Below the pieces are notes generated by a model. That model was not told the DNA's origin. It made no database searches and saw only the letters and a program-made list of their open reading frames with translations. This document shows, piece after piece, positions 1 through 64,000 of a stretch of DNA of 64,000 nt. Numbering within the stretch: position 1 is the first letter of the stretch; every line of letters starts with the position of its first letter. The translations under genes were made by a program, and so were the position numbers. The stretch is from Octopus sinensis (Eukaryota), in NCBI RefSeq assembly GCF_006345805.1, contig NC_043008.1:64418001-64482000 (forward strand), written 5' to 3'.

Positions 1-60
1 ATTTATCCGACACACTAAAGATTCTGTCACGTCTCCGCCTTCATCTTCTTTAATATTTAA

Positions 61-455
61 GGCGGCGAGCTGGCAGAGACATTAGCACACCAGGCGAAAT
101 GCTTAGTGGTATTTCGTCTGCCGCTACATTCTGAGTTCAAATTCCGCCGAGGTCAACTTTGCCTTTCATCCTTTCGGGTTCGATTAAATAAGTACCAGTT
201 ACGCACTGGGGTCGATATAATCGACTTAATCCGTTTGCCTGTCCTTATTTGTCCCCTCTGTATGTAGCTCCTTGTGGGCAGTAAAGAAAGAGGTATTTCG
301 TCTGTCTTTGCGTTCTGAGTTCAACTTCCGCCGAGCCCGACTTTGCTTTCATCCTTTCGTGGTCGATAAATTAAGTACTAGTTGCATACTGGAGTCGATC
401 AAATCGACTTCTCCTTCCCTAAAAATGTCGGGCCTTGTGCCTAGATTAGAACAGA
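61..455 (+). mobile_element. tRNA-derived SINE family A, full unit plus tandem 5'-truncated second unit
   Basis: Starts GGCGGCGAGCTGGCAGA (A-box-like), has GAGTTCAAATTCC (B-box-like) and the central GAGGTCAACTTTGCCTTTCATCCTTTCGG...AAGTACCAG, which resembles the Meta-SINE core. Near-identical copies lie at 18954, 40702 and 51714. Confidence 0.85.
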
Positions 456-459
456 AAAT

Positions 460-870
460 TAGTTTCAAATTTTGGCACAAGGCCAGCAAGTTCGGGGTAA
501 GGTTAAGTCGATTACATTGACCCCTGGGCTTAACTGGTACTTAATTTATTGACTCCTCTCACCAGAAAAGAAAAAAAAAGAAAAAAGGATAAAAGGTAAA
601 GTCAATCTCGGTGGCAATTGAAAATTTTAAACTGATATTAACTAAGATGATAGCGTCGAGCTGGCAGAACCCAGAGCACGCCGGGCAAAATGCTCCGCAG
701 TATTTTGCCTGTCCTTTGGTTCTGAGTTCAAATACTGCCGGGCGGGATCGACTTTGAATTTCATCCTTTCCGGGTCGATAAAATTATTACTAGTGAGCTC
801 TGGGGTCGTTGTAATCGATTTAGCCCTAGCCCCCTGCTGAAATTGCCGGTCTCGTGCCAAAATTTGAAAA
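460..870. mobile_element. two diverged SINE A copies (minus-strand fragment ~460-620, plus-strand copy ~653-870)
   Basis: Share the motifs TTTCAAATTTTGGCACAAGGCCAGC, GAGCTGGCAGAA and TTTCATCCTTTCCGGGTCGATAAA with family A. Confidence 0.7.
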
Positions 871-1627
871 TAATATTAATGAAGTGATAGAAATAAAAAC
901 TTCTACCTGAGTTTTTTCTTCGTTTCCAAAAATCTCAGTTAATTCACCCTTAAATCATTCAATACAATCTTTAAAAAGTAAATATTGTATCAGATGGTCT
1001 TAGGTACATTACATCTGAATAAATAACAATGTCAGAGTCGTGACTTTAGAATTTGATCATAGTTTTACTCGATATGAGCTGGACCGTTGCGAAACAGTAT
1101 CAACAGAACTAATACTATTAGATATAAGAACATTCTCGATGAAAATAAAATCATTATATGATCCCTTGACGTTAACGGTAGCTAACAATTTTTTTCAAAT
1201 CCCATCCTACCATCAAAAATAAAGAAGGAATATATCAGATATATTCTTAGATGTACTATATCTGAAAAAAAATAAGGGAATAAAAAACAGACTGTATGAT
1301 GTCGACTTGTGTGTCTTCGATCATAAGTCTAAAGAACTGTGGTGACCTGGGGCTAGAAACCAAAAAAGACCAACATCATGGTACCATTTACTTAGGATGA
1401 TGAAGAGAACTCATGAACTCCCCCAAGCAACATTTTACTGATAATTCTGTTCTCTTTTTCACATAGATATCGTATATAGATTTATGTTTATATTTTAGTG
1501 TGTCGAATTAAACATTTGCCCTTAAGTATGTACTTTCTAACAATGTACATTTCTATTTTGCATCCAACAAGTTTATTATGGCAAATTTTTACCTGGAAGC
1601 ATTATCAGGAAATATATTTGTTCATTT

Positions 1628-1674
1628 TATATATATATATATTATATATATATATATATATATACATACATACG

Positions 1675-1714
<40 letters not shown>

Positions 1715-1883
1715 AATATATATATATATACATGCTTGTAGGGGAATATTTTCGATTTTTGATTCAGTACATCGTTATTAAATCTAAATTCCTGTTCTAT
1801 ATTCGGAATATTATAGAACACGCTGCTAAAATATAGATTATCTCAGAAATACGTGCGTATATACATACATACATACATACATA

Positions 1884-1927
<44 letters not shown>

Positions 1928-1952
1928 TTACATACACACACACATACATACA

Positions 1953-2003
<51 letters not shown>

Positions 2004-2020
2004 TATATTATATATATATA
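1628..2020. repeat. compound (TA)n/(TACA)n/(CA)n microsatellites
   Basis: Directly visible dinucleotide and tetranucleotide runs. Confidence 0.95.
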
Positions 2021-2105
2021 CACCCGAATAATATATGTCGATGTGGAAGAGCATATGTATGCAAATATATAGACATCTCTATTACTGTCGAGTAATATAT
2101 ACATA

Positions 2106-2337
2106 TTGGGTTGGTGCATGATTATTTCGGCATTTTTTTCAACCAATTTTATTCAACAAAAACATCTCTATATGATTATTCCGGAGCATATTCACAGTCT
2201 ACTTCAATTACTGCTTCTCATTTGCTTGGCAGACGATCAGACCGTCATTTAAAGATGTTTTTGTTAAATATTGTTATTATTTTTGCTGAATAAAATTTGT
2301 TGAAAAAAAAAGCCGCAATAATTATGCACCAACCCAA
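2106..2337. mobile_element. mariner-type MITE with long TIRs and TA TSD
   Basis: Left end TA|TTGGGTTGGTGCATGATTATTTCGGC and right end GCCGCAATAATTATGCACCAACCCAA|TA. About 55 bp of imperfect inverted repeat; the termini resemble Hsmar1/MADE1 TIRs. Confidence 0.85.
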
Positions 2338-2889
2338 TAAATATATCATAAATAGGTAAATCGAAAATTAAAAATAACAAAACAACAAAAGTCAAAAGGA
2401 CGTAGGCATAGAATGTGTCAAGTCGACACTCAGTATAAGATGGCAAAAAATTCCAAGAAAAACACGTGGATGGTTACATGGCTGAAGTGACCAGAAATGT
2501 CTATATAAATATATATTTCCCTGTAAGTTTGGATTTATATTCCCTAAAAAAATAATTATAAATGAGGTTATAAGTGAGGTTAGAGTGGCAGAAAAGGTAG
2601 AGTACTGTATTTTGTGTCGTTCCTTTTAACATGAAATCCTATTGAGGTTGATTTTACAATTCATCCCACTAGGATTGATAAAATAAATACCGACCATGCA
2701 ATCATCTATTGATCGAATTTATAGTACATACATTTTTCCATAATCTCGAGTTAATTCAAGAGCACATTATTATTATTAATGGCGGTGCCCCAGCATGGCC
2801 ACAGCTTGTGAGCTGAAACTAGATAAATAAATAAATGAATAAATAAATATATACATATATATTGTACATTGACGTAGAAGGTTGCATAT

Positions 2890-3235
2890 ATATCTCGGCA
2901 ATCCATCGATTTCCGATGAAAATATAGTCTGTGATCTCAGCAGTCAGTGGTGGGAACGCATGTGGCTCTGCAGCTAAAAACTGGAAGCAAACATGCGCCC
3001 GCAAGTGGGACACTCGTAGTTTGTGGTTGGGACTGAGGAAAATGCGGTCCGGTGACGTCCGTCTATTGTGACTACAAGGCGTTGCCGTCTGTTCTCTTCA
3101 AAAGCAGCTATAGCAGTGTAGGTGATCGACCTCCAAGTAGCCTTGTTTGTGACTGCGCTCTCGAGTTTGCGAGGTTGGATGTTACATCTTTTAGGTTGCC
3201 CTTTAGGGTATCCTTACACCTCAACTTTGCAGTTT
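2890..3235 (-). mobile_element. RTE-clade (BovB-like) LINE 3' end, decayed
   Basis: Minus-strand translation KLRCKDTLKGNLK/CNIQPRKLESAVTNKATWRS...FEENRRQRL...YECPTCGRMFASSF*LQSHMRSHH*. This matches an RTE C-terminus with a C2H2 finger, with one frameshift and one stop. Confidence 0.8.
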
Positions 3236-3244
3236 TTTTGGGTG

Positions 3245-3512
3245 GGGTGGGGGTGCAGTCTGAGGTGTTAGGGGTGATGTGGTCGCAGAAATTGTTTGAC
3301 AGCCACGAATAGGTTCTCTTGCTTGTTTGGCATGGTGCAGGAGTCTTGTTGCCAGACATAGGGTCTTCCAGTAGCCACCTTCTTGACCCAAAGCAGTACT
3401 ACCTCCTCCAGTTACTTGATGTAGGCCTCCGTATTGAATCTGAAAGCATGTGGAAGGCTGAATAGATACATAATGTTGCCATCACAAGTGATTACTCCAA
3501 ACTCAATGATGT
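3245..3512 (-). mobile_element. Tc1/mariner superfamily (maT/DD37D-like) transposase fragment
   Basis: Minus-strand translation FGVITCDGNIM...FRFNTEAYIK*LEEVVLLWVKKVATGRPYVWQQDS/APCQTSKRTYSWLSNNFCDHITPN, which includes the second catalytic-Asp motif (QQDSAPxH-like). Confidence 0.75.
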
Positions 3513-4919
3513 CGAGCCTCCCCCACCACCATCATCTTCATCACCAGGCGTTGCGCGTGCGTGTGGTTGTATGAGTGAGTGATTACCATTCATGTAACCT
3601 CTTGGAGACACAATTTTCTGTGTTCATATTTTGACGTCATAATTCATTATTCTCTCTCTCCCTCCCTCTCTCCCTCTCTCTCCCTTTGTCAAAAACATAC
3701 GCACACGTACCCATATTCTCAAACACACAAACACATACATGTTGTGTAACCAACATTTTATTAACATTCATATACTTGTTTTTTTTTTGTTGTTGTCTAA
3801 ACCAAAGTCTTACCTGGTCTTGAAAACATGATGAAAGCTGTTCAAGTGATAATCATCCCGTCAGATTTGTATGATGACATTCTTTGCGTCATTTCACTCA
3901 AGAGAGTGTATTTAAGGAACATTTAGCTGCTATATTTAGCAGATGCAACGATTGCATAAGACTAAACCTGCAGTTATCATATGATAGACTCCCTACTAAG
4001 ATTTCCATGAACATTAAAAAAAAAAATGTATTCAAATCGATGTTTCTGAGCTTCTAGTGTTTTTCATTCAACGTTTTGATTATGTCACACAAATGTAATC
4101 TGTTGATATGCTTGGTGTCCCAAAGTTGATAGCTGTATATTTTTAAGGGAAATAATAGCTAGTTAATGCTTCATGCTAGATTCGATAATTTACTTTCATT
4201 GCAATATAATTCGCCTGTCATGCATTAGTTGCCGGCGTAATTAAATAAGTAATCTTTTTATGCACAACAGGTATTAGAAAATCTAAGATAAATTTAGTTA
4301 CACTAAAGTTTGTAATGTCTGTGCTGTTGAAAGTAAACATATGAGGATACAGCTTGTATTCTCTTTGTACTAAAAAAATATTTTTGGTGTGTGCAAAGGG
4401 AATAATTAAATGTCTCCAAATTTGTTTACTTTACACAGTGTAGGCTTTACAAACTAACTATATTAAATTTATTTTAGATTTATCTCAGCTTAGTTTAACT
4501 ACAATGTATTTCTCATAGATTTTCTAATACACTCTCTGCGTAGAAATGGCTGTTAACTATGTAATCACATTGCCGACTCAAGTACGATGCGCAAATTTCT
4601 CTAGCCATTTCAGTTAAGAGCCCGCTTGTGACTGATTTAGAGAGCGATTGCAATGAATTAATCTTCATAAGCAGAAGGGTAAGGGATGGTTATGTCCCGA
4701 AGAATTTAGTATGATAGCTCCCTGAAGTGTTGTCTACACCCATGAAACATACCTGGATAATCTATTTATGTTCCTGTATGCAAAAAGAATATAACTAGAT
4801 GTATTCAAATTTGTTTACTTTCTAAAGCATAGGCACTGCACACTGTTATTCAGATACATGAAGTTTGTCTCAGATCTTCGAACAAATGCTGCTTGTGCAT
4901 AAATGTTTATATTATTATT

Positions 4920-5860
<941 letters not shown>

Positions 5861-5929
5861 TTCTCGAAAGTGCTGCCTATGTACCAAAATTTGAAATCAT
5901 AATTATCATTAGTACTGTTGCTACTGTCT

Positions 5930-6444
5930 TCTTCTTCTTCTTCTTCTTCTTCTTCTTCTTCTTCTTCTTCTAATCAGGACTCACGCCATTAGCCACAAAG
6001 AATAATCTCTAATTCGAGCCTACTCTAAGCTACTAAGAATGTGTGTGGCAACTTGAAGATCCACCCTCCACACGCGATAAACTGGCGGTTGCATGGGCGC
6101 GAAAGCTACGTTGTTATCCTCATTCCGTAAACAGTGGCTTTTAACGAGTGGAGAGTTGAACCATCCTGGGGTACAGAGGATTCGCAATCTATATTAGGGT
6201 CTGAAAGTTTACCACACCATAGTGGGTTACACCATGGTTCCTCTGCTTTGTGGCAGAAGTAGGAAGAAAGAGTGAGAGAAAGTTGTGGTGAAAGAGTACA
6301 GTGGGTTCACCCTTCCTCCTGCCACCGGAGCTCGTGGAGCTTAGGTGTTTTTGTTCAATAAACACTCACAATGCCCGGTCTGGGAATTGAAACCGCGCTC
6401 TTACGACAGCGAGTCCGCTGCCCTAACCACTGAGCCATTGCGCC
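5930..6444 (-). mobile_element. tRNA-derived SINE family C with (GAA)n tail
   Basis: Minus-strand head GGCGCAATGGCTCAGTGGTTAGGGCAGCGGACTCG...GGTTTCAATTCCCAGACC has A and B boxes. A highly similar copy lies at 23125-23669. Confidence 0.85.
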
Positions 6445-6749
6445 TCTACTGTTGTTGTTGTTATATATGCACCAAAATGATAGAATCATTAGCGCACCGG
6501 ACAAAATAATTACCGAAACTTCTTCCGACTCTTTACGCTCTGAGTTGATGTTCCACCGAAGTCGATATCATCTTTGAAATTTTCGGGGTCGATAAATAAA
6601 GTGCCAATGAATATTGGGTTCTATGTAATCGACTAATACCCTTCCTCGAAAAATGTTAGCCTTGTGCCAAATTTTTGTATTTGATATTGTATTACGTACA
6701 GGAATCCGTCACTAGAACGTACTCTTGTTCGTGGGAATGTGATATTCTT

Positions 6750-7385
6750 AACGTGGTGAGTTGGCGGAATTGTTAGCAAGCCGGGTAAAACGCTTAGCAG
6801 CATTTCGTATATCAACGTTTTGAGTTCAGATTTCGGATGTTTTCGGTTTCAACAGCAGTTTTTTTCTAGCGGTGTTATATGAAATTGTCACCCATAATTA
6901 TGACCCTAGTATCGATCTATTGCATTTCAATCTGTTTTAGGATTAGGGTTAGTTAGGGTTAGGGGTGGGGGGAAAGGGTATCTTTTTTTCCTCACAAATG
7001 TAAATAAATCCAATCTGTTTCTTAAACGAGGGACATATTCATGCGGCACAGAATGTTTTTTTTACCTCAATAGACGTATTTGATTGGTTGAAATTGCAGA
7101 AATTGAAGAAAAAACGACAACAAATATTTTACAAACTATAGAAGTTTCTCAATAAAGCCAAGAGAAAAGTATATTTTATAAACACATTCTACCAGTATAC
7201 GAAGTTTAAAATTTTTTAGTTACCTAGAAATTATGTTAAAAACTGCCGTTCAAACCGAAAAGATCCCAAATTTCACTGAGATCACATTGTTGTCTTTCAC
7301 TTTGCCTTTTATTCTTTCGAGTTCGGTTGAATAATTACACCCTTCCCTCCAACTTACTGGCCTTGTACCAAAATTTGAAACGAAT
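6750..7385 (+). mobile_element. SINE A copy interrupted by a TIR element
   Basis: SINE head GGTGAGTTGGCGGAATTGTTAGC...GAGTTCAGATTT breaks at 6833 and resumes at 7268 with AAATTTCACTGAGATC...CTTTGCCTTTTATTCTTTCG. Confidence 0.7.
6834..7267. mobile_element. non-autonomous DNA transposon (MITE) with ~30-bp TIRs and internal TTAGGG motifs
   Basis: Left end CGGATGTTTTCGGTTTCAACAGCAGTTTTT; right end AAAAACTGCCGTTCAAACCGAAAAGATCCC. Flanks AGATTT/AAATTT may be a 6-bp TSD. Confidence 0.8.
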
Positions 7386-7479
7386 GTTGCATATGTGAGC
7401 GTGTGTGGATGGGTTCTCTGTGTACGTATATCTCTAGGTGGTATTATAATTCCATTCTATTATAATTCCAATCCCATGA

Positions 7480-8175
7480 AGGCAATCAGCTGGCAGAAAC
7501 ATTAGCACGCTTGACGAAATGCTCAGCGATATTTCACCCATCGCTACGTTCTGAGTTCACATTCCGTCGAGGTCGACTTGGCCTTTCATCCTTTTGGTGT
7601 CGGTAAATTAAGTACGATGTAATCGACATATCCCCATCCCCAAGATTTCAGGTTTTGTGCTTATAGTAGAAAAAATAATTCCATTCCTATGAAGAAGAGT
7701 GTATTCTAGAGATAGGTTTCAGTACTTTATTTTATTGACCTCAGAAGAGGAGGTAAAGCTCTCCTCGGTAAGATATGAACTCAGAACATTATAAGCTATA
7801 ATTTAATACTGCAGGTATTTTTTCCGACGCTCTAATGATTTTGGGAATAAAGGATATAAAGATCAGCATGAAAACTGCTAACCAGTGTTTTCGAAGATAA
7901 ATCCCTTGTGATATTTGTTCCATTTGAGTTGCACAGGCTTTCACTTGTATACGAGGTACGTCGCCAAAACTAATTTCTCATGGGCAAATTTATTTTGGGT
8001 AGAAAACGACGTCACTCTTCCTGCACTTGTGTGAATAGTTACATAGCTACTTTATTTTATCGGTTTTGAAAAGCTGAAAGGCAAAGTCGATCTCGGTAGG
8101 ATTTGAACTCAGAGCGTAAGAATGCCGAAAAATCATACTGCTAAGCATTTTGCCCCACCTGCGAACGATTCCCGT
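7480..8175. mobile_element. cluster of diverged SINE A copies (+ ~7480-7670, - ~7720-7840, - ~8060-8175)
   Basis: AGCTGGCAGAAAC...GAGGTCGACTTGGCCTTTCATCC on the plus strand, and the reverse-complement motifs GAAAGGCAAAGTCGA...TTTGAACTCAGA. Confidence 0.7.
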
Positions 8176-8669
8176 AGTAGTTCGTCTAATAATAAAAATT
8201 GTCCATAACTTTTTCCCTTGCTTTAATAAGTAATCTATCATCATATGTACTGCCCAATTATTGAAAGTTCCTGCAGTTATATACGCTTTCACTAAGATCC
8301 CTTACAAGCAAAATGTATTAGACTAGTTATAGAATTTTTCCTTTGCACCATAATAAATTTCACATTTACCTTTTCCGAAAGAAAGTCCAAGTGCAATAAT
8401 TCTATTTCTGATTTTTCTCTCTTCTATCACCTAATATGACAGAAGAAAATTCCAAAATTTGACATTTATATCAATCTTTCCTAATTCCAGTGGAAGTCTT
8501 TAGGAAAAGGGGGAAAAAAAAGAATAAAGATTTACGAAAACAGTCCTAAGACCTGCCGTCGTTGTAAATATGTACAATAATAAGTATTATGCGCTCAATG
8601 CCATCATTGAAGGATGTCATGCCATGTCAGAAAACGGAAAACATATTTTCGCCATTCTTATTTGTGCAT

Positions 8670-8698
8670 TATATATACATATATATATATACACATAC

Positions 8699-8789
<91 letters not shown>

Positions 8790-8805
8790 TGTGTGTGTGT
8801 GTGTA
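8670..8805. repeat. (TA)n/(TG)n microsatellite
   Basis: Directly visible. Confidence 0.95.
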
Positions 8806-9224
8806 GACACATCTTTTTTCACTCTCTTTTCTCTATTCCTTCCTCATTTTTGTCTCTCTATCTCTCTCTATTCCTACCCCACTTTTTCCCTTTCTGTCAA
8901 TCTCTCCCTCTATCCTTCTCTTTCTCTTTTATTTATTTATTTATTTTTTTTTTTGCAGAAAGATTTCTAAAGAACCGGTGTTGTCAAAATAACACGGACG
9001 AAGGAAGATTGAGAATTGAAAGAAATCAATCTAAAAGAGAAATACGAGTTACAAATTTCTTTTTAGTACATTCTTAATACATTGATGGTTTTTCTCTTAA
9101 TAGGTAGAAAATTAATCTTTTTTTTTTCGAACTGAAAGTATAGAGTTCGTTGATAATTGTGAAGTCTATCGCTGGTATATATCTTATCAACTTTCAATGG
9201 ACCAGTGAGTAGACAGTCTATAGT

Positions 9225-9462
9225 AGTGAATCCATGTGACCCTCGGAAGTCCGTATAAGATTTTGTTGTTAAAATTTATGTTTAATAAATTGGTTACACT
9301 TCTACAATATTCAAAATATTATAAATTTTATTAAACATAATTCCTAATATTATTTAATTATGAAAGTAGAATATACTTTTTAAACATCGCATGGTTATGC
9401 GGGTCCGTCAGAATAAAATATGAACCACAGTGGGCCATAGAATAAATGGTTGAGAACCACTG
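9225..9462. mobile_element. hAT (Charlie-like) MITE remnant
   Basis: Ends in GGTTGAGAACCACTG, the reverse complement of CAGTGGTTCTCAACC, a typical Charlie-type TIR. The other TIR is not recognisable. Confidence 0.5.
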
Positions 9463-10092
9463 GTTTATTGCAATCACTGAAATTTTGTAAAGTTACCAAC
9501 AAAATTTAACTGATATCACATCCTGCATTCTGATAAAGAGTAAAACACAATGGCTGCTTTTATACAAGATGTGCTATTATCGAAAATATCTCACAGGCTG
9601 ATCATGACAAATATTTGTTTGTATGGTTGTTTGCTTAATCACGGCTGAATAAGGGCTAAACAAGAACAGCTTAAAAAAAGACAAAAGTTAAAATAAAATT
9701 TTACCAAGTCTCGAATCATTGGAGCAACGACATGGAATATAGCGTATCTTGGGTGTTTTTAGACCGGATGGAGTTCGTTCTTCTCCAAATCTGACCACTA
9801 CTGTTTTTTACTTGTTTCAGAAAGAGAACCGGAAAGAAAGAATGAGATGGAGATGAATTTACCCAAGTATATGATTGGTCCTTTTTAGATCTCGAAAGGA
9901 TGAAAATAAAAGTTGAGTTTTAGTCGGAGTTTAACTCAGAATGCAGCAAAATTGGAATAATTACTGCAAAACAATCTGTCCAACTCTCTAACGCCTCTAC
10001 TTCTATATCACAATAAGTAAACTCAAGCAAGAAAGGGATTGGAAAATGTCATGCGTTGATTTAGTTACAATAAAATAATCGATTGGCAATAT

Positions 10093-10300
10093 CAATTCAC
10101 CGCTTGGAAAGTTCACCGTCATAAATTCAACTCAGGGAAATTTGACAGACATCTATCCACCGCATGGAAAGTTCACCCTCATCAATTCACTACAGGGAAA
10201 TTCACCGCCTTCAATTCAACGCAGGGAAAGTTTGCCGTCATCAATTCACTTTAGGAAAGTTCACCGTCATGAATTTACCGCAGAGAAAGCTCACCGTCAT
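10093..10300. repeat. tandem array of about seven ~30-bp units (two 15-bp subunits each)
   Basis: Consensus CAATTCACCGCAGGGAAAGTTCACCGTCAT repeated with divergence. Confidence 0.85.
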
Positions 10301-11330
10301 CAAGTGATGCCTTGAAACTGTCTAAAGTAAACCATATTTCTATCGTTCGTAGATCCGTAGCCCAAGCTCGAGAGAAACACTGATTCTGAGCTAATCAGTG
10401 CCATGCTGGATACTAGCTGGATAATCAGTCCATGCTGGATACTAGCTGACCATTGTAGCCACTGTGGGACTGCGAGATGAAACGTGCAATTTGGAATGTG
10501 ATAAATGATGCTGAAAATGCTAATGAACGAGGCAGCCCGCGATTTTACGGCACCCGATGGCACCTCATTTAGGACGAGTTGGTGAAATGTTCGCGTGTCC
10601 AGCTCACGTGCGCAGTTTCACTTATTCTGATTGCTGTAGGTGCAACGGGATTGTGATGAGCTTCTTTGAAGAGAGTACCACTAAAAAACAATGACGACAG
10701 ATATGCTGTGAGTGGTAAATTAATGGTGCTCCGAAAATCATTGCGAAGGAGGCGTTTTGACAGGCAGTGTCGTTTAACCGTATATTAGAAATATTTTTTC
10801 ATACTAAACAAGATAGAAATTTCGTATTTGGTGACGTGAGGCATCTCGTTGCAAAAAGGGGCACAACGAAAGATGTATAACAATATTGGTACTGCAATAC
10901 AGTTCTTCAAGAGGGAAAATACGCACTAATCATATACAGTCGGATCATCAGCTTTTCGCGTTGGTGGAGCTTGTAGTCAACGTTCAATTGAGCAGCAGGC
11001 GAAATGAGATGGGAATCGATTGGAAGAGCAAACGTTTGTTTCGATGTCACCTACCCTTGATGAAATCGGTATAGAAACCATTTCTGTCGTAAGTGACATT
11101 TATGCTTTCAGATATGGCCAGGAAAATCGGGTACTGATGATGCGAGGCCAAAGCAGATAGGGTTAGAGGGTCTGCTTATTGTCATCTCATTAAAAAATAC
11201 CAAAAGTCGAGAGCTTTACTGATGCAGCGCGTTGATTCGTCAACACCACGTCATTCCTCAGAGTGTTTAAGATAATTGAAGAGAGATCCCAAAGAGAAAG
11301 GTTCAAATCATAGCTATTAAGTCAATTGAT
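10093..11330 (+). mobile_element. possible Mutator/MULE remnant
   Basis: A subterminal-type 15/30-bp array is followed by more GC-rich decayed sequence with KRGTTKDV*QYWYC (FLYWCH-like) and YGQENRVLM (similar to MULE 'NRILIF'). Confidence 0.35.
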
Positions 11331-11694
11331 GATGGCCACAATTGCCTTCAGTAAATGATTACAGTCTTCTGCAGTGTAGTATGACACCAAGATTTTAAAG
11401 GGACTAGCTCTAGAGGCCTCCGTTACACTTCCAGGGAAGGACTGCATTAATGTTATGTATTTTGGTTAACGTTAGTAGTATAGTGAAAGTAACAATATGG
11501 TCGAGATGATAACGGGGTTGATGTGATAATGTGATTGAAGTGATAATGTAGTTGCAGTGACAAGGTGGTTGAAGTGATAATCAAGCTGATGTGACAATAT
11601 AGTTAATCATTCTGTGCTGGGATTTTAGAAAATGTCACAGCTTAAATGGTTTACATTTCAGAACATGCACTATCCTAGTTAAACATCAGCTTGA

Positions 11695-11873
11695 TCATCA
11701 TCGTCATTGTCATCGTCACCACCGCCACAACTTCCACCATCGTCATCATCGTCATTTCGTCGTCGTCGTCGTCGCTGTCGTCATCGTCGCTGTCGTCATC
11801 ACCATCCTCATTTTCAACTAACCGTTTTTTTCTTTTTCTCCTTCTTCATCATAGCTAACATCACCATCACCAT

Positions 11874-11916
<43 letters not shown>

Positions 11917-12010
11917 TTCATCATCATTATCATCATCATCATCATCATCACCATCATCATCACCATCATCATCATCATCATCATCATCATCACCATCATC
12001 ACTATCACCG

Positions 12011-12067
<57 letters not shown>

Positions 12068-12112
12068 CCGCCATCACCACCATCACCACCGCCATCACCA
12101 CCACCACCACCG
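11695..12112. repeat. compound (CAT)n/(CGT)n/(CAC)n microsatellite
   Basis: Directly visible. Confidence 0.95.
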
Positions 12113-12247
12113 CATTCATACTAACTACATAAACATGTAGTTCAGTTGATAGACCAACATAATGGTCATCGTCGAAAATGATGGTGGACCATTCTTTTTA
12201 CTTACTAAGTACTTGATCAGCTCAGACGCAGTGCTAGACAAAAAAAA

Positions 12248-12640
12248 ATAGCTTGCTTACTAACCACATGGTTCTGCGTTCAGTCCCACTGCGTGGCACC
12301 TTGGGCAAGTGTCTTCTAATATAGCCTCAGGCCGACCAAAGCCTTGTGAGTGTATTTGGTAGACGGAAACTGAAAGAAGCCCATCGTATATATGTATATG
12401 TATATATATGTGTGTATGTGTGTGTTTGTGTCTGTTTGTCCCCCCAACATCGCTTGACAATCGATGCTGGTGTGTTTACGTCCCTGTAACTTAGCGGTTC
12501 AGCAAAACAGACTGATAGAATAAGTACTAGGCTTACAAAGAATAAGTCCTGGGGTTGATTTGCTCGACTAAAGGTGGTGCCCCAGCATGGCCACAAACAA
12601 ATGACTGAAACAAGTAAAAGGGTAAGGAGTAAAAGAGAGT
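12248..12640 (+). mobile_element. SINE family B (tRNA head, CORE-like ACCTTGGGCAAGTG, internal TA/TG microsatellite), 5'-truncated
   Basis: Colinear with the reverse complements of 20090-20536, 24395-24766 and 43220-43643. Ends GACTGAAACAAGTAAAAG. Confidence 0.85.
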
Positions 12641-12957
12641 ACCAAATAATTTTCTTAGTTGCCCTAATCCCCAGTATTCTGCGAAGACAAAAAGGAAGAT
12701 TCAAAACCCATGGCGTACCGTCTCAGGAACCAATTTTCTTCATAATGCAGTCCACTGTTTACAATGCCGGATGAAAAGGAAGGTATAGCATTGGTTTGAA
12801 TATCTTTAACCATAAATCAGCTTAATCAGGAGTGACATGGGGTTAAAGGACATCATGATTATCATAGTTGTCATCATCATCATCGTCGTCGTCGTCATCA
12901 TTGTCGCCCTCATCGGGTCCAAAGTTTCTTTTATTTTTAATATTTGAGGCATATTAA

Positions 12958-13170
12958 GGCGGTGAGCTGGCAGAGTCATTAGCTCGCCGGGAAAAATGCT
13001 TGGCGGCATTTTGTCCGTCTTTATGTTCTGAGTTCAAATTCTGCCGAGGTCGACTACTTTACCTTTCATCCTTTCGGTGTCGATAAAATAAGTACCAGCT
13101 GAACACTAGAATCGATGTAATCGATTTAGTCCTCCACCCACGAAATTTCTGGCCTTGAGCCAAAATCTGA

Positions 13171-13214
<44 letters not shown>

Positions 13215-13223
13215 TTATTATTA

Positions 13224-13289
<66 letters not shown>

Positions 13290-13510
13290 TTTTTTTGTTG
13301 TTGTTATTAAGAAGGGAGCTGGCAGAATCGTTAGCAAGCCAGACAAAACGCTTAGAAGCATTTCGTCCGTCTTGACGTACTGAGTTCAAATTCCACCAAG
13401 GTCGACTTTACCTTTCATCCTTTCGGGGTCGATAAAATAAGTACCAGTTGAGCACTGGAATCGATATATTCCCTCACAATTTCTGGCCTTGTGCCAAAAT
13501 TTGAAACCAA
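12958..13510 (+). mobile_element. two SINE A (short form) copies separated by (CTT)n(ATT)n
   Basis: GGCGGTGAGCTGGCAGA at 12958 and GGGAGCTGGCAGAATCGTTAGC at ~13314. Both end with GGCCTTG.GCCAAAAT.TGAA. Confidence 0.8.
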
Positions 13511-13764
13511 TATTTGAGGAATTTTCTGCATTTCCATTGTGCGTTCCTTATAGCATGCTCGCAAAGGGTTAAATGAATATATTTCTGAGGCATTGCTTTA
13601 CAGCCGGATACACTTCCTGTCGCTAACTCTAACTTGTTTTTCAAGTAAGGAATGTCTTATTTTACATTTTTGAAGACGCGAAGTGAGCTGGCGACTTGAT
13701 GATTTGTTGATAGAAATGGCAGAAACAGTACCACTTATACTGATTACCGTAAAGCGCAAATGTA

Positions 13765-13794
13765 GACAAACACACACGCACACGCACACACACA

Positions 13795-13881
<87 letters not shown>

Positions 13882-13895
13882 ACATACACACACAT
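13765..13895. repeat. (CA)n microsatellite
   Basis: Directly visible. Confidence 0.95.
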
Positions 13896-13904
13896 ATAAC
13901 CGAG

Positions 13905-14250
13905 GGTTTCAAATTTTGGCACAAGGCCAACGACTTCGTGGGAGGCGATAAGTCGATCTCATCGACCCCAATACTCAGCTACAACTTGTTTTATCGACCT
14001 CGAAAAGATGAGAGCCAAAGTCGACCTCGGCATAATTTGACAACTATGATGTTCATGATGTCGTTTAGCCCCAGAACACAAAGACAGACGGAATGCCGCT
14101 AAGCATTATTCTCGACTCGCCAACGATTCGGCCAGCTTTCCGCCATTGCTCAGAGTTATATTAGAAGACACTTGCTCAAGGCGCTACAAAGAGGAACGGT
14201 ATCCGTAATCTGGTGGTTGGTAAACAAACTTGTTAAACACACTGTCATGC
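13905..14250 (-). mobile_element. diverged SINE A copy plus SINE B head
   Basis: TTTCAAATTTTGGCACAAGGCC...AAAGTCGACCTCGGC, followed by AGAAGACACTTGCTCAAGG. Confidence 0.6.
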
Positions 14251-15877
14251 CTACACTTTTCCTTTGTTTACTATATATTACTTAAATATACTGCATCTTT
14301 TTAATTTTCTTTTTCCTATTTAAAGAGAAAAGGTGTACCGAAACATGCTGAGATTAAAATTAATATGAAGTCTGTTGTTGTATGAGACCATATGTCGTCA
14401 GCAACAATCATTTATGAAACAAGAAATCGTTTGTACGTTTACAATTTATTTAATCTTATATAACCAATTCACTGATGCAGTTTACTAGCTCTGTTGTCTG
14501 GCAAACTATTAAAATTTGCAACATATTGTATTATTCAATGTTTAAAATACCTGTAATATAATTTTATTACAATAGTTTATTAATTTTTAATGTGTGGCTA
14601 TATAAACAATTGTATTAAGCAGAAAATAACAAAATTCTATAAAGAATATATATCAAAAATATAGAAAGTATTTTCAATGATTAATTTTTGTTGCTGATAT
14701 TGTTAACTGTGGTTGATTTCTTAATCTTTAATCATCTGAAAACTAACGTATTCATTTTTATTCTTATCTTGTTTTTCCTTTTTCTGTTTAAAATAATTGC
14801 AATGTTGATTCGTTATTTCTATTCAGCTGTTATTTCTTTTAGCTTAGACAATGAGTTGAGTATTTAAGATCTTGTGAAGGCCCAATCATCAGGTTCAGTT
14901 TGCGAATTCGATTTCGATTTACAGGCCAAGCAGATCTGTAATGTTCTTGGACAAAACATTTCATTTCATGTTACTCCAGTCCACTCAGTTGAAAATGAAT
15001 CCAATCCGATCCAGGATGGAGCATCGTAGGCTGTCAGCTCTGAGTCTTGAAATGCAGGCTATTGATGGCTATTGATGACTACGTCCACTAGATAATGTTT
15101 TAAGACGTATGCCAGTAAATTGTTGATCATGAGTTCAAAGCTAGGCTACAGAAAAATAATTTATCAACTTTTTGGTATAACTATTTCTAATTTAGACACC
15201 AGTAAATTTGAAGAGGGGTAGAGTAGGTAATACTATCAAACTCAGCACTTGACTGGTAGATACTTTGTCTTATAGACTCCCAGAGATACGAGAGGCAAAT
15301 ATGACCTCGGTGACATTATGCTCATGATGGTAACAACAGAGAAGTTCGTAGAAGAATTCAATCTGTTCAATCGCTGTCGGAAACGACTGATCTAACATTT
15401 TGGACACTTCCTCATCACCTGAGAAAAACATAAAGTGAGTGTTGTAGCTTTGGCTTCAAGTATTCTTTCTTTATCTCTCTCTATATATACTCCTTACCTT
15501 CAAATGAAGAACAAAAGACCAAAATGTTAATTATTCACTCCTTCCAGCAACTGCGCTGACTTAACTCTTCTATGAATTATTCTACTGATTAGTTGTAGCT
15601 AAAGTAAGCCATCATCTTTATATATGGATTTTTGCTATTTAAAAAAGATGTAGTGGCTGATAACATTTTCTCTACAATTATCTTTGGTCTGGTGCACTTC
15701 CTCTTCTTTAACATTATGTCAATATATGTTGATGTGGAATATCTTTTTTGTATGAATCAAATGTCATAATTTCATCAGGACTACTGCCAGAATACTGTAA
15801 TTATTTTTGATGGATAGCATCAGGTTAGCCTTAATCTTGCAAATCTGTGATCAATGATTCATTATCTTCTCTTTTGG

Positions 15878-16116
15878 TGTATGTACGCATGTATGTATGT
15901 ATGTATGTATGTATGTATGTATGTATGTATGTATGTATGTATGTATGTATGTATGTATGTATGTATGCATGCATGCACGCATGCATGCTTGTATATATGT
16001 ATGTATGTATGTATGTATGCATGCATGCATGCATGTACGTATGTATGTACGTATGTATGTATGTATGTATGTATGTATGTATGTATGTATGTATGTATGT
16101 GTATGTGTGTGTGTGT
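15878..16116. repeat. (TATG)n/(CATG)n tetranucleotide microsatellite
   Basis: Directly visible. Confidence 0.97.
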
Positions 16117-18699
16117 ACTGAACTCCGAGAGAATGAAAGACAAGCTCAATCCCCACGGAATTTGAACTTAGAACAGAGATACGGACGAAAAGCCACTAAG
16201 CTTGTTGTCCGGCATGCTAACAATTCTGATGTTTTTCGGCCAATCACTATCGTAGAAGTGGTAAATTTAATAGGGAAGTTGTGTGAATTCCAGCCAAATT
16301 TATTTCCGAGGTTTCTGGAAGCTTTGCCTGAGTGTTTTAAAAAGCTAGTTTATTGAACCCCCAAACAGAGAGACCTTAAGTGCCACAGAGCTCTGTCACT
16401 CAGCTCCTTGTAAGGTATTTTCATTTTCTTTTCGCCTACTTGTTTTTCATAGTATACTTTGTATCTCATGTCCAGCAAAAGGTGATGAACATTGTACTGT
16501 AATGCTGACATGAATAAACATCTATATACACGCAATCTCTTTCCATATAATTGCCTGCCTTATTCTGTTTATAATATAATGAACAATTATCACATACCAG
16601 TTTCAACTAAAACATTGTTTCTATCATACGTAGCATAAACTTATAAACATTAAATACACAGCAATCAATTCATTGTATACATATAAATACAACTGTGTGA
16701 AATAATATATATGGGAATGCTAAAACATTAATTGTTGGGTAACTCATGTTTAAGAACGCAGCATCTTATCTGAACCTATTACTTCCTGTAATTATCTAAT
16801 TAACATGTCCAATCCCCAAAATAATGAATTGAGAATTTAAAATCTTGTGAAGGCACATTGTCTAGTGGTTAGGCTGTTAGATTCACAATTATCATGTCCA
16901 GCTTGCGGGTTCGATTTCCAGGCTGGCCCTGACGTTAATTATGACAGACAGTGTAAATATTGTTGATAAGAGAAAAATAGATTTTTTTTGGTGAAGAAAT
17001 TGCCAACGTTTTCCTTTCCCTAATAAGCTATGATTATCTCGTTATCTTGAAAGACGTAGCAATGCATTACCCAATATGACCTTCGGTTTTCAATATGTTA
17101 AATTGCAGTTTGGGGGAGATTAGGCCGTTCTTTCTTGTTGTCCGAGTTGCAACATAGTGGCTTTCCTGTTGACTATAAAATCCAGATTCATGCAGCAGCG
17201 AGCGTGGAAGGAGGCAGTGGATACCACAGGGTCATACATTGTATTTAATGCCTCAAACATGGGAGGGCTGGACAATATTAAGCAATCCAAGAGAATACTT
17301 AGAAACCCTTTCATGCACTCAAATCTTAACTTATTCTATAAAACCCATAAAAAAGGATGCATTGCCTCATATTACAATTAAGTAATGGGAATACGAAGCA
17401 TAAAAAATATCTTAGAGGTTAACATATTCCACATTTCAAATTCTAAGTGGACACTGGAGATCGATAAAAAACATGAAGTTCATGATTATTAAGTAAAAAT
17501 ATTGATTTCTTGTATATATACAGAACCTCAGATTTATAGGGAATGTGAATAGAAATGCTGTGATGTTCAGTCCGTTTCCAAAGTAATCAGTGCAAGATCT
17601 GTATTGAAGTACCTCCAACTTTGAGTCAAAACAAACTTGCGGATTATTCTCATGAGAAAGCTTCGCTTTAATCTACAAGCGTGACCATTGCTGAATAGAA
17701 AAAGTACAAAATAAATATTTAAGAATATTTTCTTTTCTGTTCTTTTCTTCTATTGTCTTTTTTTTTTTGCCAATTTCACATTTCCCTGATACCAATTATG
17801 TTCTTCTACCTTAATTATTCATGTAGTGATGTAATTTCAGCAAAACCAAAAACAAGAATTACGTTGTAAATGAAGAACAGAAAGTAAATTAAAGTAATAC
17901 GGAAAATTTTGGAAAGCAAATATGATAAAAATTTAAATTACCAACAATGAAGTAGATTTCATGATTGTATTTCGACGAAAAACAAAATGGTTTAGCTTTA
18001 AAATAAATGGTAATATATTTGGAACAAATTATGTAATCAGTGTGAAATGAGGGGATGGGAAATTTCAGCAATTGGTTCCTAAAACAAATCTTTATTTTTC
18101 TCTTATTAAGAATATTTAGCGTATCTCTCATAGTGAGTGTATTTGATATAATTATTATTCAAAATTATGTTCTTAAACAACAATAACAACGATGATATAT
18201 TTGGGCATGCAATTTCATATATAACCATGTGAATGTATGTTGTTACATAACGAACGGTTCTCATTGTTCGATAGACGAGATTATACATTCCGCATTCATT
18301 GACTTATAGTATATGCACAAAAGCACGCAACATATACACACACACTCCACACAGATACACACCCATGTACACAAACAGGAGACTACATACCTACATACAA
18401 GTTCTGTTCAGAGAAACCGAAACTCTATCTGAGAAATTCACTGTTTAAATCTCAAATTTATCAGATTTATCTCCATCAAAACAGTCCCTTCACTCTTAAT
18501 ATTCCTCTCTTTTTTACCCAGTTTTGAAACATTTAACATAATGCGATTTTAAGTATTTGCCCACAGCTCTTGCAGTGAAATTTTTACAGTCATTGTTATT
18601 TAAAATTGGTTACCTTCCAAACTAGATTTGAAATTTGAGAACAACAGAAGTTAATAGGGACCCGATCGATAGATAATTTTGTTGGGGGTCCACAGTATC

Positions 18700-19830
18700 A
18701 CGGATAAAGCATGATGTGTGAGCAGATGAGTTGTCCTGGTGCAGCATCTAAATTTTGTTTATTCATGTCTCGGTTCTCTTCCATTTCACTGCCTTTCTAA
18801 AAAGCTTCAGGGCATAAAATTGTAATCACATGAAATACATTCATGATACACGACAACCTTCTACTCTGAAAAATCAGTCAACATATTCTTACATTTTATG
18901 GGGCTGTGAGTGATATCCTATATTTGGTTATGATGATATTGTTCTAAACTGAAGGCGGCGTGCTGGAAGAAACGTTAGCACGCCGGGTGAAATGCTTAGC
19001 GGGATTTCGTCTGCCGCTACATTCTGAGTTCAAATTCCGTCGAGGTCGACTTTGCCTTTCATCCTTTCGGGGCCGAATAAAGAAGTACCATTTACGCACT
19101 GGGGTCGATGTAATCGACTTAATCCGTTTGTCTGTCCTTGTTCGTCCCCTCTGTGTTTAGCCCCTTGTGGGTAGTAAAGAAATAGGTATTTCGTCTGCCA
19201 CTACGTTGTGAGTTCAAATTCCGCCGAGGTCGACTTTGCTTTTCATCCTTTCGGGGTCGATTAAATAAGTACCAGTCACGCACTGGGGTCGATATAATCG
19301 ACTAATCCATTTGTCTGTCCTTGTTTGTCTCTGTGTGTAGACCCTTGTGGGCAGTAAAGAAATAGATATTGTTCTAAACTTCACTTCCCACTTTGCAATG
19401 ATTGCCTGTTTGCTTCGACTTCTCTGCCTTGCACACACGTTGATACATTCCAAAAAAGGATTTCATCAGCTTTTGAGCGATCAAACAGCAAGATCATATT
19501 CTTGTTAGTGCGGCACAAATTTTCAGTAGCACGATGCCTCTTCAACTTTCCTATAAGAATCTTGTGGTACGAATTTTTACAGATGCTAACTCCATCGGAA
19601 AACCACGCCTACACAGTTTTGCATTGTAATCGACGTCCATTGTCACGGAAGCTGTTCTGATTTGGTATCGTCTTCCGTACATGGTCTTTGCGACTGAAAA
19701 TTTGATCCCATTTGTAACACTGCATGCAGACCGAAACTCATTCCCATAAACCTTCCGCGTAAGTTTATCTAATTTGTATCCTTTAATACTGGATTAACGT
19801 CAAATAAATAGTCTCGTGCATTCACCATGC
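18700..19830 (-). mobile_element. decayed mariner transposase, interrupted by a SINE dimer
   Basis: Minus-strand motifs appear in the expected order: RKVYGNE, EDDTKSEQ (like EDDPRSGRP), KFVPH (like WVPH), KNMLTDF..KVVVYHEC and MLHQDNSSAHTS (like LHHDNAPAH). Confidence 0.7.
18954..19364 (+). mobile_element. SINE A dimer flanked by a 16-bp TSD
   Basis: A full unit plus a second unit starting at GGTATTTCGTCTG. GATATTGTTCTAAACT occurs at both 18935-18950 and 19365-19380. Confidence 0.9.
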
Positions 19831-20089
19831 GTTCTCTCCAGCAGATCGACTATTAATTGTGACAATTAAGTGATGTGGCAGGAAGAAACTATCACAAGTC
19901 TGAAGGTCAAGTTTACTCATAAACATCGCTATAGACTCAAGCAAAACGTGTCGGCTGGTTGGTATATTGGTTAAAAGACCGGTTTCTATTCTGGAAAAAT
20001 CATTTTCGCTGATAGAAGAACAAAGAACAAATTGAAGGCTGAGTTACAGTCAGTCAGGAGATACTTAATGATCGGTACGCTGATATTCT

Positions 20090-20298
20090 CTTTCTTTCTC
20101 TTTTACTTGTTTCAGTCATTTGACTGCGTCCATGCTGGAGCACCGCCTTTAGTCGAGCAAACCGACCCCAGGACTTATTCTTTGTAAGCCCAGTACTTAT
20201 TCTATCGGTCTCTTTTGCCGAACCGCTAAGTGACGGGTACGTAAACACACCAGCATCGGTTGTCAAGCAATGCTAGGGGGACAAACACAGACACACAA

Positions 20299-20343
<45 letters not shown>

Positions 20344-20536
20344 TATATACATATATATATATATACATATATACGACAGGCTTCTTTCAGTTTCCGTCTA
20401 CCAAATCCATTCACAAGGCATTGGTCGGCCCGGGGCTATAGCAGAAGACACTTGCCCAAGGTGCCACGCAGTGGGACTGAACCTGGAACCATGTGGTTGG
20501 TTAGCAAGCTACTTACCACACAGCCACTCCTGCGCC
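20090..20536 (-). mobile_element. full-length SINE B
   Basis: Minus-strand head GGCGCAGGAGTGGCTGTGTGGTAAG...GGTTCAGTCCC, an internal (TA)n run and a tail GTAAAAGAGAAAGAG. Confidence 0.9.
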
Positions 20537-22489
20537 TACATATGTACCTAGCTTCTTTGTTCTGAATTCAAATTCTACCAAGGTCACATATTAGCCTTTC
20601 ATCCTTTTAGGGGCATTGAAATAAGTACCAGTCAAATACTTGGGTCTCTATAATTAACTTTGCATTACCTTCAAAACTACTGGCCCTGTGCCAAAATTTA
20701 TAAATATTACTAAAAATGTCTCGATCATACCTTAATGGCTAATTCTCGGGCAAGTTATATTTTTTATTCTAGAAAATTTAATTGAAATTAAAAGTTTTGG
20801 TTAGCAATATTTTTTCTCTGTTTAAAACTATGTGATATGTTTTTTTTTAAATATTAAAAGTTTAAATTCAGATCACAATTTCTTGCTCTTATAAAGTTTT
20901 AATTCCTTAAATACTTTTAATTTTTTTTTGTTTTATATTACTAATTAGGGAAAAAATCAGCCCTAATTCAATTTACATAATATAGTTTTTGAAACACTTC
21001 TTTTTCCCTAAATTAAAATTTCACTGGCGTTCTTCCAGATCTAATGGATCAATAATTACCCACTGGATAATTATGGTGTTTCCAGCTAATTTTTATCTGT
21101 TAAGTATTATCAAATCATCAACCTATCTTTCATTTAATTTAAATCGCACCTGATCTAATCGTCTAATTGTTTCACTTGATGATGATAACGGTGGTAATCT
21201 TGATAATAAAAATAATCATTAGATTTAGAGTCTTCCTTTCTTATCTATAAACATTCGTTTCCCTTTCTCTGATACATTTGATATATATCTTTTATATCCT
21301 AAACCTGTGGCCCATTAACCAACTTATCATTATATTCACATTATACATCAATTTAAGATATACATTAAATTTAAAATACACATCTCACTCATAAATTCAA
21401 TGATTGCCACAGGTTGTGATAATGCTGCTATCAATAATGATCTCTAATTAAAAACATTAATTGTTCAGTTTTTAATGATATCCTTTCATCTTATTTGTTT
21501 ATTTGTATCTTATCTCTATCGCTGTGTTATGTCATTAACCTGACTATCCGATGTTGTTATACTCGCTAGCCACAATGCGCTTCCTCACATTGTTATAGAT
21601 TTCAAAGGGTGCCACCCCACTGGCTAGGCAAACAAGCCAACATTCCTCGTGAAGAGAACGTTAACCAATTACTGAAGCAATGTGAAATGAAATATTTTGG
21701 TTAAGAATACAAAACGATAGAGAAAAATGTTTACATTCTTATATTTTCCTTTCACAGTTAGGCTTTCTAATATCTAAATTTATATAAATCATTCTGTCTC
21801 ATGCTGAGTTAAACATAAAGCACATCGCAAAATTAGTAATCAGCAGTCAAATGCACAAATATGTAAATCTAGCAATTTATTAAATTTATGGCTAAATTTA
21901 TGACTAGTATAGTTGAATATTCTGTTCTATAGCTTGGTGAAGAGAATTAAGTTATCCTCTGAGGAACAATCAGTAAACTGCAAAAGGAGTCTTTCCAATC
22001 AACACATCAAGAGCATTGAAGGAATATGTTTACCTTTATATGTATTTTTTCACAGCTACTCTTTTTAATACATAGATTTATATCAGCCATTTTGAGTCAT
22101 GTTGTGTTGTGTATGATGCATACACAGACACAGAGACATACACAGACAGACACATGTATAGACACATACACATGTAGACATACGTATAGACGCACGCACA
22201 CACACATAAATACATATACATACACACACGTACGTACTTACATAGTTTTCTTCTTTCCTTGAACCTCTAACTTCTGAAGGATTAAAAGTGAGGTACCATA
22301 AGGATATATTTCTCTCCAGATTTGATCGTTGTTAGTTTGTTCTAGAAATAGACATAAAGAGAGAGAAAGTCAGAGAGGAAGTCATGATAGGTAAACTGGG
22401 CTGTGTATATTTTACCAAAGTGTCGCTTTTATGTCCGTTGCTCTCACATTCAATAATAAGAATAAGAATAAGAATAAGAATAAAGTAAA

Positions 22490-23105
22490 AGTAGCATGCT
22501 GGCACAGAAAGAATACAGGAAAAAATATGACAATCTAGGGAGAGTATTCCACTGGGAGCTATGTAGAAAGCTCGGATTTGGACATACTGATAAACGGTAT
22601 GAACATGGACTTAGTAAATTACTAGAAAGTAAGAAATAGAAGTTATTGTTTGACTTTGACATTCAAACTGACAGATTAGTAGAAACTAGAAGGCCCGATT
22701 TGATAGTAGTAGGTAAAGAGAATAGAAAGTGCCAGATAACTGAATTTATAGTCCCAAATGATGAAAAATTAATATGAGAGATATAGAAAAAATAGCAAAG
22801 TACCAGGACCTAGTTTTTGAATTACAGAGACTATGGGAAGTGCGGGTAAAACGTATTTCGGTATTTATAGGTGCATTGGAGAATATCCCTAAAGATCTGA
22901 ACAGATGGATAGAGAAAATAGGCATAAAACCCAGTTTAGTACAGCTGCAGAAAACTGTGTTATTAGGGAGAGCAAGGATACTTAGGAGGGTTCTTGGCAT
23001 CTAACGTCTTCATTTACTTCTCTGGTCGCTATCGCAAAGTCGAACTGGTTTCGACTGTTATTGCCTGCCACGCTTTCGTTGTTGCCTTTTTCATTAGGAA
23101 TATTG
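22490..23105 (+). mobile_element. 5'-truncated R4/Dong-like non-LTR retrotransposon, restriction-like endonuclease C-terminus and 3' UTR
   Basis: LAQKEYRKKYDNLGRVFHWELCRK...FDFDIQTDRLVETRRPDLIVV...VPND/RDIEKIAKYQDL...IGAL...QLQKTVLLGRARILRRVLGI* (stop at 23004). One internal stop and one frameshift. Confidence 0.85.
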
Positions 23106-23124
23106 ATGCTGTTGTCGTCGTCGT

Positions 23125-23669
23125 CTTCTTCTTCTTCTTCTTCTTCTTCTTCTTCTTCTTCTTCTTCTTCTTCTTCTTCTTCTTCTCCTTCTTCCAATCA
23201 GGACTCACGCCATAAGCCACAAAGAATAATCTCTAATTCGAGCCTACTCTAAAGTATTAAGAATGCGTGTGACAGCTTGACGATCCACCCACGACACGCG
23301 ATAAACTGGCGGTTACACGGGCGCAAAAGCTACATTGTTATCCTCATTCCGTAAACGGTGGCTTTTAACGGGTGGAGAGCTGAACCATCCTGGGGTACAG
23401 AGGATTCGCAATCTAGATTGGGGTCTGAAAGTTTTACCACACCATAATGGGTTACACCATGGTTCCTCTGCTTTGTGACAGAAGTAGGAAGAAAGAGTGA
23501 GAGAAAGTTGTGGTGAAAGAGTACAGCAGGGTTCACTACTACCCCTCGCCGGAGCTTCGTGGAGCTTAGGTGTTTTTGCTCAATAAACACTCACAATGCC
23601 CGGTCTGGGAATCGAAACCACGATCATACGACCGCGAGTCCACTGCCCTAACCACTGGGCCATTGTGCC
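23125..23669 (-). mobile_element. SINE family C copy with (GAA)n tail
   Basis: Colinear with 5930-6444. tRNA-like head GGCACAATGGCCCAGTGGTTAGGG. Confidence 0.85.
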
Positions 23670-24209
23670 GCTACTGTTGTTGTTGGTGGTAGTGGTGGTG
23701 GACCTACTGCTGCCACCAGCGATGGCGGTTATGGTGGCAATGTTGTCGCTTATGTTGTTGCATTTTGTCATAATTTTTTTCTTTGTTCCTGGGTTGGTTA
23801 AGATGGTGGTAAAGCAAGGGAAAATTGCTTTCATAGACCTCACGTGTGCTATAGTTGTTGTTGCTGCTGTTTCCGTTACAGCCGTCATTATCTTTTACGA
23901 CTCAGCTGTTCTCTATTCTGGATGGCCGGTTTTTCTTTTCAGAAGGCGGACAATTCTCGTTTGCTATATTTTCCTTTTAGCAAAAGAAAAAAAAATGAGG
24001 GTAGTCTTAGCCCAAACAAACACCAAAATATCCGCTACAGGCTGCTGATGAAGAAGACCTAATCAGCTCCTCAGAGTCCTGGTTAGTTTAACAAAGTAAC
24101 GAGGACAAATGTACAAGGTCAAACAATGTGTAACAATATGAACAGCAAAACTTACAGAGTGACAACATCACACGTCTCGATAGACGAACAATAATAATTA
24201 TAAGCCTAT

Positions 24210-24766
24210 AGGCAAAAGGCCTAAAACTTGTGAGGAGGGATAGTTGACTACATCGACCTCAATACTCAACTGGTACTTATTTTATCAACTCCGAAAGGAC
24301 AAAAAGCAAAGTCGACCTCGGTGGAATTTGAACTCAGAACACGAAGACAGATGAAATACAGCTAAGCATTTCGCCTGGCATGCTAATGATAATTCTTTTA
24401 CTCTTTTATCCTTTTATTTGTTTGTCATTTGACTGCGGCCATGCTGGAGCACCGCCTTTAGTCGAGCAAATCGACCCCAGGACTTATTCTTTGTAAGCCT
24501 AGTACTTATTCAATCGGTCCCTCTTGCCGAACCGCTAAGTTACGAGGACGTAAACACACCAGCATCGGTTGTCAAGCGATGTTGGGGAGACAAACATATA
24601 TATATATGACGGGCTTCTTTCAGTTTCCGTCTACCAAATCCACTCACAAGGTTTTGGTTGGCCCGAGGCTATAGTAGAAGTCAGTTGGCCAAGGTGTCCT
24701 GCAGTAGGACTGAACTCAAAACCATGTGGTTGGTAAGCAAGCTACTTACCACACACCCACTCCTGC
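24210..24766 (-). mobile_element. SINE A fragment followed by a SINE B copy
   Basis: AAAGTCGACCTCGGTGGAATTTGAACTCAGAAC (family A, minus), then the family B body ending ...CCACTCCTGCG. Confidence 0.8.
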
Positions 24767-24767
24767 G

Positions 24768-24817
<50 letters not shown>

Positions 24818-24870
24818 TATTATTATTATTATTATTATAATAATTATAATAATAATAATGATAATAATAA
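24767..24870. repeat. (TAA)n/(TTA)n microsatellite
   Basis: Directly visible. Confidence 0.95.
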
Positions 24871-25825
24871 AATTTAAAGAAGTTATTTAACCACATAGCT
24901 ATGCTGGTGAATACAGTTTAATTCATAGAAACTGTGAGAGAAAAACAACCATTAAAATAGGCATAAGATGCTAGTTTTAGTTTCACTGGTATATATTTAC
25001 GTTCATGAGTTTCTGAGTGTACATGTATGTGTAAGTGTGAGTGTACGTGTGTGTATGCATGCTTGAGTATGTGTGTGTTTTTACTGAAATACATACAAAA
25101 AAATAGGAGTTTTTCTTGTTCATATGTTTAGAAACAGGCATCTATTTTGACACAACACAATTTGTCTTTATTGTCATAAAGTATGCAGACAAATTGATAT
25201 TTGCTAACATTTTCAGTCTGTTTAAAATAAGAATAAAACAACGTAAAGAAAAATTAGACCAAATTGTTGTCTGATATATCATCTATTATCTACTTAAATG
25301 ATGGCTACGATTGATAAATAGAATTTACACAAGCGAACAAAAAGATTTATTTATTTTGTTTAAGGTGTAAATTTAGATTACAAACAATTTGAGAACTTCA
25401 ATATGGCACTAAGATGTTTGGAAATTTGTTAATTTTTTTTTTTGTATTTTCTTTTGTATGAATATTTGCTTTTAAAGTAATATATTTTTTTGTTGTTTTT
25501 TTTTTAAAAAATAAGGTATAAAAGTAATATACTATTTAAAGATAATTGTTTTGTGTTTTATTGAAAAATATTACCGAAATTGATAGGTATTGGTTCAAAG
25601 TTTTAAGATTTTCAACAAATCATCATACTAAAACTGCTATTGCGTTCCTGGTTTTGTACTATTTTTAGATGTTTTCGACATGTGTTGTTTGTGATTAACA
25701 TTGTTAGGTGCCTGATTCATCCTTGATATGCAAAAATCACGTCTCAAACATGACCACTACAAACCACAATCATTTCTCTTATCACCAACGTTGCCTCCAC
25801 TATCTACAATACCCTTTCTACTCCT

Positions 25826-25854
25826 CCTCATCATCATCATTAATAGCATCATTG

Positions 25855-25895
<41 letters not shown>

Positions 25896-26196
25896 GTCGT
25901 CGTCGTCATCATCATCATCATCATCATCATCGTCATCGTCATTATCATCATCATCATCGTCGGTGTCGTCATTGTCATCATCGTCATTGCCCTCATCGTC
26001 CCTGTCACCTTCATCACCACCACCAGTACACCATTATCATCACCTTCACCTCCATCAACATCGTCATCATCATTCTCGTCGCTATTACGACCAATGTCAT
26101 CTCCATCATCATCGTCGTCATCATTCCCCTCATCCTCATCCTCCTCGTCCTCGTCACCACCACGATCATCACCACCTCCATCATCTTCAGCATCAT

Positions 26197-26245
<49 letters not shown>

Positions 26246-26262
26246 TTCATCATCATCATCAA
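25826..26262. repeat. degenerate (CAT)n microsatellite
   Basis: Directly visible. Confidence 0.95.
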
Positions 26263-27285
26263 CAACATTCTACTACTTAAGCAATTTGATTTGAAACCTG
26301 TTGAAAATCTTTTTCGCTATATGATAACATATTTGGGTTATGAAAGGAATTTCCTTTGTCTAGAATTGTTAACAAATGCTTTAATTTATGAAGCTCTGCA
26401 TAACAGTTATTAGAACCTCTGGTAATGTTACCAATAAATAAACAAGTGTTCTATATATAGAAAACTTCATCCCACATCTATGCATTTCCCTGAAATTGGA
26501 GCTAAGCACCAATTTAGATTCTTTTGATAACGACCTACCAAGGATATCTCTGATCTTATAATGCATAATCACTAGTTTTGGTTGTGGAATAATTAAAAAA
26601 TTAAATGAAACACATTGATTGAATGTTTCATTGAAGTATTATTTCAAATTTTGGCTCAAGGCCATCAGTTTTAGGAGAGGGGTTAAATCAATTACACCGA
26701 CTACAGTGTTCAACTAGTGCTTATTTTATCGACCTCCAAAAAGATGAAAAGCAAAGTCGAACCCGGTGGCATTTGAATCGTGAAATTAATGTGTAAGTGA
26801 CATTCCACAGACACGTGTACCTTTAACATAGATTTCAACGAGATTCAGCGTGATACAGAGTGGGACAAGGCTGGCCCTTTGAAATACGGGTACAATTCAG
26901 CTGAGTGGACTGCAGCAATATGAAATAAAGTCTCTTGCTCAAGGACACACCGCGTCGCCGGAAGTAAGCTACGCACCTTCACACATGAACAACTCACCAC
27001 GAATTAAAATCTTACTCTGTTTTTCTAGTTCTTATTCTTCTGCTCTTGTCCATCACAAATTATAATATCAATAAGAATATTTGGATGTTGCACGAGTTGA
27101 AAGGGGCATAGAAGTTGTATATTCATGTAATATTTACTTTTGAATTATGTAGTTATTTTCATTAGAAGTATTTATAATAGAAACTATATAGCAAAACTTT
27201 ATTAAAAAAACGACACTAATCTCAATATCTAGTTCAAATAAGGGAGAGAACTCACATATCATGAGATGCACTACGTTATTAATAT

Positions 27286-28412
27286 TGTTACGAGAGTGGG
27301 ACCTCCGATTCGAACTGTTACGGAAATCCTCACACAGGCCCGTTCGATGCAGCGAATAAGCTACGGAAACTCGTCGGAGAGAGGAGAGAGAAGACACAAC
27401 CGCAGCAAGGCAACAGAGAGAGACACCAAAGAGGCAAGGCAACAACTGGCTTACATTCAACAACAGTTTATATGACAATCAATGGTTACAACATCAAAGC
27501 ATTTAAAGGAAACATGCACGTGACAACTCAATACATCTCCACAACAGATCAAAGCATTTAAACATACAAGTAACAATATAACAGTTCGGTAACGACACAA
27601 CAAGTCATATATATCAGCATTTCAAAGGTACACGTCCGAAGACAACAGTTCTTTTCAAATCACATCAACAGATAACGTTCACAGTTCTTTAAAGTCTTTT
27701 TCTATACATATCAACACAATTCTGAACATAAATACCACAACTCGATAATCGACACATCGACAAGTCCTCTACTCAATTCACAATGTTCATTTCACTGTCT
27801 CTTTACATCGTGACACGTATCAATACATAATCAAATACCTCAATTCCTAATTGAATCGCCAGTGTCCCATATTGCACTCCATCTCTCTCTCAATACTGCT
27901 AACTCCAGCTTGCTAAGCTCCTGAATCCCACCGCTTGCTCCTAAGATTCCAACTCCTTGCCGACTTCCAAGATCCGTCTGTGCTCTTTGACGACCGACTA
28001 CCAACTACCTCAAAACCTCACTTGCTCTCTCTCCTTCCCACTACCCTCTCTATCTGCCCTGGTCCCTAACTGCCTATATCTATCGCCTGCTGCTGTCACC
28101 CTTAGCCTTATACTCTATCTCTCTCTCACTACTTTTCTTCCTCTTCTTCCCCTCATCCTCTCTTACTGCTAATATCCTCTCTATCTGCTCTTAGATTCCT
28201 TACTCTATCTTTTTCTCACTACTGCTAGATTCTTCCTCACATATTCAAGGGGTGTCTAGGACGACCTCCAATCGACCGCACAAGGCCAAAAAGGTCCCTC
28301 CAAAACCCCATTAATCTCCCAGTAAACAAAGGGCTGTCTCTTTTCTTCCAGACGTGCCGGCGTCACACCCAAAAGTGGGTCAGACATACTGCACTAGCCA
28401 AAATCCATAACA
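27286..28412 (-). mobile_element. solo LTR (~1127 bp) of an LTR retrotransposon
   Basis: Termini TGTTACG...CATAACA (TG..CA with a short inverted repeat), flanked by ATAT at 27282-27285 and 28413-28416. Composition differs from the flanks. Orientation is inferred. Confidence 0.75.
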
Positions 28413-28427
28413 ATATTATTAATTAGT

Positions 28428-28622
28428 AAGGTGGTGAGCTGGCAGATTTGCCTGTCTTAGCGGCATTTCATCCGTCTTTACCTTCTGAGATAAATTCCAC
28501 CGGGTTCAACTTTGCTCTTCATCCTTTCGTGGTTGATAAAATAAGTACCAGTTGAACATTGGGGTCGATGTAATTGACTTATGCTCTTCACAAAATTGAT
28601 GACCTTGCACAAAAATTTGAAA
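28428..28622 (+). mobile_element. SINE A (short form)
   Basis: GGTGGTGAGCTGGCAGA...CTTCATCCTTTCGTGGTTGATAAAATAAGTACCAG. Confidence 0.75.
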
Positions 28623-29883
28623 GCCGTTGTATTCAAAAGATGTTCCTGCTCTTCCTAAAAAACTGTCCCTAAAAAGCTTTTTTTCCCATCCATCCCATCA
28701 TAAAAAACACAATTAAAATAACATTAACATTTATTTGGGAAGGGGAGAATATAATTTAACATTTAAATAATTAACTCAGTTCAGACGTCTTGACTACACT
28801 ATTATTTCAAGAAAATCAATTGAAAAATATTGTCAAACATTTACGAAGGCAGTAATTAACTAAATTAATAAAACAAGGCTAAGACCTCTGATTAATTAAG
28901 ATTCAACTGCACATTTTAAAATCTCCTTTAGCACTTACTTTACACAATTTTTTCTCAAATATTTTTATTGTTTTCAATTTTAATTTTTTAATTTTATGAA
29001 TTTAATCCTTAGCTTCTATACTTTTATTTCTTTAACCAATCCATTATTCTACAGACAAATGTTAAAATTCTATTATCATATTCTAATGGTCAAAGTGCAG
29101 AAGATTAAACCTTTTTTTTTTTTGGTTACAGAATCTAAGTTAACTCCAAAGATATTCTTCAGTTCCTGCTCTGAAAATCAAAAATAATCATTACAATCAC
29201 ATATACGATGTTTATCTTCATTTAATTTGTCTTGAATTCTACTTGAATAATTCTATCGTAAATTGACTGCAGCAGCTATGCTAATGAATTCATTGCAAGA
29301 ATTTATGTATTGCGATCATGGCAGATTTACAGCCAGGTATAACTTTTAATTGTTCTCGCTTCTTTTAATTCTTTTGTGAGATGTGTAGAAAGTGAAGAAT
29401 TATTTTGTTCCAAAACTTTTTTCGTACTTGTATAGATACACATACATACTAGCATAAACACACATTACAATTACGTCGGCTCTCTCTATCTCTTTCTCTT
29501 TCCCTGTCTATATAAACATATCTATTTATTTATCAATATATGTGTGTGCGTGTGAGTGTGCGAGTGTGTGTACATGATATAGTTTATACCCTAAAATCTC
29601 TGTGTGAGTATATGAGAGCAATTGTACGTTTCTTTATATACATTTACCTCTACTTTTCCTTATAATAAATACACATATAAATGTGAGACTCAGTGTATAT
29701 CTCTATTCTTTCATTTATTCATTTAACAGTTTATTATCAACAGATGCTTTCGAATATTTAGAAAATAATAATATAGATGAAAGTTACATATATAGGAAGT
29801 ACATATACAAATATACACAAATTCACACACACTCACACATACATACATGCATGCATATGTACATTAATACATACACACACACA

Positions 29884-29951
<68 letters not shown>

Positions 29952-30798
29952 ATGTGTGAATAAAATTCAACAAGTAGAAGTACAGAATTCGTAGAAAAGT
30001 TTAAAGTATTTTTTGTTTCTTTTCTTTTTTTATTTTGCAGTAATTACTGCAACAACTCAAGTTTCATGTCTGTGCAAAGCTGTCTTGATTTGCGACAAAC
30101 ATAACTTCTTTTAACTTCTGCCTGTTTTGACAAGTATTATAGATACTGTGATAAAGCAAGAGCATAGAGAACAATGGAATGGTTAGAAGTGATAATAATT
30201 TAAGTGATTTCAATATTAAAATATATTTCGAGTATATTGCGTACATATAATTTTCGTGACCTGAAATCAAATGATGGAATGAAAACACTTCACACGCACA
30301 CACATGCATATATACATGCACAAACACAACAGCACATATAAACTAATAAATTGGTTGATTTGAAGAGAAGGTTAGGTTAATTGCTTGTGACCTGAGTTCA
30401 AATTGTTTTCAGATCATCTTTGCCTTTTATTCTTTTCGTGTTGGTAGATTGACAGAAGGGATACCTGGTGCTCTAAAGTTCCAGTTTGTTGCATTCTGAC
30501 AGCAACACCTGCAATAACATTGGTGCAAAATTGTATTACCTTTGAGGCAGAAGTATTTCTCTTAGACATATTGGTGGCTTAGAGAGGGGAAACTTATGCA
30601 CGTCGTTAACATAGCAACCTTTTGCAGAGAAACAGAATTTGTCATGTCCTCTGCAATGGAAGATCCAGAACAATACAGCAACAGATATATGCATATCCAC
30701 GTGCACACCTACAAACACACATACATGCATATGCATATGTAGTTATTAACACAGCCATACACCATTCAAGCACAAACATATGCAGATTGATATATATA

Positions 30799-30867
<69 letters not shown>

Positions 30868-30984
30868 TAATAATGAAATTATTGTATACAATGCTCAGGT
30901 GCACCACAACATATATATATATATATATATATGTATGTATATGAAATTATAAAATACCGAAGGCAGCTATACGCAGTACAAATC

Positions 30985-31167
30985 CAAAGAGAGGAAATAT
31001 TCAATTGTCACTAATTGTGACTGAGGGTGCCGGGTAGCACCTATATTGCTAGAAATAAATTAAGAACATACCCTTAGAGCCACTAGAAAGCATATTTTCA
31101 TTAGCTGTATAGGTGCAATCCAGCACCCTCAGTCACAATTAGCGACAATTGAATTTTTTCTCTTTTG
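30985..31167. repeat. fold-back element (imperfect ~65-bp inverted repeat, ~50-bp spacer)
   Basis: TTCAATTGTCACTAATTGTGACTGAGGGTGCCGGGTAGCACCTATA pairs with TATAGGTGCAATCCAGCACCCTCAGTCACAATTAGCGACAATTGAA. Confidence 0.85.
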
Positions 31168-31560
31168 CTTTTATATCTATCTATCGAAACTCCCCCTTCC
31201 TTTTTTTTTTTTTTAAATTTTTAAATTTTTTTTTAATTTTTTTTTTAAACCTTCAAAAGAAAAGCTCTACCTTGTAATTTGTTCTATCTGTGTGCAGCCC
31301 TGTGTGGCTAATAAAGAAACATATCTATCTATCTATATATCTATCTATCTGTCTATCTATCTATCTTTTTCTATACATATGAATATATATATGTGTATCT
31401 ATCTATAAATCAATTTCTTTATATACATATAAATATATGTGTGTGTGTATATGTGTGTGTGTGCGCGCGTGCATATATGTTTTTGTTTATTTTTATGTTC
31501 AGTTATAAAAACGATTTTACATTAATCTGATAGGTTACTCTATACTTTTGCAGAGTAGAA

Positions 31561-31662
31561 ATTCTTGTACAAGAATGTTGTTGACAATGACTTCGGAGTC
31601 TGAAGATGACTTACTGGCCAAAACTTTAAAAATCTCGGTCAAGAACATTTTTGTATATGAAT
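31561..31662. repeat. short fold-back with CTGAAGA in the loop
   Basis: ATTCTTGTACAAGAATGTTGTTGAC pairs with GTCAAGAACATTTTTGTATATGAAT. Confidence 0.6.
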
Positions 31663-31681
31663 AATATATGCGTATATACAC

Positions 31682-31722
<41 letters not shown>

Positions 31723-31765
31723 GATAAATATCAGAGTGTGTTATCAACAGTAGCAGAAACACATC

Positions 31766-32122
31766 GTGATGTAAATATGCCATTTGAATATGGCTAACCC
31801 CTAAGGGTGGATGCTATTGTAGTTTTTAGCCTTCAATATCAGTGTCACTGAACACTGGAAAAAGTATATGTATTTGTAAAGAGAAACTCCTTCCTGTCGA
31901 CAACTGTGATTGTCACACGCTGATGATAGGTCAATACCTTGAAACTCGAGTCCGTGTGTATCATAAGTTGAAGACGGGAAGGATGGCTTCCCTTTGCAAA
32001 TACTGATAGGGCACAGAAAGTGCGTCTATAGCCAGCTGGAGGAGATGTCTTCCTGGGGCTAAAAACTACAGTAGCATCCACCCTTAGGGGTTAGCCATAT
32101 TCAAATGGCATATTTACATCAC
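31766..32122 (+). mobile_element. fold-back, ribozyme-bearing element (PLE pseudo-LTR or retrozyme-like)
   Basis: 66-bp terminal inverted arms (31766-31831 and 32057-32122, one mismatch), extensive internal pairing and a hammerhead at the apex. Set between (TA)n tracts. Confidence 0.7.
31901..31970 (+). ncRNA. type I hammerhead ribozyme (minimal stem III, PLE type)
   Basis: CACACG-CTGATGA-T AGGT CAAT ACCT T-GAAA-C TCGA G-TC-CGTGTG. Stem I is a perfect 6 bp and extends further, the core is intact, the cleavage triplet is GUC (cut after 31952), and stem III carries the palindrome CTCGAG. Confidence 0.8.
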
Positions 32123-32261
32123 TATATATATATATATATATATATATTTATAATTAATCAATATAGGGTGGCAAAAAATTTTGTAGAATTTTTTTGCCAC
32201 CAGCGGCCTAGTGGGAAAAAATTAAATAGTCATAGACCATTTTTAAGTTCAACATCACAAT

Positions 32262-32484
32262 CAAGGAACGGCCATAATAGGCCATTCACCCACTAGAAAT
32301 AACAGCCAAAAGCTTCAACCGCAAAATAACATCAATTCCGTAAACCAGGAGAAAATTAAAAAACCAGGAGAAAATTAAAATGTTTTTTAATTTTCTCCTG
32401 GTTTACGGAATTGATGTTATTTTGCGGTTGAAGCTTTTGGCTGTTATTTCTAGTGGGTGAATGGCCTATTATGGCCGTTCCTTG
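32262..32484. repeat. essentially perfect ~102-bp inverted repeat with 19-bp spacer
   Basis: 32262-32363 is the reverse complement of 32383-32484. The spacer duplicates the arm end (CCAGGAGAAAATTAAAA). Confidence 0.92.
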
Positions 32485-32492
32485 GTGTGATA

Positions 32493-32544
<52 letters not shown>

Positions 32545-32547
<3 letters not shown>

Positions 32548-32796
32548 AGAGAAAATGGATGTAAGTAACAAGGAGAAACTCGTCGTTTTCGCTAGAATGT
32601 CTTTAATTTGATTAATTAACAAAGAAGAAGGTACCATTTACGATCGTTTGAGTTTACTAGTTTTACTAAATATCTTCAGAATGTAAATTGAAACGATCGT
32701 AAATGCTACCTTCTTCTTTGTTAATTGATTAAATTCAAGACACACCAGCGAAAACGACGAGTTTCTCCTTGTTATTTACATGCATTTTCTTCTCGT
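32545..32796. repeat. fold-back element (~100-bp arms) with decayed hammerhead at the centre
   Basis: AAGGAGAAACTCGTCGTTTTCGCT...AAGAAGAAGGTACCATTTACGATCGTTT pairs with AAACGATCGTAAATGCTACCTTCTTCTTT...AGCGAAAACGACGAGTTTCTCCTT. Confidence 0.88.
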
Positions 32797-32939
32797 ATAT
32801 AACCTAAGCTACGGTCTACCTACCGAACTACCTGCTACCGTACAACTTTACAAAAGACTGTACCTACTCAGGTAATAACCAGGAGCGCCTTTGGATTTAA
32901 TTATCCCTTAGAGGTATTAAACTCTTCTAACTGATACCT

Positions 32940-32942
<3 letters not shown>

Positions 32943-33019
<77 letters not shown>

Positions 33020-33161
33020 GTATATATATAATATATATATATACACACATATATATATACATACATATATATACAGTATATATATATATCTGTATATATA
33101 TACACAGATATATATATATATATATATATATACATACATACATACATATATATATAGATAT

Positions 33162-33233
<72 letters not shown>

Positions 33234-33290
33234 ATACAGATATACACACATATGTACACATATATAAACACACATACATATAAGTATATA
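32943..33290. repeat. long (TA)n microsatellite
   Basis: Directly visible. Confidence 0.97.
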
Positions 33291-35354
33291 TTTCAGAGTG
33301 CATAGCTTAATGTGCTTCTATCAGCATAGATGTGAGGATTTGCAGTCATGAATAGGTATTGGGATATTTGTGGGATGTCTATATATATATATCTGTATGT
33401 GTGTGTACTTGTGCACACATTCATAATAGAGTGTCGCTGTACTTCAGTGTCAAGAACAGCAGTTATACAATAAGAAAACTCCTCATTTATCCAATTCAAG
33501 TGAACAAGATTATTTGATGTTATACAGGTGTCAGTTTAATATGAAACAGTTTTGTTTACATCCTTGTATTTGTGACAGTTTCTTGGCATTTTTGTGGGAT
33601 GTGTCTAAGATTCATTGCATTTTTTCATGGTTCTTTGAATCATGTCATTTACAAATAGGTTCCCAGCCACAACCTTGAAGTGAACATGACATTAATATTA
33701 ATGTTTAGCTTGTTTATCATAGAAATAGATTATTATGACCTTCATCTTACAAGCCCTTTTCCTTCATCACTTAGCTACCATGTCAAGGAAGAAGCAGTTA
33801 TATGTCCATTGCACTTCTATTAAAGTCAATTCAGATTTTAAAAATGGAAAAAAGAAAATATTTCTTCAATCAGAAATTATTTTTTAATCAGAAATTGTAA
33901 ACTTTGAAAGGGATCCAAATCTAAAGAAAATCTCTATTCAATGGGATATAAGGAGCATAGCAAGGCTGATGTTGCTTAAAAATTGGTTTAAGAAAAAATA
34001 TTACCCTTTTCCTCCACCACCTTATTCTTTATTTTAATAACTTCTCCAAGTACTGACTGATCACTTAATCTGTGAATTTACTGCAAGCTAAACTCTTCTT
34101 CCTGCCATAACTCATCCCTAAGGGAGCAATGAAACTAATAACCTTATCTGCAGAGAGTGAGTGTGCGAACATTTAAACCTTTTTTTGAAAAATTAACTTC
34201 ATTCATTCTTGGATAGAAATTTAATCATATTTGCTTTCTTCCCTTTTTCTCTTATTTTTTTTTTAGCAAAATATAAAAAAATCAGATATTCTTCCTTTCT
34301 TCAAAAATCTTTTATTGATTCAAAGAAAAAAAGACAAAGCAAAAGAAAGAAACAAAGCATTGTTTCATTTATTTAATCAATCAAAAATTAATTAGATATT
34401 CTCTCAAATGAAACTTCAGTTGAATCCAGATAACTTTGATGGAGTTGCTGAGTTTCTCTTTGCAACTTCACATCTGTTTGTCTATTTATAACACCCTGCT
34501 CTTGTGTCAATAGTTGTCAGTGCTTTATATTTTATACATCGTAAAGTACCATAACCTGTATGAAAAATATTGATAAGCGTCAATGAATTTTTATTATAGT
34601 AATATCGAAAAATTGGTTTACATGATTGAGAAATTCATTTACCAAAGTAGAGGTACCAGTTGTTTAGGCTACTTCCAACACTTTTATTAATATATGGTGT
34701 TGATACAATAAATTTTAACTCATATCTGTGGCTATACACTTCCCATTAGTTAATGACATCGGGAAGATGGAACTCACTGCTTTTTCCCTATTGAATAGCC
34801 GTTTTTATGACTTTTGCTCATTGATGCCAAAGCTATGGCATGTAATTTATTGACACAGACACTTAACTGGTGAATGCTTTTCCCATATGATTCTGTTAAA
34901 ACTATGGATTTTTACAGTGCACGTAGCTGAGTTTGGGGTAATAGTTAACAGAACTAGATTCCATTTAAGTCTGTGATTCTTTGATCGATAAATTTTGAAA
35001 TAACATTATCAAAATTTAAGGATTCTAACTGAGCAGAAATGCTTGCCATCAGCTGAGAGGTTCTTCTATGCTGTTCATTGATTTGCTAGAAATAAAAACT
35101 GCATTTTTTCTCATCACCATCTATTGTCATAAATAAAGTAGGATACATTGAGAAACATAATCACTGGTACAAAAAAACGGATGGGACTGTCATGGCTGGA
35201 ATATATTTGATCCTTAGATCTGCTAAAATCTGAACTGAGAGTAAGCAACAAGTCCCATTTCTGTGCATGAGTCAATAGTGGAACCACTGGTAGGTCATTT
35301 GGTCTGCTGAAAATAGAAGTCACATCACCTTCATATTGTTATGGAAGCAAAGAA

Positions 35355-35408
35355 AAGAGAGAGAGAGAGGGGGGATGGAGGGAGAGAGAGAGGGAGGGAG
35401 GGAGAGAG

Positions 35409-35447
<39 letters not shown>

Positions 35448-36511
35448 GGAGGGAGAGAGAAAATGGAAACACTCAATATTGTAGTTCTGGGTACACTGTG
35501 CCCGAATAAAAGACAGAGTAGTTAATGGTAGCATGAAGTTAATAAGAGGTCTGCCTGATCAATGCTGACCTGGCATGGGTGAGAGATTAAGCAACAATAA
35601 AAACAACAACAACAACACAAACGACGATGGCAGCAACAACAACAACAACAACAACAACAGCAACAGCAACAGCACCAATGCTTATAACTCCTGGAGCAGT
35701 CTTTCATGCTTTGTTCTATGAAGTTTCATTATTCAGTGTCATGTCAGGAAGTGTATTGAGAGAAATATATTAGATTCCATCTTTATGGATAGTTGAAGAG
35801 TTCCATATGAGAGAATGGTAAAGATTAGAGTGTGCTGGTGGTAGTAGTGGTGGTGATGGTGGTGGTGATGGTGGTGGTGGGAGTAAACAGAAAGAAAGGT
35901 GGCCAGGGAGTCAGCGCTAGAATAAAGAGGTTAAAGTGTATGTGTAGATGTATATGTATACATACATATGTATGTGTGTATATATATGCGTCTGTGTGTA
36001 TATATAGATAATATATATATATATATATTATATGTATATATACACATGTATATATATATGTATACATATTAACATCCATTTATACACATGCATACATACA
36101 TACATACATAAATATATATATATATATATGCATATATATACACACACACTCTCTCAGTGAGAGGGAGAGCGGGAGGGTGAGCAAGATTGGGGAGAGCAGG
36201 AATAATGGATGAAAAGAAGGGACAGAAAAGAAATAAAAGGAAATGTGAAGAAAGTGGGAGAGAGAGAGAGAGAGAGAGAGAGAAGAGAGAGAGCGAGAGA
36301 GAGAGAGAGCAGGAGAGAGAAATAGATGGAAAGAGAGTGGGGCAGGATATGTAATCAGAAAGGAAGGAAAAAGAATGAGAGACAGAAAAAGCAAGAGGAA
36401 GAAGAAAATTTTCGTATGAACCTTGTTATAACGTTTAATTACAATAGGCAATTCCCAACATATTTTAATATATTCTGCATTAGTAAGATGATGAGGATGA
36501 TGGTGATGATA

Positions 36512-36561
<50 letters not shown>

Positions 36562-36630
36562 GATGGTGATGAAGATGGTGGTGGTGGTGGTGGTGGTGTG
36601 GTGATGGTGTTGGAGATGGTGATGATGAGG
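35355..36630. repeat. series of microsatellites: (GA)n, (CAA/CAG)n, (GGT)n, (TA)n, (GAT)n
   Basis: Directly visible runs with short unique spacers. Confidence 0.85.
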
Positions 36631-36834
36631 AAGGGGAGGAGGGGTGAGTCGATGTTGACAGCAATGAGAACAATGATGAGAGCATGTGGTCTGTTCTGAT
36701 TAGCTTCATCTATGATCAAAGGCATTCTAGCTGTGACCATCCTGCCTGTCTTTTGCTTCAGTTTTATATCATGGACTACTTTATCCAATGTGTCCTTTGT
36801 TTAGTATCTTTATTTTTTTTTCTTTTATGGGTGA

Positions 36835-37250
36835 AAGCATGGCTGTGTGATAAGAAGTTTCATTTTCAACTAGGATGCTCTGGGTTCAGTTCTACTGCAT
36901 GGTACCTTGGACAACAGTTTTCTACCATACAACCTTGGGCTGACCAAAGCCTTGTGAGATAGAAGCCAAAAGAAACCTGTCGTGCATGCATGCTTTTGTG
37001 CATGTCTGTGAGTTTCTGTATTTCCCCATCTTGACTTAGTGCAACAATTTAAAGTGAGCATCATTGCCATACAGACAGTGTTGTCCCTTTCCAATGTCCC
37101 CTGCAAATATGTGATGGGAAAGTATTACCTTGCTTTGAAACAGGTGAGAGTTGCTGGTATGAAGTGTGTCTGGCTTCATAAAATCTGCTTCAAAAATATT
37201 TCATCTACCCATGCAAGCCTATAAGACAGACATGAAAATAAAAATGATGA
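36835..37250 (+). mobile_element. diverged SINE B-related element with RTE-type tail
   Basis: GCATGGCTGTGTGATAAG...ACCTTGGACAA...AAAGCCTTGTGAG, ending CTACCCATGCAAGC...ATGATGA. Confidence 0.55.
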
Positions 37251-38338
37251 TTTTGTTACCATGTCAGTACACTAAATCTACAGATCCAAATTTGAGTTCA
37301 CGATGGAAGTAATCTTTATAAATTTGTTAATGCTGTTGTAAAAGTTATGAGTACTACTTCACTATTTTTCTCTCACATCCGACTTCAATTTTCCTTGCCA
37401 TAAAAACACAAACACCTCCATGAACAAGGTTAATATATGAGATATATAACACTATGTCACCTTACTGGCACTTGTGTTGGTGGCACGTGAAAATACATTC
37501 GAGCAAGGTCATTTCCAGTGCCGCTGGTGACACTTTATCTTATATTACTCCATTTCATTCAGCTGTAGAAATAAACTGGGATGTCATTGGTGCCAAGTTG
37601 TATCAGCCTTTGCCTTTCCCACAGTGGCATGGGGAGAGGGGAGGCTGGTATGCATGGGCAACTGCCTGGACTTGTGCTTTGGAGGGGAGCTTTCTAGTTG
37701 CAATCCCATGGTCACTCTTAACCAAAGGGGTCTTCTCTCTATATATACAATCCAACTACATATCAATCTCTCACTCACCCTTCTCTTGTTACTGTACCAT
37801 CACTCTCATTCTGCTGCTCCCCACACTTTTTTCTGCACTCCTAGTTATCTACCCCTCCCCTATTTCCCTCTTCTTATAGTCATTGTACAAACCATTCACT
37901 ACATCCACTCCTCAGCCCTACCTAATCTTTACAGTGTCCCTACACCCTTTCCTCTCAACTATTTTCCATCAATCATCCCTCCATACATTCATGCAGCTCC
38001 CACCCATCAATGCTCCTGTTTCCTTTGTCCCATTCACATCTACTCCCTTCAACCCTGTGGGGCCCCACTAGACACACCATCACCACTATTTCTACCTCCC
38101 CACACTTCACCCACTCATTTCATTTCCACCTGCTCTGATCTGACCCTTGGCCCATTCTCACATCCTTTAACACTTCATCTCCTCACATAAAGCTGTCTCC
38201 TCAGGGCTTGTATTCCTGCACGCTACATCCAGACAGAAAAATCATGCCATCGCAAGACAGTGGGGCATGATGCAGTCGTCCAATCAGTGAGATCCTTTCC
38301 AACCATTCAACCCATGCCAGCATCGAATATGGACATTA

Positions 38339-38514
38339 AATGATGATGATGATGATGACGATGATGAAGACAACAACAATGATGATGATGGTGACGATGA
38401 CGATGATGATGATTATCACAGCGACGATGACGACGACGACGATGATGATGATGATGATAACAACGGCAATAATCATAATGATGATGATGACGATGATGAC
38501 AACAATAATGATGC

Positions 38515-38554
<40 letters not shown>

Positions 38555-38639
38555 AATGATGATAATAATAATGATGATGATGATGATGATGAAGATGATG
38601 ATGATGATGATGATGATGATGACAATAATGATAACAATA

Positions 38640-38672
<33 letters not shown>

Positions 38673-38793
38673 ATGATGACAGTGACGATGACGATGATGA
38701 TTAAGATGATGATGACGACGATGATGATGATTATGACAACAACAATGACGACGGCAATCACGACAACGACGATGATGATGATGATGATGATGA
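38339..38793. repeat. degenerate (GAT)n microsatellite following a retroposon 3' end
   Basis: Preceded by CAACCCATGCCAGCAT...GGACATTAAA, the same terminus seen at 41298-41330. Confidence 0.93.
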
Positions 38794-39535
38794 AACCAGT
38801 GCACTAATTAAATATTACACATCCCTCCATTTATTTGATCTGCTGTTCGATTTATTCTAAAGACGATGGCACGGAAAAAGAAGGACACATTACAAACATT
38901 TGTTGCAAACAAACAGACAGACAGTAAATTATGGGAGTAGAGGAAGTGACGAATTTCCTCAGAACACAAAGCAGATATTTATTAAATTCCATTTAAGCAA
39001 GTAATTGAAATTTAACACTTAATAACATATTGCTACGTATGGCCTACACATACCGGCTATAATCAAATTTACTGTATGCTTAGATCCAAAGTGAATATAT
39101 TTGAACTAATACATAGTCTTACAATACATTGAATAGCTTAAGATATGACATTGATTCTCTGAATACAGAATATCTTAATGCATTTAATCAACATGTCTTG
39201 CTTTAGTGAAAGAATCTTAAAATTACCTTACAATGAATGCCAGCTATTATCCATCTTCTAAGAGATGAAGCATTGTCATTTACCACATTTCCAATTTAAG
39301 AAAATGCCATGAAAGGTTCCGAAGGAAGTTGCCAGAATTCCAATTTTATTTGCATAAAGCTTATTCGAAATTACATGGTGTAAGTGTGTTTAATGATAGG
39401 TTTCCTTTAACGTAATGTAATGTTGTGATGGAATACTCTTTTTAGTTATGCATTCCGAATATTACTAAATATTTAAAACTTTCTGATCCTCCTGGATGGT
39501 AAATTGCAATAGAATTATTTGAAAAGAAATTATAT

Positions 39536-39551
39536 TGTGTGTGCGTGTATG

Positions 39552-39584
<33 letters not shown>

Positions 39585-39642
39585 TGAGTGTGTGTGTGTG
39601 TTTGTGTGAGTGTTTGTGTGTGTGTATATATATATATATGTG

Positions 39643-39674
<32 letters not shown>

Positions 39675-40035
39675 GTATATATACATAATATATGTAATAT
39701 ATATATGTATACCTATATATATATATATGTGTGTTGTATATATATATATATTTATATGTATGTAAATATGTTGTATATATTAGATCTATAATATATATAG
39801 ATATATATATATTATATATATTATATATATATGTATATATTATATATATGTAAGGTCTATATCATCATCATATATATAATATAAAATATATATATATATG
39901 TATATATATGTATATATATATATATATAATATATATATATATATTGTGTATATTATATATATATATATGTGTATATATATATATCATAATTATACATGTA
40001 TGTATTATATGAAGTATGTATATAATATATATATA
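39536..40035. repeat. (TG)n/(TA)n microsatellite field
   Basis: Directly visible. Confidence 0.95.
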
Positions 40036-40701
40036 AGGTACAATAGGTTAGAACGTGAGCTGTATCCACAGGAAGCACTTCTGAGAATACGAGCAATGAG
40101 TTCTATAATTACATGTCCAAAGACAGTTTATAGTTAAGAAGAAAACTATACACAAGCTGCAATTCTGGTATAAATATATTGGATGCTGAGTATGAATACA
40201 TTAAATCAAAACCTGGAATTTATGGTACTATGTTGAATGTTGTAGTTACAATTGTTTGAGTACAGCGTGGGAAATCCGTTTCACAAATATAAATATTAAA
40301 ATGACTATGATAAATTCGTAATATTATAATATTTCTGCATAAAATTTTTAGGTACATATGTGGATTTCTTCAGAATAAGCTTTAAAAATAATATGATCGA
40401 CTCTTAGGATGCCACTATAATTATAGTTTACATAATTTATCAGGAGCGGTAAAGAGAGATAAAGGGAAGAAATACAGGAGATGAATACAGAAAGAGGGGA
40501 GATATTGTGAGCGAAAAGGAGAAAGAATAAAAAAACTAATATTGGTAACATACATATCCACACATTCATATTTACAGACACTCACATATATCTACATCCA
40601 CATATTGTGATACATGTTGCATTACTTAAAATTTTATTTAATCTTGTGGTATTTCTTCAGATATATATACTTTTAGTGTATTGACAAGGGATATATATAC
40701 A

Positions 40702-40932
40702 GGCGGCAAGCTGGCAGAATCGTTAGCACGCCGGGCGAAATGCGTAGCCGTATTTCGTCTGCCGTTACGTTCTGAGTTCAAATTCCGCCGAGGTCGACTT
40801 TGCCTTTCATCCTTTCGGGGTCGATAAATTAAGTACCAGTTACGCACTGGGGTCGATGTAATCGACTTAATACCTATGTCTGTCCTTGTTTGTCCCCTCT
40901 ATGTTTAGCCCCTTGTGGATAATAACGAAACA
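40702..40932 (+). mobile_element. young full-length SINE A
   Basis: Near-consensus GGCGGCAAGCTGGCAGAATCGTTAGCACGCCGGGCG...GCCCCTTGTGG. (GATATATATATAC)A-like flanks may be a TSD. Confidence 0.9.
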
Positions 40933-40959
40933 GATATATATATACAAAATAGTTTTCAT

Positions 40960-41420
40960 GTAATATTTTTCATGCAGGCAAAGTGGCTGATATCCTTTCG
41001 AGCATTGGGCCTTACAGAGGCAAGGTGACTGAGTTCCTTTTGTGTGTTGGGCCTCGTGGATGCTATGACCAAGACCTTTGCCATCATGTCGTGCTTGAGA
41101 AGAAGACCCATGAAGCTGAGCAAAATCACATTTGTGACAGATGCTAGTGTCACACAAATTAGCATCCATGCCCATGGCACATAAAAGAGCCCATTACACT
41201 CTTGAAGTGGTTGGCATAAGGAAGGGCATCCAGCCATAGAATACCATACCAAATCAGACTGGAGTCTGGTGCAGCCTTCTAGCATGCCAGCCCAGTCAAC
41301 CCATGCCAGCATGGACAACAGACGCTAAATGATAATGACGATAATGATGACGATGACGACGACAATGATGACGACAATGATGAAGATGACGATGACAACG
41401 ACGACGACGATGATGATGAT
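40960..41420 (+). mobile_element. SINE family D (RTE-type tail) with (GAT/GAC)n tail
   Basis: GGCACATAAAAGAGCCCATTACAC...GTGGTTGGCATAAGGAAGGGCATCCAGCC...CAACCCATGCCAGCATGGAC, then a GAT-rich tail. Confidence 0.6.
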
Positions 41421-41827
41421 ATAAACCTTACATCTATAATTAAGTATATTAAAATTTTATTTATTTTTCTCTTACTTCATTTCTACTTACATAAATTTGT
41501 AGTTAATCCACATTATAATTAGTAAGGATCATAGGGCCAGTTTCCTAGTTTGTCTGGCATATATATTCCTTCCTAGATGAGATACCTGTCCATCGCAGGA
41601 TTATGCACTTTTACCTCCTGTGTGAACTGGAGCAATGCAAAATGAAGTGTTTTGCTCAAAAACATAACTCTTTGTCTGGTCCAGGAATTGAAATCACGAT
41701 TTTATGACTATGAGTCCAAAGCCTGAACAACTAAGCCATGTGCTTTCACAACAAATATAAGGACAGAGTTAAAATCATTATTCATAAACACAAATAAATA
41801 TACATTAACATGTATATATGTGCATAT

Positions 41828-42178
41828 ATGGAACCTACACTCGCCTCCTTATGAGAGCTCAAAATCTCTCGTGGAAGCGCCATCCAACCAAAATGCAAAT
41901 ATATAGGAAACTACCACCTGTGTCATCTCTTGTGAAAGGTAAGAGAGTCCAGTTTGCTGGACATTGTTGTAGAGCTGAAAAAGAGGTAATTTCTACTCTT
42001 CTCCTCTGGGAGCCATCTACTCGCAATACCAGAGGGCGCTCACTCTCCTACCTTGATGTAATCTCCAGGGATACAGGCATCCAGCAACAGGACCTCCGTA
42101 ATGCCATGATGGACCATGAAGTCTGGCGAAGCATGGTAAATTCTATTGTCTTGACCACGGTCAAACAATGATGATGAA
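41828..42178 (+). mobile_element. 5'-truncated RTE-clade LINE 3' end
   Basis: GTYTRLLMRAQNLSWKRHPT...LPPVSSLVKGKRVQFAGHCCR...LLLWEP...AMMDHEVWRSMV, followed immediately by a TGATGATGA tail. Confidence 0.8.
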
Positions 42179-42739
42179 TGCATATAAACATATATACATA
42201 GAAACATACTTACATACTCATATACATGCACACACACACATACATGTATACACATATTTGCACACATACACACACAGATACATGCAGACATATCCATAAA
42301 CACATGTATACATACATATGCATATATACAAATATGAATTTTAGGGTTTATAAATCTAATATTCTCCTATCCTTCTGTATACTGGTTCCCATATGCTATT
42401 CATATCTGCTCTCGATCTGCTTAGGAGGTTGTTGTGTCCTAGCATATGTGCTGCTTCTTTTAGTTTCACATTTTCCAGTGGTGTTCTCTGATGAAGGCTG
42501 GAGGGTATATCAGACGAAACGATGTGTTAACAACAAAAAAGATGAGGACAAATATCCGTCAAATGTAAATAATGTACATAATTCCTCATCTCTTAGACAT
42601 CGAACTGTAGTCCAGTAATTATTTTGACATTTTAATTCTTACCTCGCAGCTCCATTGTAATGATGCAAGTATATAGGTTAAATACATCACAGCGGGCCAC
42701 ACATGTCCCTTTAGATGTTCAAAGAGCTCACAATGTGCT

Positions 42740-43180
42740 GAGTGTGGTTAATATGTCTGATGTTTAGTTTGATGTATGGTAGATCAGTGCTTGTGGATGT
42801 AGAACAGAGCTCAAACAGTACCGTTTTACTGAGAGCTGTCTGGTAGATGGAAGTCTGCTTAAAGCTCAGTTATGTAGCAATGAAAGACCACAGAAATGTT
42901 TGCATCAAGTATGGGTATGTGATGAGAATGATGAGCGAGGATGGAGATGGTATCTAATTAATAAGATCAAAAGATCAAAGCATATTATATCAGTGATTGA
43001 AGATACAAAGCGAAGACACATTTCAGCAATAGTCTGGTTAACGTAATCTGTTGGGTGAATCACGTCTTTTCAAGTCAGGTCAGCAGCCTTTCTGTGAATA
43101 TATTCGTGTATGAGTGGAAGAGACAAAGAGCAGGTTAAAGCATGAGTATGTTCATATGCGATAATGATGCCCACATTCAT
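42740..43180 (-). mobile_element. highly decayed CR1/Jockey-like LINE C-terminal fragment
   Basis: Scattered minus-strand motifs IHRKAADL, VSSLCIF and TDLPYIKLNI resemble DRIQRKA, VSSLxLFYRY and NLxxFKxxIN. Confidence 0.45.
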
Positions 43181-43219
43181 TAATATTGCTGTTGCTGTAA
43201 TTGTTTAGATAGCTATTCT

Positions 43220-43643
43220 TTTACTCTTTTACTCTTTTACTTGTTTCAGTCATTTGACTGCGGCCATGCTGGAGCACCGCCTTTAGTCGAGCAAATCGAC
43301 CCCGGGACTTATTCTTTGTAAGTCCAGTACTTATTCTATCGGTCTCCTTTGCCGAACCGCTAAATGATGGGGATGCAAACACACCAGCATCTGTTGTCAA
43401 GCAATGCTTGGGGGACAAACACAGACACACAAACACATACACACACACAGGCACACACACACACATATATATATATATATACATATATACGACAGGCTTC
43501 TTTCAGTTTCCGTCTACCAAATCCACTCACAAGGCATTGGTCGGCCCGGGGCTATAGCAGAAGACACTTGCCCAAGATGCCACGCAGTGGGACTGAACCC
43601 AAAACCATGTGGTTGGTTAGCAAGCTACTAACCACACAGCCAT
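43220..43643 (-). mobile_element. SINE B
   Basis: Near-identical to 20090-20536. Confidence 0.9.
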
Positions 43644-43930
43644 GAGCAAAATGCACATATCGAGACTTAAAGACACTATCAAATAATCACTTACTTATCA
43701 TACTAATGATGATAATAATGTTTTAAAATAGAGGCATGATTTCTTGAAATTTAGGATCATTCATGTGTGCAGTATTCTCCAAACATTTAATTATTTTTTA
43801 ATTATCATAAGTCATTTCATTTTCAGTTGGCTATGAATATCCTGTTTTAACTTGGGACATATCCTGAGACTGAGGACTTTAACAACATATATATATATAT
43901 ATACATACACACATACATACATATATATAT

Positions 43931-43963
<33 letters not shown>

Positions 43964-44050
43964 TATATATTATTATACTAACGTGTATGTATATATGTAT
44001 ATATATGTGTGTGTGTGCATATAGAAGTACATATGTATATATATGTGGAT

Positions 44051-44081
<31 letters not shown>

Positions 44082-44189
44082 ATATATATATTAGCATATG
44101 TAATCTTTTACATCTGATATATATATGTTTTAGAAATATATATTGAATTTTGATAATACTGTTTTTAGAATATTAGATATATTCTTTAA

Positions 44190-44410
44190 CCCTTTAGTGT
44201 TCGCATTATTCTGTCAAAATTAATCCTTTTTTATCCACATTGCCTTGAACTAATCATGCATTATCTTGTAGCTATGAGATTTTGATGAGGTAGCTGTTAA
44301 TTTTTAAAACGATATTGTAGGGCTGGTGTGAGAGACCAGATCTGGCCAGTTTGAATATAAAACAGGTAGAATACTTTTGGCCAGATATGGCCAGTTTAAA
44401 TGCTAAAGGG
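44190..44410. mobile_element. piggyBac-type MITE
   Basis: TTAA|CCCTTTAGTGTT ... AATGCTAAAGGG|TTAA, giving a TTAA TSD and CCC-starting TIRs. Confidence 0.85.
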
Positions 44411-44599
44411 TTAAAATTGGCTGAGTATTTCTGAGTGAGATTTAACTGTTATATTTAGTAAATCCTTTCACCCTGCACAAGTAGCTTTTTTCATTGTTAT
44501 ACAGTGAATATTTATCAGCATGTAAGTGTATGGGGAATACACAATATCAAACGTCTCAACTGTGTATCAATTAATCATGGTGCATTTTGCAGTAAATAT

Positions 44600-44850
44600 G
44601 TATGTACACGCATACATACACACACATCAATACATACATTTATGAATGTTTGTGTTTGTGTATGTTTCTGCCTATACATCCATATATATGGATGTATAGG
44701 CAGACATACACAAACACATATATGTATATATTATTATATATATATATATTATATATATATACATATACATATATATATAAGATATATATATATGTAAGTA
44801 TATATATATATATACAGATATATATATGTATATATATATGTATGTATATA

Positions 44851-44881
<31 letters not shown>

Positions 44882-44970
44882 TATATATATAGTATGTATA
44901 TATATATGTATATTTATATATATATGCAAATGTGTGTTGTGTGTGTGTGTGTGTTGTATTTATATATGCA
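44600..44970. repeat. (TA)n/(TG)n field containing a ~68-bp palindrome at 44651-44718
   Basis: TCTGCCTATACATCCATA-TA-TATGGATGTATAGGCAGA. Confidence 0.85.
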
Positions 44971-46375
44971 CACAGGACTATTAGCAAATTAACAAGATGA
45001 GCAGAGTTACTCAAACAATTTCTAATGTCAGTCTGACAGAAAAACTCAGTATATATTTTACATTAGACTTAATACTCTAATGTCCATTTATAAAACTAAC
45101 TAGCGATCTCCAGTTTGGCAAATGATATTCCCACCATAATGAAATGGTTTGCTATCTAAAGATACATCACTTACCTATACACTGGTTAGGCTTGAATAGT
45201 TTGTTGTCACTTCTAAAGCAGCATTGAAAATGCGCTCCTCTGTTGAGAATCTAATTTGTTCCTATTCTGACAATGCCATTATTTTGATTAATTCTCTTTA
45301 AATATGGCACCTAGCATTTTTATCATTGTAAGAAGGTCCATTTTGTTGATTCTGTTGAAACATTTTCTCTGTGATATTACCTCATTTATTTCCCGGAAGG
45401 GAATACTTAGAAACTGTTTCAAATACATGAATAGAACACACCCTTAATGTACAGCCATTGTACTCTCTGTCTCTCTGTTTCTCTTTCTCTTTGTCTTTCC
45501 TCTCTCTGTCTTTTCTTTCTGTGTATCTCTTTCAAATAAAGGTCAATATCTGCTAAGTGATTTTTGTTATTGTTGTTCATTGTGGTCTGTACCATTATAA
45601 GTGAAAAGCTTACATATTACACATAACAAGGACTGTTATTTTATTGCTAGCATGAAAGATGATCTTATGAAGGATGTTGTTTATTTTGAGGAAAGCACGA
45701 TAGTTTATACTCTTCCATTAAAGACACTGATGAACCAAATAGTGTATGTTTTGTTGATGGAACACAAGTAAATATAATGCCATGGAATGGTATGGAATTT
45801 GATGTGGTTAGAAATATGACACACACAATAGAAAGTGAGTAAATAGTCTGAACCTCTATATAGATTTTCAGCTAGCAATAAACCACAATAAATGACAATA
45901 AACTATATTGAACCACACCTCAGTTGCACCTCATTGGGCATGACACTTAAACAGATCCTATCTACTGAAAAATGGAAACATTTTGAAAGCAGACAGAAGG
46001 AAAGAGAATGAAATAGCAAGCTGGTTGTAGTGTATGCAGGGTCGTCGGGTCAAGAAGTTTGTTTTGCGTCTGACCAAATGGTTCTAGGTTCGAAGCCAGC
46101 AAACTGTACCAGGAAGAAGTGTTTTCCATTATAGCTGCAGGGGATCAATATATTTTGAATGGAATATGGTAAAGGAAAGTGTGCAGAAGCATGTGTGTGT
46201 ATATATATATATATATATGTGTGGTGTGTATGTGTGTGTGTGTTCACGTGTGTGTGTGTGTGTGTTCACGTGTGTGTGTGTGTTTGTACGTATGTATGTG
46301 TATGTGTGCGTGTGTAAAATTTGGCATGGGTTTCTATGTTTCCTATACTAAGCATACCAGGTCTCACATGATGTC

Positions 46376-46423
<48 letters not shown>

Positions 46424-46446
46424 TGTATGTGTGTGTGTGTGTTGGG

Positions 46447-46480
<34 letters not shown>

Positions 46481-46588
46481 GGTTTTTGACTATTTGTCTA
46501 TTTTCGCATATTTGGCATTATAATTTTTTCTTTTGCCCTTATTTTATAAGTTATATATATATATATATTATATATATATATATATATA

Positions 46589-47801
46589 TACTAGCTGGTG
46601 TACCCGGTAATTCCTGGTGGTAAAGATGTTCTATTGTAACACCTTATTACTCTGATATAAGAAATCAATTTCGTTATAACTGCCACAAAAGGTGTATTTA
46701 CAGTCACGAAAACGTACAAAAATTGTCAACTGGAGGAGGGAGAGATTGTTGCATGTTGACAAGAGAGGTTTTTGCTGGTTGGCAAGAGAGGTCGTCGGAA
46801 GCTGTCTAGAGAGGTTGTTGGAGTTTGTCGTGACATTTTAAAGGTGAACTTTATGAAGGTTAATTCATTGACGGTAATATGTGAATGTAGTATATATGTA
46901 TAGAAATATATGAATGAAGTGTTTGAAGAAAGTGCAATAATAATGTTCACACTCACTGATGGTCGCTCTCAGTAATTGCATTTAGCTTACGGAGTTCTTG
47001 CTTTTATAACTATCGAAAAGCAGCCAGAAGGATAGACATATTGTTGAGAACCAATGATTTCGTTGGAGATCTGTTATCTCCATTCCAGCCCTTGGTGGCC
47101 TAGAAGAGGTTAGACAGGTCAAGTGTCAAAGACATTATTCTGCTTAGAAGAGGCATCTGGGAAATGCATAACTGCTGCTGTCATTCATAGAAAAACTATT
47201 GTTTTACCGTGAGAAAAACCCTGTTGAAGTGTTAAGTGAAATTTGGTAATCGAGGTTCGAATCCACGCTATGCCTGCATGAAGCCACTACAAATACATTG
47301 TGGAATAAAAAGTTTTATCTACTGTCATGGAAAAAGCGTAACTGTATAAATGCAGAATTATCGGAGTAATGGGCATTCAAAAAAGTATGTATGTATAGAA
47401 ATGTATGAATGAAGAGATTCAAATTAAGGAAGTGCAATAATAATGTTTAGCAGTTCAAAACTGTGAGTAGTGAAATGCAGAATTAGGTCGGCTGATCGTT
47501 GGTTCAAAGTAATCGAATATAAACAATGGAATGGGTTGTTTCTCTTGAGTATTTAAAAAATATCGCGTTGGTGGTATGAGTTATGTCCCTTACGTGTTTA
47601 AAAAAATAGTTACATAAGGTATATATAAAAGTCCCTTCCAGGGGGCGTATTATCGATTTTTTCAACACTAAGTATGTCACGAGGTTTCCAGACATGAAAC
47701 TCACGTGTCAAGTTTCATCAAAATCAATAAAACGATGTAGAAGGATTTACATAACAACGCCACAAACAAACACACACCGCTTTTCCACACATATAGTAGA
47801 T
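46589..47801 (+). mobile_element. probable non-autonomous Helitron-like element inserted in (TA)n
   Basis: Starts TACTAGCTGGTGTACCCGG and ends CAAGTTTCATCAAAATC...ACAAACAAACACAC...ATATAGTAGAT. This terminal architecture is typical of Lep1/HINE-like elements. Confidence 0.55.
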
Positions 47802-47826
47802 ATATATATAAATATATATTATATAT

Positions 47827-47908
<82 letters not shown>

Positions 47909-47954
47909 ATATATGTATATATATACATATATATATATACATATATATATATAC

Positions 47955-48312
47955 TTTGGTAAGAAATCTGCTTCCCAACCATTTGGTTCTTGGTTCAGTC
48001 CCACTGTACATGTTTTGGGCAAATGTCTTCTACTATAGCTTTGGGGTGATCGAAGAGTGGAATTGGTTGACAGAAAGTGAAAGAAGCCTGTATATTGTAT
48101 ATATGTGTGTGTGTGGGGGGGGGGTGTTCCCATCACTGCTTGACAATCAGTGCTGGTGTCTTTACGTCCCTGTAACTTAGCAGTTCAGCAAAAAGTGTAT
48201 GATAAAATAAGTATCAGGCTTTTAAAATATAAGTACTGGGGTCGATAAATTTGACTAAAAATTCTTCGAGGCTGCAGTCTAATGATTGAAACATGTAAAG
48301 GATAGAAAAAAG
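47955..48312 (+). mobile_element. diverged SINE B
   Basis: GGTTCAGTCCCACTG...TTGGGCAAATGTCTTCTACTATAGC...TTTACGTCCCTGTAACTTAGC. Confidence 0.75.
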
Positions 48313-48337
48313 TAAAAGATATGTGTGTGTGTGTGTG

Positions 48338-48371
<34 letters not shown>

Positions 48372-48657
48372 ATCAATATTTGCACCAAGCAGTGTTTAGA
48401 GATATGCAAAATTTAGGTTAGTGAAAATATATTTGTGACATATTTCAACTGTTAAAAGGCAAATTCGCTGCAGTTACCGTGGAGAAAATTTTCTCTTGTG
48501 ATAAAAAGGAGTAAAAGCGCTATATCTGTCCAGTATCGCCATATATCAGGATTCCCAGACATTGATGTTTCTAGTTCCTTAGCCGTTATGAATGGGAAAT
48601 ATATGAGAGGCAGACATATAATTCTGGACAGACAGAATACGTAATTGTGGACAGACA

Positions 48658-48780
48658 TATATGTATGTATGTATGTACGTATGTATGTATGTATGTATGT
48701 ATGTATGTATGCATGTATGTATGTATGTATGTATGTATGTATGTATGTATGTACGTGCGTATGTATGTATTCATGTATGT
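48658..48780. repeat. (TATG)n microsatellite
   Basis: Directly visible. Confidence 0.95.
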
Positions 48781-49169
48781 GGTGGTGTGTCTATATACAT
48801 GAGCATTTGTGTGTGTTGTGTTTATATCATTTGCATTGGTGAAGGATTTAAATACTGGTGTAAAACAATATTGTTTTAGGAATAAAGTCCTTTTCAATGC
48901 AATTAGTTACACATCATGTCTTGCTACACAGGTTGTTGTCAGGAACGTAGTGAACTATTAATTGGTTGGTTGGAAACTAATAAAGAAAGACATTATTATC
49001 CACCATTTGAAATATATAGCATAAAAATCATATATAAAAGCAACATTCTTCCTTTCTAAAAGCCTCATTATTTCTCAAATAATTCAGCTTAGTGGAAATG
49101 TCCGACCATATTTCTAGCAATTGTTGACTTCCATTTTAGGTTACCAGGGTTTGTATTTTATATTTTCTC

Positions 49170-49723
49170 TTTTACTTGTTGCAGCCACTCAACTTTAACT
49201 ACGCAAGGGACAAATGCAACAGAAACACAAAGAAATACACGCAGACACACACATGCACAAACATATATGAGCGGCTTCTTTCAGTTTCCATCTGCGAAAT
49301 CCACCCACACTGAACTATATTAATATTAACTCTGAACTATATTAAAAGACACTTGTCCAAGGTCCTGCACACTGGAACTGAACTCAAGACCATATAGTTC
49401 AAAAGCAAGCTTATGAACCACACACATACACATATATAAGAAAGGCTTCTTTTATTTCCCATCTAGGAAATCCATCCACGATGCTTTGTTAACTCTGAAC
49501 TATAGCTGAAAACACTCGCCCAAGGTGCTGTACATTGGAACTGAACCTAAGATTACATAGTTTGGAAGTAGCATCTTAACCACACATCCTCGCTTAACCC
49601 TCTAAAAAAGTGACCATTTCTTTTATATATCAGTATGATGTCTTGATGCTTAATAAGAAACTTTTACATAGAATTAGGAGTGGCTGTGTAGGCGCCGACT
49701 AAAGCCTTGTGAGTGGATTTGCT

Positions 49724-49766
<43 letters not shown>

Positions 49767-49767
49767 T

Positions 49768-49800
<33 letters not shown>

Positions 49801-50003
49801 ATTGTGTTTGTGTGTTTGTATTTGTCCCCTCAACATCGCTTGATGTGTTAACGTCCCTGTAACATAGTGGTTCGGCAATAGCAACCGAGAGAATAAGTAC
49901 TAGGCTTACAAAGAATAAGTCCTTGGGTCGATTTGCTCGACTAAATGCGGTGCTCCAGCACGGCCGCAGTAAAATCACTGAAACAAGTAAAAGAATAAAA
50001 GAA
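49170..50003. mobile_element. SINE B cluster (two decayed minus-strand heads, one plus-strand copy with internal deletion)
   Basis: GGCTTCTTTCAGTTTCC-like motif twice, and GGAGTGGCTGTGT...GCTCGACTAAATGCGGTGCTCCAGCA. Confidence 0.7.
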
Positions 50004-50700
50004 TTCTCTTAGTCGAAATTAGTAAAGAAGCAAAGAAATTATGCTTGTTGAGCCCTAAGTCATTTTTGTTTAAGTAAATCAAAGATCAGAGATAGTTTAA
50101 CTATAGCAATCCTGCTTTTTATTCAAGTATAATGTGTTTAAGATTACATTTTCAAATGTATGCATCTTTGGGGACAGATTGAAGGAAATTTCTGTCTTCA
50201 GTTTTTAACGCAACCATGTAGAGACATTCTTTTGTCCCTACTGTGAAAGACATAGCTATGGAGATTTACCATTGATCAGGTAAAGAAAATATTAAGCTGA
50301 CAACACACTGTCAATTTCTGAGGGTCAATATACTATATTCTGAATCTATATTGCAATTTACAATTTCTGTTTGGCAATTGTGCGGAATAATCTGACAAAG
50401 AATTGAAAATAAGAAATGTTATATAGTGTCTAAAATATAGCTTAAAGCAAGATATTTTCGAAACAATATACGTTAAAAGTAAACCATTCATCTTGAAATG
50501 ATTAAATGTATGAATGCAATACCACTGGGCAAAACCTAATGAGTTGCAACCAATTCAGTTGTAATAGCAGATCAAATATTGGAATTAATGTCATGAAGCA
50601 CTTTAAACATACTTACACTTACACATGCACACATACACATGCACACTGGTGCATACCTATATATATATATATATGCGTGTGTGTTTACCTAAGAAAATGA

Positions 50701-50936
50701 GATGGCAAATGAATAAACTATTATTTTATGAACTTCATTAGCTTACAACTGTTTCTGCTATAAGACGCAGAGGACTCATGGTTGAGTGCCTGAGTAACAG
50801 CACAGAGCTTCATCAAAGCCTTGATGAGGTAATGTGGTGTTACTAAAGCATTAAACTCTGAGTCCACTGCATCTTATTGCAGAAAAAGCTATAATCTAGT
50901 GAAGTTCATAAGATAATCATTTATTCTTTTGTCATC
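50701..50936. repeat. fold-back element (~115-bp arms) centred on two divergent decayed hammerhead cores
   Basis: The arms are imperfect reverse complements with centre CTTCATCAAAGCCTTGATGAGG. The minus strand reads GCT-TTGATGA...GAAACAGTTGTA-AGC. Confidence 0.75.
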
Positions 50937-51106
50937 GAATTTTCATATATATTTTGAATTCTTCACCAGGATATTAGTCTCACAATGCTAAGTGATATAT
51001 ATATATATATAAGAAATAATTGAGATTCAGTTGAATTAGGAACTTAAGTTGAAGCACAAAGTCAGTCTGATATTATCCTAACAGCTCGAAGGTAAGTAAA
51101 ATGAAA

Positions 51107-51230
51107 ATAAGCGGCAGAATATCAAGTAGTGATGCAGTACCACCGTTTCAATTGAAGAATGCATTGTTCAATTAAATGGAGCCGCTCTAAACGGTCGTAC
51201 TGCATCACTACTTGATATCCTGCTGCTTAT
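51107..51230. repeat. fold-back element (42-bp arms)
   Basis: ATAAGCGGCAGAATATCAAGTAGTGATGCAGTACCACCGTTT pairs with AAACGGTCGTACTGCATCACTACTTGATATCCTGCTGCTTAT. Confidence 0.88.
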
Positions 51231-51713
51231 ATTGATTATATATACACATGCGCATTCGGGCACAAACACACACACATAGGTGATACATTTATATACACAA
51301 ATTCACACACGCACACACATATGAGTATGCATGTATGTTTACGTATAGAAATATATCACTATCACGTTAATCATCATTATCACCATCACTGTCGTCGTTT
51401 TAACCATCTAACTTCTGTTTTCCATGCTGGATTGGTCAGGTGGATATTGTTTAGTCAGATAAATCGGATGTATGAGTGTAATATATATATCTATATGTGT
51501 GTCTATATACATTTGTGCGTATGCATGTGTGTTATATATGTACCTTTTATCTTTTAGTTTTTCTAAGACATCGGACTGTAGCTGTGCTGGGACCTGCTTC
51601 GTAAGGATTAGTCACACAAATCAGTTCCAGAAGCCATCTTTTATATGTGAAACTTATTCAATCGGTTTCTTTTGGTATGCTATGGGGACCATTTCTTATA
51701 TTTCATATATATT

Positions 51714-51943
51714 TCTTTTTACTGCCCACAAGGGGCTAAACAAAGAGGGGACAAACAAGGACAGACAAACGGATCAAGTCGATTACATCGACCCCAGTGC
51801 GTAACTGGTACTTAATTTATCGACCCCGAAAGGATGAAAGGCAAAGTCGACCTCGGCGAAATTGGAACTCAGAACGTAACGGCAGTCGAAATACGGCTAC
51901 GCATTTCGCCCGGCGTGCTTACGTTTCTGCCAGCTCGCCGCCT
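51714..51943 (-). mobile_element. young full-length SINE A
   Basis: Reverse complement of the 40702 and 18954 copies. Confidence 0.9.
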
Positions 51944-52122
51944 TGTGAGTACTTCCAATATGATTGGGACATGTTTCTATGCTTCATTTATGATGTTTTG
52001 AATGAATTTGCAGTTGGTCCCATGTAAGATTGAGACATTTTATTTGTGTTCATTTCAAAGTAAATAATTCGTTAAAACAGAGTATGCTTATTCAACCATC
52101 TACTATAGTCAGTTTGTAAATT

Positions 52123-52360
52123 TTAGGCAGTTGAATGAGAACCATGGAGTTTGCTTCGGTTCATATTCGTCAATGCTTGTGATACATTTGATGTGATACA
52201 GTAGGATACTTTTATGAAAGACTTTAAGAAAACTTTTGTAATATTTGTGATAAGAAGGCATACGTTTTGCAGAAGATTAAAGAATAATTTAGCTACCGGG
52301 TTAGTGTCACGCAACTTATAAGGAGGATTAAACCAGATAATTTGATTTCTATCATTGTCC
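52123..52360 (-). mobile_element. Penelope-like element fragment (region between RT and GIY-YIG)
   Basis: RNQIIWFNPPY...VAKLFFNLL...IKVSYCITSNVSQ matches the PLE motif 'IIWFNPPF...F..L...KVSYSCM.N'. Weaker RT-like remnants may extend to ~53400. Confidence 0.7.
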
Positions 52361-52642
52361 ATATATATGCAATTCATTCTAAGATTCTCTAACAGCACAT
52401 TTAAAAAAAAAATTGCCTTCATTGCTATTGTAAAGAGTCGTAAAATGAAACAACAGTAAACTAATCCCGGAATATCACACTATACTATAACGTCTATCTA
52501 TTTACCATTGAAATATTTATGCATTATTATCAGCTCACCACATCGATTTTCATAGAAAATAATTTTTCGAAAATTTTCAAAGAAACTTTGTTTGAGATAC
52601 ATTATTGATACTTCGCGTGTTTATGGATATGTGTGCATGTGC

Positions 52643-52699
<57 letters not shown>

Positions 52700-54664
52700 A
52701 TACATACACACATGCACACGCATTCATATAGCGTTAAGACTCATTTGCATTTACTTTTCTCTAAATTGTATCACTATTTGGACGTAGTTTTCTATGATAT
52801 TTTTTCTGAAACCATAAAATTGAGTGATCTGCTATCACCGCTAGTTGTGATATCTAAGGATACTAGAATTTCAGCTTTATTCTGCAACACATACGCATCT
52901 ATCTTATAGTTTAATATCTTTGCAAATCAACGCAGCCCAATAGGAAAGCTGTCTACTTTTAAACAGCTTGTATGACTTTAAGATGTTTCTCCTCCCTTTA
53001 CTTTGAAAAAGACATTCGTTACTTTGCAATATTATTTATAACTCTAAAAGATAGTTATAAAAGATAGATGTACCGAGGCATATAAATCAAAGTGATCTTC
53101 CTAGAGGTTTCAGAAAAAAACTTACAGTAAGTATTAACTCAATGCACTTGAATTGGAAGTTAAGTATATTATCTTAGCCAGGTTTTCCGCCAAATTATTC
53201 AGCACAATGAAACCATCCTTCTCCAAAATTTCTACAATCTACCTCGGCGAAAATCTTCATTTGACCAGCTGGAAAATGCAGTCGGAAACGTATAATAAAT
53301 TTACGAACAAGGAATATCTAGTTTATAATCATGATTATCCTGAGTAAAGCGGTATTGTTTGAAATATTTCACTCTAAATCACTTGACTATATAATTCCGG
53401 GAAGACCCTCTCCACATTTTCTCCCTCAGCCAAATCTTCCATTCTTCTTTGTTTCAGTAGTGATCTTGCTCTATTTAAGTTTTTGTACTTTTAATAGGGT
53501 AAGAAAGTTGAGTAAGCTACTTATGGGACTGCCCAATTTAGCATGCCTAGAGATGGCATCCTAAGTTACCTAGCATATAAGGCCTGTTTCGATCATAACC
53601 TTTGAACCGTGTCACCTTTATCATCTAATTCGTAGTGGAATTTGTTGAAAGAAGTGAAATGAATCAGAATATATGATAAGAGGGATATGGCATCTCATAT
53701 TTCCAATACATTATGATAACTGTTTCTCAAAACTATTTCTTAAACATGGATATGTTGTGGATTGAATATTTCGTCAGATATTCTCTGCTATCATCATCAG
53801 TTTATTTTGGCATGAGCAGAAATATTATTTTATAAAATCTGATACATTAACAAATAATTCATAATAAAGAAAATAACAATGCAATTGTCAAATTAATTAT
53901 TGATATGCAAAACAGCGTGTGTACTTTTATGCAACAGTTCTAGAAGAGGATAAATTTATTGTCGTAGAACAAATTTAGCTGATGATATGTATGAAGCTAG
54001 ATATATTTTCTGGTAAATTAAGCCGCTGATTTGAACAAATTAAGGAATCAGTCAGCTTCATTACTTTAGCCTAGTTAAGTAACATCTCCTGAAGATGGAT
54101 GGATAGAATACCGATGAAAACGACGTAGATTAGAACGTAAAAAAGAAAAAAAAACGGAAAAAGTTTTAAAAAGGGGGCAAAAAATAACAACACTAAAAAC
54201 CATAAGAAAAAATGTAAAAATCACACACACACTCACAAACACATTTTCTATCCGGGAAATCAATTCATTTCCCAGACAAACACATAAGGCAAAAACTGAA
54301 GTGTAATATGAATTCATGGAAGGAATATGCAGAAGGAAAAACTAAATAAATGCGCGGCACTCCATTATACCATGAATCAGTAAATCAGAAAATCAGGTGT
54401 GGCCATATTGAAAATAATTCTATTTATGCTTTTTTGTAAATATTGAAAAAACTAAAATAGTTTTGTCATCGGAACCTAAAATAAATAAATGTATTTTTGT
54501 TTTTATTTTTAGTTTGCAATCTTTCAAGATTTATGAGAAATTTACAAATAAACTATTCATATTACTTTGGGTACATTACGCTGTCGAGGAGGGAAAGCGA
54601 TACGAGATTACAAACAAAGAAATGATATACGAGAGGAATTTCTTTCCTGGAATAAGCTATAAGC

Positions 54665-54707
<43 letters not shown>

Positions 54708-55410
54708 GTATATGTAGATATGTATGTATGTGTGTGTGTATGTGTGCATATAAAAATATCTGTGTATGGATATATATATATATGCATATATACATATATA
54801 TAATATATATGTATGTATGTATGTATATGCATATATTGTATTAGATGTGTGTATGCACATTTATGCATATATATTTTTATATATGTACACGCATGAGTGT
54901 GTGCACACATAAATGCATATATTCATATGTGCATCTATAAATGTATGCATCACATTCACATTCATACAAGCACACACAATCGCGCGCGCTCTCACAGGCA
55001 CACATACAAGAACAAGCAAACAAACACATACGTATGTGTAATCGCTTTAGGAAGCCAGTTTAATACAAGTGCATTGTGGTGGCTTCTAAAACAATTTAAC
55101 TCTTATTTCACAATGCTTTTTATAAACTACACTATTCAAACCTATACACACACACACATACATTCATAAATACATACACGCATACATATATACATACATA
55201 CATACATACATAAGTACGTACGTGCACACATACAAACATACACATGCACAGACATGTAATAAATTTTATTCCTTACATAAATTACAAATACGCTGGCATA
55301 CGCACACATACACATACAAATATACATACATACACACACAAGTATATATACATACATCCTTACATGCACACACACACACTCACATATACCGGTCCGACAT
55401 TATATATATA
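54665..55410. repeat. (TA)/(TG)/(CA)/(TACA) low-complexity field
   Basis: Directly visible. Confidence 0.9.
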
Positions 55411-55852
55411 TTTATATTGATGGTTGGACAAAAGGCGCGTGGCCTAATGTCAAACGGTTGTGTTTTGGCACTCCCGATCGCTAGATCGTGGGTTCGATTC
55501 CCAGACCGAGCGGTGCATTGTGCTTTTGAGCAAAACGTTTCATTTTACGTTTTCCTGTGAGTAGGAGAGTGACAGAGTCATTGATGTGTAATCGGAAAGG
55601 CTTTTACGGTATATCTTCCGGTTCAATGCATCCTACCTGACTGGAGTATGCAAGTGGGAAACCACTCTAGTATTCATTCTTTGTCATGGTTGGCGAATCT
55701 ACTTTACTGCGATAGAGGAGAGTTCGGGCCCTCCTAGTTCTTATAGGGAGTGATGGAGATGGTTCCTATGCAAGGAACTGCCCATGAGTAGACCAACGCT
55801 AGGCTGCAGAATGATCTGACAGCGTATTTTCAATTTGATACACATTTCATGA

Positions 55853-56728
55853 AGTGTTGGACAAAATAATGGAAACACCTAGCATCATTGCATCATAATT
55901 TTGAAATATCCATAAAACTACCAAAGCTTGATTTTATTTATTTATTTATTACTAGTGTTGCTTAATATGTTTTGCTAAAATTGCGGTTTCTTTCCAGATA
56001 TCATCAGAAAAAAGGTAATTAAAATTCATTAAAATAACAGATTTATCGAACTTTTAAAGAGGTCGAATTGATGATACTCGTATGACAGGCGCAAGCGTAA
56101 CGAAAACAGCCGAAAGGTTGGTGTATCACGAAGTACTGTCTCGAAAGTAAAAACAGGCTTTGAGAAAGAGGGAAAAACCTCCTCGTCGAAACAAAACTCC
56201 GGAAGGAAACGAAAACTTTCAGACAGGGACCGTCGGACTCCTACGCGAATTGTTAGAAAGGATCACAATAGTACAGATCCCAAAATTACTGCAGAGCTTA
56301 ACGACCACCTCGAGAACTCAGTTTTCCACAAAAACTGTTCGCCGGGAGCTTCACAAAGCCGAATTTCACGCGAGGGCTGCAATGAGAAAACCACTACTTT
56401 CAAAAACAAATGTTACAAAGCGTTTGGAGTGGAGTAAAAACCTACAGAATTTGTCCCTAGATTAGTGGAAGAATGTTATTTTCTCGGACGAGTTATTCTT
56501 TACCCTATTTCCAACCACTGGCCGAATATACGTGTAGAGACAGCAAAAAAAAAAAAAATTGACACAGACTGCTTTCTTCTAACTGTTAAACATGGAGGAG
56601 GATCTGTGATGACCCGGGGTGGGGGGGGGCTATATCTTAATTTTATCTGATCAAATTCATGCTATGGTTGTCGAAACGCAATCTTTCAGGATGACAATGC
56701 ACCAATTCACGCACCTAAAATTGTTACT
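55853..56728 (+). mobile_element. decayed Tc1-like transposon (left TIR and transposase pseudogene)
   Basis: TIR-like AGTGTTGGACAAAATAATGGAAACACC. Translation across frameshifts gives TDLSNF*RG...GRKRKLSDRDRR...STKTVRRELHK...RKPLLSK...RLEW...WKNVIFSDE...TVKHGGGSVM...IFQDDNAPIH. Confidence 0.9.
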
Positions 56729-57247
56729 GTCTCTCTTCCCTTACTTTTGAAATAGCATACTTTCGGGCATTTATCCCTCTTAGACTTTCCACTACTTTCC
56801 CGTCTTTCACCCACTGACACTGGATGTCTTTCATTATTCTTTGTCCAATATTTCGAGGGCAAGATATCCCTCTGTCGCAATTAAACATATGAAGAGAGAC
56901 AATGTTAGGTGCAGCAGGCTCTTTACTCTTGTCAGAGACAAAACAGTGTCTCTAGTGTTGGATACGATAAAATGCATCCAGTACACTAAGCGAAATGACT
57001 GTTGCAAGAACGCAGATAAGGAAAAGTTGAGAGGATTTTCCAGTCTTGTTATGGACAAGACATCCATTGTAGAGTTAGTGTCACAAGAAAACACACATAG
57101 TGCATTATGTTGTGAGCGATAGGAAGAGCATCAAACCGTACGAAACATGCCGTTGAGTAAGACGTGATACTTGATCTGTCTAAAAGTTAATTATCAACTA
57201 ATTGCTGTCACCATTTTGTCCGCTCTTTTATCGATTTTGTCTATCTG

Positions 57248-59040
57248 CTACCACCACCACCGCCAACAACAACAACAATAACAACACCTAGACCACTACC
57301 ACTACCGGTACCACTACTGTTACCACACCCACCATTCTCACCACAACCATAACCAGCACCACCACTACCACTACCACCACCACCACCACCATCACCACCA
57401 CCACAAACGACAACGTCATGTTGAACATTAAAACCTTATGTCTTCAAAGATTTGCGATTTTTAAAGCACTTGTACTCTATCCCGAAGTACTCTACTTTTG
57501 TACTCCCTGATTCATTTTAATCTCTAGTTTATCTATATTCTACCTATTGTCTTTACATCTTCCTTTTACTTTTTCTTTTTTCTTAACTCTTTCCTTCCTT
57601 CTTTTCTACAAATCTTTCAACCATTCGGCTTCTCTTTTGCCCTTCCTTCTCTTTCTTTCCTTGTTTCTGTCTTTCCTCCTTTGTTTCTTTGTTTCTTTCC
57701 TTCTTTCTTTCTTTACTTCTTTCTTTCATTTATTTTTTTTTCTGTCTGTCTTTAAAGTTTTACACTTTTTCCTCTCTTCGTATTTTCCACTCATTTTGTT
57801 TTAAAATTTCGTACTATTTCGAGTCCCCCTCTCTCTCTCTCTCTTTCCCTCGCGCTCTCTCACCCTCCACTATATTAAGTTTTCATAGTGTTACGAATCA
57901 CCATCTATGATTTTAAACACTTATAACAAGTCATCTATTTATTTTTAAATCCTTTCACTCAATTTAACTTCCATTTTATTTTTTTACTATTTATTATATT
58001 TCTTTCTCTACTTCTGTCACTCCCCCCTATATTTTGCCTTTGCCATTTTCTTCCTCTCCATCCTCCTCTTCCTTATCCTCCTTCTTTACTTCTTTCTCTG
58101 TATTTCATTCTATACATCTTACGTTAACTCAAGTTTCTCAACGTTTCATACTTTCTCCCCGCCTCACATTCCTTTTCAATCTCGCATTTCTTTCATTTCC
58201 TTTTCTTTCCTTTTAAACTTTTTCTTTACTTTTATTGTCTCGTCTGTCAATCTTTTCATCATTTGCTTTCCCTTGTTTTTTCGTTCATTCATTTATTTTC
58301 CAAATTTTAATGACTTCCTCCCCATCTCTTCCTCCTTTCGAATTACTCACCCATCGTCTAATTCAGTTTGTACCATTTCGATCTTTTCTTCTTTCTTTCA
58401 GTCTTTTTGTCTTTCTTTCTTTCTTTCTTTTCCCGCCCCTCTCTCTTTCTCTCTCCCTCTTTACTTTCCACTATCTTACGCTTTCTCTCATATTAACTCT
58501 CTCTACCCCTCTGTCTCTCTCCATCACTCTATCATTCTCCACGCAGCTGAAATAATCAATAACTTATTTTTATAGCAATAATTAAATATTATTTTAAAGT
58601 GATGAAGCTCTTTAATCATTGAGCAATAAAACAACTACTCCAACCACAGCAACAACAGCAACAACAGTAGCAGCGTCATTTGAAGCAGCAGCAGCAGCAG
58701 TAGCAGCAACAACAACAAAGATAAAGAAACATAATGCAAAGTGATAGTCATAGAAAAGATTGGTAGCAGAACACGTGGAAAGAAGGGAAAACGAAAAAGG
58801 TGAAGACAGGATGAGGAAGGAAAGAAAGGAGAGAGGGAGGAGAAAATAGAAGAAATAAGAGTATAATGAGAGAGATGAGAGAGAGATAGACGAGAGAGAC
58901 GAGAGAGGAGAGAGAAAGAAAGAGAATGGGTGAAGTAGGAAAAGGAAAGAGAGGGTTAAGCAATAAAGGAACAAATAGCTGAAAGACAGTAGAACTTGCG
59001 AGTTGAAGGCAATAAATGGCAAATGGAGTAGGAGGAAGGC
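57248..59040. repeat. low-complexity block: (CAC/CAA)n, long pyrimidine-rich tract, then purine-rich tract
   Basis: Directly visible compositional bias. Confidence 0.8.
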
Positions 59041-59492
59041 GAAAGGAATTGCTGACGATCAGATTCAGAAAAAAAAAAAATTAGTGTTGCGAGGCATTAA
59101 TTGCTATCATCAGTGGTCCATTTAGTTACACAATTAACACTTAGTCAAGATTCCATTTGGCTCACTTAAAACAGTTTTCTTTGAACAAAAGATATTAATG
59201 TTTTGTTGAACAAGGAATATTCCGTGAGTACGTACACCAAAGAGATTGTCATTTCATGGAGATATCGACAGTTTCCTAAAATCTGTGCCTCGATAAAAAA
59301 GAAAGGAACAGAAAAATAATCGAACACAAAAATTAAAGCAAGAGTTTAAAGGTAAAAAAAAACCCCTAATATATCACACTTTTAAGTAGAAATGGAACTG
59401 ATATCACTATTGTTTAGTAGAGGAATTCATCTTATTACGATTTGCAGCATATCATAGAGCTAATAACAAGATTTTAGAACTAAGTTAAATCA

Positions 59493-59568
<76 letters not shown>

Positions 59569-59734
59569 ATAGCTCTCACACACGCACGCACACATTTCTT
59601 TAAACGTTGATCGTTTATCAATATTATTTACAGAATTGTAAAACTCGGCACTGCTTATCAAATCATCGCAGAAGACATACAGGCATATTTGTGTGTGCAT
59701 ATATACAAATATATATTCATTTACTATTGAGAAA

Positions 59735-60830
59735 TACATTGGCTTTATTAAGAAGAAATTATCAAGTTCTACAAGATATCCCCGACATCCGCCCTGGATA
59801 CCATTAACACCAACCAGTGAAAATTAGTAAAAAAATCTTGGAGTAGACGATCGCATGGATCCCTACAACCCAAGAGCCCCGCATTTCAACCTTAAAGACC
59901 ACAAAACGGATTTCATAACGAAATCCTCTATTAGGCTCATCTGCCCTACCAAATCGGATGAATCATTAAGATTATACTAGACAATAAAATACCTATAGTT
60001 AGAATAAATTAGGCGTCAATTCATGGTCCTTCACAGAAGTTATGACCTAATTTCACCTCCTCGAAAACAAAAACACTTCCTCATTCCTGCAAATTGATAT
60101 CAACAATAACTACGCATCTATAACCCTTATCCTCCTTAACAAAGCTCTCATTCTAGCTTAAAACTTAACTAACCTAACCCCTTTAGAAATAGACGTAATT
60201 ATAACTGCCAGAAATACACTCATCTCCTTCAATGATAAGCTTTGGTGCCAAGCCACCCTCAATAATAATAGCACCAGTTTCTTCGATATAACCATAGGCG
60301 CTTAATTTTTTTTTTATTTTACTTTCTTTCGCTCTCATTCATCCTTTCCTGCACCTACCCCATTCCTGTCTTTTCTCTCTTTTGTTCTCTTTTTCTCCCT
60401 CTTTTCTTTCTTTTTCTTTTCGCTTCTATCCACTCACCCACAACCCACTTCTCTCTATCTTAATGTTTGTCTTTCTCACTTTAAGTATATACCCACGTGG
60501 ACCATTTACACTTAATCCATTACTTCAACATGAACGCATCATTCAAAATACTGCCTGGATTTACATGGGATTATACTTAAGGGCCTATACCTTCACGGAA
60601 GTACGGACCAATCTCCTATTAACTTTATCCTCTTGTTTGTATTCTATCTACATTTACTCTCTATTCTTCTATTTCATTCCTTATAAACTGCGAATTTCCC
60701 TGTCTGGAACTTTCATTTTTACTCACATTGTTTCTGATGACGGAATACCCAGTGATATATATTACTAAAAATCTCACTAACTAGCGGCCAACTCCAACAC
60801 CATCGTCGCCTTTATTAGAATTATTATGAA
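59735..60830 (+). mobile_element. Penelope-like element remnant (RT fragment plus pyrimidine-rich 3' region)
   Basis: LKDHKTDFITKSSIRLICPTKSD...IDINNNYASIT..LLNKAL...IDVIITARNTL...LW...FFDITIGA matches PLE RT motifs (KDHK, RLI.P.KS, DI..FYPSI, FDVTMG). CTGATGA occurs near the 3' end. Confidence 0.8.
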
Positions 60831-60904
60831 TGATGAACGGTAAAGTTGATTTGAAGCCCAAATATAAAGCGAAATAACAGAATGCCAAAAGCATTGATAT
60901 AATG

Positions 60905-61372
60905 GTTTCAAATTTTGGCACGAGGCCAGAAAATTCGGGTGATAGGATAAGTCGAGACAATACTTATTTTGTCGACCATGAAAGGATGAACAGCAAAGTC
61001 GATCACAGTGGAAACAAAGAAGAACGAAATGATGCTAAGCATTTTGACAGTTTGCTAATGATTCTACCAGTTCGTCACCTTAAAGTATAGATGTATTGAT
61101 TTCAAATTTTGACACAAGGACAGCAGGTCTGGGGTAGCGGCTAAGTCGTTTACATCGAACCCAGTACTCAACTGCGACTTATTTTATCGACCCGGAAAGG
61201 ATGAAAGGCAAAGTCGACCGCGGCGGAATTTGAATTCAGAGCGTAAAAGCGAACGAAATGCCCCTCAGCATTTTGCCCTGCGTGCGACTCCAGAATGATT
61301 AAAGCCAAAGTCGACCTCGACGGAATTTGAACTCAGAAAGTTTTGCCCGGCGTGCTAACAATTCAGCCAACT
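60905..61372 (-). mobile_element. cluster of two to three SINE A copies
   Basis: Repeated TTTCAAATTTTG.CAC.AGG and AAAGTCGACC.CG.CGGAATTTGAA motifs. Confidence 0.8.
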
Positions 61373-62199
61373 TCAAGGTATGCTAAAAGTAAGCTGTACC
61401 CTCATACCGTACTGGTTCACTACTTGAAATTCAAATGCCCTAACCTTCAGAGAGGATTGGTGTTACATTTACATTTGATGTTGAATGTTTTCTTTAACAA
61501 AGGATCAAATGACAACACGACCCAACATTCAATTCCTTTGCAAAAACTTTTACAAAATACTTACGTCAAAACATATTCGATATCAGTGCAGTAAAATGAA
61601 TCAATTTTGTGCATAAGTGTACGTTTTGTTCGCTCGTGTATATTTGTATATATGTCGCCTGTGTGTGTGTGTATAAGAGAGGAAGAGAGAAAGAGAGAGA
61701 AAGGAAGAGAGAGATACTTCTGTGTGCTTATGGGAGTGATTATAAGTGTGTGTAGTAGGAGATGATCTGAAAGGAAGGAGAAGAAAATAATACAAAGGAG
61801 AAAACAGTGAAATGTTAAACAGATCAACGTTTAAAAGATTTTTGACAGCTTATATAAAATGATTTATTCAAGTATTAAATATATTGATATATTGATATGA
61901 AATTCACATCAAGCCAATATGCTTTCATCCTTTCTCTTGTATTTTGTTTAGTTATTCATACATCAATTATTATCAATATTATTTTGTTCTGTAAGTATAT
62001 GTGTGTGAGCGTAAGGAGACAAAGTGAGAGCGAGAGAGAAAGAGAGAGAGAGAGAGAAACATTTTGTCGTTCATAAAAGGTAGTTATCTTACTAAAAATC
62101 TACAGTAGGTATAGTTTAACCATTTAGTAGAAGCTGAACTAACAGCGTTCCATGTCATCTGTGTGACAGATAGACTCAAAACAAGGCTATGAATAATGG

Positions 62200-62340
62200 C
62201 ATAATCATGAGATAAAACCATCATTTGATATCTTTGGAGACGCCAAATGATGGAATAGTTTCCCAATCATTTCTTGATGCACGTTAAGCTGTTGTTAAGA
62301 GATGTAACATGCCTGTTGTATTGTGGAAGAAGACAAGATG
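62200..62340 (-). mobile_element. possible mariner catalytic-domain relic
   Basis: LVFFHNTT...NDWETIP loosely resembles FHHDNA...GWEVLPH. Confidence 0.3.
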
Positions 62341-62604
62341 TCGGAGACATTTAGTTTTAGTTATACTGGTATGAATTTCAACTAGATTTTCAACAAACTT
62401 TGAGAAACTTTTCAATACCGACGCACGCATTTCGCTCTTCTTCGATTCTGTCCTCTCACCCACCCACCGCTTCCTTGCGACATCTCTTCTTGATCTTCTT
62501 CACCCCCTTCTACATCTCATCCTAACCAGTGTCCTAATTACATCTGAAGCCTACTCGGACATTGTTGGTATCATTACTGTGTCCATAATAATAAGAAATA
62601 TTTT

Positions 62605-62845
<241 letters not shown>

Positions 62846-63510
62846 AATATCACAAATGACCGCCAGCACAAGCATCAACATCCATATCTCTACTACCATT
62901 TGTGTGAAGAATGAAGAGTAAATTTAATAACGGAAATAATTAAACTGAGAAAGTAGAGCTACAAAACTAAAACGGTGTAAGGTATTTTAGCCATTGCTTC
63001 ACTTGTTATGATAATGTACAGCAATCTAGACGCCATCATTATGATAATGATTTAAGACGATTTGGTTCAAAATATTCTAGAAATATACATAACACAAAGA
63101 CAATGCCGGTGAAATTGAACTTACATCGCAGGTCACCGTAAGTAATATTGCAATTAAATTTGTCCAAATGTAGATTGCCTCCAGGCTTCGTCACAATACA
63201 AACAAACAGTAGAAGAAAGTAGCAGTGGTGTGGATTTGTTTAAGGTGGATTTCAACTTGCCAAGAGGTGACTCACACAATTGGTTTCGCGACCCTCTTCT
63301 GCGGCACATAGAGAACGAGGCACGCAGTATTCAGTTATGAAACTGCAACGGACTGCCTCTAACCTGGTTATAGTTTTGAGTGGCACTTTAGGGAGAAAGT
63401 CTATCATGCGTATCCCCCTTCATACTTTGGTTTAGGTGTTGTGATCTGTTGAAGTCGTTATCTGCTTGTTCCACAGTTGGGGATTTTTGGAATAAGTTGT
63501 AACATAAATA

Positions 63511-63915
63511 TTAGGTTGTTGAGTATGAAATTTACAGTAAGGTACATGGTAAACTTTGAGAGCTACTCATTTTGCACCATTGCTATATTTTGATAATCTT
63601 TATTTTTTGTTAGAAAGCTGGCACATCTATTTCTTTATCCTAACTCATTTTGCTCTTTATAAAGTATTTATAAATCGATTTTGCTATTTTTGTTTAGAGA
63701 TGGATAAGCTGAAAATTCGTGCAGTTTTGAAATATGAGTTCTTTCTTGGAAATACAGCATCTCAGACAGTTAGTAAAAATTAATGGAGTATTTCATTCTA
63801 ATGTTATTACACAGCAGGCAGTATCAAATTGGTTTGCAAAATTTTATTCTGGCAACTTTGACCTCATAAATGAGCAACGCGGTCGACCAGAAACAAAGGT
63901 GGATAATGACGGTAT
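63511..63915 (+). mobile_element. mariner 5' end (TIR plus N-terminal HTH), truncated by a SINE fragment
   Basis: TA|TTAGGTTG TIR start. MDKLKIRAVLKYEFFLGNTASQT/KINGVF...VSNWFAKFYSGNFDLINEQRGRPETKVDND from 63700. Confidence 0.85.
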
Positions 63916-64000
63916 TTCCTCTGATTTTCTGCACTCTGAATTCAAATCCTTCCAAGGTCACCTTTGTCTTTCACCTTTTCAGAATCAATAAAAAAAACAG

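Follow-up and report, generated by a model that had tools for sequence, protein, structure and literature searches.

The closest described relatives of the element analyzed here are the metazoan non-LTR retrozymes, which are tandem repeats of a ~350-nt, low-GC monomer that carries one type I hammerhead ribozyme per unit, with a 2 bp helix III capped by a tetraloop and a predicted circular RNA that pairs with itself (Cervera and de la Peña, 2020; PMC7229834). The nearest of those described in its text are the ~350–390 bp repeats of mussel and the axolotl Rtz_353/HHR_Amex2, which as described has the same U·U mismatch as the element below. The mover of animal retrozymes was left open in the text of that paper, and mobilization by Penelope-like elements (PLEs) has since been argued, mostly for vertebrates, from co-occurrence and pLTR similarity (Li, Clavereau, and Pollet, 2026; 10.64898/2026.07.22.740005). 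An inverted 5' copy, a one-sided tail, and a bias toward (TA)n are known features of PLE insertions (Craig et al., 2021; 10.1101/2021.04.23.441226). The protein of the anole PLE Poseidon cleaves AT-rich DNA on both strands and extends each of them, and reverse transcription begins at two internal RNA start sites between which the tail lies (Frangieh et al., 2024; PMC11167929). Target-specific LINEs of the Tx1 clade are a further point of reference: Tx1 inserts into Tx1D, Tx1-Mar into Mariner-N4, and Keno into U2 (Kojima, 2015; PMC4494074).

We analyzed a 64,000-nt stretch of the Octopus sinensis genome (the window) and consider it highly probable that an element near its center is a truncated copy, with a single ribozyme, from a family of 352-nt tandem repeats; the element is likely a non-LTR retrozyme, and a PLE enzyme would have placed it in a (TA)n run. 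The family shares with the retrozymes of Cervera and de la Peña (2020) the monomer and ribozyme features listed above, and it differs in that cleavage and circles are predicted here from sequence only. We share with Li et al. (2026) the conclusion that PLEs move the retrozymes, and here too monomers outnumber arrays; in contrast to the lines of argument in the text of that study, ours relies on the anatomy of insertion ends, and we found no pLTR homologue in 104 PLE-anchored loci. The text of Cervera and de la Peña (2020) contains no analysis of PLE-type ends. The copies resemble insertions of EN+ PLEs and of anole Poseidon, as far as these are described in the sources, in their 5' truncation, partial tandems, inverted 5' copies, a tail confined to one end, a target that is AT-rich or (TA)n, and two internal reverse transcription start sites, but the element lacks an ORF and its tail measures 42–53 nt rather than 30–40 nt. 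No cephalopod retrozyme is reported in the literature that we covered, and the supplements of PMC7229834 and of the bioRxiv papers may already list such a family.

The insertion is bordered by (TA)n at both ends, and its inverted piece and main copy meet in a blunt head-to-head junction at 31831/31832. The element (31720–32122) contains no frame of 120 aa or more and no ORF combining RT and GIY-YIG, and the anatomy of the copies shows that there is no LTR pair. A preliminary description of the locus had placed the ribozyme core, stems I–III, the UGU/U internal loop, the outward helices, the side hairpins, and the cut site correctly, and the 66-nt arms that it reported do pair up almost perfectly. 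The other boundaries had to be redrawn. The element does not start at 31766, because a 46-nt inverted tail had been overlooked; the 357-nt rod that was taken for the mobile RNA is not the unit, which is the 352-nt tandem monomer; and RNA-level structure is not supported for the terminal arms, which are a locus-specific inverted duplication that is missing in most copies and varies in length. The window copy has a single ribozyme, not two consecutive ribozyme-bearing units, and it lacks monomer positions 47–61, so it is unable to release a monomer. It is most likely a dispersed offspring and a dead end.

Table. Features of the window and of related loci. Window positions count from the first nucleotide of the 64,000-nt stretch; positions after an L number refer to that locus.
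Feature	Position	Strand	Basis
(TA)n microsatellite, left part of target	31685–31719	.	Sequence
46-nt tail of inverted copy (monomer 1–46); long (B) 3' end, pointing outward	31720–31765	-	98% to monomer 1–46; same end in many copies
Inverted 5'-truncated copy (monomer 287–352); left arm of the preliminary description	31766–31831	-	65/66 match; variable or absent in other copies
Main copy (monomer 62–352), 5'-truncated; short (A) 3' end	31832–32122	+	96.9% to L011 monomer; close copies 96–98%
Rod: stem I and outward extension	31870–32003	+	Folds; pair counts
Insertion position of APE-type LINE in relatives; vacant in window copy	31893–31908	+	LINE 3' end meets monomer position 125–126
Type I hammerhead	31914–31958	+	Sequence, patterns, covariation
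Hammerhead stem I	31914–31919/31953–31958		
Hammerhead core	31920–31926		
Hammerhead stem II, with U·U base	31927–31940		
Hammerhead GAAA	31941–31944		
Hammerhead stem III: 2 bp, palindromic tetraloop			
Predicted hammerhead cut	After C31952		
(TA)n microsatellite, right part of target	32123–32145	.	Sequence
Decayed PLE ORF fragment, relative of L218 family	51979–52356	-	tblastn
Decayed PLE ORF fragment, relative of L218 family	59837–60302	+	tblastn
Fixed-site LINE insertions	L301:939–6448, L317:925–6440, L303–L313, L321–L332, L220:3212–8690, L252–L262		

Several other repeats lie in the window. Directly beside the element (32150–32495) is a copy of a very young 488 bp tandem family, many of whose matches are 99%–100% identical over 215 nt; its inverted anatomy and (TA)n ends are like those of the element, no canonical hammerhead core was present in the one locus scanned, and it could contain another type of ribozyme. 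A dispersed repeat of ~240 bp, probably a SINE or MITE, occurs in both orientations (~40701–40939, 51705–51943, 59–296, and 18952–19189), and positions 56075–56437 contain a frame that is putatively a fragment of a Tc1/mariner-like transposase.

The 352-nt tandem monomer is present in at least 265 copies in the genome, which comprises 2.72 Gb and is rich in microsatellites. A DNA search with the window element gave 147 matches from the 40 that were scored out of 2453 candidates; they mostly begin at query position 67, and a spacing of ~350 nt recurs in many. Units within arrays are 348–355 nt long with a GC content of 0.40–0.43, inside the retrozyme range (150–450 bp, GC below ~45%–50%), and are arranged head to tail in arrays of 2–7. 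Li et al. (2026) call a retrozyme "active" if at least two consecutive units carry a ribozyme, and by this measure the family qualifies: at least two consecutive direct ribozyme units were found by hand in nine of 77 loci (L011, L031, L077–L080, L082, L154, and L155), which could serve as sources. The units of an array are 0–10 substitutions apart, so that a circular and a linear multimeric template are not separable. Cousin retrozyme families (L220:8680–8932, L222–L251, and L303–L314) differ in stem I and show core variants (U4C, U3) as well as further loop III sequences that are self-complementary. In four sequencing runs guessed to be RNA, contigs extended over 23–30 of the 30 bins of L011:1150–1850, with a depth of 0–32 in the flanking bins, and in two of the runs (X1 and X3) a single contig, the deepest of those that cover the second ribozyme, has a G-C stem II base; contigs cannot reveal ends or circles, and we do not treat these data as evidence.

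The hammerhead in the window is real. Helix I has 6 bp, helix II has 4 bp over the U·U mismatch, and helix III has 2 bp with a palindromic tetraloop, which corresponds to the canonical metazoan type I form as set out in PMC4209133 and not to the minimal PLE-type hammerhead of the preliminary description. The Rfam search that had been suggested matched no hammerhead family, either at the gathering threshold or at E ≤ 10. Two exact core patterns had 215 and 265 matches in the genome and none when read backward, so the hammerhead occurs in excess of chance. We aligned 44 of 86 units (alignment A1), all of which had been selected by core pattern, so that conservation of the core within A1 is circular. 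Pairing was found in 89.9% of the cells of A1, a level reached by none of 500 shuffles and compared with 36%–50% in slid controls, and in 10 of the 46 pairs both partners change, stem II among them (G-C in 22, A-U in 20); these covariation counts are inflated by related copies, and the cells stand for few independent events. When units were chosen instead by overall similarity, 33 of 47 had an intact core. Loop III, which was unconstrained in the first pattern, reads YCGR in 228 of 265 copies; further variants that recur (CCGG, TGCA, TATA, and TA) are self-complementary as well, as dimeric cleavage requires. Covariation in stems I and II and the self-complementarity of loop III agree with the earlier expectation of probable cleavage as a dimer, and we regard self-cleavage as likely. 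Additional, unrelated hammerhead-like cores are present in flanks (L164, L227:813, L152, and L199).

The preliminary description called the activity of the ribozyme unproven on account of the noncanonical U·U on which stem II rests. The mismatch exists, and base pair 10.1–11.1 is unpaired in 34 of the 44 aligned copies, but it is a lesser worry than it seemed, because in axolotl HHR_Amex2, which lies in a 350 bp repeat and has an identical U·U, cleavage reached 22% for the monomer and was better for the dimer (PMC7229834), and because this position is occupied by C·A, A-U, G-C, G·U, or U-A in sister subfamilies. Among the retrozyme dimers for which Li et al. (2026) describe assays, only one of nine cleaved. 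Depending on the subfamily, stem II rests on U·U, C·A, A-U, or G-C, and this natural variation offers a ready activity series. A different defect, G5A, is present in seven of the 47 units chosen by similarity, six of them from one array; in the seven-unit array L031:4012–6639, all six units listed carry it. This substitution is expected to abolish hammerhead cleavage. It likely arose by CpG decay before the array was amplified, and its presence in all six units listed means that amplification may not need cleavage.

Folding of the window element gave a z-score of −20 with the arms, a value that is inflated by the inverted duplication, and of −5.65 without them; the reverse strand gave −5.66, and because both strands behaved alike we dropped the z-score as evidence for a strand. 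The plus strand is favored only by the G·U patterns and by 5.5–16.5 kcal/mol in six of six circular monomers. Folded as circles, six natural cut-to-cut monomers had z-scores of −4.0 to −7.4 and formed a rod plus a branched domain with 62%–67% of positions paired; the fold in which a monomeric hammerhead would be active is not the minimum-energy fold.

The ends of the insertions carry the main evidence for PLE mobilization. In loci picked by similarity or pattern, and hence nonrandom, 80 insertions had 118 outward 3' ends, 98 of which lie at one of two sites: site A, at monomer position 352, or site B, 42–53 nt (about 46) beyond A. The 98 ends adjoin (TA)n in 74 cases, and both 5' truncation to varying extents and inverted 5' copies were directly observed. 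Because the automatic classifier mislabels ends with indels, A and B ends of the inverted insertions were tallied by eye from the flanks, with a single entry each for L034, L036, and the local duplicates of L032 and L040. Among 38 nonredundant inverted insertions, 23 paired an A with a B end, one had two A ends, and none had two full tails; the other 14 had a partial or rearranged tail (four), one end elsewhere (nine), or an end cut by Ns (one). A tail was thus confined to one end in 23 of the 24 clear two-ended insertions (p = 1.5e-6 under independent choice of ends). Single-ended insertions were divided between A (17) and B (19). The hallmarks of a PLE-mobilized insertion, namely an inverted 5'-truncated copy, a one-sided tail, and a (TA)n target, are therefore all present. 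In the in vitro reactions described for anole Poseidon (PMC11167929), both strands use both start sites alike, whereas the genomic copies here pair one A with one B, and this strict rule of one tail per insertion limits the ways in which priming on the two target strands can take place. Taken with the copies and arrays, the end anatomy supports the earlier proposal of a noncoding, PLE-mobilized retrozyme beyond what could be argued from the window.

A young 3.8 kb PLE family (L140–L149) is a candidate mobilizer of the retrozyme. Its copies are 98%–99.8% alike, with frames of 775–777 aa that encode GIY-YIG and RT domains (the RT just under the Pfam cut-off); it has a hammerhead variant of its own, in which stem II likewise rests on a U·U, and its two ends lie ~30 nt apart in (TA)n, with one of each in both of the inverted insertions seen. 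With a young, apparently intact PLE of matching end grammar at hand, the partnership is directly testable by the published in vitro assay. A second PLE family with 781-aa frames is also present. No sequence common to the monomer and an autonomous PLE was found in 104 PLE-anchored loci, many of which span only 1.5 kb. Three loci were rejected as direct links. L009 (1–1834), considered as a PLE ORF with its pLTR, is a retrozyme that inserted into the 3' region of a member of an older PLE family; the 24 other loci of that family have no retrozyme, and ~100 bp of the target are missing 5' of the insertion. At L140 the retrozyme lies beside an intact PLE, separated from it by a microsatellite, and is absent from nine sister loci, and at L186 it is a separate insertion. 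The relics near 52123 and 59735, which had been proposed as remnants of the mobilizing enzyme, are indeed PLE-type ORF fragments (tblastn E values of 3e-9 and 3e-20 to a PLE-like ORF), but they have no DNA similarity to the element, and nothing links them to it.

These observations can be accommodated by the following model. Arrays would be transcribed as multimers, in which neighboring hammerheads would pair through the self-complementary loop III and cut as dimers to give 352-nt monomers, and a host ligase may circularize these as in the coral, mussel, and axolotl retrozymes. A PLE RT/GIY-YIG protein would then cut both strands of a (TA)n site and prime inside the RNA at two start sites, which lie ~170 and 216 nt downstream of the ribozyme cut and would each serve one target strand. 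Once the two cDNAs were joined at their truncated 5' ends, the left side would carry the tail and the right side none, and what look like "terminal arms" would result, as at the window locus.

A weak match led to a cousin retrozyme family (63%–65% alike over ~150 nt, with the same end anatomy) and to a 5.5 kb LINE inside it, which has a CCHC ORF1 and an APE-RT-zinc ORF2 (Pfam zf-CCHC, just under the cut-off, Exo_endo_phos, RVT_1, and zf-RVT); the copy in L306 has a 1134-aa open frame. A search with LINE-only sequence from that copy was scored for the best 40 of 864 candidates. In 32 of these 40, the LINE lies at one fixed site, ~25–35 nt upstream of the hammerhead core. A ribozyme unit of this superfamily comes directly after it in 29; the other three are followed by the target motif along with a further LINE-like copy and have the upstream half of the retrozyme on their 5' side. 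Of the rest, one is at the start of a U2 gene and seven are elsewhere. Fifteen loci have a full-length LINE between both retrozyme halves with a 14–17-nt repeat. A pattern for the junction matched 12 times (control, 0), in every case with the LINE upstream and monomer position 125–126 downstream, and the retrozyme sides of these junctions are 71%–92% alike to the window family. Fixed-site insertions occur in at least four related retrozyme families, that of the window included, and LINE-LINE tandems were found at the same site in L302, L309, and L318. In the U2 case (L315:7082–7283), the LINE lies where a U2 snRNA gene (Rfam, 184 bits) begins at its 5' end. The first nucleotides of this gene are similar to the retrozyme target, and the 5' junction of the LINE carries a retrozyme-type motif.

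On this sequence record, the LINE appears to target the retrozyme family. LINEs 98% alike are found in hosts 74%–76% alike (identity values for nonhomologous hosts are meaningless and were disregarded), and one 99% alike is in U2, so that hitchhiking alone is insufficient to explain its distribution. Among 11 loci, five have truncated LINEs with unrelated 5' flanks and one has a LINE joined to an inverted retrozyme; some of these LINE-retrozyme composites look as if they had been carried by a PLE. The 5' repeat in L315 and L317 fits a donor-type site and not the local one, which suggests that the LINE RNA starts within its donor. As the CCHC ORF1, the APE-RT-zinc ORF2, and a target-site preference are found in the Tx1 clade, we infer membership in that clade from domain order rather than from a tree; no Tx1 name is among the 120 matches listed for a LINE of this genome, where the closest named relative is an Argonauta protein. 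Like the Tx1-clade elements described by Kojima (2015), it is an APE-RT LINE that occupies a fixed site in a multicopy element, can insert in tandem there, and has one U2 copy, but its site lies in a hammerhead retrozyme, a short distance upstream of the ribozyme. The ribozyme remains intact ~60 nt beyond the LINE end, and one hypothesis is that the LINE makes use of the host hammerhead. A tentative extension, which we think possible but more likely wrong than right, is a three-tier chain of parasites: a PLE would move the retrozyme; a Tx1-like LINE would have specialized on the site before the hammerhead and, co-transcribed with the arrays, would borrow host hammerheads to excise its own RNA with target-matching ends; and the PLE would carry the composites to new sites. 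Insertion of site-specific LINEs into other transposons is already known, and the unexpected result here is a LINE lineage at one fixed site in this retrozyme family and its cousins; the literature that we covered, which leaves most subscription papers and Repbase reports out of scope, reports no ribozyme repeat as the target of a site-specific LINE.

Among other explanations for the window element, the one that retains most plausibility, although we consider it improbable, is a PLE-mobilized repeat that no longer needs its hammerhead, in which linear read-through RNA moves and circles never form. The G5A array L031 and the weak base of stem II fit this reading, as do the insertion of an anole PLE in vitro without a need for cleavage (PMC11167929) and the neighboring 488 bp family, in which the same end architecture goes with the lack of a canonical core in the one locus scanned. 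A dispensable ribozyme is, however, hard to reconcile with compensatory changes in stem II and with repeated self-complementary variants of loop III across subfamilies that are 65%–98% alike. The element might alternatively be the 3' pseudo-LTR of an autonomous PLE that was heavily truncated at its 5' end and has no independent life. Its end grammar is PLE-like, PLE diversity was sampled in part, and 24 of 57 Xenopus retrozyme families match annotated transposable elements, nearly all of them PLEs, in the account of Li et al. (2026). Against this, the 5' extension in 77–79 loci is another monomer, an inverted copy, or unrelated DNA, the single locus with an upstream PLE ORF (L009) is an insertion into the older family described above, and the ribozyme is canonical and not of the minimal PLE type; we therefore think a pseudo-LTR origin decidedly unlikely.

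Physical proximity of the LINE and the retrozymes could also suggest a SINE-like element moved by the APE-type LINE of its relatives, but the LINE sits within the monomer with short flanking repeats, and the A and B ends of the retrozyme lie in (TA)n without any likeness to the LINE 3' end, which leaves this reading very little probability. Least probable of all is a MITE-like DNA transposon with 66 bp terminal inverted repeats or an integrated viroid-like rod RNA, as the near-perfect arms, the TA flanks, and the z-score of −20 might suggest at first sight: head-to-tail arrays exist, the arms are mostly absent, vary in length, and here carry a one-sided tail, and the copy set, which has no constant terminal inverted repeats, refutes such an origin. 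A non-LTR retrozyme inserted by a PLE enzyme is thus the reading that we prefer. For this family, the footprint of a PLE is visible in the insertion ends and two start sites are defined, and the value of the element lies in this direct genomic evidence for PLE mobilization and in the LINE that apparently targets it.
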